Source: an uncultured Prochlorococcus sp. (GTDB lineage Bacteria; Cyanobacteriota; Cyanobacteriia; PCC-6307; Cyanobiaceae). Taken from it: DNA of 64,000 bases. How positions within the stretch are numbered: the stretch's first letter is position 1; each line of letters opens with the position of its first letter. The stretch is taken from positions 15,895-79,894 of the forward strand of contig CACOIV010000002.1 in NCBI GenBank assembly GCA_902627335.1. The letters are read 5' to 3'. Below, one piece after another: positions 1-64,000 of the stretch. Made by a program: the position numbers and the translations under genes. Below the pieces are notes generated by a model. That model saw only the letters and a list, made by a program, of their open reading frames with translations. It searched no databases and had not been told where the DNA came from.

Positions 1-967
1 CTTCACCAAGTAATATACAGCTGGGATATTTCCAGGTAATAGCCGATCCAGTTTCAACTTGAGACCAACTTATTTTACTTCTTTTGCCAATACATTTTCC
101 TCTTTTAGTGACAAAATTGAAGATCCCTCCAACACCTTGTTCATTGCCCGCATACCAGTTCTGAACAGTAGAATATTTTATGGAGGCGTCGTCAAGTGCA
201 ATTAATTCAACAACTGCGGCATGAAGTGTATTCGTATCAAACATTGGTGCTGTGCAGCCTTCTAGGTAACTGACAGAGCTTGCTTCTTCTGCGATTATTA
301 GTGTTCTTTCAAATTGGCCTGAATCTCCACTATTAATTCGAAAGTAGGAAGATAAATCCATTGGACAAGTAACATTTTTTGGTATGTAAACAAATGATCC
401 ATCACTAAATACTGCAGAATTTAAAGCTGCAAAATAATTATCTGAAGCTGGTATGACGGAACCTAAATACTTTTCTATTAAGTCAGAATGGTCTTTGATA
501 GCTTCGCTTATAGAGCAAAATATAACCCCATGCTCTGCAAGTTGCTCCTTGAAGGTTGTCGCTATTGAAACACTATCGAAAACTGCATCAACTGCAACAT
601 TTGTAAGTCTCTTTTGTTCTGTTAAAGGTATACCTAGTTTGTCAAAAGTTTCTAATAATTTTGGATCAACTTCATCTAAACTAGTAATTTTTTCTTGTTG
701 TTTGGGAGCTGAGTAATAAATTATATCTTGATAATCAATAGCTTCATAACCTAAATCTGCCCAATCTGGCTCTTCCATTGCTTGCCATTTTTTAAAGGCG
801 TTTAATCTAAAATTTAGTAAGTACTCAGGCTCGTTTTTTTTTGATGAAATCAAACGGATGATATCCTCATTTATTCCCTTTGAGATTTTTTCACTTTCTA
901 TTTCGGTGACGAAACCATATTTGTAAGGTTCAGATACGATATTATCAACTAAGTTGTCGTTTACCAT
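1..967 (-). CDS. sufB: Fe-S cluster assembly protein SufB (5' part, runs off window)
   Basis: Manual minus-strand translation from ATG at 967: [24 protein letters not shown]...YYSAPK...[10 protein letters not shown]...[14 protein letters not shown], typical SufB motifs. Confidence 0.95.
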
Positions 968-1064
968 AGTTTGCGAAGGAATTTATTTCGATTGGTCTTC
1001 ATTTATACTTTAACTAAAGATATACAAAATTTTGAACTTTTTTAAATCCCTTTAAATTAATTTA

Positions 1065-1421
1065 ATGTCTGAGCAATTTAATTCTTCTAGTAGTCCAATT
1101 GAAAAGGAAGTTGTTGAGCAGATTGAGCAACTTAATCTCTCAACTATTCAGAAGCTTCACCTTAAATTACTTTCTCATTGCTTAGGAATTTTTAGAGTAA
1201 TTTCTACTCAAAGTAAGGTTGATTTTCCTACTGAAAAGCTTTTGCTAGAATGGTGCGTAAAAGAATCACAAAAATTAGAAGACAAGGAATTTTCTACGTT
1301 GTTGTATAAACAAATGAATGCCGCAGGGCAAAAAATATTAGATTATTCACAAAAGATCAAGAAACGACCGCTTGAATTAACGCTTGAAGACCTTATTAAG
1401 CTAACTTCTGCAGAAGCTTAA
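1065..1421 (+). CDS. conserved hypothetical protein
   Basis: 118-aa ORF divergent from sufB, fills the gap. Confidence 0.7.
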   Translation: MSEQFNSSSSPIEKEVVEQIEQLNLSTIQKLHLKLLSHCLGIFRVISTQSKVDFPTEKLLLEWCVKESQKLEDKEFSTLLYKQMNAAGQKILDYSQKIKKRPLELTLEDLIKLTSAEA

Positions 1422-1611
1422 ATAAAAATAAAAAACATGATCCCGAAGAAAAAATATACTTATTTAAAAGTCTGGTTTTTGTGGTAATAAAATTTAAAAT
1501 TGAAAAAAATATCTTCGATATCTAGATTTTTAGAAATTCTTTTAAAAACAAGTCATAGCATGTGTTTATATGGAAATGATATCTTTTGCGAATATGAAAA
1601 TTAGTCAGTAG

Positions 1612-2793
1612 ATGCTGACGACAGAGCAAAATATCACGCAGTTAGGCAAAAAAAAGAACATACTGATCCCAAACAAAAACGGAGATTTTAAAGTGGTTGA
1701 AGGGATCAAAAATAAGGAAGAATTAACCCGCCTCACCCTTAGACAATTACGTCAAATAGCAAGTAAATTATCAGTACCTTTATATAGTCGTAAAACTAAA
1801 GCGGTCTTAATAGACTTAATCATTACTTATCAAAATAAAAATTTTGTTGGAGATAAAGAAAATCAAGAAAACAACTCGAAGGCTGAAAGAAATGTAGATA
1901 GTACAAAACAAGTTTTAGTAGAAACCCCAACAAATCTTGTTTTTCTTCCTAGAGATCCTGAATGGGCATATGTTTTTTGGCAAATATCTGAAACAGATAG
2001 AAATAAGGCTCAATCATTAGGTGCTAATAAGCTTTGTTTGAGGCTGTATGATGTAACTGGTTCACATGAAGGTCAATTTAATCAAGGGACTTTACGTGAA
2101 ATTGCGGTTGATAGTTTTAGCACAGAATGGTATTTGCCAATCCCAGTGCCTGATAGAGATTATAAAGTTGAATTGGGTTATCGATATGGTTTTAATTGGA
2201 TGTCTTTAGCCTTTTCATCTGCTAGCCATGTTCCAAATGCACAGCCATCAGAGCAGATTCTAGATAAATTTGTACCATTCAACTTAGATTCACCTGCTGA
2301 AACTAATGCAGCTATTATCACTTCTAATGAAAGTGAGGCGAGTGGTTTACACGAGAGGCTTTATCATGCAGCGACTACTTTTTCTAAGCGTAGTAGGGTC
2401 GGTTCTGAAGAATTTATGGAGAACGATTCGAATGCTGATTTAAAAGGAATTAATAATGACTCTGGTGCTGGCATATGGTCTTCAGGTGCAAATGAGTCTG
2501 GGGCAGGCTTATCTAATAGATCTTTTTGGCTTGTTGCAGATGCCGAACTAATTGTTTATGGTGCAACTGATCCAACAGCAAATCTAACTATTGGAGGTGA
2601 AAAAGTACCTTTAGCTTCTGACGGTACTTTTCGATTGCAGGTGCCATTTAGAGATGGTTCTCAGAATTATGATATTAAAGCAGTTGATGCAAGCGGTAAG
2701 CAAGAAAGATCTATTACCATGAAATTTGATAGAACTACTCCTCTAGATAATACAAATCAAAAGCAAAATATGGATAAGGAATGGTTTGAATAA
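1612..2793 (+). CDS. DUF4912 domain protein with Rho N-terminal-like helical domain
   Basis: LTLRQLRQIASKLSVPLYSRKTK (Rho_N-like), LPRDPEWAYVFW, FWLVADAELIVYGAT. Confidence 0.85.
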   Translation: MLTTEQNITQLGKKKNILIPNKNGDFKVVEGIKNKEELTRLTLRQLRQIASKLSVPLYSRKTKAVLIDLIITYQNKNFVGDKENQENNSKAERNVDSTKQVLVETPTNLVFLPRDPEWAYVFWQISETDRNKAQSLGANKLCLRLYDVTGSHEGQFNQGTLREIAVDSFSTEWYLPIPVPDRDYKVELGYRYGFNWMSLAFSSASHVPNAQPSEQILDKFVPFNLDSPAETNAAIITSNESEASGLHERLYHAATTFSKRSRVGSEEFMENDSNADLKGINNDSGAGIWSSGANESGAGLSNRSFWLVADAELIVYGATDPTANLTIGGEKVPLASDGTFRLQVPFRDGSQNYDIKAVDASGKQERSITMKFDRTTPLDNTNQKQNMDKEWFE

Positions 2794-2796
2794 TAG

Positions 2797-2970
2797 ATGA
2801 TGCGTAAAAATTTTGTTGCTTTTACACCTTTATTTGGGGCTATTACTTTTCCATTAGTTGTACCCTTAACGATTTCTAAATTTGGAGTCAATTATGGAAT
2901 TATAATTGCTCTTTTAATTTCATCTTTATGGTTTATCGCTATGTTAAGAACCTCTGAAATGCCCCATTAA
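2797..2970 (+). CDS. small membrane protein (57 aa), not in ORF track
   Basis: MMRKNFVAFTPLFGAITFPLVVPLTISKFGVNYGIIIALLISSLWFIAMLRTSEMPH*; two hydrophobic segments, fills the gap exactly. Confidence 0.75.
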   Translation: MMRKNFVAFTPLFGAITFPLVVPLTISKFGVNYGIIIALLISSLWFIAMLRTSEMPH

Positions 2971-3004
2971 ATTAGTTATATTTTTTTAGTTATTGTTTTA
3001 AATC

Positions 3005-4642
3005 ATGTCTCATATTAAAGAAATTTATATTAATGAACCCTTTAAGAATCAAAAACCTGGAACTTCCGGTTTGAGAAAAAGCACAATTGAATTCCAACAA
3101 GATAATTATTTAGAAATTTTTATTGAATCGATACTGAGAACTTTAGATTTTAATCTAAACAATAGCTTAATAATTGGTGGAGATGGAAGATATGGAAATG
3201 AGGAAGCAATAATCAAAATTATTCAAATATGCATAGCACATAAAGTTAAAAAAATTATCATCCCTGTTAATGGAATTTTATCAACTCCAGCCGCATCAAA
3301 TCTGATAAGAAAAAAGAATGCTTTTGCGGGAATTATTTTGTCAGCTAGTCATAATCCAGGTGGGATAAATGGTGATTTTGGCGTCAAAGTTAATATTGCA
3401 AATGGTGGCCCAGCGCCTGAAAAATTCACTGATAAAGTCTTTAAATGTAGTCAGATGTTAACGAACTACAAATTTTATGATGCTAAAATTCCAGATTTTA
3501 ATAAAGTTGGATTTTTTAAAATTGAAGATACCAGTGTAGAAGTTATTGATGGTGTAGATGATTATGTAGATTTAATGGAACATATTTTTGACTTAGATCA
3601 AATTGCGGATTTTTTAAAAAGAGATTTTTCAATTGTTTTTGATGCAATGAATGCTGTAACTGGGCCATATGCAAAAAGAATTTTCATTGAAAAGATGGGT
3701 TTAACAAAAGATTGTATTTTAAATGGTTTGCCTTTGAAAGATTTTGGTAATTTACATCCTGATCCTAACCTTACTTATGCAAATCAATTAGCTGATTTAC
3801 TTCTAAATAAAGAATCATATTGTTTTGGAGCTGCTTGTGATGGGGATGGAGATAGAAATATGATTTTGGGAAAAGGTTGTTTTATAAATCCAAGTGATAG
3901 CCTAGCTGTATTGACTGCTAATACTAAATTTGTTCCGGGTTATAAAGATGGTATTTCTGGAGTTGCAAGATCGATGCCAACTAGCATGGCTGTTGATTCT
4001 GTTGCAAAAAAGATTAATATTCCTTGTTATGAAACCCCAACAGGTTGGAAATTTTTTGGAAATTTGCTTGATTCAAATATGATTACAATTTGCGGGGAGG
4101 AGAGTTTTGGTACTGGAAGTAACCATATTAGGGAAAAGGATGGTTTATGGGCTGTTCTATTTTGGTTGCAAATTTTGGCTTGTAGAAAATGTTCAGTAAG
4201 TGAATTAATTCATAATCATTGGAATCATTTCGGAAGAAACTACTATACAAGACATGATTATGAAGCAATACCAAAAGATGTAGCGACTCAAATATATCAA
4301 AATCTTGAGCATTTATTACCTCAATTAAAAAATAATAAATTTGCGAATAGTCTTGTTCTAAATGCCGATAACTTTACTTATTCCGATCCAGTAGATAATT
4401 CTATTAGCAAAAATCAAGGTCTTAGGATAATTCTTGAAAACAACTCAAGGATAATTTTACGTTTATCAGGAACTGGAACTAAGGGGTCTACACTTAGGAT
4501 TTATTTTGAAAAATTTAGTCAAACTAATGAGAACCTTACTTTGAATCCGCAGGTAGCTTTGTGCGAATTAATTAAAAGTTTAGACGACTTATTAAATATC
4601 TCTAAGCTTACAAAAATGGATCAACCAACTGTGATTACTTAA
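3005..4642 (+). CDS. pgm: phosphoglucomutase
   Basis: QKPGTSGLRK, SASHNPGG active-site Ser, DGDGDR metal loop, CGEESFG. Confidence 0.96.
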   Translation: MSHIKEIYINEPFKNQKPGTSGLRKSTIEFQQDNYLEIFIESILRTLDFNLNNSLIIGGDGRYGNEEAIIKIIQICIAHKVKKIIIPVNGILSTPAASNLIRKKNAFAGIILSASHNPGGINGDFGVKVNIANGGPAPEKFTDKVFKCSQMLTNYKFYDAKIPDFNKVGFFKIEDTSVEVIDGVDDYVDLMEHIFDLDQIADFLKRDFSIVFDAMNAVTGPYAKRIFIEKMGLTKDCILNGLPLKDFGNLHPDPNLTYANQLADLLLNKESYCFGAACDGDGDRNMILGKGCFINPSDSLAVLTANTKFVPGYKDGISGVARSMPTSMAVDSVAKKINIPCYETPTGWKFFGNLLDSNMITICGEESFGTGSNHIREKDGLWAVLFWLQILACRKCSVSELIHNHWNHFGRNYYTRHDYEAIPKDVATQIYQNLEHLLPQLKNNKFANSLVLNADNFTYSDPVDNSISKNQGLRIILENNSRIILRLSGTGTKGSTLRIYFEKFSQTNENLTLNPQVALCELIKSLDDLLNISKLTKMDQPTVIT

Positions 4643-4659
4643 TTTAAAAATATTTTTGT

Positions 4660-5925
4660 ATGCAATCTGAAAGCCTTTTTAATATAAACCACGATGAAAA
4701 TTTTCAGTCTCCTCTTGCGGATAGATTGAGACCTAAATCTTTACATGAATTTTATGGACAGCATAATATTCTTGATCAAAACTCTATATTACGTAATGCG
4801 ATTTTAAATGACAAATTAGGAAATACAATCTTTTCCGGCCCACCAGGCGTAGGCAAAACAACTTTGATTGAAATTATATCTGCTCATACTAGAGCAACAT
4901 TGATAAAATTAAATGCTGTTTTATCTGGCGTAAAAGAACTTAGAAATCAAATTTTACTGGCTGAAGAACGTTGGATCAAATCAAAGAGGAAAACTATATT
5001 ATTTATTGATGAAGTTCATAGATTTACTGCAATACAGCAAGATGCCTTATTACCTTCCATAGAAAATGGAACTATCATTTTTATTGGTGCAACAACTGAA
5101 AATCCTTCATATGCAGTAAATAAAGCACTTTTGAGTAGATCAAGAGTTTTTAAATTATTACCATTAAGCGAAAGTGATCTTAAAAAAATAATTGATAAGG
5201 TCATTAATTATTATTTAAATATTAAAGATCAAAAAATTGTCAATATTTCACAAGAAGCTCTAGACCATCTAATAAACTTTTCTAGCGGAGATGCTAGAAA
5301 TCTTATTAATGCTTTGGAGTTAGCTATTGATACCACTCCTGCGAATAAAGAAAAAATAATTAATATAAATCTCTCAGTAGCTCAAGATTCAATCCAAAAT
5401 AAGAATATTATTTATGATAAATATGGTCAAAATCATTTTGATATTATAAGTGCATTTATTAAATCGATAAGAGGTTCTGATCCTGATGCAACTCTTTATT
5501 GGCTTGCAAATATGATTGAAGCTGGGGAAGATCCAAAATATATTTTTCGCAGATTATATATCTCAGCAAGCGAAGATATTGGCTTAGCAGATCCTAATGC
5601 AATAGTTATTGTAAATTCTTGTTATGAGGCTTTTGAAAAAGTTGGATATCCTGAAGGTTCATATTTTTTGTCACATGCAGCACTCTTTTTAGCAAATTCT
5701 CCTAAGAGTGATAGTACTAAATATATATTTAATGCGATTGAAAAAGTAAGATCAAATAAATTATCGTTAGTACCTGATCATTTAAAGTACAATTCAAAAA
5801 CTTATAAAAATCCACATCGCTATCCCAGGAATGAGTTAGTACAAGAATATATGCCAAATAATCTTATTAACTATAAAATCTGGCATTCAAAAAAAAGTGA
5901 ATGGGATAATAAAAATACTAATTAA
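4660..5925 (+). CDS. rarA: replication-associated recombination AAA+ ATPase RarA/MgsA
   Basis: PLADRLRP, GPPGVGKT, LFIDEVHRF, ISAFIKSIRGSDPDA, SEDIGLAD. Confidence 0.93.
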   Translation: MQSESLFNINHDENFQSPLADRLRPKSLHEFYGQHNILDQNSILRNAILNDKLGNTIFSGPPGVGKTTLIEIISAHTRATLIKLNAVLSGVKELRNQILLAEERWIKSKRKTILFIDEVHRFTAIQQDALLPSIENGTIIFIGATTENPSYAVNKALLSRSRVFKLLPLSESDLKKIIDKVINYYLNIKDQKIVNISQEALDHLINFSSGDARNLINALELAIDTTPANKEKIININLSVAQDSIQNKNIIYDKYGQNHFDIISAFIKSIRGSDPDATLYWLANMIEAGEDPKYIFRRLYISASEDIGLADPNAIVIVNSCYEAFEKVGYPEGSYFLSHAALFLANSPKSDSTKYIFNAIEKVRSNKLSLVPDHLKYNSKTYKNPHRYPRNELVQEYMPNNLINYKIWHSKKSEWDNKNTN

Positions 5926-5932
5926 ATTTTAT

Positions 5933-6589
5933 TTAAATAATATGTCTGATATTATTGCAAATAATATTAATTGAAGAGTGTAGATCATTTTGAGAGGCTA
6001 TTGAAATTGTCCATTTTAAGAATGAAAATTGATTCAAATTAACTGTTAATTTTTTCTCTATATGAAACATATTTTTTTTGTAGTTTTTATACTTCCAAAA
6101 TTTAATATCATTTGATAATTTTCCTCTATCCCATTTGATAGCTGCTTCAATTGCACTCCATCGTTTTAAAATATCATATTTATTTAATTCAGAATTATTA
6201 ATAATTTTTTTATAAAAGTATTTTTGTGCAAGCCCTTTATAATTGAAATTTCTATCAGAGCATTCAATATCAATTCCAATTCTTTTTTTATTCCAGCAAA
6301 TAATACAAGAATCTTTACAATGACTCATGCTTACATATCCCATCCCACTAGGGAGAGATGGAGGTTTTCCTGGATTTGCACTTAAGGGGATTTCTAATGG
6401 ATTTAAATCAAAAAGTTTTGATAAGGCATCTCTAATATAAAATCTACTCTCTAAAAAAATCTTTGCTCTTGATGAAGATAATTTTGAGGCAATATTAATT
6501 TCTTGTGGACTTGAAACATGTGTTACGTTGCCCATCTTATACAACCAAATTTTTGGTAGTCTATTTGGATAGTCTTCAGTTATTTTCAA
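5933..6589 (-). CDS. 4'-phosphopantetheinyl transferase (Sfp/HetI type)
   Basis: GKP, SMSH, IGIDIE, WxxxEAAIK motifs. Confidence 0.88.
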   Translation of the reverse strand: MKITEDYPNRLPKIWLYKMGNVTHVSSPQEINIASKLSSSRAKIFLESRFYIRDALSKLFDLNPLEIPLSANPGKPPSLPSGMGYVSMSHCKDSCIICWNKKRIGIDIECSDRNFNYKGLAQKYFYKKIINNSELNKYDILKRWSAIEAAIKWDRGKLSNDIKFWKYKNYKKNMFHIEKKLTVNLNQFSFLKWTISIASQNDLHSSINIICNNIRHII

Positions 6590-7056
6590 TGGCTCTTAAA
6601 ATTGGTGATAAAGCACCTGAATTTACTTTAAAAGATTCTTTTGATAATGAAATCTCTTTAAGTGATTTTAAAGGTAAAAAAGTAATAATATATTTTTATC
6701 CGAAAGATAATACACCTGGTTGTACAAAAGAGGCATGCAACTTTAAAGAGAACTGGGATGTTTTTCAAAAAAATAACATTATAGTGCTTGGAATAAGTAA
6801 AGATAATTCTGCTTCTCATCAAAAATTTATGGAAAAATTTGATCTCCCATTTATTCTTTTGACTGATCCCGTACCATGTCAAGTTGCCGCTAAGTATGAT
6901 AGTTATGGATTAAAGAAATTCATGGGTAAAGAATATATGGGTATGATTAGGAATACATTTTTAATTGATTCGCAAGGTAATATTGAAAAAATTTATTTAA
7001 AAGTAAAAGCAGCTATTATGGCAGATCATTTAATTAATGACTTAAAATTATCCTAG
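6589..7056 (+). CDS. bcp: peroxiredoxin Q / bacterioferritin comigratory protein
   Basis: YFYPKDNTPGCTKEAC; start placed at ATG 6589 (MALKIGDKAPEF) rather than 6505. Confidence 0.93.
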   Translation: MALKIGDKAPEFTLKDSFDNEISLSDFKGKKVIIYFYPKDNTPGCTKEACNFKENWDVFQKNNIIVLGISKDNSASHQKFMEKFDLPFILLTDPVPCQVAAKYDSYGLKKFMGKEYMGMIRNTFLIDSQGNIEKIYLKVKAAIMADHLINDLKLS

Positions 7057-7078
7057 AACTTTATTAAATTAAATTTAT

Positions 7079-7786
7079 TTATTTTCTTGAAAATATCATT
7101 CCATACATAACTAAATTAGGTTCGATTATGATATTTTTGATTTCTTTTCTTATTGTTTCTCCAATAAATTTGGAATCACCCCCACAAAGAATTAATACAT
7201 CTTGTTTTGGATTAAATGATAATTTAATAGCTCCAAATATTGAATTGTAAACTCCTCTCAACATTGCTTTATTTGTCTTTGTTTCAAAGTTATTACTAGG
7301 AATAAATATATTTTCAGGATATTTAAGATTTTTAGTTTTTTCATCCATTGACTTTAATTGCGTATTAAAACCAGGTAACAATTGACCTCCTATTAAATTT
7401 CCCTTATTATCAATCTTTGTGATTGATACCGTTGTCCCTAAATCTACTATTAAGATGTTTTTTTTATATTTATTTTCGATTAATTTATGAGCGGCAAAAC
7501 AAGCTAATGCCCTATCAATGCCTATATGATCAGGCATGATCTTCAAAGTTAAGTTTTTAATACTTATTTCATTGTTTTTAAATAGTTTGCTTGATGGATA
7601 TTTCCCTACTGAGGCCCAAATTAATTGTTTTAAATGAATATTTTCAGGAAATCTTTGATCAAATAATGTATGAAAAAATTCGTATGAATTATCTTTCCTT
7701 AATGCCCAATGTAATCGAGAATTGCCGATTAGAAGGTAATCAAATTTCAGTTTATCAGAATCACTAAATTTGATAGTCATTAACAT
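7079..7786 (-). CDS. coaX: type III pantothenate kinase
   Basis: IGNSRLHW, GIDR, VDLGT, GGQLLPG, CGGD. Confidence 0.88.
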   Translation of the reverse strand: MLMTIKFSDSDKLKFDYLLIGNSRLHWALRKDNSYEFFHTLFDQRFPENIHLKQLIWASVGKYPSSKLFKNNEISIKNLTLKIMPDHIGIDRALACFAAHKLIENKYKKNILIVDLGTTVSITKIDNKGNLIGGQLLPGFNTQLKSMDEKTKNLKYPENIFIPSNNFETKTNKAMLRGVYNSIFGAIKLSFNPKQDVLILCGGDSKFIGETIRKEIKNIIIEPNLVMYGMIFSRK

Positions 7787-8495
7787 GAAGGCCGCATTCT
7801 TCTTTTATACCTCCAAAACGTGTGGCTCTACCTTTTGTGGTTTCTGTTTCAGCAGAGCTTGAGTGCCAATCGCCAATACTTGAGTAGCCCTTAGCAAATA
7901 GAGGATGTTGTGGGAGTTTATTTTCTTCCATATAATAAAAAATTTCTTTTTGAGTCCATCCTAAAATTGGCCGCAAAGAAAGTCGATCTCTTATAGATTC
8001 AATAAATTTCATCTTGCTCCGATTTTCACTTTGTTGTGATCTAACTCCACTTACCCAGCAACTTATTGAATATTCCTTTAGAGCCTCTTCTAAAGGTTCA
8101 ACTTTTCTTATTTGATGGTATTTATTAATATCTTCTTCATTGTTGCTCTCCCATAACTTTCCGTACATTGCCTCCATATAAGCAGGAGAAATTTTACTCT
8201 GCAGAATATCAATATTTAAAGATAATTGATTAATAAGCATATTTGCATATAAGTAAGTTTCTTTAGGGAGGTATCCGGTATCTATCCAAAATATTTTTAC
8301 TTTATTTTTTAAAGATGAACTTTGGATTAAATGCAATAAGACTGAAGATTGAATACCAAAACTTGTGGTAAAAGCAAGATTATTTCCAAATTTATCAAAG
8401 CCCCATTCAATGACCTCCTTAGCGCTTAAATTTACAAGCTCTCTATTTAGTTCTTTTAAATTATATTTTGTTTTATTTACAGTTTTGGTATCCAT
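7764..8495 (-). CDS. cysH: phosphoadenosine phosphosulfate reductase
   Basis: TTSFG, IDTGYL, RKVEPL, GYSSIGD, C-terminal ECGLH. Confidence 0.95.
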   Translation of the reverse strand: MDTKTVNKTKYNLKELNRELVNLSAKEVIEWGFDKFGNNLAFTTSFGIQSSVLLHLIQSSSLKNKVKIFWIDTGYLPKETYLYANMLINQLSLNIDILQSKISPAYMEAMYGKLWESNNEEDINKYHQIRKVEPLEEALKEYSISCWVSGVRSQQSENRSKMKFIESIRDRLSLRPILGWTQKEIFYYMEENKLPQHPLFAKGYSSIGDWHSSSAETETTKGRATRFGGIKEECGLHVNDYQI

Positions 8496-8591
8496 ATTCC
8501 AAGAGATTTTTTAATTTGTAGTTAATCACACTCGAATTGAAAAATATTCGTTTAATTTAATAATACATTCTTGTTTATTTATATTTCTTAA

Positions 8592-9773
8592 ATGAATAAT
8601 ATAAAAAAACTAATAGTAATAGTTGGAAGTGGTTTTGCAGGAATTAATGCTGCTATTCAATTAAGAAAGATTAATCCAAATTTATCAATACTTGTTATCG
8701 ATTCAAAGTCGCAATTTGAATTTAAACCTTTATTGTACGAAGTTTTAAGCGATGAGATTCAATCATGGGAAGTTATTCCAAGCTTTGATACTATTTTTGC
8801 TAATTCTGGAATAACTTTTTTACGAAATACTGTCAAATTAATTGATTTGGATGAAAAGTTTTTAATTTTACAAGATGACTTTAAAGTCGAGTTTCAGTAC
8901 TTAATTTTATCTACAGGTTCTACCCCAAATGATTTTTCAATAAAAGGCGTAAAAGAATATGCTTATTTTTTTAATACTAATAAAGATCAGCGGAAATTAA
9001 AAAATCGCTTGCAACAACAGTTATTAAAAAATAATTGTAAAAAAATTTTTATTATAGGAGCAGGTCCTTCCGGGGTTGAACTTGCATGTAAGATAAATGA
9101 TTTGTATAAAACAAAATTCGAGATTAATATTGTGGAGAGAACGGCTGAGATATTGAATAATAATAAAATTTTTAATAAAGAAGAGGCTCAAAAAACCATT
9201 GAAGCCAATAATATTAATTTGTTAATAAATTCTTCAGTTATTGAAATTGGAGATAAAGAAATTTTCATTACTAATGAATCCGATCAAGTAGATCAATTCC
9301 CATATTTTGCAATTATTTGGACAGCAGGTATAAAACCAAATTTACCAGAATTTGTTCAAAAAATTCAAAAAATTAATAATAGGATTTTAATAAATAATAG
9401 GCTTCAATTACCTTGCTATCCAAATGTTTTTGTACTTGGAGATATTTCTATTATTGAAGGAAAAAATAATTTGCCTGTTACAGCACAAGTCGCAATGCAA
9501 CAAGGAGTACATGTTTCTCATAATTTAAATTTGCTAATACAGAAAGAGAATCCAATACCTTTTAAATTTAAAGATAATGGAGAAATGATTAGTTTGGGTA
9601 TAGGTAAAGCTTCAATATCAGGACTTGGATTAACTTTGTCAGGTAAATTTGCGTTTGATCTAAGAAGAATCATTTACGCTTCTAAAATGCCAAAATTTGA
9701 TAAAAGTATTAAATCTGCGGCCTCATGGTTTTTAGGAAAGAAGTCAATTATTAGTAAATTTATCAATAGATAA
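8592..9773 (+). CDS. type 2 NADH dehydrogenase / FAD-dependent oxidoreductase
   Basis: GSGFAG, GAGPSGVELA, WTAG, TAQVAMQQG. Confidence 0.88.
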   Translation: MNNIKKLIVIVGSGFAGINAAIQLRKINPNLSILVIDSKSQFEFKPLLYEVLSDEIQSWEVIPSFDTIFANSGITFLRNTVKLIDLDEKFLILQDDFKVEFQYLILSTGSTPNDFSIKGVKEYAYFFNTNKDQRKLKNRLQQQLLKNNCKKIFIIGAGPSGVELACKINDLYKTKFEINIVERTAEILNNNKIFNKEEAQKTIEANNINLLINSSVIEIGDKEIFITNESDQVDQFPYFAIIWTAGIKPNLPEFVQKIQKINNRILINNRLQLPCYPNVFVLGDISIIEGKNNLPVTAQVAMQQGVHVSHNLNLLIQKENPIPFKFKDNGEMISLGIGKASISGLGLTLSGKFAFDLRRIIYASKMPKFDKSIKSAASWFLGKKSIISKFINR

Positions 9774-9830
9774 AAAACCTGTAAATTTTTTTTCTTACTT
9801 TAAAGCTATATTTAGTTAAATGCATTAAAT

Positions 9831-11639
9831 ATGAGTCTAATTGCTTTTTTCAGCGAAAACTATGATGCCTTGATCACGGTATTAGTTTTATCCTTATCTA
9901 TATTTTTATTTATAAGAAATACAATTGTTCCTGAGCTAACAGGTTTATTAACTGTTGCAATTTTTATTGTAACGGGAGTTCTTTCTCCACAAAAAGCATT
10001 ATCCGGATTTGGAAGCCCCTCTTTAATAACGCTAATGGGCTTATTTTCAATATCGTCAGCATTAGTTAAGAGCGGATCTCTTGATAGGGTAAGGGAACTT
10101 TTAGCTTCTGAAAGTATTAAGACTTCGAAGCGATTTATTACATTATTGGCTTTTGTAGTAGCGCCTATCTCAGGAATAGTACCAAATACTCCTCTTGTGG
10201 CCTCTCTTTTGCCACTGGTAGAGGGATGGTGTATTAAAAGAAATATTGCACCCTCCAAAGTTCTTTTGCCTTTATCTTTTGCAGTATTGCTTGGAGGTAC
10301 TATTACCCTTTTGGGTAGTTCAGTAAATCTTCTTGTTAGTGATATTAGCGAGCAGTTAGGTTATGGATCTCTTGAATTATTTAGTGTTACTGCAATAGGA
10401 GTTCCAGTTTGGTTGATAGGTACTACTTATTTGATACTTGTTTCTGATAAATTGCTTCCTGACAGAGGTTTTAGTAATGCTTTATCAAATAATATAAATT
10501 TAAATAATTATTGTACTGAAGTAACTATTCCACAGGATTCTAAATTAGTTGGACAATCACTACGTAATAGTAGACTTCAGAGGAGATTTGATGTAGATGT
10601 TATTCAATTGCAAAGGAATGGCAAAACAATTCTTCCTCCTCTTGCCGATAGAAAGATTGAGCCTGATGATAGATTATTAATTAGAGTCACACGATCAGAT
10701 TTATTAAGATTAGAACAAGAGCGAACAGTATTATTAGCAGAAAAGATAGACTCCTATCAGAAAAATATTTTTATTAACTCTTCTGAAGGAACGAAGACTT
10801 TCGAATCATTACTTCCTGCAGGCTCAACGCTTGCTGGTGCGAGTTTAAGAGAATTGAGATTTAGGCAGAGATATAATGCTACGGTTCTAGCCTTAAGAAG
10901 AGGTCAGCAAACTATTCAAGAAAGGTTAGGTCAATGTATTCTGAGAGCCGGAGATGTATTGCTTATCCAAGCACCTTTAGATTCTATTAGGGGGTTGCAA
11001 TCTAGCAATGATTTACTCGTTTTAGATCAGGTAGATGATGATTTACCTGTTTTGCGCAAAAAACCTATAGCCATTGCTATTGCTTTGTTTATGATTATTT
11101 TGCCTTCTGTAACAAATATTCCGCTTGTAGGATCAGTACTTTTAGCGGTAATTGCAATGGTTGTTTTTGGATGTTTGCGTCCATCAGAAATTAAGAGATC
11201 TATAAGATTAGATGTGCTTTTTTTATTGGGATCTTTGTCAAGCTTTAGTGTGGCTATCCAAAGTTCAGGTTTGGCAGATTTAATCGTTGTAAATTTAAAG
11301 TTTTTATTAGATGGTCTTCCAATTTACTTCGCATTGTTTGTTATTTTTATATTTACCGTGGTTATTACGCAATTTATTAGTAATGCTGCTTCAGTAGCCT
11401 TGATTTTACCGGTAGCCATTGAATTCGCATCAACCTTAAAAATAGCGCCTAACGCGATCATTCTTCTTGTGTTATTTGCTGCAAGTCAATCTTATTTAAC
11501 TCCTATGGGTTATCAAACAAATCTAATGGTTTATGTTCCGGGAAGATATAAATTCCTTGATATTGCAAAATATGGGGTAGGGTTAACTATTATAATGTCA
11601 GTATTTATTCCATTCTTAATAATTTTAAATTTCAAGTAA
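9831..11639 (+). CDS. SLC13/CitT family permease with TrkA-C domains
   Basis: multiple TM segments, two TrkA_C-like repeats, TPMGYQTNLMV. Confidence 0.88.
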   Translation: MSLIAFFSENYDALITVLVLSLSIFLFIRNTIVPELTGLLTVAIFIVTGVLSPQKALSGFGSPSLITLMGLFSISSALVKSGSLDRVRELLASESIKTSKRFITLLAFVVAPISGIVPNTPLVASLLPLVEGWCIKRNIAPSKVLLPLSFAVLLGGTITLLGSSVNLLVSDISEQLGYGSLELFSVTAIGVPVWLIGTTYLILVSDKLLPDRGFSNALSNNINLNNYCTEVTIPQDSKLVGQSLRNSRLQRRFDVDVIQLQRNGKTILPPLADRKIEPDDRLLIRVTRSDLLRLEQERTVLLAEKIDSYQKNIFINSSEGTKTFESLLPAGSTLAGASLRELRFRQRYNATVLALRRGQQTIQERLGQCILRAGDVLLIQAPLDSIRGLQSSNDLLVLDQVDDDLPVLRKKPIAIAIALFMIILPSVTNIPLVGSVLLAVIAMVVFGCLRPSEIKRSIRLDVLFLLGSLSSFSVAIQSSGLADLIVVNLKFLLDGLPIYFALFVIFIFTVVITQFISNAASVALILPVAIEFASTLKIAPNAIILLVLFAASQSYLTPMGYQTNLMVYVPGRYKFLDIAKYGVGLTIIMSVFIPFLIILNFK

Positions 11640-11640
11640 A

Positions 11641-13062
11641 TTGCTATCTGTTAATAAAGTGGACTTTAATCATTCTGTTTATAGGCTTAAAGACTTTTAT
11701 AGAAAGTTAACTGTCCCGCAATTTACTATTGTTACTGGATTAATAGTAATTTTTATAGGAACATTAGTATTAAGTACTCCTTTATGTTCTTCTCAAAATG
11801 TGGGACTTTGGGAAGCTTTTTTTACTTCTACTTCGGCTATTACCGTAACTGGGCTTACAGTAATTGATATTGGTTCAGACCTTACAATTTTTGGGCAAAT
11901 TTTTTTAGCTTTTATGCTTCTTTCCGGAGGCCTTGGCTTAATGGCAATTACTACTTTTTTGCAGGGATTTGTTGTGAAGGGAGCAAAGTTAAGAACCAGA
12001 CTTGATAAAGGAAAAACTCTTGATGAGTTTGGGGTTGGGGGTATTGGTAGGACTTTTAAAAGTATTGCAATAACAGCTGCAAGTATTATTTCTTTAGGAG
12101 CATTTATTTTATACTTTTTTGGTTTTATCAACATTAATAATTCTTGGGAAAGATTGTGGGTCTCGATATTCCATAGCATTTCAGCATATAATAATGCAGG
12201 TTTTTCTATATGGAATTCAAGTATTTATGGATATAGAACAAATTTTGTAGTTAATTTCGTTTTTATAGTTTTAATCGTTCTCGGCGGTCTTGGGTGGAGA
12301 GTAATTGATGATATTTGGACTCATAGGCATAATTTAAGATATAAAAAACTTACATTACATAGCAAACTTGTAATTAGGACAACTTTGAATCTAATTTTAT
12401 TTGGATCAATTGGATTTTTAATAACCGAGTCGCTTCTTAATGGTCAATTCTTTTCAGGTTTAAATTTCTTTGAGAGAATACTTTCGGCTTTATTTGAAAC
12501 TATTAGTGCTAGGACTGCTGGATTTACTAATTACCCCATCTCTTTAAATACAATTTCAGATACAGGAATTTTACTTCTCATGACATTAATGTTTATTGGT
12601 GCAAGCACGGGAGGCACAGGAGGTGGAATTAAAACAACAACTTTTATAGCACTTATGGCTGCTACAAGATCAACATTAAGAGGTCAAAAAGATGTAGTTA
12701 TCAGTAATAGATTAATTTCAGATAAAGTAATCTTAAAGGCTGTTGGAATAACAGTTGGATCTTTACTTTTTGTCCTTCTTATGGCGATGCTTTTAAGTAC
12801 TACAAATACTTTTGTAAATAGAGAAAAATTTACTTTTTTAGAAATGCTTTTCACTTGTATTTCTGCTTTTGCAACTGTTGGTTTTGATATAGGGTTAACA
12901 AATAAATTAAATCATTTTGGTCAATTCATTCTGATTATTGGTATGTTTGTGGGCCGACTTGGTATACTTTTGCTTCTAAGCGCTGTATGGGAAGCTCTTT
13001 ATAAGGGTAGAATAAATAAACAAAAGAGAATTGGTTATCCAAAAGCTGATCTTTATGTTTAG
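11641..13062 (+). CDS. ktrB: Trk/Ktr K+ uptake membrane subunit
   Basis: TSAITVTGL, SAYNNAGF, RTAGF, GGTGGGIKTTT, SAFATVG. Confidence 0.92.
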   Translation: MLSVNKVDFNHSVYRLKDFYRKLTVPQFTIVTGLIVIFIGTLVLSTPLCSSQNVGLWEAFFTSTSAITVTGLTVIDIGSDLTIFGQIFLAFMLLSGGLGLMAITTFLQGFVVKGAKLRTRLDKGKTLDEFGVGGIGRTFKSIAITAASIISLGAFILYFFGFININNSWERLWVSIFHSISAYNNAGFSIWNSSIYGYRTNFVVNFVFIVLIVLGGLGWRVIDDIWTHRHNLRYKKLTLHSKLVIRTTLNLILFGSIGFLITESLLNGQFFSGLNFFERILSALFETISARTAGFTNYPISLNTISDTGILLLMTLMFIGASTGGTGGGIKTTTFIALMAATRSTLRGQKDVVISNRLISDKVILKAVGITVGSLLFVLLMAMLLSTTNTFVNREKFTFLEMLFTCISAFATVGFDIGLTNKLNHFGQFILIIGMFVGRLGILLLLSAVWEALYKGRINKQKRIGYPKADLYV

Positions 13063-13079
13063 CAGTTACTGATTTTATT

Positions 13080-13784
13080 ATGGCTGATTGGTGGCAATGG
13101 TCCCCTCAAAAAGGGAAAGAAGATCTTACATTTGCAGTAGTTGGTGTTGGAAGGTTTGGTACTGCAGTGTGCAGGGAACTTATAAGCAATGGTGCTGACG
13201 TCTTAGCAGCTGATTACTCAGAAAAAGCTATTGATGACTTAAGGCAATTAGAACCCTCTATAGAAGCTAGAGTTGTAGATTGCACCGATGAAGAGTCAAT
13301 GAGAGAATCTGGAATATTGGAAATGAATACACTGGTGGTAGGTATAAGCGAACCTATTGAGGCAAGTATTACCACTACTCTTATCGCTAAAGATAGTGAT
13401 GGCACACAAGTTAAAAGAGTGATTGCTCGAGCAACTAGCGATCTCCATGAAAAAATGCTTCTTAGAGTTGGTGCTGATAAAGTCGTCTTCCCATCAAGGA
13501 TGCAAGGTGAAAGGCTAGGGTTGGAACTCGTAAGGCCAAATTTGATTGAAAGACTTGAATTAGATAATCAAACAGGTATAGATGAAATTACGGTGCCTGA
13601 AGATTTTATTGGAAGATCACTCAGAGATTTAAATCTAAGAAAAAACTACTTAGTAAATGTTTTAGCAGCAGGACCTGCTGAGCAGCTAACTGTAAATCCT
13701 CCTGCAAAATATATCCTAGAGAGAGGTAATGTCTTAGTAGTTATGGGTTCTATGGAAGATTTGCAAAGATTGCCACAAAAATAA
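13080..13784 (+). CDS. ktrA: Trk/Ktr K+ uptake NAD-binding subunit
   Basis: GVGRFG Rossmann motif, GADKVVFP, TrkA_C; follows ktrB. Confidence 0.92.
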   Translation: MADWWQWSPQKGKEDLTFAVVGVGRFGTAVCRELISNGADVLAADYSEKAIDDLRQLEPSIEARVVDCTDEESMRESGILEMNTLVVGISEPIEASITTTLIAKDSDGTQVKRVIARATSDLHEKMLLRVGADKVVFPSRMQGERLGLELVRPNLIERLELDNQTGIDEITVPEDFIGRSLRDLNLRKNYLVNVLAAGPAEQLTVNPPAKYILERGNVLVVMGSMEDLQRLPQK

Positions 13785-13785
13785 A

Positions 13786-14088
13786 TTATGAATCTCTTGT
13801 TTGATTGAAGTATCTAATTCTTTTAGGAGCCCCTTTAAGTTTAGGAATACTTTGTTTTTCTAATTTATCTCTAAAGTTTTCTGTATTTGATTTCGCGAGA
13901 AGGGGTTTGCCTTTTAACTCAAGATAATTCTCTATTCCTTTTTGAATTAATACCTTTGCCATATTACTTACTGTTCTTGATTCCTCTTCGGCTAGTGATG
14001 CAAGTTGATCACAGAGATTCTCGGGTAGGACCACCTGTATTCGGGGCGATTTCGGCTTTCCGTTTGTTGAATTTTGCCTAGTTGCCAT
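13786..14088 (-). CDS. ribbon-helix-helix (CopG-like) DNA-binding protein
   Basis: RIQVVLP...LAEEESRTVSNMAKVLI. Confidence 0.8.
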   Translation of the reverse strand: MATRQNSTNGKPKSPRIQVVLPENLCDQLASLAEEESRTVSNMAKVLIQKGIENYLELKGKPLLAKSNTENFRDKLEKQSIPKLKGAPKRIRYFNQTRDS

Positions 14089-14100
14089 GAGTAGGACTTC

Positions 14101-14131
14101 CTAACTGTTACTTATTAGTATACACAGTTAG
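14101..14131. promoter_or_regulatory. inverted repeat in divergent promoter, candidate RHH operator
   Basis: CTAACTGT-N15-ACAGTTAG just upstream of the RHH start codon. Confidence 0.45.
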
Positions 14132-14196
14132 TCAAGGGTAGTATCTTTGTGTATAATATACGTATAGGAATTTAGATTTTATCATCTTTGAACTAA

Positions 14197-14535
14197 TTGA
14201 TTATGAAACATTCAGCGAAAGTAAATCCTAAAAGCCGTAGGATGACCAATCAGCGAACAAAAAGGTTATTAAATATTAATACTGAGAAAAGCAGTGATGT
14301 GCTTATTTCAGCTGTAGTTAGTCCATATCTTTTAACTCATTTACATCAAATATTGCAAAAATCAGAATTTAATGCCAAAAAAGATGGCAGGTTATCTCAT
14401 GCCGCGAATTTTGCTAAATTGCGGAAAGTTTTGTGCCTTGATGCTCGCAGTATGGAGGATGCTTCTGCTCAGGAAATTATTGATACTGATAATGATGGTT
14501 ACACAAATGACAATAAACAGCAAAATGTGGCTTAA
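14197..14535 (+). CDS. conserved hypothetical protein
   Basis: 112-aa ORF; SDVLISAVVSPYLLTHLH...LRKVLCLDARSM. Confidence 0.7.
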   Translation: MIMKHSAKVNPKSRRMTNQRTKRLLNINTEKSSDVLISAVVSPYLLTHLHQILQKSEFNAKKDGRLSHAANFAKLRKVLCLDARSMEDASAQEIIDTDNDGYTNDNKQQNVA

Positions 14536-14556
14536 AGGAATATTGTATTATTATTA

Positions 14557-14802
14557 ATGATTAAAGAAATTATGACAAAGAATGCAGAAAAACTATATCA
14601 GATTATTGATAAAGATTATGAAAAAAAACAAATTCTATTTAGGATAGCTTTAAATGATCCAAAATCAGCATTAAAAAAAATCTGTGAAATTGGAGATGAA
14701 CTTAATATAAAAGTTACAGAAGAGGAAGTTATTGAATATTTAAGTACATTAGACGATGAACTAACCAAATTTTGGTTAGTCAAAGTAAGAGGAGGGTTGT
14801 AA
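14557..14802 (+). CDS. conserved hypothetical small helical protein
   Basis: 81-aa ORF ending FWLVKVRGGL. Confidence 0.65.
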   Translation: MIKEIMTKNAEKLYQIIDKDYEKKQILFRIALNDPKSALKKICEIGDELNIKVTEEEVIEYLSTLDDELTKFWLVKVRGGL

Positions 14803-14946
14803 GTTCTTTTCTGATTTAATATCAACAGTGGGCTTTGTTCTTTTTTCGTAACCACCGCCCCCTGCCATTGTCCAAAAAAACCAATAGCTTGGTATTGATA
14901 GTCCAGCTGCTATGAATATAGCTACAATTTGTTCTATTCTTTTCAT
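14776..14946 (-). CDS. small membrane protein (56 aa), not in ORF track
   Basis: MKRIEQIVAIFIAAGLSIPSYWFFWTMAGGGGYEKRTKP...YFD*. Confidence 0.6.
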   Translation of the reverse strand: MKRIEQIVAIFIAAGLSIPSYWFFWTMAGGGGYEKRTKPTVDIKSEKNLQPSSYFD

Positions 14947-15014
14947 ATCAAGAATTTTACTGATTTTATTTTGGTATTGAAAAAGCTAATATATAAATTG
15001 TATTACTTTATGCA

Positions 15015-16628
15015 GTGATTAGATTAGAAGGTATTTCAAAAATATATTCAACAGATATTGTCTTGAAAGAAGTGAATTGGGATATTAAAAGAGGGGAGAA
15101 AATAGGTTTAGTTGGTTCTAATGGTTCTGGAAAAACAACACAGTTAAAAATTTTAATTGGAGATGTAGAACAGACAAGTGGAGAGATTGTTAAGGAAGGA
15201 AATCCTAAAATTGCATATTTAAAACAAGAATTTGATTTAAATCAAAATTGTACTTTAAGAGAAGAATTAGAAAATACTTTTGTAGAGGTTCAGCTTATTA
15301 AAAATAAATTGAAAGAAATAGAATTAAAAATGAAAGACTCCAATTCATTAGATAATTTGGAGAGCTTAGCAAATCAATTAGGGATGTATCAAAGAAAATT
15401 TGAAGCATTAGGTGGTTATCAAATCAAATATGACGTCGAAAAAATTTTACCAAAATTGGGTTTCTCAACCCAAGACGCAAGTACACTAGTTGCTAATTTT
15501 TCAGGTGGATGGCAAATGAGAATTGCTTTAGGAAAAATAATGTTACAAAAGCCAGATTTAATTTTATTGGATGAGCCTACTAACCATTTGGACTTAGAAA
15601 CTATTCTTTGGCTTGAAAATTATTTAATACCCTTGAATATATCAATTATATTAATAAGTCATGATCGTTATTTTTTGGATAAATTGTGCAATAAAGTTGT
15701 TTTTATTGAGAATGGTATATCTCATACTTTTAAAGGTAATTATTCATTTTTTTTACAGCAAAAACTAATTAATGATCATAATCAAATTAAAAAATATGAA
15801 ACTCAACAAAAAGAACTTAAAAGTCAGCAACAATATATAGATAAATTTAGAGCTAGTGCAAATAGAAGTTCACAAGCTAAAAGTAGAGAAAAACAAATTC
15901 AAAAAATAGAGAAAATAGAGAGCCCAGTAAAACAATTTAAAAGTCCATCCTTTTCATTTTCAGATTGCCCTAGGTCTAGTAAATCTGTTTTAGAAATAAA
16001 GGATTTATGTCATAGTTATGATGATAATATAATTTTCTTTGAAACAAACTTAAAAATTTCATCAGGAGATAAAGTCGGATTGATAGGTCCTAATGGATCT
16101 GGTAAATCAACTTTATTCAAATTAATCGTCGATCAAATTGCCCCAGAATTAGGAGAAATCTCTTTAGGCAAAACAAATTTAATGATGCGCTATTATGCTC
16201 AAAATCAAGCTGATGCATTAGATTTGGATCATTTAGTTATTGACTTATTATATAAAAATGCACCAAATTGGTCTCAAGAAAAAGTAAGAACTTATTTGGG
16301 TAATTTTGGTTTTTATAAAGATTCAGTATTCAAATTTGTAAGACAATTAAGTGGCGGGGAAAAAGCAAGGTTGGCTTTGGCGTTAATAATTATGAGGCCG
16401 AGTAATTTTTTACTTCTTGATGAACCAACAAATCATCTGGATCTTCAGTCAAAAGAAAATTTGGAAAAAGCGCTCTCTTTGTATAAAGGAACTATTTTTT
16501 TTATATCTCATGATAGGTATTTTATTTCTAAGGTTGCTAATAAAATAGTTGAAATTAATGACTGTCAATTAAAAGTTTTTAATGGAAATTACGAATATTA
16601 TTTACACAAAAAAGAGAAACTTATTTAA
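15015..16628 (+). CDS. ABC-F family ATP-binding protein
   Basis: two NBDs (GSNGSGKT, GPNGSGKS; SGGWQMR, SGGEKAR; LLDEPTNHLD twice), no TM domain. Confidence 0.93.
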   Translation: MIRLEGISKIYSTDIVLKEVNWDIKRGEKIGLVGSNGSGKTTQLKILIGDVEQTSGEIVKEGNPKIAYLKQEFDLNQNCTLREELENTFVEVQLIKNKLKEIELKMKDSNSLDNLESLANQLGMYQRKFEALGGYQIKYDVEKILPKLGFSTQDASTLVANFSGGWQMRIALGKIMLQKPDLILLDEPTNHLDLETILWLENYLIPLNISIILISHDRYFLDKLCNKVVFIENGISHTFKGNYSFFLQQKLINDHNQIKKYETQQKELKSQQQYIDKFRASANRSSQAKSREKQIQKIEKIESPVKQFKSPSFSFSDCPRSSKSVLEIKDLCHSYDDNIIFFETNLKISSGDKVGLIGPNGSGKSTLFKLIVDQIAPELGEISLGKTNLMMRYYAQNQADALDLDHLVIDLLYKNAPNWSQEKVRTYLGNFGFYKDSVFKFVRQLSGGEKARLALALIIMRPSNFLLLDEPTNHLDLQSKENLEKALSLYKGTIFFISHDRYFISKVANKIVEINDCQLKVFNGNYEYYLHKKEKLI

Positions 16629-16792
16629 TATAAATTAACTTTTATATTAAGTATTTATTCTCATAAATGTATATATAGTAAAAACTTTTATATTTCAGAA
16701 ACTTTACATTTATATAGGCAAGATCACTCATTTATCTTTACATAATTCTTAGTCTTTGTTTAATCTATTTACTACTAAGTTTATTATTAAAT

Positions 16793-16942
16793 ATGTTTGG
16801 AGAAAATGAAGATTTAAAAAAACTAAATGGTGTACATGTTGATCCTGTAGAACATTATTTTGAGTGTATTTCTTCTTGTGATATTGCAGATGGAAAATGT
16901 ATATCTAAATGTGTAGAAATACTTCGGGAGCATAACAATTAA
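16793..16942 (+). CDS. small four-cysteine protein (49 aa), not in ORF track
   Basis: MFGENEDLKKLNGVHVDPVEHYFECISSCDIADGKCISKCVEILREHNN*. Confidence 0.7.
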   Translation: MFGENEDLKKLNGVHVDPVEHYFECISSCDIADGKCISKCVEILREHNN

Positions 16943-16945
16943 ATT

Positions 16946-18100
16946 TTAATTTTTCCCAAGTTCTCTAATATCAACTGGCTTAATATTTAACTTAATTTTT
17001 TTAGTATTTCTTTTTACAGTAAACTTAGCAGATTTTTTAATGCCATTTTTATTGATTGCATTAATTACATCTGAAGATTTTTTAATATCGTCCTGATTAA
17101 TTTTAATTATTATATCTCCAATTAAAATCCCATTTTTTGCTGCTGGGCTGTTTGGAACAACGTAGCCTACTTTTACTCTATTTTCGTTTATTTTTGTAGA
17201 TAGTTCATTAATTAAACTTATCCCGATCATAGGGTGTGTTACTTTGCCAGTCTTAACTAATTGTTTTGCAATCTCTTGGGCTTTATTTATTGGAATAGCA
17301 AAGCTTAAACCTGCACCTGGACCTGATCTGATAAGTGTATTTATGCCAACTACTTCGCCATTCGCATTAAGAAGTGGCCCTCCAGAATTACCTGGATTTA
17401 TAGCAGCATCTGTTTGTATAAGATTAAACCTCTTATCGTAAATACCAAGTTGTGAAACATTGCGATTTAGGTTACTAATGATTCCTAATGTGACAGTATT
17501 TTCTAAACCAAATGGATTCCCAACGGCAATAGCCCAATCTCCAACTTTAATCTGGTTAGAATTTCCTAATGTCGCTTTCGGCCAAGGACCCTTTCCTAAG
17601 AGTTTAACTATAGCTAAATCAGATATTGAATCTTCACCTATAACTTGCCCCTTAAATTTTCTTCCATCTGTTAACCCAATTATTATTTTATCTGAGTTGC
17701 TAACTACATGTGCATTAGTAATTACTAAGCCATCTGCAAATATAAAGCCACTCCCTTGACTCTGTTCAATCCTGGGTTCTGTGTCTTCAGGCAGCCTTAA
17801 TCCGAAAAATCTTTCAAAATATGGATCTAACAATATATTAGAATTGTTAGAGATAACTTTTCTTTTAACTAGTCTTTGATTTTCAATCGTTACAACTGAT
17901 GGTCCAGCTTTTTCAATTGCTGATGTTATGAAAGACTGTCTTATACCTAATATATTTTGATAATTATTTGGTTGAGGTAGTGGATTTGATAAGGCTTTAA
18001 ATGTAGCAAAATTAGTGCCAAGTGCTATTAAAGAGGGCAAGATTAATTTTTTAGAGAAAATAATATTTTTATGAGATAAGAAATAATTTGCTAAATTCAT
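16946..18100 (-). CDS. HtrA/DegQ family serine protease with PDZ domain
   Basis: TNAHVV, DLAI, QTDAAINPGNSGGPL. Confidence 0.95.
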   Translation of the reverse strand: MNLANYFLSHKNIIFSKKLILPSLIALGTNFATFKALSNPLPQPNNYQNILGIRQSFITSAIEKAGPSVVTIENQRLVKRKVISNNSNILLDPYFERFFGLRLPEDTEPRIEQSQGSGFIFADGLVITNAHVVSNSDKIIIGLTDGRKFKGQVIGEDSISDLAIVKLLGKGPWPKATLGNSNQIKVGDWAIAVGNPFGLENTVTLGIISNLNRNVSQLGIYDKRFNLIQTDAAINPGNSGGPLLNANGEVVGINTLIRSGPGAGLSFAIPINKAQEIAKQLVKTGKVTHPMIGISLINELSTKINENRVKVGYVVPNSPAAKNGILIGDIIIKINQDDIKKSSDVINAINKNGIKKSAKFTVKRNTKKIKLNIKPVDIRELGKN

Positions 18101-18235
18101 TAAAAATGTAATTTAAATAATGATTAATTTAATTACATATTAATCAAAAAATTTATTAATTAAATTTGATCAAATTTTAATATTTTCAGGCTATTATGGG
18201 TAATATAGTCTTACAATAAAAAAAAGTATAACTTT

Positions 18236-18493
18236 ATGGCTCTTTTATTCCCAATTGTTTACTCTGCAGCTCTTATATTTCTTATCTGGAAGGCTTTTAA
18301 GGTGATGTCTACTGGTTGGAGTGTAAGTGACAAGACTGAAAAGAATCCTATAAATGTAAGATATCCTAATAAGTATACAATTCATCCCGAATTACTCGAT
18401 AAATCAGGAAATATTACTGATGAAGAACTTTTAACAGTTCGCTTCTCTAATGATAGTGATTCAACCATTGAAAAAGGAACTACTTCTGAATAA
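18236..18493 (+). CDS. DUF2973 family membrane protein
   Basis: N-terminal TM, HPELLD..G...EELLTVRF. Confidence 0.8.
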   Translation: MALLFPIVYSAALIFLIWKAFKVMSTGWSVSDKTEKNPINVRYPNKYTIHPELLDKSGNITDEELLTVRFSNDSDSTIEKGTTSE

Positions 18494-18531
18494 AAGTTGT
18501 ATACCAAATTATTTATTAATCGGAGATAAAA

Positions 18532-18915
18532 TTGGAACAAAAAACTAAAATAGTTGCTTCCGTAATTAGATCGCTTAAACTTCCTCCTCGTTTTAGAATT
18601 AAAATTTTAAAAGAAGATCCTGTAAGACTAGAATTAAGCCTAACTCCTTCCTATGGAAAAAATCCTGTAGTTGTTGGATTGGTTGAATCTTTAGATTTAG
18701 TTGCCCGAAGAGATAGGGAAGGCAGAATTCCCAAAGATCTTCCAGGTACTTGGGATTGGACAGTGAGGCATGGGAAGGTTAGTACTGGAGGTTGGAATCC
18801 TTTTCTAAAAGAGGCTTTGCAGACTATGTTTGAGACTGGTTTACCTGGCATTATTTATGAAGAACTGACGGGGGATGAATATAAACCTGTTGATGGAGTT
18901 AGGCATATTAAATAA
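18532..18915 (+). CDS. conserved cyanobacterial hypothetical protein
   Basis: WDWTVRHG...GGWNP..KEALQTMFETGLP. Confidence 0.75.
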   Translation: MEQKTKIVASVIRSLKLPPRFRIKILKEDPVRLELSLTPSYGKNPVVVGLVESLDLVARRDREGRIPKDLPGTWDWTVRHGKVSTGGWNPFLKEALQTMFETGLPGIIYEELTGDEYKPVDGVRHIK

Positions 18916-18983
18916 AACATGAAATATTTTTCATATTTTTAGCGAAAAAACGCTAAAATACTATAAAACAGAATTGATTAATT

Positions 18984-19130
18984 ATGAATGAGGAGAATCA
19001 GACCAGATTTGGTTTTGTCAATTTTGCTGAGACATGGAATGGTCGTTTAGCAATGATGGGCATATTGATAGGGTTAGGAACAGAGCTTATCACTGGACAA
19101 AGTATTTTGAGACAAATTGGTATCGGTTAA
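18984..19130 (+). CDS. hli: high-light inducible protein (48 aa), not in ORF track
   Basis: MNEENQTRFGFVNFAETWNGRLAMMGILIGLGTELITGQSILRQIGIG*; AExxNGRLAM motif. Confidence 0.95.
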   Translation: MNEENQTRFGFVNFAETWNGRLAMMGILIGLGTELITGQSILRQIGIG

Positions 19131-19149
19131 ATTATATATCATTTTTTAT

Positions 19150-19476
19150 TTAATTAATTTCTTCAGCTTTTACTTCAATTATTTTATTGCTTGCGTCAGA
19201 TGATAAATCATCATCTTCTTGAATATTTTTGATAGTTTTACAACCACAGTAAGGACAATTGACATTATTACCTATAATAGTTGATCCGCAACTTTCACAT
19301 AAGTTGATACTTGATTTAAAAAAATTTAGCCCTAAAAATCCTAGGATTAATATTAGAAGTGGAACTAAGACGATCAATAACAAGATATTTCCAAGCAAGC
19401 CTACTAAAAATTTGAATCCAAAAAGTGGGATTATTAAAATAAAAATTAATGAATAAGGGATTATTTTATTTTGCAT
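19150..19476 (-). CDS. membrane protein with zinc ribbon
   Basis: two TM segments then CESC...CPYC. Confidence 0.75.
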   Translation of the reverse strand: MQNKIIPYSLIFILIIPLFGFKFLVGLLGNILLLIVLVPLLILILGFLGLNFFKSSINLCESCGSTIIGNNVNCPYCGCKTIKNIQEDDDLSSDASNKIIEVKAEEIN

Positions 19477-19483
19477 AAAAAAA

Positions 19484-20431
19484 CTAACGCATAAATTGTT
19501 TTCTATATTTATCTTTTTGAATTTTAACTATAGACATGCTCGCTATAACAACGCTCCAACATTGTCCAAAATATAAAATAACTCCTAGTAGCCAAACCCA
19601 TAAAGTTAGAACTAGAAAGCCTCCTATAAAGCCATAGGCTTGGAATCTAACACCTAAAGATAAGATACTTTTACTTACTGCCAAATTTAAAGATGTCAAA
19701 AGAATTCCAATTAGGATTGATCCTGGAATTAATGGTTTTAAAGGGACTTTTCTGCTTGGTAATAAAGCTTGCAATAGCAACGCCATTAAAGAGAATCCAA
19801 TCATAGGGACTGCGAACTGCCCTACTTGTAATACAGGTAATTTTAAAATTATATTTGATAACCAATTACTTGAAGAAGATATTTCTTCAAGAACTACTCC
19901 TGGGATCATTCTTAAATTTGCGCTGATTTGGTCTAAGACCATAAGAAAACCTATGAAAAAAACTATTACAAAGGCTTCAATTCTATTTCTTAGAAATTTT
20001 GATGCTTGCTCTCTCCAAGGTGAAAAACTTTTTTTAGTGGGCAGCTCATCTTCCCAAAGGCGGTCAGATCCTCTTTGAAGTGATAGATAAGCATTTCCAG
20101 CGGTAAAAAGTAAAAACATTGCGCCTAAAATCCCTGCTCCAAAACCTTGATCTATAAGTTTGAATAATGTAGTTTCTACTAGTTCTACAACTGATGGTGG
20201 TAATACTTGTGCTGCAACTAAAATTATCTTTTCATCAAGTCCTTCTTGTTTTCCAAGAAACCATGAAGCTACTGATAAAGATATTAAAAGAATAGGAAAA
20301 AATGATTGGAGTGCATAATATGCGAAAGCTGCACTTAAATCTATACAATCTGATTTACTCCATCTTTCACAAGCACCCCAGAAACTTTTAAGAATCCATT
20401 TGGTACTACTTTGCATATTAATTCTCTTCAA
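19484..20431 (-). CDS. YihY/virulence factor BrkB family membrane protein
   Basis: SAAFAYYALQSFFP, AYGFIGG..V..LWVW; likely start ATG 20416. Confidence 0.88.
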   Translation of the reverse strand: MKRINMQSSTKWILKSFWGACERWSKSDCIDLSAAFAYYALQSFFPILLISLSVASWFLGKQEGLDEKIILVAAQVLPPSVVELVETTLFKLIDQGFGAGILGAMFLLFTAGNAYLSLQRGSDRLWEDELPTKKSFSPWREQASKFLRNRIEAFVIVFFIGFLMVLDQISANLRMIPGVVLEEISSSSNWLSNIILKLPVLQVGQFAVPMIGFSLMALLLQALLPSRKVPLKPLIPGSILIGILLTSLNLAVSKSILSLGVRFQAYGFIGGFLVLTLWVWLLGVILYFGQCWSVVIASMSIVKIQKDKYRKQFMR

Positions 20432-20492
20432 ATATTTTTTACTAACTTTTTATATTGTATCGAATACGAATATTTTTCAAGTATTTGCAAAT

Positions 20493-21305
20493 TTATACAT
20501 TATCTTCAATTAATAAATTGCCCCATGGATTTAAGTCATCAATGTTTTTTTGTGTTCTACCTGCTATGAGAGGAAAATTGATTGTTTCCAAATCCATCCC
20601 AGATTGAAGGTTAAGAGGATTCATTTTTAGCCAATTTATTTTACAATTAAGTTCCTCTAAAATAAGCCATGCAGCGGCAATATCCCATATTTTTGGAGTT
20701 GATTCGATAGCACCGAATGTTTGCCCCATTGCCACACTAGTTAAGTTTAGACTTGAAACTCCAAGTAGTCTTATTTTTCCAGGAAACACTTCATTTGGAT
20801 TTTTTTGCAATATTTTTATTGATCTGCTGCACAAAGAGACGCATTGACTTCTTTGCAAATTATTTTCGCAGATAATTTTCTTATCATTAAGCCATACACC
20901 CTCATTCTTTATGGCAACAAACTTTTTCTTTAAAGTTGGGATAATAAGAAATGAGGTTTGAGGTTTTCCTCTTAAAAATCTAGCTATTGATATTGACCAA
21001 TAAGGAATTCCAGCAGCAAAGTTAGTGGTCCCATCTAAAGGATCTACAACCCAGTACGCCTCGTTATAAGGTACATATTTTTGACCTTCCTCGCTTAGAA
21101 CTCCTTCGTTTGGTGCAATATTTGATAACCCATTTACAATGGTTCGATCACTCCATAAATCACAACTTGTTATTAATGATCCATCTGATTTATTACTAGC
21201 TGAAATATTACCAAAATCTTTTAACTGTCTTTCACTTATTAAATTAAACAAAGAGTCTAATTCCTTTAATTGATTTTGATTTAATTTGTCAATTGGATTT
21301 CCCAT
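20493..21305 (-). CDS. inositol monophosphatase family protein
   Basis: SEE, WVVDPLDGTTNF, WDIAA. Confidence 0.92.
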   Translation of the reverse strand: MGNPIDKLNQNQLKELDSLFNLISERQLKDFGNISASNKSDGSLITSCDLWSDRTIVNGLSNIAPNEGVLSEEGQKYVPYNEAYWVVDPLDGTTNFAAGIPYWSISIARFLRGKPQTSFLIIPTLKKKFVAIKNEGVWLNDKKIICENNLQRSQCVSLCSRSIKILQKNPNEVFPGKIRLLGVSSLNLTSVAMGQTFGAIESTPKIWDIAAAWLILEELNCKINWLKMNPLNLQSGMDLETINFPLIAGRTQKNIDDLNPWGNLLIEDNV

Positions 21306-21320
21306 ATATATAATTATGCA

Positions 21321-22766
21321 TTAATAATCGCAGAGTGAATAAATTTTATTGTTAATTTCAGTATTTATATTTTCACATTTAGGTATCTTTTTTAAGAAAG
21401 TTAATCTTTCAAGTTTATCAAGATTGATATTGTAGTTATATATTGCATCTATATATTTTGTTCTCGCATTTGTTAACTCTTTTTGTCTTAGCAAAACATC
21501 TTTTAAAGTTGATATACCAACTTCATATCTCAACCTAGAGAGTCTCAAACCTTCTTCTGTTGATTTTATTTCTTTTTTTGACGAGATGACTTTACTTTGA
21601 TTTTTAATTAAATTTAAATATGTTTCTGTGATATTTGTCTTTAAAATATTTCTTAAATTTGCATAAGCAAATTTTTCAGATTCAACCTCTGAATTTTTTG
21701 CTTTTGAAGAATTTATATTTTCCCCTCCATTAAAAATATTCCATGTGAAATTTAAGCTTATAGTATTCAGATAGCTTGAACTATTATTTTTAGGATCAAT
21801 TGAAGTTGTTAATGTACTCCCTTTTGAAAAAGTGGTAGATAAATTATTACTTACATAAATAATTGGTAAATTTGCATTCTTAAATATTTTGGCTTGATTT
21901 TTTTTAATTAGACCTTGGAGATTAATATTTTTTAGAGAGAAACTGTTCTTTAAACCATTATTAATATTTTGATTTAATTGATAATTCCAAAAACCCATTA
22001 ATCTCTGTTTATTGTTAATGTTTAATTCTTTTTGAAAATCTACATTTAATATCTCCTTAAGTGAAAGTAAACTGATTTCTTCAATAATTTTTTTCTCTTC
22101 CAATAATTGTTGATCTCGTGCAAGTTGAGAATTTGCTTCAAGTACATCAAATTTCGTTCCAATACCAATTTCTAATTTAGATTTAGCGTCTTTTAAACTC
22201 AATAAAGATAAATCGACAGCTATTGATGCATTTTGTGTACCTTCATAAGATTGCTGAAGTTTATGAAACCTTGATTTAGCTTCTTGTATTAGATCATATT
22301 TTTTTATCTCAAAATTATTTTTCGCAATTTCATAATTTGTTCTTGCAGATTTTATCTCTAAACCTCTTTGAGGATCAATAAGATCCCATCTAAGAAAGAG
22401 TGATGGATTTGCCTTGAATTGGGAAGTCTTTGTATTAGCTGTCCTGTTATTATAATTTTTGCCATATAAATATTGAGGAAGTCCATTGGCGTTTAAATCG
22501 AGAGATGGGTATCTTTTAGAAATTTTACTTGAGAGGTTATAACTTGCTGAAGAAACTAATTCTTGAAGAGATTTTAATTCAAGATTATTATTTGAAAGTA
22601 TGGTTGGTATATCTTCAAATTTGATATTGTTTTCATTTAATAATTTTTGTACGGATATAGATTTTGTATTAGCAATTGCACCAGAAATACTCGACGTTAA
22701 TGGCCCTAAGCAAAAGAGATATATAGCTATTGAATATCTTAGAGATAGTTTAAACATGATTTGCAA
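21321..22766 (-). CDS. TolC family outer membrane efflux protein
   Basis: signal peptide, YPSLDL, GIGTKFDVLEA, RYEVGIST. Confidence 0.88.
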   Translation of the reverse strand: MQIMFKLSLRYSIAIYLFCLGPLTSSISGAIANTKSISVQKLLNENNIKFEDIPTILSNNNLELKSLQELVSSASYNLSSKISKRYPSLDLNANGLPQYLYGKNYNNRTANTKTSQFKANPSLFLRWDLIDPQRGLEIKSARTNYEIAKNNFEIKKYDLIQEAKSRFHKLQQSYEGTQNASIAVDLSLLSLKDAKSKLEIGIGTKFDVLEANSQLARDQQLLEEKKIIEEISLLSLKEILNVDFQKELNINNKQRLMGFWNYQLNQNINNGLKNSFSLKNINLQGLIKKNQAKIFKNANLPIIYVSNNLSTTFSKGSTLTTSIDPKNNSSSYLNTISLNFTWNIFNGGENINSSKAKNSEVESEKFAYANLRNILKTNITETYLNLIKNQSKVISSKKEIKSTEEGLRLSRLRYEVGISTLKDVLLRQKELTNARTKYIDAIYNYNINLDKLERLTFLKKIPKCENINTEINNKIYSLCDY

Positions 22767-24162
22767 ATCTTTTAGAGGTGCTAATACCTATAAGATTCTT
22801 AATAATATCATTTGCATCATCTACAACGTGAATTTCAGTCCCTAATGCTTTCTCCACTTCTGAAATGTTTTTATCATCTAAAAATAAATCAGTATTTATT
22901 TTTAACATCATTGAAGGTATAAATATAGCTTCACCTAAATCCTTGTCTTTTAAACCAATAATTAAATCCTCTCCTGTAAGTAATCCTGTTACAACTTGTT
23001 CTTGGCCCCAATAAATACTTGGTAAGCCATAAAGATTAATATTTAAACCAATGATTTCATTTAGTTTGTTTTTGGTAGGAATAAGTGCTTCATAAACTAA
23101 CTTCCCTACAACCCAGCTAACTGTCCTCTCTTGTTTGATTCTTTTTGGTAATGATCTTGTTTTTATGTCTAGCATATTAAGAAAACTTCTAATTGTTCCT
23201 ACTCCATTTGATTCTTGCGGCATATCTTCATAGGTTTTATATTGTGGTAAATTTTTTCCTGCGATTAAATACCATTCATCAGATAACCAACAAAATCTAG
23301 TACCAATTTTTTTTTGCATGTCTCTTTGTATAGTTTCAATCTGATCAATTATTTGTATGGCATATTCTTGATTTATGGCAACCAGTCCATCTTCTTTTGG
23401 TCTGAACTTGGTTAATCCTACAGGCACAATTGCTACGGAAAGGACTGTTTTTTGAGTCTTTTTATAAAAGGACGATAAATCATATATAGATTGTTTTAAG
23501 ATATCTGAATCATTTATATTTGGACAAATTACTATCTGCGCATGTATTTGAATTGCATTCTTCTCAAACCATCTGATTTGATTTAAAATTTCTCTTGCTT
23601 TTTTATTAATTAATAATCTTTCTCTTACATCAGCATGAGTTGCATGAACAGAAACAAATAAAGGTGATAATTTTTGAATCGCAATTCTATCCCAATCCTC
23701 TTGTCTTAAATTTGTTAATGTTAGATATGACCCATATAAAAAACTCATCCTATAATCATCATCTTTTAGATATAAACTTGTTCTCTTTCCTGGAGGTTGT
23801 TGATCAATAAAGCAAAAAGGACATTTATTATTGCATTCTTTTAGTGAATCAAATAAGGCATCTTTGAAATTTATCCCTAAATTTAAGTCTTGATCTTTTT
23901 CAATTGTAATATTATGGATTTTTTTATTTTTATCTAATACTGAGATTTCAAGAATTTCTTCACTAATAAGTATCTGATAATCTATTAAATCTCTTGGTTG
24001 AATACCATTAATACTAATTATTGCATCTCCGGATTCAAATCCTATTTCAGCTGCAATAGAATCTGTATCGATAGTATCTATAATAGCTGGGTTTATTTTT
24101 TGCTTCTGTTTAGCAATTAATACATCATTTAAATTTTCTGAGTAATTAGTTTCTTGCCACAC
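22750..24162 (-). CDS. TIGR03279 family radical-SAM-like Fe-S protein with PDZ domain
   Basis: CNNKCPFCFIDQ, LYLKDDDYRMSFLYGSY. Confidence 0.9.
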   Translation of the reverse strand: MWQETNYSENLNDVLIAKQKQKINPAIIDTIDTDSIAAEIGFESGDAIISINGIQPRDLIDYQILISEEILEISVLDKNKKIHNITIEKDQDLNLGINFKDALFDSLKECNNKCPFCFIDQQPPGKRTSLYLKDDDYRMSFLYGSYLTLTNLRQEDWDRIAIQKLSPLFVSVHATHADVRERLLINKKAREILNQIRWFEKNAIQIHAQIVICPNINDSDILKQSIYDLSSFYKKTQKTVLSVAIVPVGLTKFRPKEDGLVAINQEYAIQIIDQIETIQRDMQKKIGTRFCWLSDEWYLIAGKNLPQYKTYEDMPQESNGVGTIRSFLNMLDIKTRSLPKRIKQERTVSWVVGKLVYEALIPTKNKLNEIIGLNINLYGLPSIYWGQEQVVTGLLTGEDLIIGLKDKDLGEAIFIPSMMLKINTDLFLDDKNISEVEKALGTEIHVVDDANDIIKNLIGISTSKRFANHV

Positions 24163-24343
24163 AGTACAGATGCTAAATTGCTTTTACCCTTTATATTGTA
24201 AACTCACACAAGAATTAAAAACTACAAATGCATCTAATATGTATTTCTATTTAAATCATTTTTCTATCTAATGAATTTCTCTAACAACAGTTTTGTTAAA
24301 ATTAGCTTAAATTTATTTAAGTTATATTCATATTAATAGTTAA

Positions 24344-25111
24344 TTGGAAGAGGTGATCACTAAAAAATTGAGTAGTAAAGAAGACGATAAATCTATGTTT
24401 ATTGAAGAAATTCATATTGTTGAGGATACTTTTTTATCTTCCTCAAAAACCTTACGATTCTGGTCTGCTTTTTTTGTGATATTACCTATTTTTTTTCAGG
24501 CACCCTGGGTAAGGTTTCAACCAAATAGTGCTTTGTTATTTACATTTTTTATTTTATCTACTGCAATTTTTCTTACAAGTGAACCTTCAAAAAAATATTT
24601 TATAATTGGCTCTTTATTATTTGGAGTATCTGGAAGTTGGTTGGGAGGATCTTTATTTTGGGGTTGGTTAAGTTCTCACCCTATACTTCATATTCCTGTT
24701 GAGGCTGTTGCACTCCCTCTGGCCTTGGTTGGTTTAGGTACAAAATGGAAGATTGGATCTAGTTTTTATATTTCTTCTTTATTTGGAACCGCTATGACGG
24801 ATATTGCAATATTTCTTACTGGAATTATGGATCAATGGATGGAGGTAATTAGTGCGGATTCAGAAAATGCCCCTATTATTCTTCAAAAAACATCAGAAAA
24901 TCTTCTTGCTTTCAAACCATTATTAATAATTTTAGTATCAGGATTGTTTTTGTGGTTTATTTCGCAAAAAATGTCTTATTATGCTTCATTTAATTCTTCC
25001 AATAAAAGATCATTATTAGTAGCGAGTTATGTTTTGCAAACCACATTAATTGTTGATGGGTTATTTATTTTATTAGCAATCGTAGAACCCTCTTTAAGTG
25101 GGTTGGTTTAA
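24344..25111 (+). CDS. DUF3120 family membrane protein
   Basis: PIFFQAPWVR, GSLFWGW, HIPVEA. Confidence 0.85.
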   Translation: MEEVITKKLSSKEDDKSMFIEEIHIVEDTFLSSSKTLRFWSAFFVILPIFFQAPWVRFQPNSALLFTFFILSTAIFLTSEPSKKYFIIGSLLFGVSGSWLGGSLFWGWLSSHPILHIPVEAVALPLALVGLGTKWKIGSSFYISSLFGTAMTDIAIFLTGIMDQWMEVISADSENAPIILQKTSENLLAFKPLLIILVSGLFLWFISQKMSYYASFNSSNKRSLLVASYVLQTTLIVDGLFILLAIVEPSLSGLV

Positions 25112-26778
25112 TGTTAAGACCTCCATTTTCAAAAGAATTAATAGAAATAAATGAATGGGATGTAATCGTAATTGGAGCTGGAGCAGCAGGTTTAATGGCA
25201 TCTTTAGAATTACCTGAAAATTATAAAGTTCTACTTTTAAATCGTAATACTAATCAAAACTCTTCAAGTAGATGGGCGCAAGGAGGAATTGCCTCAGTAG
25301 TCAGACCTGATGACTCTTTTGATTTGCATATCCAGGATACTGTCAATGCTGGGGATGGTCTTTGTGATTTGCAATCTGTAGAAATGCTTGTTAAAGAGGC
25401 TCCTGAATGTGTTAATAGACTTCAAAAGCTAGGTATGATTTTTGATCAAAACTCCAATGAATTATCTACAACTTTAGAAGCAGCGCACTCTTGTAGAAGA
25501 GTTTTACATGTAAAGGATAGGACTGGGAGAGCGCTTGTTGAAGTATTGGAGGATCATGTTGAGAATAAGAAAAATGTTTTGCATTGTAGAGGAGTGAGGG
25601 TTACTGATATATCTGTAGAAAATAATTGCTGCAATGGGGTTCAAGTCTTAGATGGATCTAATTTATATTGGATTCATGCTAAGGCTATAGTTTTAGCTAC
25701 TGGAGGAGGAGGCCATCTTTTTGCTAATACCACAAATCCCCCCCAGTCAGCTGGAGAAGGAATTTCTTTGGCTTGGGAGGCGGGTGCTGCCATAGAGGAT
25801 TTGGAATTTATACAATTTCATCCAACTGCTTTAAAGTTTTATGGCGCTCCTTGTTTTTTGATTTCTGAAGCCTTAAGAGGAGAAGGTGCTTTATTGGTAG
25901 ATGATTTTGGTAATAGTCCAGTTAGTAAATTACAAGATAAGGAATTATCAACTAGAGATCAAGTAAGTAGAGCTGTTATGAGTTATATGAAAGGTAAAAA
26001 TATAGATCATGTAGGTTTGGATCTTAGATTAATTGAACCAGAAGTAATAATAAAAAGGTTCCCTACTATATTAAGCAGATGTCAAGAATATGGTATTAAC
26101 CCTTTAAATGAATTGATACCTGTTGCACCTGCTGCGCATTATTGGATGGGGGGTGTTTATACAGGTATTAATGCCTCTACTACAGTAAAAGGTTTATATG
26201 CAGTTGGAGAAGTTGCTTCAACTGGGGTACATGGAGCAAATAGACTAGCTAGCAATTCATTAATGGAGTGCCTTGTTTTTGCGAGAAAGTTATCAGAAAT
26301 TGATTTAGAGAATACAAAGAATTTTAATTTTTCTAAAAGGTTTCTTATACAAGAAAGAGATATAGATTTTAATAAGGATTATTGTAATAAAATTTCCAAT
26401 AAAATTGATTCCTTAAGAAAATCATGTTGGGAATTTTTAGGAGTTTCAAGAGTAAAAGAGAATATGAGAAAGTTTGTAAACGAACTTGATATTCAGTGCT
26501 CAGATTTAAATCAAAATGAACTTCTTATTATGACTAAAGAGCTTAGTTTTGATCAGAGAATTATACTTAGTGAGCCCAACAGAAGAGCTCTCAATCTAAT
26601 AATGGATTTAAATAATAGGCAGATTACAACAAAACTATTATTAGATGCTTGTCTTTTTAGAGAAGAAAGCAGAGGCGGGCATTTTAGATATGATTTTCCT
26701 AATAAAAGTGAAGACTGGAAATGTCATTCAAGACAAATTAAAAAACAAAAAATTCAAAAAAGATATATCAAAAATTAG
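25111..26778 (+). CDS. nadB: L-aspartate oxidase
   Basis: GAGAAG, WAQGGIA, QFHPT, HYWMGG, HGANRLASNSL, EESRGGH. Confidence 0.96.
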   Translation: MLRPPFSKELIEINEWDVIVIGAGAAGLMASLELPENYKVLLLNRNTNQNSSSRWAQGGIASVVRPDDSFDLHIQDTVNAGDGLCDLQSVEMLVKEAPECVNRLQKLGMIFDQNSNELSTTLEAAHSCRRVLHVKDRTGRALVEVLEDHVENKKNVLHCRGVRVTDISVENNCCNGVQVLDGSNLYWIHAKAIVLATGGGGHLFANTTNPPQSAGEGISLAWEAGAAIEDLEFIQFHPTALKFYGAPCFLISEALRGEGALLVDDFGNSPVSKLQDKELSTRDQVSRAVMSYMKGKNIDHVGLDLRLIEPEVIIKRFPTILSRCQEYGINPLNELIPVAPAAHYWMGGVYTGINASTTVKGLYAVGEVASTGVHGANRLASNSLMECLVFARKLSEIDLENTKNFNFSKRFLIQERDIDFNKDYCNKISNKIDSLRKSCWEFLGVSRVKENMRKFVNELDIQCSDLNQNELLIMTKELSFDQRIILSEPNRRALNLIMDLNNRQITTKLLLDACLFREESRGGHFRYDFPNKSEDWKCHSRQIKKQKIQKRYIKN

Positions 26779-27703
26779 TATCTCCCATATAACCAGTCAT
26801 ATTTGCTAATTCTTGAAGATCTCTTGTTCCACTATAAATTTTATTATTTATCTCCCATGATGGAAAACCTTCAATTCCTTTTTTAGCACAGAGTTCATAT
26901 TGATTATCAATTCCATCTTTTGCACATTCAATAATAGTCAATTCTTTAGCTGCTTTTTTGCCAAATAATTGTTTTTGATCATGACAATGAGGACACCAAT
27001 ATGCACTATACATAATTATCTTATTGTCATTTAAAAACTTTGCAAAATTAATTTTTTGTTTTGAGCTTTTAGTAGTGATTAGTGGTGCTAATTTTTCTGA
27101 AGGATTAATAGTTTCGCTAGCTTTGGAAGGATCAACTTGGTTAGACCATATTAATCCTCCTAAAAGAACTATAAAAGCGATTGTGATTCCTCTATAAAGC
27201 ATAGGTTCCCTATCTTCAAATTTTGCACCCATAATAGTCAGTATAAATATAGAAAATGATAAAACAGCTGAAAGTATACAAAAAATGCAAAAAGCTTCTA
27301 TCTTAAAAAACATTATATTGATAAGTAAAAAACTAAATACTGATGATCCTAAAGAAATTAAATAAAGTAACCACCATAAAGTTCTACTTAATTTTTCTTT
27401 GGCTGGTAATATTTTTAGTGTAAGAATTATTGTTATTAAAAGAATTACAGAATAAGTTATTAGTCCAGCAAGAGATAGAGGAATATTTATTTGATTATTG
27501 CTAACTAAGGTTCCCCATGGGCTATTTAAAACAGCATCGCATCCATTTATCCCAGGGCAAGAAAGAGAGGAGAATAACCCCCATTTTTTAAGAGTAATTG
27601 AACCAGTATCTACTATCCCAATAGTGCTTAAAAGAGCAATTAATATTTTTGGCCATTTTATAGCTTTTTCATTTGAGCTTTTAATTCTGGTTATTTTCAT
27701 CAA
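26768..27703 (-). CDS. vitamin K epoxide reductase (VKOR) fused to thioredoxin domain
   Basis: C..C.AVLNSPW, FCIFC, YWCPHC. Confidence 0.92.
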   Translation of the reverse strand: MMKITRIKSSNEKAIKWPKILIALLSTIGIVDTGSITLKKWGLFSSLSCPGINGCDAVLNSPWGTLVSNNQINIPLSLAGLITYSVILLITIILTLKILPAKEKLSRTLWWLLYLISLGSSVFSFLLINIMFFKIEAFCIFCILSAVLSFSIFILTIMGAKFEDREPMLYRGITIAFIVLLGGLIWSNQVDPSKASETINPSEKLAPLITTKSSKQKINFAKFLNDNKIIMYSAYWCPHCHDQKQLFGKKAAKELTIIECAKDGIDNQYELCAKKGIEGFPSWEINNKIYSGTRDLQELANMTGYMGDTNF

Positions 27704-27783
27704 TACTTAACAAAATATAACTAATTTAATTTTAATGATAATTTTTGAGAAAAGAAAATTTTTTTTGAATTACTAAAAATTAT

Positions 27784-27876
27784 TTAAATTAACTTAATAG
27801 CTCTTAAAAGTTTATCTAAAGCAAATGCCGCGCCAAATCCAAATATTAAAAAAGCAAAGTAGAAGATAATATTCAT
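27784..27876 (-). CDS. petL: cytochrome b6f subunit VI PetL (30 aa), not in ORF track
   Basis: MNIIFYFAFLIFGFGAAFALDKLLRAIKLI*; single TM and LRAIKLI C-terminus. Confidence 0.85.
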   Translation of the reverse strand: MNIIFYFAFLIFGFGAAFALDKLLRAIKLI

Positions 27877-27939
27877 AATAAACTCTTTTTTTTTAATCTA
27901 GCAATTTTTCATTTTAATTAATCATTATAGTCTAATTTC

Positions 27940-28326
27940 TTAATCTTGAATATATTCAAGATTTCTCACGATGCATTCTTCTGCTTTTTGCAATTCTCTG
28001 CCTAAATAGAGTGCATGATCTAGCTTAGATATTAAACTTTCTTCTTTCTCAGAAAGTAAAATTCCAACTTCCTTGGCTGTATCTCCAATGAATATTTTAT
28101 TATATTGTCTTATATTTTCGTCCCTGCATGTTATTGGCATATTTGTATCTGGATCAATTGCTAGCCCCTTCTTATTTATCTTATTTAGATAGTGTTCAAC
28201 AATTATTTTTTTATTAATTAAATCTATTTTTATTAGAAAATAACCCTTTGGATCTAAATTAATATTTCTTTTGGATAATTCTTTATCTATATTTTTTCTT
28301 TTTTTTTCTGAGGAAATTAGATCCAT
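27940..28326 (-). CDS. DUF4346 family protein
   Basis: LDPKGYFLI, LDHALYLGRELQKAE, YIQD. Confidence 0.87.
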   Translation of the reverse strand: MDLISSEKKRKNIDKELSKRNINLDPKGYFLIKIDLINKKIIVEHYLNKINKKGLAIDPDTNMPITCRDENIRQYNKIFIGDTAKEVGILLSEKEESLISKLDHALYLGRELQKAEECIVRNLEYIQD

Positions 28327-28367
28327 TTAATATTGGCATATTAACTACTTATCATATAATAATTAAT

Positions 28368-29528
28368 TTATTTAATAAAAGGAATTGAATTATTTTCTAT
28401 CTCAATTTCATCAAAAGTAATTTTATTAGTTTTTGCAAGCCAATCGCTAATTATATTTTCCATGCCAGTATTAAACCATTTGTGAAAACTTTTTGTACTT
28501 TTAGCATAAAATCCTCTTCTCCTTTTTTGTTTACCTCCTGCTCCTGGATCAAATCTTTCAATATTATTTGCGATTGCCCATTCAATTGGTTTGTAATAAC
28601 ATAACTCAAAATGAAGATTATCAATTTCCATATTACATCCCCAATATCTGCCCCATAAATTTTTGTTATTTTTAACGCACATTGACATCGCGATTGGTTC
28701 GTTAGAGTGATTTTCGTAAGCACTAAAAATTAGAAGATCCTCTTTATTATCAATACTATTTTTAAAAAAATCTGAAGTAAGGTACTTGCTACCCCAAATT
28801 CCCCATTTTAGACAATGCTGTTCGTAAAAGTAATGCATATCTTTTAAAATGCCTGCATTTATATTTATTCCTGTAAAGGTTTGTATATGAATATTTTTAT
28901 TAACGATTGATTTTCTTTCTCTTTTAATATTTCGCCTTTGATTGGAATTGAATCTTAATAAATAATCATCAAAGGTTTTTTCACCTTGAGCAATCCATTC
29001 ACTTCTTATATTTAGCCAATCATAATATCCTGATTTTTTTAGATAATTGCCCCAACTATCATCCACATATAAAAAGTTGCAACTTAAGATATTATTTCTT
29101 TTGGCAAATTTTTCAATATTCTTAATCAAGAAATTAGTGATTTCTAATTTTTTAGAGTTTTCTTTATATATAAATTGATAACCCTCGATCGGGCTATAGG
29201 GGCTCATACCAATTAATTTTGGATAATAATTTAAATTAAGTTCCTGAGCTAATCTTGCAAACGATTGATCAAATATAAATTCTCCATAACTATGATTTTT
29301 TAGATAGAGAGGAGCAATTGCAGATAACTCTTTTGTATTGTTTTTATAAGCCAAAAAATAAAGAGGTTGCCAACCAGTTTCTCTTTTAACAGAGTTAGAT
29401 AACTCGAGATTTTTTATCCACGTCCATTTATAAAAGGGATTATTTTGTTTGTTGAATTCATCCCAAATTTCTTTTTTGATTTCAGAAATGGAAAGTTTTA
29501 CTTCTAAGTAATAATTGGTTTCATTCAT
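28368..29528 (-). CDS. GNAT-like FemAB-related (DUF482) protein
   Basis: HSYGEFIFD, LWGRYWG, HFELCYY, GAGG. Confidence 0.88.
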   Translation of the reverse strand: MNETNYYLEVKLSISEIKKEIWDEFNKQNNPFYKWTWIKNLELSNSVKRETGWQPLYFLAYKNNTKELSAIAPLYLKNHSYGEFIFDQSFARLAQELNLNYYPKLIGMSPYSPIEGYQFIYKENSKKLEITNFLIKNIEKFAKRNNILSCNFLYVDDSWGNYLKKSGYYDWLNIRSEWIAQGEKTFDDYLLRFNSNQRRNIKRERKSIVNKNIHIQTFTGININAGILKDMHYFYEQHCLKWGIWGSKYLTSDFFKNSIDNKEDLLIFSAYENHSNEPIAMSMCVKNNKNLWGRYWGCNMEIDNLHFELCYYKPIEWAIANNIERFDPGAGGKQKRRRGFYAKSTKSFHKWFNTGMENIISDWLAKTNKITFDEIEIENNSIPFIK

Positions 29529-29550
29529 AAACTTTTAAACTTCGATATAT

Positions 29551-30204
29551 TTATTTATTTTTTTTGTAATGGATAAATATTTCATTAGTTTTTAATTGCT
29601 TACAAGATTTTATTATCCATTCATTTTTAAAATCTAAAAATCTTTCATTTGTTTTATAAGGTAGCCATATATATTTACCACCAATTATTTTGGGTACAAT
29701 TGTAATTTTTATTTCATCAATTAAATCCTCTATCATAAATGAATGTATTAGTTTAGCTCCTCCAAGCAATGCTATTTTTTTAATCCCTTCTTTTTTTAAG
29801 TTTGCTAATGTTTGGAGCCATGAATCTTTATAAAAAAACTCTTTATCGAAATTAAAATTTTTGGAAATTTGTTGAGGTTTTGAATTGATTAGCCATCTTT
29901 TAATTGGCTGATTAAAATAAACCCATTCTTTTTCAAAAGTACTTGGGTTCCCCGCAATAATCGAAATTGGTTGTGAATCTTTGATTATAAATTTTGTTTG
30001 ATCTATAAATTTTTTTAAAAGAAATGTACTTTGATGAACTCGAAGGGTACCTGATCCAAATATTGTGGCATCAACTTTTGATATAGCATTATTAAGCATC
30101 TTCTTGTCTTCAAAACTTCCAATATGCTCAGAATGATTTATGGGAAATGATAATCTTCCATCAATACTAGATGCAATAACTAGGATTATATTTGGTTTAT
30201 TCAA
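29551..30204 (-). CDS. RibD C-terminal / dihydrofolate reductase-like protein
   Basis: ASSIDG, GSGTLR, LGGAKL, DEIKITIVP. Confidence 0.85.
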   Translation of the reverse strand: MNKPNIILVIASSIDGRLSFPINHSEHIGSFEDKKMLNNAISKVDATIFGSGTLRVHQSTFLLKKFIDQTKFIIKDSQPISIIAGNPSTFEKEWVYFNQPIKRWLINSKPQQISKNFNFDKEFFYKDSWLQTLANLKKEGIKKIALLGGAKLIHSFMIEDLIDEIKITIVPKIIGGKYIWLPYKTNERFLDFKNEWIIKSCKQLKTNEIFIHYKKNK

Positions 30205-31127
30205 GCTTGGACAACTAAGGAGTTCTCGAGATTTTTTTGTAAAGAATTTGGAATACTCTGTTCAACATAAATTTCAGCAGCATTATTTGGACTTTCTTGC
30301 AGTCTAATCTTATGTAAATTTGCTCCAATATTTTTAATTGGCAAGGAAAGTATGTCTGCTATGTGTAATGCGATATTCTCGCAGGTAGGTACACAAGTTT
30401 TAAAGTATTCTATATCTTTATTCAAGAAAGTATGATCAAGTTGTTCTACAATAAGATCATCAATTATTGTTTGTAGTGAGGGTAAATCACATATCATTCC
30501 AGTTCTTGGATCAATATCACCCCTAACAGTAACATCTAGAAAATAATTATGACCATGTCCGTTAATTCTGGCACATTTACCATAGATTTTTTTGTTTTCA
30601 CTAAGTGAGATCTCATCTTTAGCTAGTCTATGAGCAGCATTAAAATGAGTTTGAACTGTTAATAAAGCTTCCATTTTTTTTCCATAATAATCCGCCCATA
30701 ATGAAGGGCTTTCGTAAAGTCTCAATGCAGTTAATGGTAAATCATTTTTTAAACGATTCCAAATAATACTAACTAGAGCTTCTGTGGTAGGGAGTATGCC
30801 TGAATCCTTAGTTATATCAAATTCTGGCCAAACATCATTTAAGAATCGAAAGTCTAGAGGTTCTGTTACTTTATCTTTTATGGAGTGTTTGACATCAGAA
30901 AGATTCAAAACCATTCCATAAGAATCAAGTTCGCCTCCCATTGATACAATTAGCTCGTAATTATGACCATGTCCTGGAGCTAAACTGCATTTTCCAAATA
31001 GAGCAAGATTTTCTTCTGGGCTTTTCTCTGGAAGCCAGTAACGATGGCTAGAGCTAAAACATGCACGGCGAGTAATCACGCATTCCCGCCCTTCACCATG
31101 TTTTGATTTAGATTGAAACAATGACAT
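30201..31127 (-). CDS. queD: 6-carboxytetrahydropterin synthase (tandem-domain PTPS)
   Basis: two PTPS domains with GHGHNY. Confidence 0.9.
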   Translation of the reverse strand: MSLFQSKSKHGEGRECVITRRACFSSSHRYWLPEKSPEENLALFGKCSLAPGHGHNYELIVSMGGELDSYGMVLNLSDVKHSIKDKVTEPLDFRFLNDVWPEFDITKDSGILPTTEALVSIIWNRLKNDLPLTALRLYESPSLWADYYGKKMEALLTVQTHFNAAHRLAKDEISLSENKKIYGKCARINGHGHNYFLDVTVRGDIDPRTGMICDLPSLQTIIDDLIVEQLDHTFLNKDIEYFKTCVPTCENIALHIADILSLPIKNIGANLHKIRLQESPNNAAEIYVEQSIPNSLQKNLENSLVVQA

Positions 31128-31178
31128 GTTTACTTAACATTAATACTATCTTAGAGTCTTAATTAGTATTTTGTCTGT

Positions 31179-31736
31179 ATGGAACCAAATTTCACTAATG
31201 GTCTTACAAAAGAATTAAGAGGAAGGAGTATATTTTTAATAGGAATGATGGGCTCAGGTAAATCATCAACAGGACCTATTATTGCTGAGATTTTGAAATA
31301 TAAATATGTAGATCTTGATTTATTAATTGAAAAATTAACAAAAAAATCAATCGACAAAATTTTTAGCGACGAAGGTGAGGAATATTTTCGAGATCTTGAA
31401 ACTCAATGCCTCCAAGAAGTTATAAAATTACCATCTGTTGTGGTATCAACTGGAGGAGGGGTAGTTTTAAAAAAAGAAAATTGGGGTATTTTACGTCAGG
31501 GCATTATTGTTTGGCTTGATATAAATAAAGAGATTGCGATTAATAGATTAAATTCTAAAGAGAATATCAGACCCTTATTGAATGGGAATATAGGTATAAA
31601 ATATGAAGAAATTTTTGAAACCAGAAAAGATATTTATGCTCAAGCAGATTTAATAGTAAAAATTAATAATGAAGGAGTGAAAAATGTAGCTGAAAAAATT
31701 CTAAAAGATTTAAAAAAAAGATTAATAATTAATTAG
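31179..31736 (+). CDS. aroK: shikimate kinase
   Basis: GMMGSGKS, FRDLE, STGGG, RPLL. Confidence 0.95.
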   Translation: MEPNFTNGLTKELRGRSIFLIGMMGSGKSSTGPIIAEILKYKYVDLDLLIEKLTKKSIDKIFSDEGEEYFRDLETQCLQEVIKLPSVVVSTGGGVVLKKENWGILRQGIIVWLDINKEIAINRLNSKENIRPLLNGNIGIKYEEIFETRKDIYAQADLIVKINNEGVKNVAEKILKDLKKRLIIN

Positions 31737-31986
31737 GGTCTATTCTTACTGCAAACCACTTCACTGTATATCCTGGCTTTATCTCTAGTTCACATGTATT
31801 CTCCAGGAAATCTTCTATATTTCCGTCCTTTTCAAAGTCTACATTTTGATTTATTGTTGGAAAATCAACTTTAGGTAACCATTCTTTTAACCACTCAATT
31901 GCTTCTTTTTTAGTTACTATTTCTTCTTTTTTTTCAGGTTCCAATATTACAAAATGTTCTACATATCTTATAAGTGGATTTGACAT
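31729..31986 (-). CDS. chlororespiratory reduction protein 7 (CRR7)-like
   Basis: MSNPLIRYVEHFVILEP...CELEI...WFAVR; start placed at ATG 31986. Confidence 0.78.
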   Translation of the reverse strand: MSNPLIRYVEHFVILEPEKKEEIVTKKEAIEWLKEWLPKVDFPTINQNVDFEKDGNIEDFLENTCELEIKPGYTVKWFAVRIDPN

Positions 31987-32701
31987 GTTTAAAAAATTTT
32001 TAGCTTTTATTTTAGTTTTTACTATTGTAATAATAAATTGCAACAAAGTTAATGCACTAGTTGATGAAGATGTTAAACAATTTTTAGAGATAAGAGAAAG
32101 ATCATGGCCTGCTTGGAGTTTAACCAATTTAAAAAATTCAGATATCAAAAAAGATCTTATATACCCAAGTTGGTTTGAAGGTGATTGGGTCGTTTATTCT
32201 CAGGATCTCAATCCTTCATCTAAAGAGATAGTAAGATATTTAGTCCATTTTATAAAAAACGAATCAGGTCAAATCGTAGGTGATAGAGCAAATAATTCTG
32301 AGTCTATTGGAAAAGCAATTCTTGGCGACAAACTCAAAAAAGTTAAATCTGATCCAAATTCTTTTAATAATCAAATTGTCTATTTAAAAGATAATGAATT
32401 TATTGAGTCTAGGGTTACTGCTAGAAATCAAATTTTTGATGATGAATTATTTTTTTCCGATGAATTTTTCATTCAATCATTTCATAAATCTGGGGTTTCT
32501 AGATTAAATCAAGTCGAAACCATGAGTAAATTTTATAGGTGTGATAATGAAGAATTGCAATCATCACAGTTAATAAAACCTGAGATATGCGGTTTTCAAT
32601 ATCAGGCTACTTATGGTTCAAAAGTAGGCAGTACTAACTTAAGGGCAATATCTACTAATAAATATAAATTAAATTTTAGATTGCTTGAGAGTGAGCACTA
32701 A
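31985..32701 (+). CDS. DUF6816-like exported hypothetical protein
   Basis: signal peptide, WPAW, DLIYPSWFEGDW. Confidence 0.72.
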   Translation: MFKKFLAFILVFTIVIINCNKVNALVDEDVKQFLEIRERSWPAWSLTNLKNSDIKKDLIYPSWFEGDWVVYSQDLNPSSKEIVRYLVHFIKNESGQIVGDRANNSESIGKAILGDKLKKVKSDPNSFNNQIVYLKDNEFIESRVTARNQIFDDELFFSDEFFIQSFHKSGVSRLNQVETMSKFYRCDNEELQSSQLIKPEICGFQYQATYGSKVGSTNLRAISTNKYKLNFRLLESEH

Positions 32702-33407
32702 ATAAATCTTCTTCTAATCTATCTCTCCAATTAAAGAGATTTTCTAGATATGGATTATTGATATATTCTTGGCAACCCTCTCCCGTAAGAATTGGCCCTG
32801 AAGAAGTAGGGAATTTCAAAAGAGAAAGTTGAGCTGCTATTGAAATATCTGCTATGGTAAGGCTTTCTCCAATTATAAATTTCTTATTAATTAATGATTT
32901 TGATAATGATTCTAAAATCTTTTGTAATTCAATATTAGGTTTATTTGATAGAACAATATTTGATATTTTAGTTAAATTATTGAATGGCAATTTTTCAAAA
33001 ACACCCCTTATTGAGGAGGGTAATTCATTTGGAAGTAGAGCAGCTCTTAATTGTGGATTTTCAAGAGCCGATTTAATTAAGGCTTGCTTACAAACGGAAG
33101 CCATTGTTGTATCTGCCCAGTCTTCAATAATTTTTAATTGTGATAGATTAATTGGATCTGAGGGGAACAGAGAATTATTAGTGTTTTTTGTATCTAGATA
33201 CTCACAAATAGTTGAGGAATCACTAATTATTTGCCCATTTTCATCCATTATGACAGGTAATTGTTTTTGTCCAGATATTTTAAAAATTTCTATTTGTCCA
33301 ACTGCTGGTGATATTTCTTCGATTCTATATTGAAGGTTTTTGGCATGTAAAGCCATTCTGACTTTTAAACAAAAGGGACTATGTTTAAATTGATATAATG
33401 TAATCAT
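32676..33407 (-). CDS. glutathione S-transferase family protein
   Basis: SPFCLKVR, LPVI, DSSTI..YL, TIADIS. Confidence 0.9.
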   Translation of the reverse strand: MITLYQFKHSPFCLKVRMALHAKNLQYRIEEISPAVGQIEIFKISGQKQLPVIMDENGQIISDSSTICEYLDTKNTNNSLFPSDPINLSQLKIIEDWADTTMASVCKQALIKSALENPQLRAALLPNELPSSIRGVFEKLPFNNLTKISNIVLSNKPNIELQKILESLSKSLINKKFIIGESLTIADISIAAQLSLLKFPTSSGPILTGEGCQEYINNPYLENLFNWRDRLEEDLFSAHSQAI

Positions 33408-33460
33408 ATTAGTAAAGTTTTTAAAAACTTAGCTAAAAAAGTATACTATTTGTGGGGTTT

Positions 33461-33661
33461 ATGGGCGAATTCTTTTCTAATGTTGCAAGATACCCTAAAT
33501 ATTTAATTTCAATCATTGTTGGAGGGCTAGTTGCTTTATTAGGACCATTATTTAAAAATGTTGTAAATCCTTTTACGGCAATTGCTTTAGTATCTTCATT
33601 TATTAGTGCGATAATAACTTTTTTTTTCGTTCTAAAAGCAATGACAAATCCAGTTTTATAG
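33461..33661 (+). CDS. ycf33: DUF751 / Ycf33 family protein
   Basis: EFFSNVARYPKYLIS. Confidence 0.82.
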   Translation: MGEFFSNVARYPKYLISIIVGGLVALLGPLFKNVVNPFTAIALVSSFISAIITFFFVLKAMTNPVL

Positions 33662-33670
33662 TAATTACTA

Positions 33671-34039
33671 ATGAATAATAATCGCCGAATCGAAAAAGTA
33701 TCCTCTCTTTTAAAAAAAGAAGTAAGTTTAATATTAATTAATGATTTAAATGATAATTTAATTCTTGAAAACTTTGTTTCAGTAACGAAAATTGAATTAT
33801 CAGGAGATTTGCAACATTCCAAAGTATTTATCAGTACATCAGCTGAAGAAAAAATAAAAAAATTAATATTAGAAAATTTGAATTCCTCGAAGAATAAAAT
33901 AAGATTTTTACTTAGTCAAAGAGTTCAGATGAGGAGAATTCCAGATATTGCATTCAAGATAGATAGAGTTTTAGATCAAGGTCTAGCGGTTTTAAAAGTT
34001 CTTGATGAATTAAGAGAAAAGAATGGTAACAGTAAGTAA
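33671..34039 (+). CDS. rbfA: ribosome-binding factor A
   Basis: RRIEKVSSL, SGDLQHSKVF, MRRIPDI. Confidence 0.93.
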   Translation: MNNNRRIEKVSSLLKKEVSLILINDLNDNLILENFVSVTKIELSGDLQHSKVFISTSAEEKIKKLILENLNSSKNKIRFLLSQRVQMRRIPDIAFKIDRVLDQGLAVLKVLDELREKNGNSK

Positions 34040-34057
34040 CTTTAAAAAGATATAAGT

Positions 34058-34849
34058 ATGGTTTATTTACCATTAGATAAAAAAAATATTGTTATTACGC
34101 GTTCAAAAGACAAAATCTCTGACGTGAAGGATTTGTTTAGTAATCAAGGAGCAAAAATATTTGATTTGCCAGCTTTATTAATAGATTATCCTGATGATTT
34201 GAGACCTCTAGATAATAGTTTATTAGATATAAATAAATTTCAGTGGATTATTTTTACTAGTAGTAATGGAATAAATTATTTGGAAAAAAGATTGTTAGAT
34301 AAGGGACTATCATTAAGACAATATTCGGGCAAAATTAAATTTGCGGTAGTTGGAAATAAAACCTCAGAATCTTTAAACAATTTAGGAATTAAAGCAGATT
34401 TTATTCCACCAAATTTTGTAGCTGAAAGTTTATTGGAAAATTTCCCATTTTCGAAAACAAAGGAGAGAATTTTACTGCCGAGAGTTCAATCAGGAGGGAG
34501 AAATATCATTGCAGAAAAATTAAGAGAAATGGGGGCAATAGTTGATGAGGTCGCAACTTATGAATCAAAATGCCCAATGACAATGCCAATAGAGACAAAA
34601 AAGGCTTTTAAAGATGGGATAATAGATGCAATACTTTTTTCAAGCGGAAAAACTGTATTTAATTCGGCATTTTTATTAGAGAAATATTTAGGACATAAAT
34701 GGCTTTCAATTATCGAAAATATCCATCTATTTACAATTGGTCCTCAAACATCAATAGCATGTAATAAGGTTTTTAAGAGGGTCAGTAAGCAGGCAGAGAC
34801 TTATACTTTTGAAGGTTTATTAGAGGCAACTATTAATTATTTTAGTTAG
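34058..34849 (+). CDS. hemD: uroporphyrinogen-III synthase
   Basis: VITR, WIIFTSSNG, VGNKT, FSSGKT, IGPQT. Confidence 0.92.
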   Translation: MVYLPLDKKNIVITRSKDKISDVKDLFSNQGAKIFDLPALLIDYPDDLRPLDNSLLDINKFQWIIFTSSNGINYLEKRLLDKGLSLRQYSGKIKFAVVGNKTSESLNNLGIKADFIPPNFVAESLLENFPFSKTKERILLPRVQSGGRNIIAEKLREMGAIVDEVATYESKCPMTMPIETKKAFKDGIIDAILFSSGKTVFNSAFLLEKYLGHKWLSIIENIHLFTIGPQTSIACNKVFKRVSKQAETYTFEGLLEATINYFS

Positions 34850-35312
34850 CTTTTTCAGAACAATAATTATTTTCAACAAGACCTTTAAATCTATCAATGT
34901 TAGCTTGTAATTCATTTGTTACCATTTTTCCTAGGATGTTCTCTTCCATTAATCTTGCAATCATTCTTGGGAGCTCATAAGTAATGGATAAAGTAACTAA
35001 AGTTGAACTTTCATGATTTTTTTGAAATAATACGGAACCTCTTGTGGGTAAACCACCAACTGATTCCCATTTAAGTTTCTCTAAATCAATTCTTTCCGTA
35101 ATTTGAGCTTTCCATCTAAATTTAAAACCATTTGCTGCGAGTGTCCATTCTGTTAAATCAGGTAAAGTTGAGGTTTTTTGATCAATCGTTTTAACTGATT
35201 CAATCCAACTCATCCATAGTGGCATTGAATCTAAATCACTCCAGGTGTCCCAAACATTTTGAAGCGGAGCATTTACGGTGGTTACTACATCATGGTTCAG
35301 CCAGGTACCCAT
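34842..35312 (-). CDS. SRPBCC/polyketide cyclase family protein
   Basis: VWDTWSDL..MPLWM..I.SV. Confidence 0.87.
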   Translation of the reverse strand: MGTWLNHDVVTTVNAPLQNVWDTWSDLDSMPLWMSWIESVKTIDQKTSTLPDLTEWTLAANGFKFRWKAQITERIDLEKLKWESVGGLPTRGSVLFQKNHESSTLVTLSITYELPRMIARLMEENILGKMVTNELQANIDRFKGLVENNYCSEKAN

Positions 35313-35314
35313 AA

Positions 35315-36772
35315 TTAATTGACTGAAAGATTTTTTGCTAGATCAACTTTTTTGTCAAGCATTACTGAAGCCGCCAAATGTCCACTCATTGTTGCTCCTT
35401 CCATAGAATCTATGTAATCTTGTTTAGTATAACTCCCCGCAAGGTAGAAATTCTCTATAGAGGTTTTTTGATTGGGTCTGTAAGGTTCCATCCCTGGTGA
35501 TTCTCTATAAAGAGATTGTGGAATTTGAACAACATTACTCCAAAGGAGTTTTAGATTTTTAGATGAGGGGAAAAGGTTATGAACTTCTTTAACTATTTCT
35601 GCTGTGATTTTTTCTGTAGATCTTCCCATCCATTTGTCTCCTGGAGTTAATACGCATTGAAGGAGTGAGCCCATTCCTTCTTTTCTGTAGTCAACTGGAC
35701 TAGTTAATGCTAAATCTGCAAAACAACTAAACGAAGCATCAGCAGAATATAAAAGGTTATCTAATCCAGTAGGTTTTTCATTGTCTTTATTAAAATTCCT
35801 TAATTCAGTTACCCATCCATCATACCTTAATTGGATTGTCGCTACAGCAACTGCTCTGAGTTTTTTTAAGCCTGCAAATTCATTAAATCTATACCATTCT
35901 TGAGGAATTATCTTTTTTATTCCTGGAACATCGCATGCTGCTAAATATTTATCGGCATGAATGAATTTTTCTTCCTTAGAAGTTGAAACTTTTATTTTTT
36001 CTACTTTGTAAGAAGAGTTTGATTCGTCAAAAATAATTTCTTTAACTTTATGATTGAGATGTATTTTTGCTCCTTTTTTTATAATGTAATCAACTATCGG
36101 TTGAGTAAGCCATCTGTGAGGTGAACCTTTGAGTAAGTTTAATTTTGAAGCTTCTGTTTTAGCTGCAAACATCATGAAAATCGTTAGCATGCAACGAGCT
36201 GAAATATCCTCGCAATTAATAAATCCTAATGCATAAGCTATTGGATCCCACATTCTTTCTAAGCTTCTTAGGCTGCCCCCATGATTTAAGAACCATTGTT
36301 TAAAGCTAATCTTATCGAGATCTCGTATTATCACCATCGCACCCTCATAATCTATTAGGCCGCGAACGATAGGACTAGTTCCTAAAGCAAGTGCATTTCT
36401 AAACTTATCAATAATATTTAATTGTTCTGTTGTAAAAAAAGCTTTTAAACCGTTAAAAGGTGCTCCAATAGCAAATCTGAAATCTAATGATTTTAAATTT
36501 CCACCTTCGTTAATGAATAAATGAGTATGTTCTTTGGGCAGTAAGTTTTCAAATGCACCAACTTTTTTCATTAGTTTGAATAAATTTGCGTAATTATAAA
36601 AAAATACATGTAATCCCATTTCAATATGATTACCTTCCTTATCAACCCAACTGCCAACTTTACCTCCCCAAAATGGCCGACTTTCATAAATTTCAACTTC
36701 ATGACCATTATCTACAAGATCTACAGCAGCAGTTAAACCTGCTAATCCGGAACCAACTATTGCAATTTTCAC
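35315..36772 (-). CDS. crtQ: zeta-carotene desaturase
   Basis: [30 protein letters not shown]. Confidence 0.94.
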
Positions 36773-36875
36773 AATTTTTTTATTAAATATAACAAATCAA
36801 TTATAGATTTAGTATCTTATGTGCAATCTTCTAACGATTTTTTTTATAGTATTAGTAATAAGTTTAATTTTCAAT

Positions 36876-37268
36876 ATGAATGAAAAAGCAACTGAAGAAA
36901 AATTAAAAAATTCTGATGATGGCAAAGGTATTTTAATTACAAATAGTGCAATTCAGCAGATTTCTAACTTATTAAAAAACCAAACTGATAAAAATGCATT
37001 GAGGGTTGGAGTTAGATCCGGGGGTTGTAGTGGAATGAGTTATACCATGGATTTCATAACTAAGAATCAAATAAATTCTGACGATAAAATATATGATTAT
37101 TCATTAAGTGATGATCAATTTTTTCAGGTTGTTTGTGATCCTAAGAGTTTGCTATATATTTATGGGATGCAATTAGATTTCAGTAATGAATTGATAGGTG
37201 GGGGTTTTAATTTTACGAACCCAAATGCATCTCAAACTTGTGGATGCGGTAGCTCTTTCGCTGTGTAA
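36876..37268 (+). CDS. Fe-S cluster assembly accessory protein (HesB/IscA)
   Basis: GGCSGMSY, NPNASQTCGCGSSF; start placed at ATG 36876. Confidence 0.92.
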   Translation: MNEKATEEKLKNSDDGKGILITNSAIQQISNLLKNQTDKNALRVGVRSGGCSGMSYTMDFITKNQINSDDKIYDYSLSDDQFFQVVCDPKSLLYIYGMQLDFSNELIGGGFNFTNPNASQTCGCGSSFAV

Positions 37269-37280
37269 AAGTAAATAAAT

Positions 37281-37697
37281 ATGAGTGATATTGAAAATGA
37301 ATTTAATTCAGCTTTATCTAAATATAAAGCTGGAGAGGACATAAACAAAGTAGCGCTGGAATTTAAAGAGATTACAAATAAGATTCCAAATCATTTTGCT
37401 GCATGGACTTGTTTAGCATGGCTTCAACTGCTTCAAAAAAATAACGAAGATGCTTTATTTGCAGCAAAACAAGCTGTAAAACTAAATGGTCAAGATCCAC
37501 AGGCCAGAATGAATCTTGCTTTAGCCTTATTAGCTACTAATAATAAAGGTGTAAGAGATCATATAGATTTGATAAAAAGACTTGTTGTTTTTGCGCCTGA
37601 ATTAGAAGAAGATTTAAAAGAGTCAGTGAATGATGGTTTATCAAGATATTCTGATTGGAGTGAATTAAAAAAAATAAAGAAGTGGTTGGATTTTTAG
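37281..37697 (+). CDS. TPR repeat protein
   Basis: AAWTCLAWLQL...AVKLN..DPQARMNLA. Confidence 0.82.
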   Translation: MSDIENEFNSALSKYKAGEDINKVALEFKEITNKIPNHFAAWTCLAWLQLLQKNNEDALFAAKQAVKLNGQDPQARMNLALALLATNNKGVRDHIDLIKRLVVFAPELEEDLKESVNDGLSRYSDWSELKKIKKWLDF

Positions 37698-38903
37698 TTG
37701 TCTAGAATTTTAGTTATAAGTAATGGACATGGAGAAGACATTTCTGGGTGTTTATTAGCGAAAAGACTTATTGAACTAGGTAATCACGTTGATGCTTTGC
37801 CAATTGTTGGTCATGGGAATTCCTATTTAAGAGAGAATATAAGGATAATTGGTAAAACTCGATTATTCAATACAGGAGGTTTAGGATACAATTCATTTAA
37901 AGGAAGGTTAGATGATTTAGTAAATGGGCAAATTATTTATTTATTAAAAAAATTATTTTTAACTTACTCATTAAGAAAAAAATATGATTCCTTCTTAGTA
38001 GTTGGTGATATTGTTCCAATTCTTTTTGCATGGTTTTGCAGAAAAAAATACTTTCTTTATTTGGTTGCTTATTCAAGTCATTATGAAGGAAAGTTAGTAC
38101 TCCCTTGGCCATGTAAATTTTGCTTAAAATCAAATAGATTAAAAAAAATTTATTCACGGGATCAGTTAACAGCTGATGACTTGACGCATCAGTTAAAGAG
38201 GAAGGTCTATTTTTTCGGCAATCCATTCATGGATATCTTTGATCAATGTGAGAATAAGTCAGACAACTCTAAAACAATTTTTAACTTATTACCAGGAAGT
38301 CGTTTACCTGAAATTGAGAACAATTTTATTATTATGCTTGATTTATTAGAAAATCTATCTAACTATAAAATTTTTAATGATATTTCATTCGAATTTGCAT
38401 TGGTAGATTCTTTTTCTAAAAATAAAATTCAAAAAATTTTATCTCAGAGAAATTGGCAATTTCAATCAAATAATGAAGAAGTTACTATTATGATTTATAG
38501 TTTTAAATCAATTTATATAAGTTTAATTTGGAATTCTTTTGAAAGAACTTTAAGTAGAAGTGACGTCGTAATAAGTATGTCTGGTACTGCAGCTGAACAA
38601 GCTGTAGGCTTAGCTAAACCAGTAATTCAAATAGATGGATCTGGACCCCAATTTACAAGCTCTTTTGCTAACGCACAAAGAAGACTCTTAGGGGATTATG
38701 TGTTTTGTGCAACTAAATATAAAAATAGTGATGAAAAAATCCAGGAGACAATAGATATAATTTTTAGGGTAATGTATTTATTAAAACTAGATAAAAATTT
38801 TTTAATTTGTTGTAAAAAAATCGCTAAATCTAGACTAGGGAGTATTGGCGCTAGTTTACAAATTTCAAAAGATATTAATGATAATTTAATTAATGGAAAA
38901 TAA
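37698..38903 (+). CDS. lipid-A-disaccharide synthase-related protein
   Basis: ISNGHGED, GNPFMD, LLPGSR, GTAAEQAVG. Confidence 0.86.
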   Translation: MSRILVISNGHGEDISGCLLAKRLIELGNHVDALPIVGHGNSYLRENIRIIGKTRLFNTGGLGYNSFKGRLDDLVNGQIIYLLKKLFLTYSLRKKYDSFLVVGDIVPILFAWFCRKKYFLYLVAYSSHYEGKLVLPWPCKFCLKSNRLKKIYSRDQLTADDLTHQLKRKVYFFGNPFMDIFDQCENKSDNSKTIFNLLPGSRLPEIENNFIIMLDLLENLSNYKIFNDISFEFALVDSFSKNKIQKILSQRNWQFQSNNEEVTIMIYSFKSIYISLIWNSFERTLSRSDVVISMSGTAAEQAVGLAKPVIQIDGSGPQFTSSFANAQRRLLGDYVFCATKYKNSDEKIQETIDIIFRVMYLLKLDKNFLICCKKIAKSRLGSIGASLQISKDINDNLINGK

Positions 38904-39141
38904 TAAATTTAAAAGTTTTCTAGATCAAGTTTTATTAATTAATTTATTTCTTGTAATTATTTTTGCATTCTTTTTTATATTTTCAGTGATTATGGAGATA
39001 AACGGGTTTTCAATTTATCTCGACTTATTTAGGAGAATTTGGAATCCATTGATAATTCCTCTCATAACTTTATTAATATTAAGTTCTTTATGGAGTGGAA
39101 TTAATTCTTGGTTAAAGCAGAGAGGGCATTCTGAAGAGTAG
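38893..39141 (+). CDS. hypothetical membrane protein
   Basis: two TM segments, in operon. Confidence 0.7.
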   Translation: MENNKFKSFLDQVLLINLFLVIIFAFFFIFSVIMEINGFSIYLDLFRRIWNPLIIPLITLLILSSLWSGINSWLKQRGHSEE

Positions 39142-40033
39142 GATATTTGAATTTAAAAAAGTTATTTTTGAGTCTAATACTTATAACTCTTTGACCTTCT
39201 AAAACTAATTTAGCTCCGTCTCCTAACATTAATCTTAATGGAGCTCCAGGTACGGGAAGTAGATTTGGTCTTTTTAGACTAATAGCTAATTTAGAGGAGA
39301 ATTCTCTCATCTTTACAGGTTCTGGTGCTACTGCATTAAATATTCCATTATACTTTTTATCTTTAATAGCATTGATTATTAGTTCACATAAATCATCTCT
39401 ATGGATCCAGCTCATCCATTGATTTCCATTGCCAATTGGCCCGCCAAGTCCAAGTTTGAAAATAGGTATCATTTTACCTAAAGCACCTCCACCTTTGCCA
39501 AGGACAATTCCTATTCTAAAAATTACTAATCTTGTAAAAAATGGTTTTTTTAAAGCTTCTTGCTCCCAATTCTTGCATAATTTCGCAAGAAAATCTTCTC
39601 CATTGGTGCTCTCTTCTGTGAATTCATTACTGAGACTTGTCCCATAGTAGCCAATCGCAGAAGCATTAATAATAAATTTTGGATTAATCTTTAGAGACTT
39701 TAAGTTTTTCATAAGGTATTTTGTAGTATTAATTCGACTATCCTCAATTTCTTTTTTTTGACTATCAGTCCATCTTTTATCAGCAATTGGTTCACCAATT
39801 AAATTTATAATCCCATCACTATCTTTTAGTTTTTTAATAAGATTTTCGTTTGACCAATTTTTTTCATTTGTAGCATCTAATTTTAAAAAATTTATCATAC
39901 TTAAAGAATTCTTTATTTGTAGTTGATTAATATTTTTCCTACTTACTATACAAATTTCATGCTTTTCTTTTATTAATCTTGGGATTAATTCTTTTCCTAT
40001 AAATCCAGAACATCCAAATAGTAAAATTTTCAT
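39101..40033 (-). CDS. TIGR01777 family NAD-dependent epimerase/oxidoreductase
   Basis: GCSGFIG, SAIGYYG, GGPIGNGNQWMSWIH. Confidence 0.9.
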   Translation of the reverse strand: MKILLFGCSGFIGKELIPRLIKEKHEICIVSRKNINQLQIKNSLSMINFLKLDATNEKNWSNENLIKKLKDSDGIINLIGEPIADKRWTDSQKKEIEDSRINTTKYLMKNLKSLKINPKFIINASAIGYYGTSLSNEFTEESTNGEDFLAKLCKNWEQEALKKPFFTRLVIFRIGIVLGKGGGALGKMIPIFKLGLGGPIGNGNQWMSWIHRDDLCELIINAIKDKKYNGIFNAVAPEPVKMREFSSKLAISLKRPNLLPVPGAPLRLMLGDGAKLVLEGQRVISIRLKNNFFKFKYPTLQNALSALTKN

Positions 40034-40166
40034 ATTAGAAATTGATTACTTGTAAACCCTATAAAATTTTTTTAATTTTCGTTAAATTATCTGCAACAAT
40101 AATTTTTTATTAATTGGAAGGATTTATTATTGAAACTTATTAAATTAGTAAATAATAAACTTTTTT

Positions 40167-40412
40167 ATGACGGATTCAATACCAAAAAAACCACTCAAAA
40201 AAGGTAGTTTAGTTGTATTAGATAAGGAGAAATATATAAAAAGCCTTGAATCATTAGCAAGTGATACTGATTTACCAAATTATGTTTTTGAGGGACCAGG
40301 AGAGATTTTAGCCGTGAAAGAAGATTATGCTCAAGTACGATGGAGAAGACCTGTGCCTGATGTATGGTTTAAATTAGAACAGTTAAAAGAATATTCAGAA
40401 AATTCAATATAA
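40167..40412 (+). CDS. ndhO: NAD(P)H-quinone oxidoreductase subunit O
   Basis: LKKGSLV, SLESLASD, YVFEGPGE, PVPDVW. Confidence 0.9.
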   Translation: MTDSIPKKPLKKGSLVVLDKEKYIKSLESLASDTDLPNYVFEGPGEILAVKEDYAQVRWRRPVPDVWFKLEQLKEYSENSI

Positions 40413-40418
40413 ATTATT

Positions 40419-41099
40419 TTAAAAAGATATATTTTTTTTATTAATTGCCATCTTTGTTTGAATTCTTTTTGCTTCTTTCATCATTTCTTTTCCATCGAAT
40501 AAATAATTATCAACATATCCTTGAGTATATTTATCTAACTGATCTAAAGCATCTTCGACTTGCGAGTAGCAATGATATAAATCTAAACCTAATGAGGAAA
40601 TGGGGCTTGGAACGATTCTTGATTTATAGACTTCTGAAACTTTATTAATTTTTTTCTGACTTTCGCTGATATATTTGCAGAAGTTTTCCATTAATTCATC
40701 GTCATAAGGATCAGCTGAAAGTTTCTTAATCTCTTCATTTAAAGGTTTTATTACTTGGGTTATTAATCTATTAAGAGGTTGATAGGTGTTAATAATCCAG
40801 TTTTTTATATCATTATCTTTATTCGTAGAATAATTACTTTTGTTTTTTATTTCTAAAGACCAGTCTTCGCGTCTATTACTTTCAGTATTTTCTTGAAATA
40901 GTAAATTTTTGTCATACATTATTTTTTTTTGAGGATCACTTAATGTCTCCCATGCCAATTGAATTGCTAAAAACTTTTCATTACTACCCCCGGTATCAGG
41001 ATGATATTTTTTTGCTAATAATCTATATGCTGATTTAATCTCAGATTTTAAAGCATTTCTTGGGACACCCAATTCTTTATAATAATCTTTTGTATTCAT
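40419..41099 (-). CDS. DnaJ-domain protein
   Basis: DYYKELG...YHPD; start placed at ATG 41099. Confidence 0.88.
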
Positions 41100-41106
41100 T
41101 ATCAAT

Positions 41107-42075
41107 TTATAAATATCCATCCTCCCGAGATATTATGGAATTATTGTTATCAAACATTGCCGTTGATAAATATCTTTCACCAAAACTTGGCAAAATCACA
41201 ACGAGTCTTTTGCCTGATAGCTCCTTCCTCTTAGCAATTTTAATTGTTGCAGCTATAACCGCTCCACTACTAATACCTGACAATAGACCTTCTTTCTTGG
41301 CTAAAAGCCTTCCAAAATAAAAAGCCTCATCATCATCAATTGTTAATATCTCATCAATTAGTTCTTTTTTTAAAACCTTTGGAATAAATCCTGCCCCAAT
41401 TCCTTGTATTGAATGAGAACCAGGTTTGCATCCTGAAATTACAGCACTTTTTTTAGGCTCTACAGCATATATTTTACATTTAGGATTTACTTTTTTTAGA
41501 TAAGTTGCGCATCCAGTAACAGTCCCCCCTGTGCCGACACCTGTAACTAATCCATCAATTATATGGTTTGATTGCTCCCAAATTTCTTTTGCTGTAGTTT
41601 TTGAATGTATTTCTGGGTTGGCTGGATTTTCAAATTGATTGAACTGGAAACCATTTGGAATTTCATTAGCTAATTCATTCGCTAATTTAAGAGCTCCTCT
41701 CATTCCTTCACTGCCTGGAGTTAATTGTAATTCTGCCCCATAAGCCCTCAGCATAGCTCGTCTTTCAATGCTCATAGTATCAGGCATTGTTAGGATTAAT
41801 TTATACCCTTTTGCAGCAGCGACCATTGCTAGAGCAATTCCTGTATTACCACTAGTGGCTTCGATTAAAGTCGTTTTTTCTGGCGATATAGATCCATTTT
41901 CTTCTGCAGTAATTATCATTGAGTAAGCTATACGGTCTTTAACTGACGCTGACGGATTAAAGCTTTCTAATTTTGCTATTATCTCTGGATAGCAATTGAA
42001 TTGTTTTTTAATTCTATTTAATCTAACTAATGGCGTGTTACCAACTAAATTAGTAATATCGTTTGCTATTTCCAT
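41107..42075 (-). CDS. cysK: cysteine synthase A
   Basis: [34 protein letters not shown]. Confidence 0.96.
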
Positions 42076-42224
42076 GCAATTAAATGGTTAAAAATATTAA
42101 ATAAACTTAATTTTATATTAATAATAATATTGATTTATCAATATTTTTATAAATTAATTTATTCAAAAAACATTACTTATCGCAAAAGTTTTTCTATAGT
42201 TAACTTATTATGAATTTTTAAATT

Positions 42225-42491
42225 ATGTACACATTAGAATTAAGTCTTCGATATTCCCCTTTCCCTATCTCTGTACAAAAAAAAGAATATGATGAAGTTT
42301 CCAAGATTTTTCAAGAAGTAAAGCATGCAATGATAAATAATAGTTCATCAACTTTGATTGAATTACAATGTGAAAAAATAAATAGCAAGTCACTTGCTGT
42401 ATTATCTAATGAAATAATTGCAGTTCAAATATATGAGAAATCAGCAATAGCAGGAGGTACAAAAAGACCTGGCTTTTCACTTGATAGGTAA
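42225..42491 (+). CDS. conserved cyanobacterial hypothetical protein
   Basis: PISVQKKE...RPGF. Confidence 0.75.
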   Translation: MYTLELSLRYSPFPISVQKKEYDEVSKIFQEVKHAMINNSSSTLIELQCEKINSKSLAVLSNEIIAVQIYEKSAIAGGTKRPGFSLDR

Positions 42492-43174
42492 TGATACAAA
42501 AATCAAATATAGATTTAAAAAAACAAGATAAATTAATTTTCGAGAATGTATATTTTTCATGGCCTGGGCAAGAAAAGCTTATAATTGAAAATTGTAATTT
42601 TTCGATAGGTGAGCCAGGATTATGGATGCTTTTGGGAAAGAATGGTTGTGGTAAGAGCACTATTTTAAAGTTAATTAAAGGAATTCTTCAGCCAACTAAT
42701 GGAAAAATTAAAAGGCCTGATAATTTATCAATGGTTTTTCAAAATCCAGATCATCAAATATTAATGCCTACTTGCGGCAGTGAATTAATCTTAAATATTA
42801 AGGAAAATATTAGTAAACAAGAAATTCATGAAAAAGTTAATAAAGTGCTTAAAGATGTTGGCCTTAAAGGATTTCTAAAAAGGCCTGTTCACACTCTAAG
42901 TGGAGGTCAAAAACAAAAACTTGCTATAGCATCTGCCTTAATAAGTAAAAGTAATTTTATTTTGATGGATGAGCCTACTGCTCTTTTAGATGAGTTTAGT
43001 CAAATGCAAATTATTGAAATAATAAAATCTTTGACAGATAAACCATACCAACCAATTACAGTTTTGTGGATAACACATCGATTAGAGGAATTAATATATG
43101 CTGATAAAGCTTCAAAAATGATAAATGGTAAATTTTCTGTATGGCAAAATCCTAATAATTTCAAAGAAAAATAA
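42491..43174 (+). CDS. ECF/CbiO-type ABC transporter ATP-binding protein
   Basis: GKNGCGKST, FQNPDHQ, LSGGQKQ, DEPT. Confidence 0.9.
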   Translation: MIQKSNIDLKKQDKLIFENVYFSWPGQEKLIIENCNFSIGEPGLWMLLGKNGCGKSTILKLIKGILQPTNGKIKRPDNLSMVFQNPDHQILMPTCGSELILNIKENISKQEIHEKVNKVLKDVGLKGFLKRPVHTLSGGQKQKLAIASALISKSNFILMDEPTALLDEFSQMQIIEIIKSLTDKPYQPITVLWITHRLEELIYADKASKMINGKFSVWQNPNNFKEK

Positions 43175-43220
43175 AAAACCCCTTGTCATTTGGTCGGTAA
43201 AAGAGTTAGGTTTTTATTAT

Positions 43221-43292
43221 TCCTCGGTAGCTCAGCGGTAGAGCGATCGGCTGTTAACCGATTGGTCGCAGGTTCGAATCCCGCCCGGGGAG
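43221..43292 (+). tRNA. trnN: tRNA-Asn (GTT)
   Basis: TCCTCGG/CCGGGGA acceptor stem, D arm GCTC..GAGC, anticodon loop CTGTTAA, T loop GGTTCGAATCC; CCA not encoded. Confidence 0.97.
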
Positions 43293-43295
43293 TTT
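43282..43295 (+). repeat. att core copy 1 (attL, overlaps tRNA 3' end)
   Basis: CGCCCGGGGAGTTT, identical at 44434 and 45078. Confidence 0.9.
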
Positions 43296-43317
43296 CATAA
43301 CAGTTTCAAACACTTCC

Positions 43318-43343
43318 AGAGACTTTCACAAGTCTCTTTTTTT
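43318..43343 (+). terminator. rho-independent terminator on element arm
   Basis: AGAGACTT-TCAC-AAGTCTCT then T run. Confidence 0.85.
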
Positions 43344-43416
43344 GTGGGTATATATGTGATTTAAGAGAAAAGACTCTTCCAGAACCTTCCATCAGTATGC
43401 ACCATTTTTAAAAAAA

Positions 43417-43455
43417 TGTTCGGGGTATGTTCGGGATTTTTTTTAAATGTTCGGG
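43417..43455 (+). repeat. TGTTCGGG x3, putative integrase arm-type sites
   Basis: copies at 43417, 43428, 43448. Confidence 0.8.
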
Positions 43456-43479
43456 ATATATTCAGAAAATTAGTCTTTT

Positions 43480-44280
43480 TTATAATTTTTCATATTTCTT
43501 TGAATTTGGGTTATAGAAATATTTTTCATTTATATCAATTACAAGCAAGTGCCATCCATTTTTTTTATTTTTTAAAACCCCAATTCTTTTTGGATTGAAA
43601 TTCATCTCAATTTTATAATTATTCTCTGATTGGATGAAGCATTTATTAAAACGACCCCATCTATCCCAATAAGTGCAAGAGATTGTTTCTTCTTCTTTAT
43701 CATTATTGAGGTCATAAATCAATGAGGTTTTAGTGTAGTGAGGTGCATTAAATTTTAAGTTTGAAGTCCTGATTTCTGAAATCGCTTTAATTTCTTTTTG
43801 GTTTCGATTTGATAGGAGGTATAAATTTTCTCCAGAAAATAAATATTCAACCTTATTCACTTTTAATTCAGTATTAAAAAATCCTTCATGATGGTTTGTA
43901 GCGTAAATTATTAGTCCTTTATTTGTAGTTTTAAAATTTATCCCTTCCCAACCATTCCATACTCCTGTAAATTCATTGAATTCATATTTTTTGCCGATAC
44001 ATTTTGAATTAAAGAAAATCATCTCTAAATCAGGAGCATTTGAGTTCCCTCCGTCTGTTCTTGTGATTAAAATTTCCTTTTTTTTGTCATTATTAATATC
44101 TAAAACATCTTTACTCCAAATCGGAAATTTTCTTTTTTTGGTTTTCTTTATAGTTAAATTTTTTAACTCATTTTTAATTGATTCTTTACATTCCTTATTT
44201 GCTAAGAAATCAGATTTTGCGGGGTAAATAAATCCAGAAATTATTATAGATAAAAAAATTTTTATAATATGCTTAATCAA
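43480..44280 (-). CDS. secreted hypothetical protein with FG-GAP/VCBS-like DxNxDxxxE loops (cargo of element 1)
   Basis: N-terminal signal peptide; LDINNDKKKEILI and YDLNNDKEEETI. Confidence 0.7.
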   Translation of the reverse strand: MIKHIIKIFLSIIISGFIYPAKSDFLANKECKESIKNELKNLTIKKTKKRKFPIWSKDVLDINNDKKKEILITRTDGGNSNAPDLEMIFFNSKCIGKKYEFNEFTGVWNGWEGINFKTTNKGLIIYATNHHEGFFNTELKVNKVEYLFSGENLYLLSNRNQKEIKAISEIRTSNLKFNAPHYTKTSLIYDLNNDKEEETISCTYWDRWGRFNKCFIQSENNYKIEMNFNPKRIGVLKNKKNGWHLLVIDINEKYFYNPNSKKYEKL

Positions 44281-44340
44281 AATACATGTTTAATTTAGAT
44301 CCTGATAATTACAAAATCTTTTTATCTAAGCAACTAGAAA

Positions 44341-44360
44341 TGTTCGGGATTATGTTCGGG
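44341..44360 (+). repeat. TGTTCGGG x2, putative arm-type sites
   Basis: copies at 44341 and 44353; last ends 73 bp before core 2. Confidence 0.8.
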
Positions 44361-44433
44361 GTATCGTCTTGTATATCATTAAATACCCTTCCTAACCCTT
44401 TCTTGCGAGTGCATTTGGAACTTATTATACATT

Positions 44434-44447
44434 CGCCCGGGGAGTTT
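44434..44447 (+). repeat. att core copy 2 (attP-like junction, arms on both sides)
   Basis: CGCCCGGGGAGTTT. Confidence 0.9.
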
Positions 44448-44469
44448 CTAATCACTTTCACAAACTTGC

Positions 44470-44495
44470 AGAGACTTTCATAAGTCTCTTTTTTT
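44470..44495 (+). terminator. rho-independent terminator, paralog of 43318
   Basis: AGAGACTT-TCAT-AAGTCTCT then T run. Confidence 0.85.
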
Positions 44496-44566
44496 GTGTC
44501 TATGAATAGTTCTTTCACAAAATGCCTTTCAGAACGTATCAAAAATATTCACTATTTTTTCAAAAA

Positions 44567-44607
44567 TGTTCGGGTAATGTTCTGGTTTAAATAAAATTAT
44601 GTTCGGG
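44567..44607 (+). repeat. TGTTC(G/T)GG x3, putative arm-type sites
   Basis: copies at 44567, 44578, 44600. Confidence 0.78.
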
Positions 44608-44628
44608 TAAAAACTTAATATGTTCTAC

Positions 44629-44871
44629 TTACTTTCCAACACATGGTGCTGATTCATATTCCTTGATGTATTTAAATAATCTAGTTTGTCTTTTTACTAA
44701 AAGTATTATTAAAGGAATGAATCCAATAATAACAAAACAAAGAAGGACAGAAATAATTAACCAAAGTGCTTCTATAAGTGCTGCTTTATCTTTCCCTAAA
44801 TAAGAAAGATCTAAAAAAAAGAAAAATAATATGATTTTTATAATTGCTTTTTTTTCTTCTCTTTGAAACAT
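44629..44871 (-). CDS. small membrane protein (cargo of element 2)
   Basis: 80 aa; hydrophobic LWLIISVLLCFVIIGFIPLIILL. Confidence 0.55.
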   Translation of the reverse strand: MFQREEKKAIIKIILFFFFLDLSYLGKDKAALIEALWLIISVLLCFVIIGFIPLIILLVKRQTRLFKYIKEYESAPCVGK

Positions 44872-44975
44872 TAGAAAATTTGATAATTAATTTAAATTAT
44901 CCTTTATTTGAAAATATGCAAATATGCAAATATGATGTTGTTAAAAATATAGTTGCAAATTTTTCGATTAAAAAA

Positions 44976-45004
44976 GTTCGGGTAATGTTCGGGTAATGTT
45001 CGGG
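44976..45004 (+). repeat. (T)GTTCGGGTAA tandem x3, putative arm-type sites
   Basis: 11-bp period; last ends 73 bp before core 3. Confidence 0.82.
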
Positions 45005-45077
45005 TAAGGGTCGTTATATGTAAAGAAATACCTTTCAAATCCTTTCATACCATTGCATTATGGACTTGTTCGGAACT

Positions 45078-45091
45078 CGCCCGGGGAGTTT
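45078..45091 (+). repeat. att core copy 3 (attR)
   Basis: CGCCCGGGGAGTTT; within AACTC-GCCCGGG-GAGTT inverted symmetry. Confidence 0.9.
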
Positions 45092-45112
45092 ATATGTCTT
45101 GAAAAGCCATAC

Positions 45113-45137
45113 AAAGTCACCCTTAGGTGACTTTTTT
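45113..45137 (+). terminator. rho-independent terminator, probably the displaced earlier tRNA-Asn terminator
   Basis: AAAGTCACC-CTTA-GGTGACTTT-TTT. Confidence 0.82.
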
Positions 45138-45281
45138 GTTCCTTTCACAAGGTTATGAGAGAAAAATGTCTAGATGAATGCTGAAATTGTAGTGCAATTC
45201 TATTGGTCCATTATTTGTCTTTTGGTGAAAATATTCGTTCATTTATGATTTTTTTCTTAGGTATCTGAGATCATTTGAATT

Positions 45282-45704
45282 ATGAAAATAAACTTTTATA
45301 AAAGTCTTCTACCTTATCTACCTTGGTTAACTTTTATCTTTGGGATATTTCACTTAATGGGTGATTTAGGAAGGCAAAGTGGATATGGTCAACTTTGGAA
45401 TGTTGGTTTATTCATCGCGCTCTTATCTCAACAATATTGTCAAAGAAAAGGAGCATTTAAATTTCATTTATTATTGAGTAATTACAATCTAAATTCTGAT
45501 ATATCAACTATATTTGGATATTTTTTAGGGTTTTTATTATGGGGTGCAAGTTCTCAATATCTTTTCATAGATATTCTTGTGAAATATAGAGATTTAATCC
45601 CATCATTTATAGAACCATTTCTGTATCTAATTGGGATCTTTGTTTTATTTATTGGTTCTTTTTTCCCTTTTTATGAGGGTAAAAATAAAAGTTTAGATCA
45701 ATAA
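45282..45704 (+). CDS. hypothetical membrane protein (about 4 TM)
   Basis: 140-aa hydrophobic ORF. Confidence 0.65.
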   Translation: MKINFYKSLLPYLPWLTFIFGIFHLMGDLGRQSGYGQLWNVGLFIALLSQQYCQRKGAFKFHLLLSNYNLNSDISTIFGYFLGFLLWGASSQYLFIDILVKYRDLIPSFIEPFLYLIGIFVLFIGSFFPFYEGKNKSLDQ

Positions 45705-45714
45705 AAAATTTAAA

Positions 45715-45873
45715 TTAATAAACTTTGCAGTGAGCACTAGTTGGATGATCAATACACTCTTTATCCCAGTAATTTTGCTTGGCTTCTTTAGGTAGTTTGT
45801 AATTAAAATCATGCATTCTCCAAATATCAGAAGTTGCATTTTTTAGAACGTTGAACGGAGTAGCGAGTTTCAT
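45715..45873 (-). CDS. CP12-like small protein (52 aa), not in ORF track
   Basis: AGGAGG RBS; MKLATPFNVLKNATSDIWRMHDFNYKLPKEAKQNYWDKECIDHPTSAHCKVY*; C-terminal Cx8C-xxY. Confidence 0.75.
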   Translation of the reverse strand: MKLATPFNVLKNATSDIWRMHDFNYKLPKEAKQNYWDKECIDHPTSAHCKVY

Positions 45874-45984
45874 AAGACCTCCTATTGTTGTTCTACTCCA
45901 TTATTATCCTTCTATTCTCTTGGATTTTATAGAGTGTTTCTACTTAATTGAAAATGCTTTTATTTCTAAGATATTTATTTGCAT

Positions 45985-46077
45985 AAAAAAGACCCCTAAT
46001 TATAGAGGTCTTTTCTGGTTTTACTGAATCAAGTGTTTCCTTGTTTCCACTGTTTCAATAAAACCTCTCCTTCACAC
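45985..46077 (-). ncRNA. yfr2: Yfr2-family sRNA
   Basis: 5' GUGUGAAGGAG, central GUGGAAACAAGGAAACAC, terminator GACCUCU..AGGGGUC-U6, TATTAT -10 box upstream. Confidence 0.88.
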
Positions 46078-46166
46078 AATCTGATAATACAGGAATTAGT
46101 TTTTGAGGAAATATTAGGAGTCAGGTAATTAAATTGGCACATATGAGTAAGACTTAAAAATTAAGT

Positions 46167-46246
46167 CACTAAAAAACACCCTAATCTTTTAAATCAGGGC
46201 GTTTAGTGATCAGAAATTAATTTATGAGGAGTTTTCTGATGTTATT
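46167..46246 (-). ncRNA. candidate Yfr1/Yfr10-like sRNA (ends approximate)
   Basis: hairpin AUCAGAAA..UUUCUGAU with ACUCCUCAUA in the loop, then terminator AAACGCCCUGAU..AUUAGGGUGUUUUUU. Confidence 0.45.
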
Positions 46247-46271
46247 AATCTAATCTTAAAATTATTTGTCC

Positions 46272-46454
46272 TCACTCACAATAGATTAAACAATGGTTAT
46301 AAGTTGGATTTACCATGCATTCTTTTTCCCAGAAATTCCTAATTTCAGGTGGACATTTCTCAAGTTCTTTTGGAGTTTTCTTCATTTTTTCTCCTGCATA
46401 ATTAAATGCATTTAAGTATCTTGGAAGGATTGAGAATTGATTCAATAGTTTTAT
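46272..46454 (-). CDS. CP12-like small protein, paralog 2 (ATA at the start position, or internal ATG 46385)
   Basis: same AGGAGGTCTT RBS; ...MKKTPKELEKCPPEIRNFWEKECMVNPTYNHCLIYCE*. Confidence 0.65.
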   Translation of the reverse strand: MKLLNQFSILPRYLNAFNYAGEKMKKTPKELEKCPPEIRNFWEKECMVNPTYNHCLIYCE

Positions 46455-46566
46455 AAGACCTCCTAGATCTATGCTTTAATTATCCTCCTATTATTATTAA
46501 ATTTAAGGGTCGGTTTTAGGAACAAGAACGCATGTGTTAATGACTAATCAATTTAGAAATAATAGA

Positions 46567-46761
46567 TTACACATATCCATTACTAATACTTTGATTTTCT
46601 TTTTCACAATACATAATACAAGGATCAGATTTAAACATTTTTCTATAGTCATCATGTAATCTTTTAGTTGCAGATTTTTCTTTTGAATTGATTGCATTTC
46701 TTATGAAATCCATTTCGTTTAATTTTCGATTAAGAATTGTGAAAGGAGTAGTTAGTTTCAT
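46567..46761 (-). CDS. degenerate paralog 3 of the CP12-like family
   Basis: MKLTTPF N-terminus shared with paralog 1; CIMYCE similar to CLIYCE of paralog 2. Confidence 0.6.
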   Translation of the reverse strand: MKLTTPFTILNRKLNEMDFIRNAINSKEKSATKRLHDDYRKMFKSDPCIMYCEKENQSISNGYV

Positions 46762-47170
46762 AAGTTCCCCAAGATCTTTTTTATATTGTCGCTCGATTTG
46801 TATTAGATTTGTAGAGTGTTTTTGCTCAAGTAATAATGCTTTGGGTTCTAATCATTATATTTTTCGATTTGATAGGAGTCAGAAGAATACAGGAGTCAGA
46901 GGAACTTCAAACATTTAGGAAAATAAGGTTTAAAACTCGAAATGGGCAAACATATGCCACTTTATTTTTATGAACTTTTAATCTGATTATCAAATAGATT
47001 TTCTTCTATTAATTTTTCAAGAGATCCCCCCTGTAAATGGTTTTAAAAATAAAATATGTTTACTTTATTTAATTTGTTTATATCTTAAGTTGATATTGTT
47101 TGGTCTTAAATCGATCAGTTTTTTTAATTTTAAATTATTTGTACTAGATTTATTTAAATAAATGAATAGA

Positions 47171-47275
47171 ATGGAATTTATCACACCTCAAATTGCAATT
47201 GGATTATTACTAATAAGTATCGGATTAGTTAGTAAATTTGATATTAAATTTGAAATTTTTAAAGAAAAAGAGTAA
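47171..47275 (+). CDS. small single-TM protein (34 aa)
   Basis: MEFITPQIAIGLLLISIGLVSKFDIKFEIFKEKE*. Confidence 0.45.
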   Translation: MEFITPQIAIGLLLISIGLVSKFDIKFEIFKEKE

Positions 47276-47404
47276 AAATTTAAATTTGTAAAATAAAACT
47301 ATTAATTATTTATCAAGAGCAAATTTGCAAATGCTTAATATTCTATGTTTATTAGACATGGGAAATTATTTAAAGTATAAATAGATAAATTTTTTAAGGA
47401 CATT

Positions 47405-47698
47405 ATGTTTGTAAGCATTGATTTATGCCTTGTGCCAATTGGAGTTGGAACTTCTTTATCTCCTTATATCAAAGAATGTAAAAAAATTATTGAGACATAT
47501 GATTTAACTTATGAATTAGGTGCAAATGGGACAGCAATAGAGGGAGATTGGTCAGAAGTATTTGAATGTATTAGACAATGTCATGAACAAATTCATGAGC
47601 AAGGTGCTCCTAGGATTTATACAACAATAAAAGTAAATACAAGAATTGACAAGAAGCAAACCTTTGCAGAAAAATTAAAAAGCGTATTAGATAATTAA
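47405..47698 (+). CDS. MTH1187/YkoF-like thiamine-binding protein
   Basis: LVPIGVGTSLSPYI, GTAIEGDW, CHE, RIDK. Confidence 0.88.
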   Translation: MFVSIDLCLVPIGVGTSLSPYIKECKKIIETYDLTYELGANGTAIEGDWSEVFECIRQCHEQIHEQGAPRIYTTIKVNTRIDKKQTFAEKLKSVLDN

Positions 47699-47803
47699 AC
47701 TATACTAATTAAATTGAATACTTATCTTATAGTAGATTTTTTGGTGGTTTGATAATTATTACATTGATCAACTAAAATTTAATAGAATAAAGAAAGGTGA
47801 TTT

Positions 47804-48124
47804 TTGATGAATAAATACACAAATGTTGAAGTTAGTAAATTAGCAAATATTTATTTTGAAGGTAAAGTTATTAGTCGGAATATATTTTTTAAAGATGGTT
47901 CCAAAAAAACTTTAGGAGTAATGTTTGTTGGTGAATATGAATTCAAAACCATATCAAGAGAAATCATGGAAATTATATCTGGAAAATTAAATTTTAAAGT
48001 TGATGGCACTGATAATTGGCAATTGATAAAAGAAGGTATGAGCTTTAATGTTCCTAAAAAATCTTCATTCAAAGTAAAGGTTTTAGAGTTAGTACAGTAC
48101 AGTTGTTCTTATATTGAAGAGTAA
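47804..48124 (+). CDS. ppnP: pyrimidine/purine nucleoside phosphorylase (DUF1255)
   Basis: ANIYFEGKV.SR, KTLGVM, EIMEI.SG, F.VP..S.F, YxCxY. Confidence 0.88.
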   Translation: MMNKYTNVEVSKLANIYFEGKVISRNIFFKDGSKKTLGVMFVGEYEFKTISREIMEIISGKLNFKVDGTDNWQLIKEGMSFNVPKKSSFKVKVLELVQYSCSYIEE

Positions 48125-48164
48125 AAAAATGCAAAAAAATTAATTTAGTTAGTTTGTTTTTTAA

Positions 48165-48569
48165 CTATATATTATTCTCTCTCATTCTCATTTTATAGAA
48201 ACTCTCTTCGCATCTAACTAATATTCCTTTATAGCCTTCTGGAAAGTAATTAATATATTGATCTAATGTGATTTTATCTGGAAAAATTCCTTTTACAAGA
48301 AAAACAACTTTTTTATCTTTTTGAATTACAAAATGAGGTGGTAAATTTTTCATTAATTCTCTCCAGGTTTTATCTGAAGCAATAATTCCTTTATAGTCAT
48401 CAGGAAAGTGTTCTCTCATAATTGGTTTCACTGCAAGTGTTGCAGGGAACCCAGAGATTATATGAAAATAAACTAATTTTTTTTTATCTAAAACAATATG
48501 TGGAAAAGGAATTGGATTTTTACCATATTTTTTTTTATATTCGTTTGTGAATTTGGATTTCCTTTGCAT
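48165..48569 (-). CDS. hypothetical protein with internally duplicated domain
   Basis: PHIVL..FPDDYKGII / PHFVI..FPEGYKGIL. Confidence 0.7.
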   Translation of the reverse strand: MQRKSKFTNEYKKKYGKNPIPFPHIVLDKKKLVYFHIISGFPATLAVKPIMREHFPDDYKGIIASDKTWRELMKNLPPHFVIQKDKKVVFLVKGIFPDKITLDQYINYFPEGYKGILVRCEESFYKMRMRENNI

Positions 48570-48585
48570 TCTTATTGGAATTATC

Positions 48586-48780
48586 TTACTTATAGTTTTG
48601 ATCTTTTAATTTATTGAAAATACACTTACTTTTTATAGTCATACCTTTGTAGCCAGTTAAATTCAAATTGTCCATCCATAATTTAATATCTAAGCTTGAA
48701 TTATATTCTTTAGACAAATAAAATATTACTTCTTTAGTCGATTGTAAAATTATATGAGGTGGTATTTTTATTGTTTCCAT
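48586..48780 (-). CDS. hypothetical protein, single copy of the same domain
   Basis: PPHIIL..KEVIF..GYKGM. Confidence 0.65.
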   Translation of the reverse strand: METIKIPPHIILQSTKEVIFYLSKEYNSSLDIKLWMDNLNLTGYKGMTIKSKCIFNKLKDQNYK

Positions 48781-49072
48781 AAAGTTATAGTATTATACAT
48801 TTTTTCTAAAATGGTGTTCATTTTTTGATCTGAGAACAAAAATGTTTTTGGACTAACTAAGCAATATCAGGAAAAAATCCATAAATTAATTTTTTTTGGA
48901 CTTCTTAAAACTTCTCTTTTTACTCTCTTTACTTGAGTTTGACTAGTTGTTTCTGAATCTTCCAGGAATAATATGAACATATTGTTTTGAATAGAATCTT
49001 GCTTCAAAAACATTTTTCACAATAATAGTACATTAGTATTATTGCTCTTAAATCTTTATTTGGGAAGTGAAT

Positions 49073-49675
49073 TTAATGTGTACGTAGTCTTTTGGTTATT
49101 TTCCCAGGCGTTTTTTGTATCTTTTTAATTTTTTTTCCAAAGTATTCTAGATGGCAAACCCATTCAAAAAAGTCATTCCCAGTATCTAATTTATTTGTAT
49201 AAATATCTAATTTTTTTGGTTCAAATAATTCTCCTTTCAAGAATGTTAATTCTCCATAAATTCCTTTCCAGTCTTCTTGATACTCTAAATAATATTCATC
49301 ATCATCATATTCCCAATGATTAATGCATTTCCTAGGAATTTTTTCAAATGAATTAGTAAGTACTAGGTCTTCAGGATTTAAATCACCACGATAAATTCCT
49401 AATTTTTTTAATTGCTTAAACTCAAATAGCTCTCTTTCTTGTGTATTAAGATTTTCTAATATAATGCTCATTGTATTAGAAAAGCTTAAGTATTTATTTT
49501 CTAACACTAATTTTCCTTCCTCTAATTCAAAATCTTCCTCATCCAAAATTGCACTATTACATGCATGTCTTCCAATATATTCAAGCGAAATTTTGCCTGT
49601 GTACCATCCATTTCCAATTATTGATAACTTTCTATTTGAGTTTTTATTATTAACAATCATAAGTTTTGTTTTCAC
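49073..49675 (-). CDS. hypothetical protein
   Basis: 200-aa ORF, acidic and aromatic, no motif recognised. Confidence 0.55.
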   Translation of the reverse strand: MKTKLMIVNNKNSNRKLSIIGNGWYTGKISLEYIGRHACNSAILDEEDFELEEGKLVLENKYLSFSNTMSIILENLNTQERELFEFKQLKKLGIYRGDLNPEDLVLTNSFEKIPRKCINHWEYDDDEYYLEYQEDWKGIYGELTFLKGELFEPKKLDIYTNKLDTGNDFFEWVCHLEYFGKKIKKIQKTPGKITKRLRTH

Positions 49676-50155
49676 CTAATATTTTCGTAATTAATTAAAT
49701 ATAAAATTTTATTTATTATCTGTAAAAAATAATAGTACTTTAAATTTTTTATATTTCCATTATAAAGCCTATATTAATTATTTTCTGTAAAAGTTGATGT
49801 TTATAAACTCTTTTTAATCCCTTATAGCTTCACCAATAGTTACTTTTTTATACTATTCCTCTAATAATATTTTTTGTGTATTTAACTTTCCATTTTTAAA
49901 AATTTTTTATTTCAAATGAATTTCTATTCTTAGCGGTAATCTATAAGTTTTTAACTTAATTATTGATTTATTAAGAAAGATTTTTTAAATGATTTAAATT
50001 TATCAAAGTCATTAATTTTAATTTTTATCAATTTTAATAATATAAATTATCTTTTTAGTTATTCAGATTATGCTTATGAATCATTTAAGAATTAATTTAT
50101 TTAAGAAGTTTATAATAAATATAATTAAGTTAATTTAAGACATTTAATTGTAAAA

Positions 50156-50920
50156 ATGCATTTGCCAATACAAAATCAAACCGTCTTTATTTCAGGATCT
50201 GGGAGAGGTCTTGGGTCTGAAATCGCTAAATCCTTTTATAGGGAAGGTGCAAGGGTAATAATAAATTACAGAAAATCAAGAAAAAATGCAGAAGAATTAG
50301 CTGATGAATTTGGTAAAAACGCTTTTTTATTAAAAGGAGATATTAGGAATAAAGATGAAGTTTTGAATATGCAAAGAGAACTAAATGATAATCAAATTAG
50401 CATTACTACAATTATTCATAATGCGATAAATGACTATAGTTTTAATGGCGAAAAAAGAAAGAAAATCGACGAAATTTCGTGGGTTGATTTTCAAGGGCAA
50501 ATAGAAACTTCTCAGAAAGGTTTATTAAATTTAATACAAGTTTTTACTCCTAGCATGAGAGAAAATCAGTTTGGAAGAGTGATAACAATTGGAACAAATT
50601 TATTTCAGAATCCAGTTGTTCCTTATCATGACTATACTGCCTCAAAAGGTGGACTTTTGTCTTTAACAAGAACTGCTGCCATAGATTTGGGACCTGATAA
50701 TATCACGGTAAATATGGTGTCTGGGGGATTATTAAAAATTACAGATGCGAGTAAAGCTACTCCTGAAAGTGTTTTTGATTATATTGCAGGTATCACTCCT
50801 CTAAGAAAAATTACTACCACGAAAGATTTTGCAGATGCAGTTTTATTTTTTGCATCTCCTTGGGCTAGAGCAGTAACTGGCCAAAACTTAATAGTGGATG
50901 GAGGATTGGTATTAAATTAA
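50156..50920 (+). CDS. SDR family oxidoreductase (3-oxoacyl-ACP reductase-like)
   Basis: SGSGRGLG, IGTNLFQNPVVPYHDYTASK, TGQNLIVDGG. Confidence 0.9.
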   Translation: MHLPIQNQTVFISGSGRGLGSEIAKSFYREGARVIINYRKSRKNAEELADEFGKNAFLLKGDIRNKDEVLNMQRELNDNQISITTIIHNAINDYSFNGEKRKKIDEISWVDFQGQIETSQKGLLNLIQVFTPSMRENQFGRVITIGTNLFQNPVVPYHDYTASKGGLLSLTRTAAIDLGPDNITVNMVSGGLLKITDASKATPESVFDYIAGITPLRKITTTKDFADAVLFFASPWARAVTGQNLIVDGGLVLN

Positions 50921-50952
50921 TCAAAATAAACCTCTTTTAGCTTGTTGTATTC

Positions 50953-51807
50953 ATGATTGATCTAAAAAGAAATAGTAAAAAAGAATTGGTTATCGCTCAT
51001 GGTTTAAGAACAAAATCATCATCCATTTACTCTCCTAATCAAAAAGGTGATTTTAAAATTAGTAGAGGGAAATTTTTTAATTTTTTATGCTGTAAAAGGT
51101 GTTTCTATCTTGATCGAATAAAAGGTTTAGAATCACCTGGTATGCCAGGCTGGTCTTTAAACGAAACTACAGATTTGCTCTTAAAAAAAGAATTTGATTA
51201 TTGTAGAGAAAGGCAAATTCCACATCGTTTATTCATATCAAATAATTTAGATAATTTAGTTCCTTTTTATCATGATGAACTTGATAATTGGAGAGATTCC
51301 TTGCACAAAGGTTTAACACTCCGATATAAAAAAACGAATATTATTTTAACTGGAGGAATTGATGATATCTGGCAAAATAAAATCTCTAAGAAATTAATAA
51401 TTGTGGATTATAAATCTCAAGCCAAAATGGGTCGTTTAGATAAAATTAATTATCTACAAGATCCATATCATGAAGGATATAAAATACAGATGGATTTTTA
51501 TGCATATCTTCTTTTAGGCATGGGATTTAAATTGGACACAACTTCATATTTTCTGGTGTGTAATGCTAAAAGAGATGATGAGGTTTTCGATAAAACTTTG
51601 AATTTTGATGAGTATTTAGTTCCATATTTTTGGAATATTAATTGGATCGAAAATAAGTTAGAAGAAATGATCAATGTAATGAATAGTACAGAAATACCTA
51701 AATCAAATTTTTCTTGTAAAAACTGTGCTTACTCAGAGCAATATGCCAAAACAATATATAAAGAAATTAATCTTGATAAGAGTGTAATTCAAGGAAGTCT
51801 TTTTTAG
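50953..51807 (+). CDS. PD-(D/E)XK nuclease, Cas4/AddB-like
   Basis: CKRCFYL, GGIDD, IVDYKS, QMDFY, CKNCAY. Confidence 0.85.
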   Translation: MIDLKRNSKKELVIAHGLRTKSSSIYSPNQKGDFKISRGKFFNFLCCKRCFYLDRIKGLESPGMPGWSLNETTDLLLKKEFDYCRERQIPHRLFISNNLDNLVPFYHDELDNWRDSLHKGLTLRYKKTNIILTGGIDDIWQNKISKKLIIVDYKSQAKMGRLDKINYLQDPYHEGYKIQMDFYAYLLLGMGFKLDTTSYFLVCNAKRDDEVFDKTLNFDEYLVPYFWNINWIENKLEEMINVMNSTEIPKSNFSCKNCAYSEQYAKTIYKEINLDKSVIQGSLF

Positions 51808-51966
51808 TTTTTTGCTAAATATAAGTAGTTTTTATGATAATTTTTAGAAATAATTTTTAAAGTATTCAATGGGGCGGTAATACGTAGTTAGAAAATATAT
51901 CTTCTGATAATAAATCTCATAAATTATTATGTCCCATAAAATAAATTAAATTTATAGCGAATTAAC

Positions 51967-52000
51967 AGAACAGTTATTAGAACGATTAAAAGAACGGTTA
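51967..52000 (+). repeat. three AGAACRRTTA direct repeats at 12-bp period
   Basis: AGAACAGTTA 51967, AGAACGATTA 51979, AGAACGGTTA 51991. Confidence 0.7.
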
Positions 52001-52115
52001 ATGGAGCATAAGATTAATTTTTTGATCTTAAATGCCTTAAAATTCAGTAAATTAATTTTAAAGTTTCGATATTAGATAGATATTTCTCATCTTTATATAT
52101 ATATTTGAAATAGCT

Positions 52116-52814
52116 TTGTATAGTCTAATCAAAAATCCTGTCGTTATCTTGGGTGGTTTTCTTGTTACTTCAGAGGCATATTTAAATATACAAAATTTTT
52201 TAGAAAATAATTGTAATAGAAAGGTATATATAGTAAATATAACTAGAATTGATTGGTTAAATTCTAGTAGTGTTAAAGGTTGGATTAATATTCTAGATAA
52301 AGTTCAGGAAACTGTTTCTAAAGTTTTGTGTGATACGAAAACTGAAAAAATTGATTTTATTGGCCATAGCTCTGGTGGAATTATGCTTAGACTTTATCTC
52401 TCAGATCAACTGTTTGGAGGTAAGAAATACAATGGAAAATCAATTACTGAAAACTTAATTACGCTAGGTAGCCCTAATCAAGCATTAAGAGCTACAAAGT
52501 TAAGAAAATTTGTTGATATGGAATATCCTGGAAGTTTTTTTAACGAAGTTAATTATATTTCTGTAGGAGGGGTAGTAGATATTCGATCAAAGGAAGCTTA
52601 CTTTTTAACAAGATTTTCAGCGCGTCGTTCATATGAATCAATTTCTGGTGATTTTAATAGTGAGGGTGATGGATTGGTTCCCTTATCCTCATCTTTATTG
52701 GAAGGTTCTAATAAAGTAATTCTTCCAGATACATTTCATGGAGGTATATTTGGAGAATTTTGGTATGGTTCTAAATCTAGGGTGATGGATTGGTGGAGAA
52801 GAATCAAGCTCTAA
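52116..52814 (+). CDS. alpha/beta hydrolase (lipase/esterase)
   Basis: GHSSGG nucleophile elbow, TLGSP, GDGLVP, H. Confidence 0.88.
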   Translation: MYSLIKNPVVILGGFLVTSEAYLNIQNFLENNCNRKVYIVNITRIDWLNSSSVKGWINILDKVQETVSKVLCDTKTEKIDFIGHSSGGIMLRLYLSDQLFGGKKYNGKSITENLITLGSPNQALRATKLRKFVDMEYPGSFFNEVNYISVGGVVDIRSKEAYFLTRFSARRSYESISGDFNSEGDGLVPLSSSLLEGSNKVILPDTFHGGIFGEFWYGSKSRVMDWWRRIKL

Positions 52815-52989
52815 ATTTTTTTCAAAAAATTTTTGTTTATTGGAGGGATTGAATAATTTCTTTCTAAAAATACTTAAGTTCTTAAATGAGTTTTAAAGCT
52901 ACTAAAATACATAAATTTGTAACTTTGCATGCGATAGCTCATGAATAATTTTTTTATAAACTATGTTTTAGTAGAATGAAGTCTGTGAA

Positions 52990-53241
52990 ATGCATTTAGA
53001 AAAACACTCAAAAGTTGAGCTTGATTGGAATATGAAAGAATTTAAAGAATATGTTTATTCACATTTTGGTAAAGGAGGGATTGAAGATATTGGTGCAACA
53101 AAAGAACAGATTGATTTAGCAACTTTAAAGGTAATTGAATACTGTTTAGAGGCAGGGGAATCGGATATCCAAGGAGTTTTCTCTTCTGATCTGAATTTAA
53201 TCAAAGAAATTTTGTTGAAAGATTTCGATTTAAGCTGCTAG
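52990..53241 (+). CDS. hypothetical protein
   Basis: 83-aa ORF. Confidence 0.6.
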   Translation: MHLEKHSKVELDWNMKEFKEYVYSHFGKGGIEDIGATKEQIDLATLKVIEYCLEAGESDIQGVFSSDLNLIKEILLKDFDLSC

Positions 53242-53245
53242 AAAT

Positions 53246-53428
53246 TTAACTTATTTGAAATTTTTTATTAATAAAAGCAGATTCAGTTTGAACTTTAAGT
53301 TTTTCAAAATAATTTTGCTGCGTTTGATTTCCTGAAGAACATTTAATTCCAAAAAGAAGGCTCATATCAATATCATTAAATAATTTTTTATTTGAATTTT
53401 GAAATGCTTTTTTATAAATCATTTTCAT
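53246..53428 (-). CDS. hypothetical small protein
   Basis: 60-aa ORF convergent with neighbour. Confidence 0.5.
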   Translation of the reverse strand: MKMIYKKAFQNSNKKLFNDIDMSLLFGIKCSSGNQTQQNYFEKLKVQTESAFINKKFQIS

Positions 53429-53664
53429 AACGGTTAGATAGATTACTAGAATGCCAATTGATTCATTTAATTTATAGAGTCAAAATACTTAGTGGTATCA
53501 AAAATTTATTTATATGTATCTTTGGATAGTAAAATTTAAAATATTAATACAATTTAAAGATAATATAAATTATCTTTTTCTTGAAAAAGATTATTGTTTA
53601 CATTAATAGTCTTATTGATTAACTATTTATTTGATTAATAAATTTTAAAATATCCCCTGTTAAT

Positions 53665-53678
53665 TGTCACATGTGACA
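53665..53678. promoter_or_regulatory. perfect palindrome upstream of Yfr2
   Basis: TGTCACATGTGACA centred about 65 nt upstream of the inferred TSS. Confidence 0.6.
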
Positions 53679-53736
53679 GTTGAATTAGATAAACATTCCA
53701 TAAACACCTTTTAATTATCGCGGCTATATTAAATGA

Positions 53737-53829
53737 GTGTGTAGGAGTAAGTTGTAAATTCAGTGGAAACATGGAAACACTTGAATTTATAATTTTTAAA
53801 AACTCATCTGATAAGATGAGTTTTTTTTT
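53737..53829 (+). ncRNA. yfr2: Yfr2-family sRNA (second copy)
   Basis: 5' GUGUGUAGGAG, central GUGGAAACAUGGAAACAC, terminator AAAAACUCAUCU..AGAUGAGUUUUU, TATATT -10 box. Confidence 0.88.
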
Positions 53830-54002
53830 GCAAAATTTTAAATTAGAAGATAAATATCTAAAGCTACTAAAAATCTTCATAATGGTGTATGTTTCGTTTA
53901 AAAAATAGAAAAATTAAAGCGTTGATAGTATATAACTGAAATTTCTTTTGATAATAAAAATTGATTTTTGTAATTGCGTAGAACTTTAATAGATTATTAA
54001 AA

Positions 54003-54362
54003 CTAATCTATCCACATATCTATTTTTTCATTTTTAATCTCATTTGTATCTAGCTCACTTACATGAGATGTACCTGTTTTTGATTCAACTGTATAATCTT
54101 TTTGGGTTGCTTCAAATTTTTTTTTGATTCCTTCTAAAATAAATTCAAAATTATCGCTAAAGAAATTTTCTATTTCTTCCCAAGCTTCCTTTTCTTCTTC
54201 ATCTCCTATGGTGTTTTTGACTTGATGACTGAAAATTTCATTAGCAAATTGTCTTAATTCAGACTCATTCATACTTTTTACTTTTTCAGTTATGTAATAT
54301 TCTTTAAGACTTTCAAGTTCTTTTTTTGAAAAATCTGAATAATAAAATTTGTTCTTTTTCAT
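54003..54362 (-). CDS. conserved hypothetical protein
   Basis: 119-aa acidic ORF. Confidence 0.7.
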   Translation of the reverse strand: MKKNKFYYSDFSKKELESLKEYYITEKVKSMNESELRQFANEIFSHQVKNTIGDEEEKEAWEEIENFFSDNFEFILEGIKKKFEATQKDYTVESKTGTSHVSELDTNEIKNEKIDMWID

Positions 54363-54700
54363 ATTGATTTATATTATTTCTAAGATAAACCATTTTTTCT
54401 AAGATAATTCAATAATTGATAAAGATTTCTTATGCAAAAGCTGGTAAATATTATTAGGAAATTAAATTATATATGAACATAATTTAATTAATTTATCTAG
54501 GAATATTAAGGAAAGATTAAAAAAAACAAAAGAAATTATAAAAATATGAAATTTTTCTTATCCTTTTTCTTGCCTAGAACCCTTTTCTTGACTGAATTTT
54601 TATATATTTTGCGATTAATTTACTTGTTAACAAAAATCTGCAATAAATAAAAATTATTGAGAGAATATACCAAATTTAATAAATACAAAAGTCGATAAAT

Positions 54701-55474
54701 ATGAAAACTACAATTCTTTTAATTGAAGACGATCGTGATATGCGCGATTTAGTTTCGGGACATCTAGAACATGCAGGTTTTGATGTCTTAAAAGCAGATG
54801 ATGGTATAAAGGGCCAAGCACTTGCCTTACAGTACTCTCCTGATATTATTTTGCTCGATTTGATGCTTCCCAACGTAGATGGATTGACTTTATGCCAAAG
54901 ATTGAGAAGAGATGAAAGAACATCCGGTATCCCAATATTAATGATTACCGCTTTAGGTGGTCTTAAGGATAAAGTTACTGGTTTTAATTCAGGTGCAGAC
55001 GACTATATTACTAAGCCTTTCGACTTAGAGGAATTGCATGTAAGGATAAAAGCTTTGTTAAGGAGGACTAATAGAGCGGCTTTAAATTCTAGTAATCAGC
55101 AAGAAATCCTAAATTACGGACCTCTTACACTTGTACCAGAGAGATTCGAAGTTATTTGGTTTGATTCTCCTGTTCGACTAACACATTTAGAATTTGAACT
55201 AATACATTGTTTGCTGCAAAGACATGGACAGACAGTTTCTCCAGCATTGATACTTAAGGAAGTTTGGGGTTATGAGCCTGATGATGATATTGAAACAATA
55301 AGGGTTCATGTAAGACATTTGAGAACAAAGTTAGAGCCTGATCCCCGTAAGCCAAAATTTATTAAAACTGTATATGGTGCCGGTTATTGCCTTGAACTTC
55401 CGAAAGGTGAAGAAGTTGAAATAGAAAAAAAAGAATTCATCGACTCAAGAGAATCAAATTTAATTAATACTTAA
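54701..55474 (+). CDS. rpaA: two-component response regulator RpaA
   Basis: receiver domain plus OmpR wHTH; [23 protein letters not shown]. Confidence 0.93.
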
Positions 55475-55478
55475 TTCG

Positions 55479-56438
55479 TTAACTAGAAGATTTATTTATT
55501 GCAACTTCTAATAATCCGACCTCCCATGATAAACGTGGATTTAATTTATTTTTGAGATTGTTTTTTATTTTTTCTAGTGATAAAGCTATTTCCATGTTTA
55601 ATGTTGTCTTCCACCAGCAATATTGGACATAGTCTATAAGATATTCTTGTTTTTCTAAATCTATTTCTTCATCAATTTTTTTTGCGATATTAAATACTTT
55701 TTCAAACTCATATATAGGGTTTTTTAAACCTAAAACTATACTTTCAGGTATACACTTTAATTTAATTATGTTTTTATAAAGTTTTCCTGGAGATCCATTT
55801 GAAATGAAAATTATATTTTCTAGATCTAAGTATTTTTTATTGTTTAATTCATCAAAATATTCTGATTGAATTAATTTTGCCTTTAAATCTTTATATGAAT
55901 AAGATGAGAATCTTATTTTTTGACAACGTGAAATTATGGTATCTATGATTAAATTTAATTTAGAAGTTATCAAAATAAAAAGTCCATTTGAAGGTTCCTC
56001 TAATGTTTTTAATAAACAATTAGATGACGCTTCATTTAAAAGATGAGCATCGTTGATGATAATAAATTTTTTATCAGCTTCAATTGATACTCTGCTTAAA
56101 AAAGTATTAATTGAGCGTATTTGATTTACCCTTATTAAAGGGTTATATTTGTATTTTATATCGTTATCAATTTCAGATTGATTTATCAAATTTGCTTTTA
56201 ATAAATATGTAGGTTCAATGAATAAATAATCTGGATGATTATTTTCTCTAATTCTTTGTATTATTTTTGTATCTAAATTGTTTTCATTAATAATTTTAGA
56301 AATAAACTTAATAGCTTCATCTTTTTTGCCTACTTCTTCTGGGCCATAAAATATGTATGCATTGGAGATATTTTTTTTTAAAATTACTTGTTTTAATATG
56401 TTGTTTTCTAGATTATTATTTGAAGAATTGAGATTCAT
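55479..56438 (-). CDS. holB: DNA polymerase III delta' subunit
   Basis: NHPD, ASSNCLLKTLEEP, TIISRCQ; adjacent to tmk. Confidence 0.9.
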   Translation of the reverse strand: MNLNSSNNNLENNILKQVILKKNISNAYIFYGPEEVGKKDEAIKFISKIINENNLDTKIIQRIRENNHPDYLFIEPTYLLKANLINQSEIDNDIKYKYNPLIRVNQIRSINTFLSRVSIEADKKFIIINDAHLLNEASSNCLLKTLEEPSNGLFILITSKLNLIIDTIISRCQKIRFSSYSYKDLKAKLIQSEYFDELNNKKYLDLENIIFISNGSPGKLYKNIIKLKCIPESIVLGLKNPIYEFEKVFNIAKKIDEEIDLEKQEYLIDYVQYCWWKTTLNMEIALSLEKIKNNLKNKLNPRLSWEVGLLEVAINKSSS

Positions 56439-56456
56439 AAAATTTCTAATATTAAT

Positions 56457-57086
56457 TTAGCCGAATTTTTCAATTAAGATATTTTTGATTGTAGTGGTTA
56501 TATGCTCTTTATTATTCGATGCAGAGATTACAATCCAATTCTTTTCCTTAGCAATTTTCTTAAAGCCAGTATTTACTTTTCTTAAAAAATTTACACCTTC
56601 AGATTCAATTCTATCTGGGATTTGATTTTTTCTTCGTGCAATACTTTCTTCAATAGAAATATCTAAGAGGAAAGTAATATCAGGCTTTTGTCCTTGACAT
56701 GCAATAACCTCTAATTTTTTGATAATTTCTTTATCAAGATTTCTCCCAAATCCTTGATATGCAAGGGTTGAGCCAGAAAATCTATCACTTAATACCCAAT
56801 CTCCTTTATTTAATGCAGGCGAGATAATTTTTGTTACGTGTTCTGTTCGATCAGCAGCATATAAAAGTAATTCAGTAAGATTTGTGGGTACATTATCTTT
56901 ATTATTAGATAAGATAAGTTCTCTTAATTTTGCGCCAATCAAACTGCCCCCTGGTTCTCTTGTTTTTATAATTAAAGAATTATTAGATATAAGGTTACTA
57001 TTGGGAAGCCAATTGCATATCTCATTAATTTGCGTAGTTTTACCGCATCCATCAATACCTTCAAATACTATAAATTTTCCTTTCAT
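56457..57086 (-). CDS. tmk: thymidylate kinase
   Basis: [24 protein letters not shown]. Confidence 0.95.
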
Positions 57087-59389
57087 TAGTCTAATTCTAT
57101 AGATAGTGCATTTAGAACTACTGTAATTGAGCTTATAGCCATTAATAGTGCTGCTATGGATGGTGAGAGAAGGATTCCAAATTTAGGGAAAAGTACTCCA
57201 GCCGCAAGAGGAATGGCAATTAAATTGTATCCAAAAGCCCAAATTAGATTTTGTTTGATTTTTTTTATAGTCTCTTTTGCGAGTCTTAATGCATAAGAAA
57301 TTCCACTTAAGTTATTTCCCATTAGGACAAGATCTGCATTCGCTTTAGCAATTTGAGTTCCAGATCCAACAGCCACCCCTAAAGTTGATGCTGCCAAAGC
57401 AGGCGCATCATTAATTCCATCACCAACCATTGCAACTTGATAATTATTTTTTAATTGTTCAAGACTTTCAAGTTTATTCTCTGGTAAGAGTTCCCACTTT
57501 AATTGTTCTTTATTGCATTTCAAAGTCTTGCCAAGTTCAAGGACAGTATTTTGTCTGTCGCCACTGAATATGTAAATATTAAATCTATCTTTTCTTAGTT
57601 TTTCAAAAGTTGATTTTACGTCTCCTCTTAGTAAATCTCCAATTAATATACAACCTAATAAATCTTTTCCGATACTTACCCCAATAATTGTATATTTTTT
57701 AATTTCGTCTGAATCCACAATTTTTTGGGTAGCATCGGTTATGTTCACTCCATTATTTTGCAACCACTTAAGATTGCCAACTTTTACTTCACCTTCAATA
57801 TCTATTAAGGTTCCTGTTATACCTTTTCCTGATTCTGTTTTAATGCTATTAACTTTAAATAAATCTATTTCTTCTTTTTTTGATTCTCGTATTAAAGCAT
57901 TTGCAATTGGATGTCGACTTTGATTCTCTAAACTTGCAGCAACCTTAAGAACATAGTTTTTGTCAAGGGAAGAAATATAATCGACAACATAGGGTGTCCC
58001 TTGGGTAAGTGTTCCAGTTTTATCAAAAACAATCGTATCTATGTTGGATGCTATTTCAATTTTATCGCCTCCTTTGAATAAAATTCCTTTTTTTGCCGCT
58101 TTACCAGAGGCAACTGTTATTACAGTAGGAGTGGCCAAGCCTAGTGCACAAGGGCATGCTATTACTAAGACAGCAATTGAGAGTTGGATCGCAAGGCTTA
58201 GAGGACTATCTGCGGAACTTCCTAGGGAATTATGTAAAGTATGATTTGAGTGTAATCCAATTAATTCTTGATTTTCTTCAAGAAGGTTAGGCCATAAGTT
58301 TGGTGCAATTTTCCACCAGAATATAAATATAAAAATAGATAGGGATAGAACAAAGTAAGTAAATTTCCCAGCAATTATATCTGCTAACCTTTGTATTGGC
58401 GGTTTTTGAGATTGCACGGATTCAATAAGATTTACAAGTTTTGCTAGTGATGTCTCTGAACCAACTTTTATCACTTTAAGCTTTAGAGTAGAGTTTAAAT
58501 TAAGTGTTCCGTTCAATAAATTATCATTTTGTTTAACTTCAACTGGTTCTGATTCCCCTGTTATATGAGATACATCTATAAATGACTCTCCTTCTATCAC
58601 TAAACAATCTGCGGGTATTCTGTCACCTGCTAAAACTTGTATCTCATCTCCAGGCTGCAAAGTGTTAACTCTTACTGATTTTAAATTATTATCTTTATCA
58701 AATAAATAAGTAGTCTCTGGTTGCAAATCAAGTAATTCACTGATTGAAGATCCAGTTTGAAATTTTGCCCGGTCTTCTAAAAATCTTCCCAGCAAAATAA
58801 AGCCTAATAACATTACAGGCTCATTAAAAAAACAGGGAAAACCTGTTTTAGGGAAAATCACAGATAATAGGCTTGTTGAATATGCGCTTGTTACGCCAAG
58901 TGCTACAAGTGTATCCATGTTTGGCCTGTTTTTTATGAATGATTGGAAACCTTTAATTATTATTGGTCTTCCAGGAAATGCTAATGCTGTTGTAGCGATA
59001 ATTGCATGAAAAGATATATTTCCTAAGAAGGGTGAATTAATATAACCTCCTTCGGCAAGATGCCCTAATACCGAAAATAAAAGTAATATAAATGCAAAAT
59101 TCAGTTTTTTCCATTGATTTAACCATTTATATTTTTTATTTAGGTCAGCCTTATTTATTTTTTCTAAAAAATCATCATTAGAAATTTTAGAAGGAAAACC
59201 ATTCTCATTAAGATTTTGGAGAATTTCAGATATGTCATAATTATTATTTTTAATATCAAAATATGCACTTTCTGTAAGTAGATTTACGTTTACATTCTGC
59301 GTTTCTTTGTAATTATTTAAAATTTTCTCAACAGTTTGAACACATCCTCCGCATTTCATTCCGCTTATATTTAGTTTAATATTTTTCAT
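57086..59389 (-). CDS. heavy-metal (Cu) translocating P1B-type ATPase
   Basis: [36 protein letters not shown]/MxxSS; start placed at ATG 59389. Confidence 0.93.
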
Positions 59390-59505
59390 GATTACAATTG
59401 AAAAACTTTTAAATTTCAAAGAATAAGTATTTATTACTTAATAATAATAAAAATTTGTAATAGTATATTATTAATAAAATCTAATTTAACGATTTATTCT
59501 TTTCC

Positions 59506-60027
59506 GTGCCTAGTAATCAAAACAGAGACAACTTTATAGACAAAGCTTTTACTGTTATTGCAGAATCAATAGTTAAGGTGCTGCCCATAGCTGAAAAGGA
59601 AAAAAAGGCATACATCTATTATAGAGACGGTTTAGCTGCTCAAAATAATGGTGATTATTCTGAAGCACTGGAATATTATCAGGAAAGTCTTTTACTTGAA
59701 GAAAGTCCAATTGATAGGGGAGAAACTTTAAAAAATATGGCAATTATTTATATGAGTAATGGAGATGAAGAGCTTGCCATTGAGACTTATCACAAAGCAT
59801 TAATTGAAAATCCTAAACAACCCTCCTGTCTTAAAAATATTGGTCTGATATATGAAAAAAGAGGTCGATATGCTGAACAGGATGGTGATTTTGATCAAAG
59901 AGATATTTGGTTCGATAAAGCAGCAGAGGTTTGGGCTAAAGCAGTGCGGTTATATCCAGGTGGCTATTTAGATATTGAGAATTGGTTGAAGACAACTGGA
60001 AGAAGTAATATTGATGTATACCTTTAA
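59506..60027 (+). CDS. ycf3: photosystem I assembly protein Ycf3
   Basis: [17 protein letters not shown], TPRs, NWLKTTGR. Confidence 0.95.
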
Positions 60028-61380
60028 CTATATAAGTTTCAAGGAAAGGGTAATAGCTTCTTGAATATTTTTAACTGTAATTACTTTAATATTTTGGACA
60101 TTTGTAAATCCATTGTCTTTCGTATGAGGTATTATTATTTGCTCAAATCCTAGTCTGATACTTTCATCTATTTTTGATTTAATCGAATTAGTCTCTCGAA
60201 CTTGACCATTTAAGCCTAATTCTCCAATAAATGCACAATTCCTTAAAGGAATTTGATTCTTTAGGCTAGACACTATAGAAATAGCTATTGCTAGATCGGA
60301 TGAAGGATCATTGAGCTCAAATCCTCCTGCTGTTGCAAGATAACAGTCAAATGAAGATAATTGAATTTTAATATGTTTTTCTATAACAGCTAAAATTTGA
60401 TGGACTCTATTTAGGCTTATTCCTGTAGTAGTCCTCTTAGGGTTTTGGTAAAAACTTTTATTAACTAATGCTTGTATATCTACAGCAAATGATCTTGTTC
60501 CTTCTAGTGTGATTGTAGTTGCCACTCCTGAAATATTTTCATTATTAGTGAAGCTTGAGTTAGGATTTACAACTTCATTTAGACCATTTTCTTGCATCTC
60601 AAATACCCCAAGTTCTAATGTCGCTCCAAATCTATTTTTGATACCTCTTAGTAATCTTCGGGAGGCAATATGATCACCTTCGAAATTCAATACAACATCA
60701 ACAAGATGCTCAAGAGTTTTTGGACCAGCAAGCGATCCGTCTTTGGTGACATGGCCAATTATAAGAAGAGCAATATTGTGTTTCTTTGCAAAATTTTGCA
60801 ACTCTGAAGAGCATGACCTTACTTGCGATACTGAGCCAGAGGAGCTTTCCATATCAGCATTATTAATAGCTTGAATGCTATCAATAATTGCAATTTTAGG
60901 TTTAAGTTGTTTGATCTCGTTGATTATGCTTAATAGATTATTTTCTGCGAAAATTTTTAAATTAGAACTTTTTTGATCTAATCTTTCCCATCTAATTTTT
61001 ATTTGCTCTAATGATTCTTCAGCAGTTACATAAAGCACTTCTTCCAATAATGAAATTTTTGCGGCTGATTGAAGTATTAATGTGCTTTTACCAATTCCTG
61101 GTTCTCCTCCAAGTAAGACTATTGAACCATTTACAAATCCCCCTCCTAAAACTCTATCGAATTCTTTAAAGCCACTTTTTATTCTTGTTAACTCTTCAAT
61201 TTGAATCTCTTTAAATTCTTTAGATCTTGAATTTTCATTATCAAAAAAGTTTTTTGATAAGAGTCCTTTTTTCTCTTCAATAATTGAATTCCATTCCTTA
61301 CAATTCATACATCTTCCAAAGTATTGCGAAGTCTCTGAACCACAATTTTGGCAAATATACTTGGAAAATTTATTTGGCAT
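60028..61380 (-). CDS. radA: DNA repair protein RadA/Sms
   Basis: N-terminal Zn finger, GEPGIGKST, KNRFG. Confidence 0.95.
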   Translation of the reverse strand: MPNKFSKYICQNCGSETSQYFGRCMNCKEWNSIIEEKKGLLSKNFFDNENSRSKEFKEIQIEELTRIKSGFKEFDRVLGGGFVNGSIVLLGGEPGIGKSTLILQSAAKISLLEEVLYVTAEESLEQIKIRWERLDQKSSNLKIFAENNLLSIINEIKQLKPKIAIIDSIQAINNADMESSSGSVSQVRSCSSELQNFAKKHNIALLIIGHVTKDGSLAGPKTLEHLVDVVLNFEGDHIASRRLLRGIKNRFGATLELGVFEMQENGLNEVVNPNSSFTNNENISGVATTITLEGTRSFAVDIQALVNKSFYQNPKRTTTGISLNRVHQILAVIEKHIKIQLSSFDCYLATAGGFELNDPSSDLAIAISIVSSLKNQIPLRNCAFIGELGLNGQVRETNSIKSKIDESIRLGFEQIIIPHTKDNGFTNVQNIKVITVKNIQEAITLSLKLI

Positions 61381-61486
61381 TTTATCGTTTCTAGAAAAAA
61401 CTTTTAAACAAGTTTGGGATATTGACCCTCTACAAGTTAGATTAGGTTAAGGTTAAATTCACATACTGATTAGCTAATAACAACAA

Positions 61487-62233
61487 ATGGCTGGATCAAG
61501 TCAAACAAAAGAAACAATTCTCGTTGCTGATGATGAGGCAAGTATCAGGAGAATCTTAGAGACTAGGCTCTCTATGATTGGATATAAAGTTGTGACTGCA
61601 TCTGATGGAAAGGAGGCTTTAAAATTATTTAAAGACTATGATCCTGATTTGGTTGTCTTAGATGTAATGATGCCGAAATTAGATGGATATGGAGTCTGTC
61701 AAGAATTAAGAAAAGATTCTGATGTACCAATTGTTATGTTGACTGCATTAGGAGATGTTGCAGATAGAATTACTGGATTAGAATTAGGAGCAGATGATTA
61801 TGTTGTAAAGCCTTTTAGTCCTAAAGAATTAGAGGCTAGAATAAGATGTGTACTTAGAAGAATTGATAAGGAACAAATTGCAGGAATGCCTAATTCAGGC
61901 CTCATTCAAGTAACTGATATTAAGATTGATACAAACAGAAGACAGGTATTTAAAAGTGATGAAAGGATACGATTAACAGGAATGGAATTTAGTCTCTTAG
62001 AATTGTTAGTCAGCAGATCCGGAGAGCCTTTTAGTCGGGGAGAAATTCTCAAAGAAGTCTGGGGGTATACCCCTGAAAGACATGTTGATACTCGTGTTGT
62101 TGATGTACATATTTCTAGACTTAGATCAAAATTAGAAGCTGATCCTGCAAATCCTGAATTAATTCTTACTGCCAGGGGTACTGGCTATTTATTTCAGAGG
62201 ATTGTTGATATAGCCCCTTTTGAGGGTTGTTAA
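61487..62233 (+). CDS. rpaB: two-component response regulator RpaB
   Basis: DDEASIRRILETRL, HVDTRVVDVHISRLR, LILTARGTGY. Confidence 0.95.
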   Translation: MAGSSQTKETILVADDEASIRRILETRLSMIGYKVVTASDGKEALKLFKDYDPDLVVLDVMMPKLDGYGVCQELRKDSDVPIVMLTALGDVADRITGLELGADDYVVKPFSPKELEARIRCVLRRIDKEQIAGMPNSGLIQVTDIKIDTNRRQVFKSDERIRLTGMEFSLLELLVSRSGEPFSRGEILKEVWGYTPERHVDTRVVDVHISRLRSKLEADPANPELILTARGTGYLFQRIVDIAPFEGC

Positions 62234-63682
62234 ATGAGCAAAGATCTTAATAAAAAAAATAATAAGTCACGTGCTATAAGAAGATTAGTAATTTGGTATA
62301 AAAGGAATTCAGCTGTAACTTCTATAGTTGATACTGCAACTAGTTCTGCTGCTACGGCAAGTAATGTTGCAGGAAATGTTGTTTCAGGAGCAGGATCAGT
62401 TGTAAATACGGCAAGTAATGTTGCAGGAAATGTTGTTTCAGGAGCAGGATCAGTTGTAAATACGGCAAGTAATGTTGCAGGAAATGTTGTTTCAGGAGCA
62501 GGATCAGTTGTAAGTACAGCTTCGAGTGTTGTATCAAGTGCAGGATCTTTAGCTAAAAATACCCTCCAGCCGTTAGTTTTTGATCCACTTAAAAGACTTC
62601 AAAATAATGAAAATCAAATAACGGATGATCATAGTTCGAGTAAGGAACGTGTTTGGATAGCAGTTGATGCTATGGGTGGTGATCATGCTCCTGGCCCAAT
62701 CCTTGAAGGTTGTCTTGATGCAATTTCAAGATTTCCAATAAATATAAAATTTGTTGGTCAAATAAAAAAGATTAAACAGATTTCTGAAGAAATAGGTTTG
62801 AGAGAAATTATGGATAAAGAGATTGAAAATAATCGTCTCGAATTAGTAGCTAGTGGTCCGCCTATTGGAATGAACGAAGAAGCAACTGCTGTCCGAAAAA
62901 AGAAGGATGCAAGTATTAATATCGCAATGGACTTAGTTAAAAATAATCAAGCAAAGGCAGTTTACTCAGCTGGTAATTCAGGCGCCTTGATGGCATCAGC
63001 TATTTTCAGGATAGGTAGATTAAAAGGAATTGAAAGGCCTGCAATAGGTGCATTATTTCCTACAAGAGATCAAAGTAGACCAGTACTTGTGCTTGATGTA
63101 GGAGCAAACACTGACTGTAAACCTGCGTACTTGCATCAATTTGCATTATTAGGCAATATTTATGCAAAAGATGTTTTACAAGTAAAGAGGCCAAAAATTG
63201 GGTTATTAAATATAGGGGAAGAGGATTGTAAGGGTAATGAGTTATCATTAAAAACTTTTCAATTATTATCTAATGAAAATAATTTGAATTTTTTAGGTAA
63301 CTGTGAAGGCAGAGATGTCCTCACAGGTGATTTTGATGTTGTTGTTTGTGATGGATTTACAGGTAATATTCTTCTGAAGTTTCTTGAATCTGTTGGTGGG
63401 GTCTTATTAGATATACTGAGGGCTGAATTACCAAGAGGTAGAAGAGGTAAAGTGGGTTCTGCTTTCTTAAAAAGTAATTTAATTAGGATAAAAAAAAGAT
63501 TAGATCATGCTGAACATGGAGGTGCATTGTTACTTGGTGTAAATGGTATATGTGTGATAGGGCATGGTAGTAGTAAATCTTTATCGGTTGTAAGTGCTTT
63601 AAGGTTGGCACATTCTGCGGTAAATCATGACGTTATGGAACATTTAAATCAATTACAAAAACTTCCAGTATTGAATAGATAA
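62234..63682 (+). CDS. plsX: phosphate acyltransferase PlsX with repetitive N-terminal extension
   Basis: AVDAMGGD, SAGNSGA, CDGFTGN, HGSS. Confidence 0.94.
   Translation: MSKDLNKKNNKSRAIRRLVIWYKRNSAVTSIVDTATSSAATASNVAGNVVSGAGSVVNTASNVAGNVVSGAGSVVNTASNVAGNVVSGAGSVVSTASSVVSSAGSLAKNTLQPLVFDPLKRLQNNENQITDDHSSSKERVWIAVDAMGGDHAPGPILEGCLDAISRFPINIKFVGQIKKIKQISEEIGLREIMDKEIENNRLELVASGPPIGMNEEATAVRKKKDASINIAMDLVKNNQAKAVYSAGNSGALMASAIFRIGRLKGIERPAIGALFPTRDQSRPVLVLDVGANTDCKPAYLHQFALLGNIYAKDVLQVKRPKIGLLNIGEEDCKGNELSLKTFQLLSNENNLNFLGNCEGRDVLTGDFDVVVCDGFTGNILLKFLESVGGVLLDILRAELPRGRRGKVGSAFLKSNLIRIKKRLDHAEHGGALLLGVNGICVIGHGSSKSLSVVSALRLAHSAVNHDVMEHLNQLQKLPVLNR
62353..62514 (+). repeat. 54-bp in-frame tandem repeat x3
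   Basis: units start at 62353, 62407, 62461; encode TASNVAGNVVSGAGSVVN. Confidence 0.95.
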
Positions 63683-63733
63683 ACATATTTTACTTGATTT
63701 ATGTTTGACTTATATAATGAATAAAAAACTTTT

Positions 63734-64000
63734 TTGAAAGGAACTAATCTGAATCAAATTGGAATAACTTTTAAAGGCTGCGGGAGTTTTGTGCCCAATC
63801 AAAACTTAAGTAATGAAGATATTAGTAGAATTGTTAATACAAGCGATGATTGGATTAGAACTAGAACTGGAATTTCTAATAGAAGGATAGCTTCTTTTGA
63901 TGAAAACGTCTCTCACATGGGTTATCAAGCTTCATTAAAAGCTTTAGAAATGGCTGACTGGCCAGTTGAATCTATTGATTTAATTATCTTGGCAACTTCA
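63734..64000 (+). CDS. fabH: beta-ketoacyl-ACP synthase III (5' part, runs off window)
   Basis: GCGSFVP...TSDDWIRTRTGI...DLIILATS; follows plsX. Confidence 0.92.
   Translation, partial: MKGTNLNQIGITFKGCGSFVPNQNLSNEDISRIVNTSDDWIRTRTGISNRRIASFDENVSHMGYQASLKALEMADWPVESIDLIILATS

What the first reader, a model, noticed from the sequence alone, without database searches (positions are those of the whole stretch)
43282..45137. Tandem array of integrase-less single-gene mini-elements at tRNA-Asn (attL - attP-like junction - attR)
Seen: the core CGCCCGGGGAGTTT occurs at 43282, 44434 and 45078. Cores 1 and 2 are followed by a homologous right arm (AGAGACTT hairpin terminator, then 3 TGTTCGGG-type repeats starting 135 and 133 bp after the core start). 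Cores 2 and 3 are preceded by a homologous left arm (TGTTCGGG repeats, exactly 73 bp, then core). Core 1 has the tRNA on its left; core 3 has an unrelated terminator on its right. Each unit holds one different gene and no recombinase. Established: B-O-P', P-O-P' and P-O-B' is what successive integration of tyrosine-integrase elements at one tRNA produces, and Prochlorococcus islands are built by tRNA-targeting elements (tycheposons). Inference: these are 1152- and 644-bp non-autonomous cassettes with both arms intact, mobilised in trans, forming an integron-like cassette stack. The arms are visibly diverged between copies, which argues for independent arrivals rather than local duplication.
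Basis: partly seen in the sequence, partly recalled or inferred. Interest (0 to 1): 0.92.

Follow-up and report, generated by a model that had tools for sequence, protein, structure and literature searches.

The report
Integrase-less mini-elements stacked at tRNA-Asn
Downstream of the tRNA-Asn gene of this Prochlorococcus genome sit two tiny single-gene DNA cassettes that keep both integration arms but have no integrase. One of them is almost identical in a very distant strain, so they look like hitch-hiking mobile cassettes that shuffle single genes between cells.

Summary
The same design recurs widely. About 66 of 285 Prochlorococcus species genomes have two or more cores, and only 2 of 48 core-to-core units examined carry an integrase. 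Each unit's two arms share a short repeat motif (more than 10 motif types), which covaries with the integrase N-terminus in the autonomous relatives. Those relatives encode an AlpA-type excisionase, a tyrosine integrase and a small serine recombinase. A cognate integrase-bearing element of the TGTTCGGGT type exists in metagenomes; none was found in this 86%-complete genome.

Unit 2 is 95-98% identical to a unit in strain MIT0604, whose flanking core genes are about 68-70% identical. The identity stops exactly at both cores, and the neighbouring units differ.

One correction: core 3 is not attR. It is followed by the decayed right arm of a third unit type (TATTCGTC) that elsewhere carries the Yfr10 and Cyano-1 sRNA genes.

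These are CIME-like non-autonomous elements of the "cryptic" class, not tycheposons in the strict sense. Mobilisation by an integrase in trans or in cis is inferred, not shown.

The parts
43220..43293 (+). tRNA-Asn (GTT), the integration target. Its last 12 nt form part of the core.
   Evidence: ARAGORN; Rfam tRNA, 66.7 bits
43282..43295 (+). Core 1 (attL-type junction: tRNA side, core, right arm of unit 1)
   Evidence: Exact 14-mer, 3 copies against 0.03 expected
43296..43465 (+). Right (P') arm of unit 1. Terminator hairpin at 43318-43337. Three TGTTCGGG(G/A) repeats at 43416-43424, 43427-43435 and 43447-43455.
   Evidence: Homologous arms lie next to the tRNA in G051, G116, G227, G089 and metagenome contigs.
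43480..44280 (-). Cargo of unit 1: a 266-aa predicted secreted all-beta protein of unknown function.
   Evidence: ORF. No Pfam match. 23 homologues at 46-95% identity with conserved length. AlphaFold model pLDDT 80 with only weak propeller-like matches. The DNA is 88-91% identical to units in G051 and G229, whose flanks are 68-70% identical.
44340..44433 (+). Left (P) arm of unit 1. Two ATGTTCGGG repeats (44340-44348, 44352-44360), then 73 bp to the core.
44434..44447 (+). Core 2 (attP-like hybrid junction between units 1 and 2)
44448..44620 (+). Right (P') arm of unit 2. Hairpin at 44470-44489. Repeats at 44566-44574, 44577-44585 (TGTTCTGG variant) and 44599-44607.
   Evidence: 97% identical to G044 (MIT0604) 148471-148655.
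44629..44871 (-). Cargo of unit 2: an 80-aa small hydrophobic (probable membrane) protein.
   Evidence: ORF. 18 homologues at 64-94% identity, all 76-80 aa. Annotated as MIT0604_00165 in MIT0604.
44974..45077 (+). Left (P) arm of unit 2. Three (A/T)GTTCGGGT repeats (44974-44982, 44985-44993, 44996-45004), then 73 bp to the core.
   Evidence: Nearly identical to the left arm next to an integrase gene on metagenome contig L152.
45078..45091 (+). Core 3. The left arm of unit 2 is joined here to the right arm of a third unit type. It is not attR.
45092..45245 (+). Decayed right (P') arm of a TATTCGTC-type unit. Hairpin at 45113-45134. Degenerate repeats at about 45200-45219 and 45230-45240. No distal arm or core follows.
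   Evidence: 81% identical to G013 (L160) and 74-80% to the G008, G021 and G117 right arms. Terminator scan. No fourth core and no canonical native flank in the window.
46012..46240 (-). Cyano-1 (Yfr2-family) and Yfr10 sRNA genes. In G013 the same pair lies inside a complete 2176-bp TATTCGTC-type unit, directly after its right arm.
   Evidence: Rfam hits in the window and in L160 and L163. DNA homology of 45985-46242 to the L160 unit.

Best explanation
The window holds an accretion array at the tRNA-Asn attachment site. It consists of two complete integrase-less mini-elements (1152 and 644 bp) followed by the decayed start of a third.

Each mini-element is a reduced, non-autonomous relative (CIME-like) of small autonomous elements that integrate at the same 13-14 bp core. 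Those elements are 7-8 kb and encode an AlpA-type excisionase, a tyrosine integrase and a small serine recombinase.

A unit consists of:
- the core;
- a right arm, which supplies a new terminator for the tRNA and then about three short direct repeats roughly 135 bp from the core;
- zero to a few cargo genes;
- a left arm with about two of the same repeats, 73 bp before the next core.

The repeats are most likely arm-type binding sites for the integrase N-terminal domain. Their sequence is a specificity code that differs between element types while the core is shared.

The units entered this genome horizontally by site-specific recombination within the core. They entered either as small circles acted on by an integrase supplied in trans, or as passengers excised and integrated together with an adjacent autonomous element (cis-mobilisation). 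They now sit stranded because this genome has no cognate integrase.

Shown here: the anatomy, the matched arms, the autonomous relatives, the horizontal sharing with core-exact boundaries, and the positional shuffling.

Inferred: that the repeats bind the integrase, and that the mini-units themselves are excised and integrated.
For: (1) Anatomy: confirmed.

(2) The design is general.
- 231 of 285 genus genomes have the core and about 66 have two or more. Most spacings are 0.17-3.5 kb.
- Of 48 core-to-core units examined, only 2 carry an integrase.

(3) Arms match within a unit.
- 35 of 39 units of at least 400 bp share an 8-mer between their own right and left arms. Shuffled pairings give a mean of 15.9 and a maximum of 25.
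- More than 10 motif types were seen.

(4) Autonomous relatives use the same core and arm design.
- G211 carries a 7.9-kb element with an HTH_17 xis, a 424-aa tyrosine integrase and a resolvase.
- MIT0604 (G044) carries a 7.1-kb element.
- Seven more integrase genes lie beside a left arm and core.

(5) A cognate TGTTCGGGT-type integrase exists.
- Contigs L156, L145 and L152 carry an integrase 61-63% identical to the G211 one, next to a TGTTCGGGT left arm.
- L156 is a circular permutation of the G211 element across a left arm-core-right arm junction.

(6) Horizontal spread with core-exact boundaries.
- Window unit 2 versus MIT0604 148471-149106 is 95.4% identical including indels. The cargo is 97% identical.
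- Similarity ends at both cores, and the neighbouring units differ.
- The flanking core genes are only 68-70% identical.
- Unit 1 cargo is 88-91% identical to units in genomes whose flanks are 68-70% identical.

(7) Whole units occupy different array positions. Unit 1 of G008 equals unit 2 of G021 (97.6% versus 87% for the flank). Unit 1 of L148 equals unit 1 of G045 (98%).

(8) The integrase N-terminus covaries with the motif.
- Pairs with the same motif: 91-93% identity in the N-terminus.
- L059 versus L076: 93% in the catalytic part, 71% in the N-terminus, and different motifs.

(9) The empty site exists. About 65 genomes join the tRNA directly to the canonical flank.

(10) The units are rare in nature. 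In four marine metagenomes the summed contig depth is about 1-30 over the units and in the thousands over both flanks.

(11) The MIT0604 integrase next to the unit-2 copy is strongly induced by mitomycin C. Its log2 fold change is +8.5 in Supplementary Table 6 of bioRxiv 10.1101/2020.12.28.424599.
Against: - No excised circle or precisely emptied site of unit 1 or unit 2 was observed. The only left arm-core-right arm joint for unit 2 (one Logan contig, 43 nt on its shorter side) is equally explained by a TGTTCGGGT-type element lying next to a similar unit, as on contig L152.
- No cognate integrase was found in the window's own genome, which is 86% complete. No TGTTCGGGA-type integrase was found anywhere.
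- Some units are clearly decaying: missing or mutated distal cores and degenerate repeats (L044, L183, and the window's third arm).
- 12 integrase-less units still keep a xis gene beside the left arm. This shows an origin by deletion and is compatible with inert relics.
- Binding of the integrase to the repeats is inferred from position and covariation in only nine integrases. The N-terminal domain matches no Pfam family.
- My sample of units is enriched for TGTTCGGG types because of how it was fetched.
Confidence: 0.7

Rival explanations
1. Inert relics. Each unit is what remained after a full autonomous element integrated and then lost its integrase and most genes by deletion in place. The units no longer move. 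Their occurrence in other genomes reflects old vertical descent, or homologous recombination of larger DNA pieces.
For: - 12 integrase-less units keep a xis homologue exactly where autonomous elements have it.
- A cargo gene of the G211 element recurs in two short units.
- Cargo-less units of 169-280 bp look like deletions between the direct arm repeats.
- Decayed cores and arms exist.
- This genome has no cognate integrase.
Against: - Unit 2 is 95-98% identical between genomes whose adjacent core genes are 68-70% identical. The identity stops within the 13-bp core on both sides, and the neighbours have unrelated arm types. Homologous recombination therefore has no flanking homology to use.
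- No integrase fragments were found in 67 kb of integrase-less units.
- Both arms, with full repeat sets, are retained far more often than random decay predicts.
Confidence: 0.2
2. The short repeats are not integrase arm sites. They bind another element protein (for example the AlpA-type xis or a regulator), or they act as replication iterons. The units would then be regulatory or replicative modules kept for that reason.
For: - The repeats are phased at 11-12 bp, as iterons often are.
- Many short units retain xis.
- The integrase N-terminal domain matches no known arm-binding family.
Against: - The count and placement follow the classical arm-site layout of arm-binding tyrosine integrases: about 3 repeats at a fixed distance on one side of the core and about 2 at a fixed 73 bp on the other (my own knowledge of lambda-type attP, not tested here).
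- The motif covaries with the integrase N-terminus when the catalytic part is nearly identical.
- No replication gene was recognised in the autonomous elements.
Confidence: 0.15
3. Local tandem duplication of the tRNA 3' region, or a chance or assembly artefact.
For: Three identical 14-mers in direct orientation within 1.8 kb.
Against: - The cargo genes are unrelated and the arms are only 73-86% identical.
- Each unit has a closer relative in another genome than in its neighbour.
- The same architecture occurs in complete genomes and in independent metagenome assemblies.
Confidence: 0.02

Closest known systems
CIMEs (cis-mobilizable elements) and tandem accretion at tRNA genes, described for ICESt1/ICESt3-type elements of streptococci (definition in PMC5704250)
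   Same: Both have lost their integration genes but keep both att sites. Both lie in tandem with other elements at the 3' end of a tRNA gene. Both are thought to arise by decay of an autonomous element followed by integration of further elements at a hybrid att site.
   Different: Here the units are far smaller (0.17-3.5 kb, often one gene or none), far more numerous than their autonomous relatives, and come in more than 10 arm-repeat types that share one core. The parents are not conjugative elements. Cis-mobilisation has not been demonstrated.
'Cryptic' integrase elements of Prochlorococcus (groups with a tyrosine recombinase, a small serine recombinase and xis2; 'about 20 bp repeats next to tRNA') in Supplementary Table 5 of the tycheposon preprint, bioRxiv 10.1101/2020.12.28.424599
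   Same: Same host. The autonomous relatives found here carry a tyrosine integrase, a small serine recombinase and an AlpA/HTH_17-type xis, and they duplicate only a short stretch next to a tRNA. The MIT0604 copy's integrase is induced by mitomycin C in that study's table.
   Different: That work lists no tRNA-Asn target in the text or the supplement parts held. It excluded the cryptic elements from further analysis. In what I could read, it does not describe integrase-less mini-units, matched arm repeats or cargo-less units.
Tycheposons in the strict sense
   Same: tRNA-targeted, cargo-carrying elements that build Prochlorococcus islands. Tandem arrays separated by partial tRNA copies, and degenerate remnants, were reported.
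   Different: Tycheposons duplicate about 40 bp of partial tRNA, use seven other tRNA or tmRNA genes, and carry replication modules. Here the shared core is 13-14 bp, the target is tRNA-Asn, and no replication gene was recognised.
Integron gene-cassette arrays
   Same: Stacks of small, mostly single-gene, promoter-poor units, each bounded by recombination sites and handled by a tyrosine recombinase. Empty and shuffled positions occur.
   Different: There is no attC hairpin site and no adjacent intI-attI-Pc platform. The sites here are lambda-like, with a common core plus long arms, at a tRNA gene. The integrase lies on separate autonomous elements.

Membership tests
CIME-like non-autonomous integrative element | Bounded on both sides by att sites produced by site-specific integration | tested here: met
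   Identical cores at both ends of each unit, with homologous right and left arms. Arms are matched within units across 35 of 39 units.
CIME-like non-autonomous integrative element | Lacks its own integrase and transfer genes | tested here: met
   One ORF per unit with no Pfam recombinase. No integrase similarity in any integrase-less unit.
CIME-like non-autonomous integrative element | Derived from an autonomous element by deletion | tested here: inconclusive
   Related short units keep xis, or share cargo with autonomous elements. The window's own two units contain no remnant of element genes.
CIME-like non-autonomous integrative element | Can be excised or transferred by an integrase supplied by another element | not testable with these tools
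   Only indirect evidence: core-exact horizontal sharing and one ambiguous left arm-core-right arm contig joint.
Tycheposon (strict sense) | About 40 bp partial tRNA duplication at one of seven listed tRNA or tmRNA genes | tested here: not met
   The shared core is 13-14 bp, of which 12 nt belong to tRNA-Asn. tRNA-Asn is not among the listed targets.
Tycheposon (strict sense) | Replication module (primase, helicase or polymerase) in autonomous members | tested here: not met
   Pfam on ten ORFs of the G211 element found only xis, the integrase and a resolvase. Distant replication genes could have been missed.
Tycheposon (strict sense) | Integrase belongs to the tycheposon tyrosine-recombinase clades | not tested
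   The authors' profiles are not available here.
'Cryptic A'-type element of the tycheposon preprint | Tyrosine recombinase plus small serine recombinase plus xis2 (AlpA-like), with short repeats next to a tRNA | tested here: met
   Phage_integrase, Resolvase and HTH_17/Phage_AlpA hits in the G211 and L156 elements, with a short core duplication. This applies to the autonomous relatives, not to the window's units, and the match to the authors' own groups is by description only.
Integron cassette | attC recombination site and an intI-attI platform | tested here: not met
   The sites are core plus arms at a tRNA. There is no integrase next to the array, and none of this family in the genome.

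The most novel reading that the evidence does not exclude
Prochlorococcus has a true cassette system at tRNA-Asn. Mini-circles of 0.2-3 kb carry a full attP and nothing, one gene, or an sRNA pair. They are excised, exchanged between cells and re-integrated by integrases supplied by rare autonomous elements. A family of more than 10 arm-repeat 'codes' on one shared core decides which integrase can move which cassette. This would be an integron-like gene-shuffling mechanism built from lambda-type sites, and a route by which single flexible genes travel in a streamlined ocean bacterium.
Probability: 0.4. Interest if true: 0.85.

Novelty: new variant of a known kind. Interest (0 to 1): 0.7.

Why it matters
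How Prochlorococcus exchanges its many small flexible genes, without plasmids, conjugation or prophages, is only partly explained by tycheposons.

This locus shows a second layer. Arrays of integrase-less, att-complete mini-units greatly outnumber their autonomous relatives. They are shared almost unchanged between clades whose core genes are about 30% diverged. Their cargo includes single genes, sRNA genes, or nothing at all.

If the arm repeats are a specificity code read by the integrase N-terminus, the system is also a natural set of orthogonal recombinase-site pairs on one core.

It is directly testable. The cultured strain MIT0604 carries the same 0.6-kb unit next to a mitomycin-inducible integrase element.

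Tried and rejected
- **Viral contigs (IMG/VR).** A scan for paired TGTTCGGG repeats gave 57 hits. None had the core, and only three were AT-rich and unrelated in context. A protein-pattern scan with the L156 integrase found nothing.
- **Read laying on four marine metagenomes.**
  - No contig showed precise loss of unit 1 or unit 2.
  - One contig joint, 'goes back 644', is a left arm-core-right arm junction of the unit-2 type. It cannot distinguish a circle, a tandem copy, or a neighbouring element of the same type.
  - Several joints from a core to 45715 have unknown letters in between and were not interpretable.
- **Fourth core or native flank.** I looked for a fourth core, or the canonical native flank, at the far end of the 9-kb stretch that MIT0604 lacks (45092-54131). 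None was found.
- **Function of the 266-aa cargo.** No Pfam match. The AlphaFold model has pLDDT 80. Foldseek gave only generic beta-propeller matches at TM about 0.2, which I treat as uninformative.
- **Integrase N-terminal domain.** No Pfam match.
- **Literature.** No paper in the searchable library links Prochlorococcus or tycheposons with tRNA-Asn. The published journal version of the tycheposon study was not in the library.
- **Local duplication** was rejected; see the rival explanations.
Full report
**1. The observation**

The 14-mer CGCCCGGGGAGTTT occurs three times in the window (43282, 44434, 45078). All copies are on the + strand, and there is no other site at up to 2 mismatches; 0.03 are expected by chance. 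The first copy is the 3' end of tRNA-Asn(GTT), 43220-43293.

ATGTTCGGG occurs nine times, and only between 43416 and 45004; 0.1 are expected. The stretches after cores 1 and 2 are 76-86% identical. The stretches before cores 2 and 3 are 73% identical.

The repeats begin 135 and 133 bp after the core. Exactly 73 bp separate the last left-arm repeat from the core. Both right arms begin with a terminator-like hairpin.

The units are 1152 and 644 bp. Each has one minus-strand ORF, of 266 aa and 80 aa, with no Pfam match and no recombinase.

**2. The same architecture is widespread**

In 285 species-representative genomes of the genus, 231 have the core and about 66 have two to five copies. Most spacings are 0.17-3.5 kb.

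I fetched 60-odd loci from genomes and metagenomes. The plan is constant:
- the core;
- a hairpin;
- about 70 bp;
- about three short direct repeats;
- cargo;
- about two of the same repeats;
- about 73 bp;
- the next core.

The repeat motif differs between units. Types seen include TGTTCGGGA, TGTTCGGGT, CGTTCTGGT, ATGGTCGGGAA, ATGTTGGGAA, ATGGTGGGGAA, AGTTAGTGTAA, TGTTAGGGG, GTGCAGGTGA, TATTCGTC, TGTTCGCT and AATGTGTG.

The motif is the same on the two arms of one unit. 35 of 39 units share an 8-mer between their own arms, against a mean of 15.9 and a maximum of 25 in 2000 shuffled pairings. My sample is enriched for TGTTCGGG types, which inflates the shuffled figure rather than the observed one.

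Of 48 core-to-core units, only two contain an integrase. Several units are 169-280 bp and carry no cargo; in these the right-arm repeats run straight into the left arm.

About 65 genomes join the tRNA directly to a conserved flank. That flank is therefore the native empty site.

**3. Autonomous relatives**

- A 7.9-kb unit in G211 encodes an HTH_17 excisionase-like protein, a 424-aa tyrosine integrase and a resolvase-type small serine recombinase.
- A 7.1-kb unit lies next to the tRNA in G044.
- Seven further integrase genes lie 0.5-1.3 kb from a left arm and core. Each has its own repeat motif.
- A metagenome scan for the TGTTCGGG left arm plus core returned 18 contigs. Three of them (L156, L145, L152) carry an integrase 61-63% identical to the G211 one, right beside a TGTTCGGGT left arm.
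- The L152 left arm is almost the same as the one before window core 3.
- L156 is collinear with a circular permutation of the G211 element across a left arm-core-right arm junction. It is either an excised circle or a tandem copy.
- The L156 xis matches Phage_AlpA.

Among nine integrases, the first 105 residues track the motif. Pairs with the same motif are 91-93% identical there. L059 and L076 are 93% identical in the catalytic part but 71% in the N-terminus, and they have different motifs. This is suggestive evidence, from a small set, that the repeats are arm-type sites read by the N-terminal domain.

**4. Evidence that the mini-units move**

Window unit 2 aligns with G044 148471-149106 at 95.4% including two indels (one of them a repeat copy). 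The cargo is 97% identical. Similarity starts and stops inside the cores.

In G044, the unit's upstream neighbour is the ATGGTCGGGAA-type integrase element and its downstream neighbour is a 1.5-kb GTGCAGGTGA-type unit. In the window, the neighbours are unit 1 and a TATTCGTC-type arm. The core genes on either side of the locus are only 68-71% identical between the two genomes.

Unit 1's cargo is 88-91% identical to units in G051 and G229, whose flanks are about 68-70% identical. In G051 the unit is 2171 bp, with about 1 kb of extra cargo.

Other whole units sit at different positions in different arrays. Unit 1 of G008 equals unit 2 of G021 (97.6%, flank 87%). Unit 1 of contig L148 equals unit 1 of G045 (98%).

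The 80-aa cargo family also occurs in two other settings:
- at 79% identity, with the same upstream region but without any arms, at another chromosomal place;
- at 66% identity, in the opposite orientation, inside an AGTTAGTGTAA-type unit with a mutated distal core.

In four marine metagenomes the summed contig depth over both flanks is in the thousands and over the units about 1-30. The units are therefore rare variants (contig depth is only a rough guide).

**5. Origin by reduction**

No integrase fragment is detectable in 67 kb of integrase-less units. However, 12 of them keep a xis homologue exactly where autonomous elements have it, next to the left arm. One cargo gene of the G211 element recurs in two short units.

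The mini-units are therefore best seen as reduced derivatives of the autonomous elements, the definition of a CIME. Cargo-less units look like deletions between the direct arm repeats.

**6.

Core 3 is not attR. The 165 bp after it are 81% identical to the right arm of TATTCGTC-type units, including the hairpin and degenerate repeats in register.

In G013 such a unit is complete (2176 bp, both arms, then the native flank). It carries the Cyano-1 and Yfr10 sRNA genes directly after its right arm. The window has the same two sRNA genes at 46012-46240, but no distal arm, no fourth core and no native flank. So the array continues into a decayed third unit, and into about 9 kb of island DNA that MIT0604 lacks.

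The family is also not a tycheposon in the strict sense. Tycheposons duplicate about 40 bp of one of seven other tRNA or tmRNA genes and carry replication genes. The elements here fit the preprint's 'cryptic' class (tyrosine recombinase, small serine recombinase, xis2, about 20-bp repeats next to a tRNA), which the authors set aside.

**7. A link to published data**

G044 has the size and gene coordinates of MIT0604. The integrase I located at 146651-147889 is MIT0604_00163 (146645-147931).

In that study's mitomycin C table, MIT0604_00163 is induced by log2 8.5 and its neighbour MIT0604_00164 by 7.7. The mini-unit ORF MIT0604_00165 (148664-148906) is weakly expressed and is not induced. I take these numbers from the supplement as stored and did not re-analyse them.

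**8. What is not shown**

No circle or precise excision of either window unit was seen. One contig joint matching a 644-bp 'go-back' is ambiguous.

The window's genome (86% complete, 68 contigs) has no integrase of this family; it has only a conserved 389-aa one found also in other genomes. No TGTTCGGGA-type integrase was found.

Whether a mini-unit moves alone (in trans) or as a passenger of a neighbouring element (in cis) cannot be decided from sequence.

**9. Verdict**

This is a real, non-chance structure and a member of a large, apparently undescribed population of integrase-less att-complete mini-elements at tRNA-Asn. The kind of element (CIME, tandem accretion at a tRNA) is known. Three things are new:
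- the miniature scale and the dominance over autonomous forms;
- the multi-type arm code on one core;
- the demonstrated horizontal sharing in Prochlorococcus.

Noticed in passing
window 46012-46240 (-); L160 1149-1384: The Cyano-1 (Yfr2-family) and Yfr10 sRNA genes lie directly after a TATTCGTC-type right arm in the window, G013 and G021. In G013 they sit inside a complete core-bounded unit, so regulatory sRNA genes appear to travel as cassette cargo.
   Followed up: partly
L040 3132-3379; L039 8485-8712; L153 71-296; L155 69-349; L162, L164, L169, L172 and L173 units: Cargo-less units of 169-280 bp consist only of a right arm fused to a left arm between two cores. They are found for at least five repeat types. 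They are probably deletions between the direct arm repeats, but they would also be what an integrated attP-only mini-circle looks like.
   Followed up: partly
L042 3788-6282 (G227): One unit has mismatched arms: a TGTTCGGGA right arm and a CGTTCTGGT left arm. This suggests a deletion or recombination across two neighbouring units of different type.
   Followed up: no
L059 versus L076 integrases: The two integrases are 93% identical in the core-binding and catalytic part but 71% in the first 105 residues, and their arm motifs differ (ATGTTGGGAA versus ATGGTCGTGAA). This looks like an N-terminal domain swap that re-targets the arm specificity.
   Followed up: partly
L178-L182 (metagenome contigs, gene at L178 4001-4243): A 79%-identical homologue of the 80-aa cargo protein lies, with a similar upstream region but without cores or arms, between a prepilin-peptidase gene and hypothetical genes. 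This may be the chromosomal source of the cargo, or a copy that has lost its arms.
   Followed up: partly
window 45092-54131: About 9 kb after core 3 has no counterpart in MIT0604, where homology to the window resumes 466 bp after the last core. The stretch holds a 140-aa ORF very abundant in metagenomes, small ORFs, the sRNA genes, and genes for Thiamine_BP, Ppnp, a short-chain dehydrogenase and a PD-(D/E)XK nuclease. Several metagenome contigs break homology at 45715.
   Followed up: partly
L082 9890-9908 (IMG/VR contig, 33% GC): A TGTTCGGGTAGTGTTCGGGTAA pair lies directly after a terminator hairpin at the very end of an AT-rich viral contig, with no core in the stored stretch. It could be chance, or a phage-borne arm.
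   Followed up: no
G044 (MIT0604) 141370-150603: A four-core array in a cultured strain: tRNA, a 7.1-kb integrase element (mitomycin-induced in published data), a 623-bp unit, a 1.5-kb unit, then the native flank. This is a ready experimental system.
   Followed up: partly
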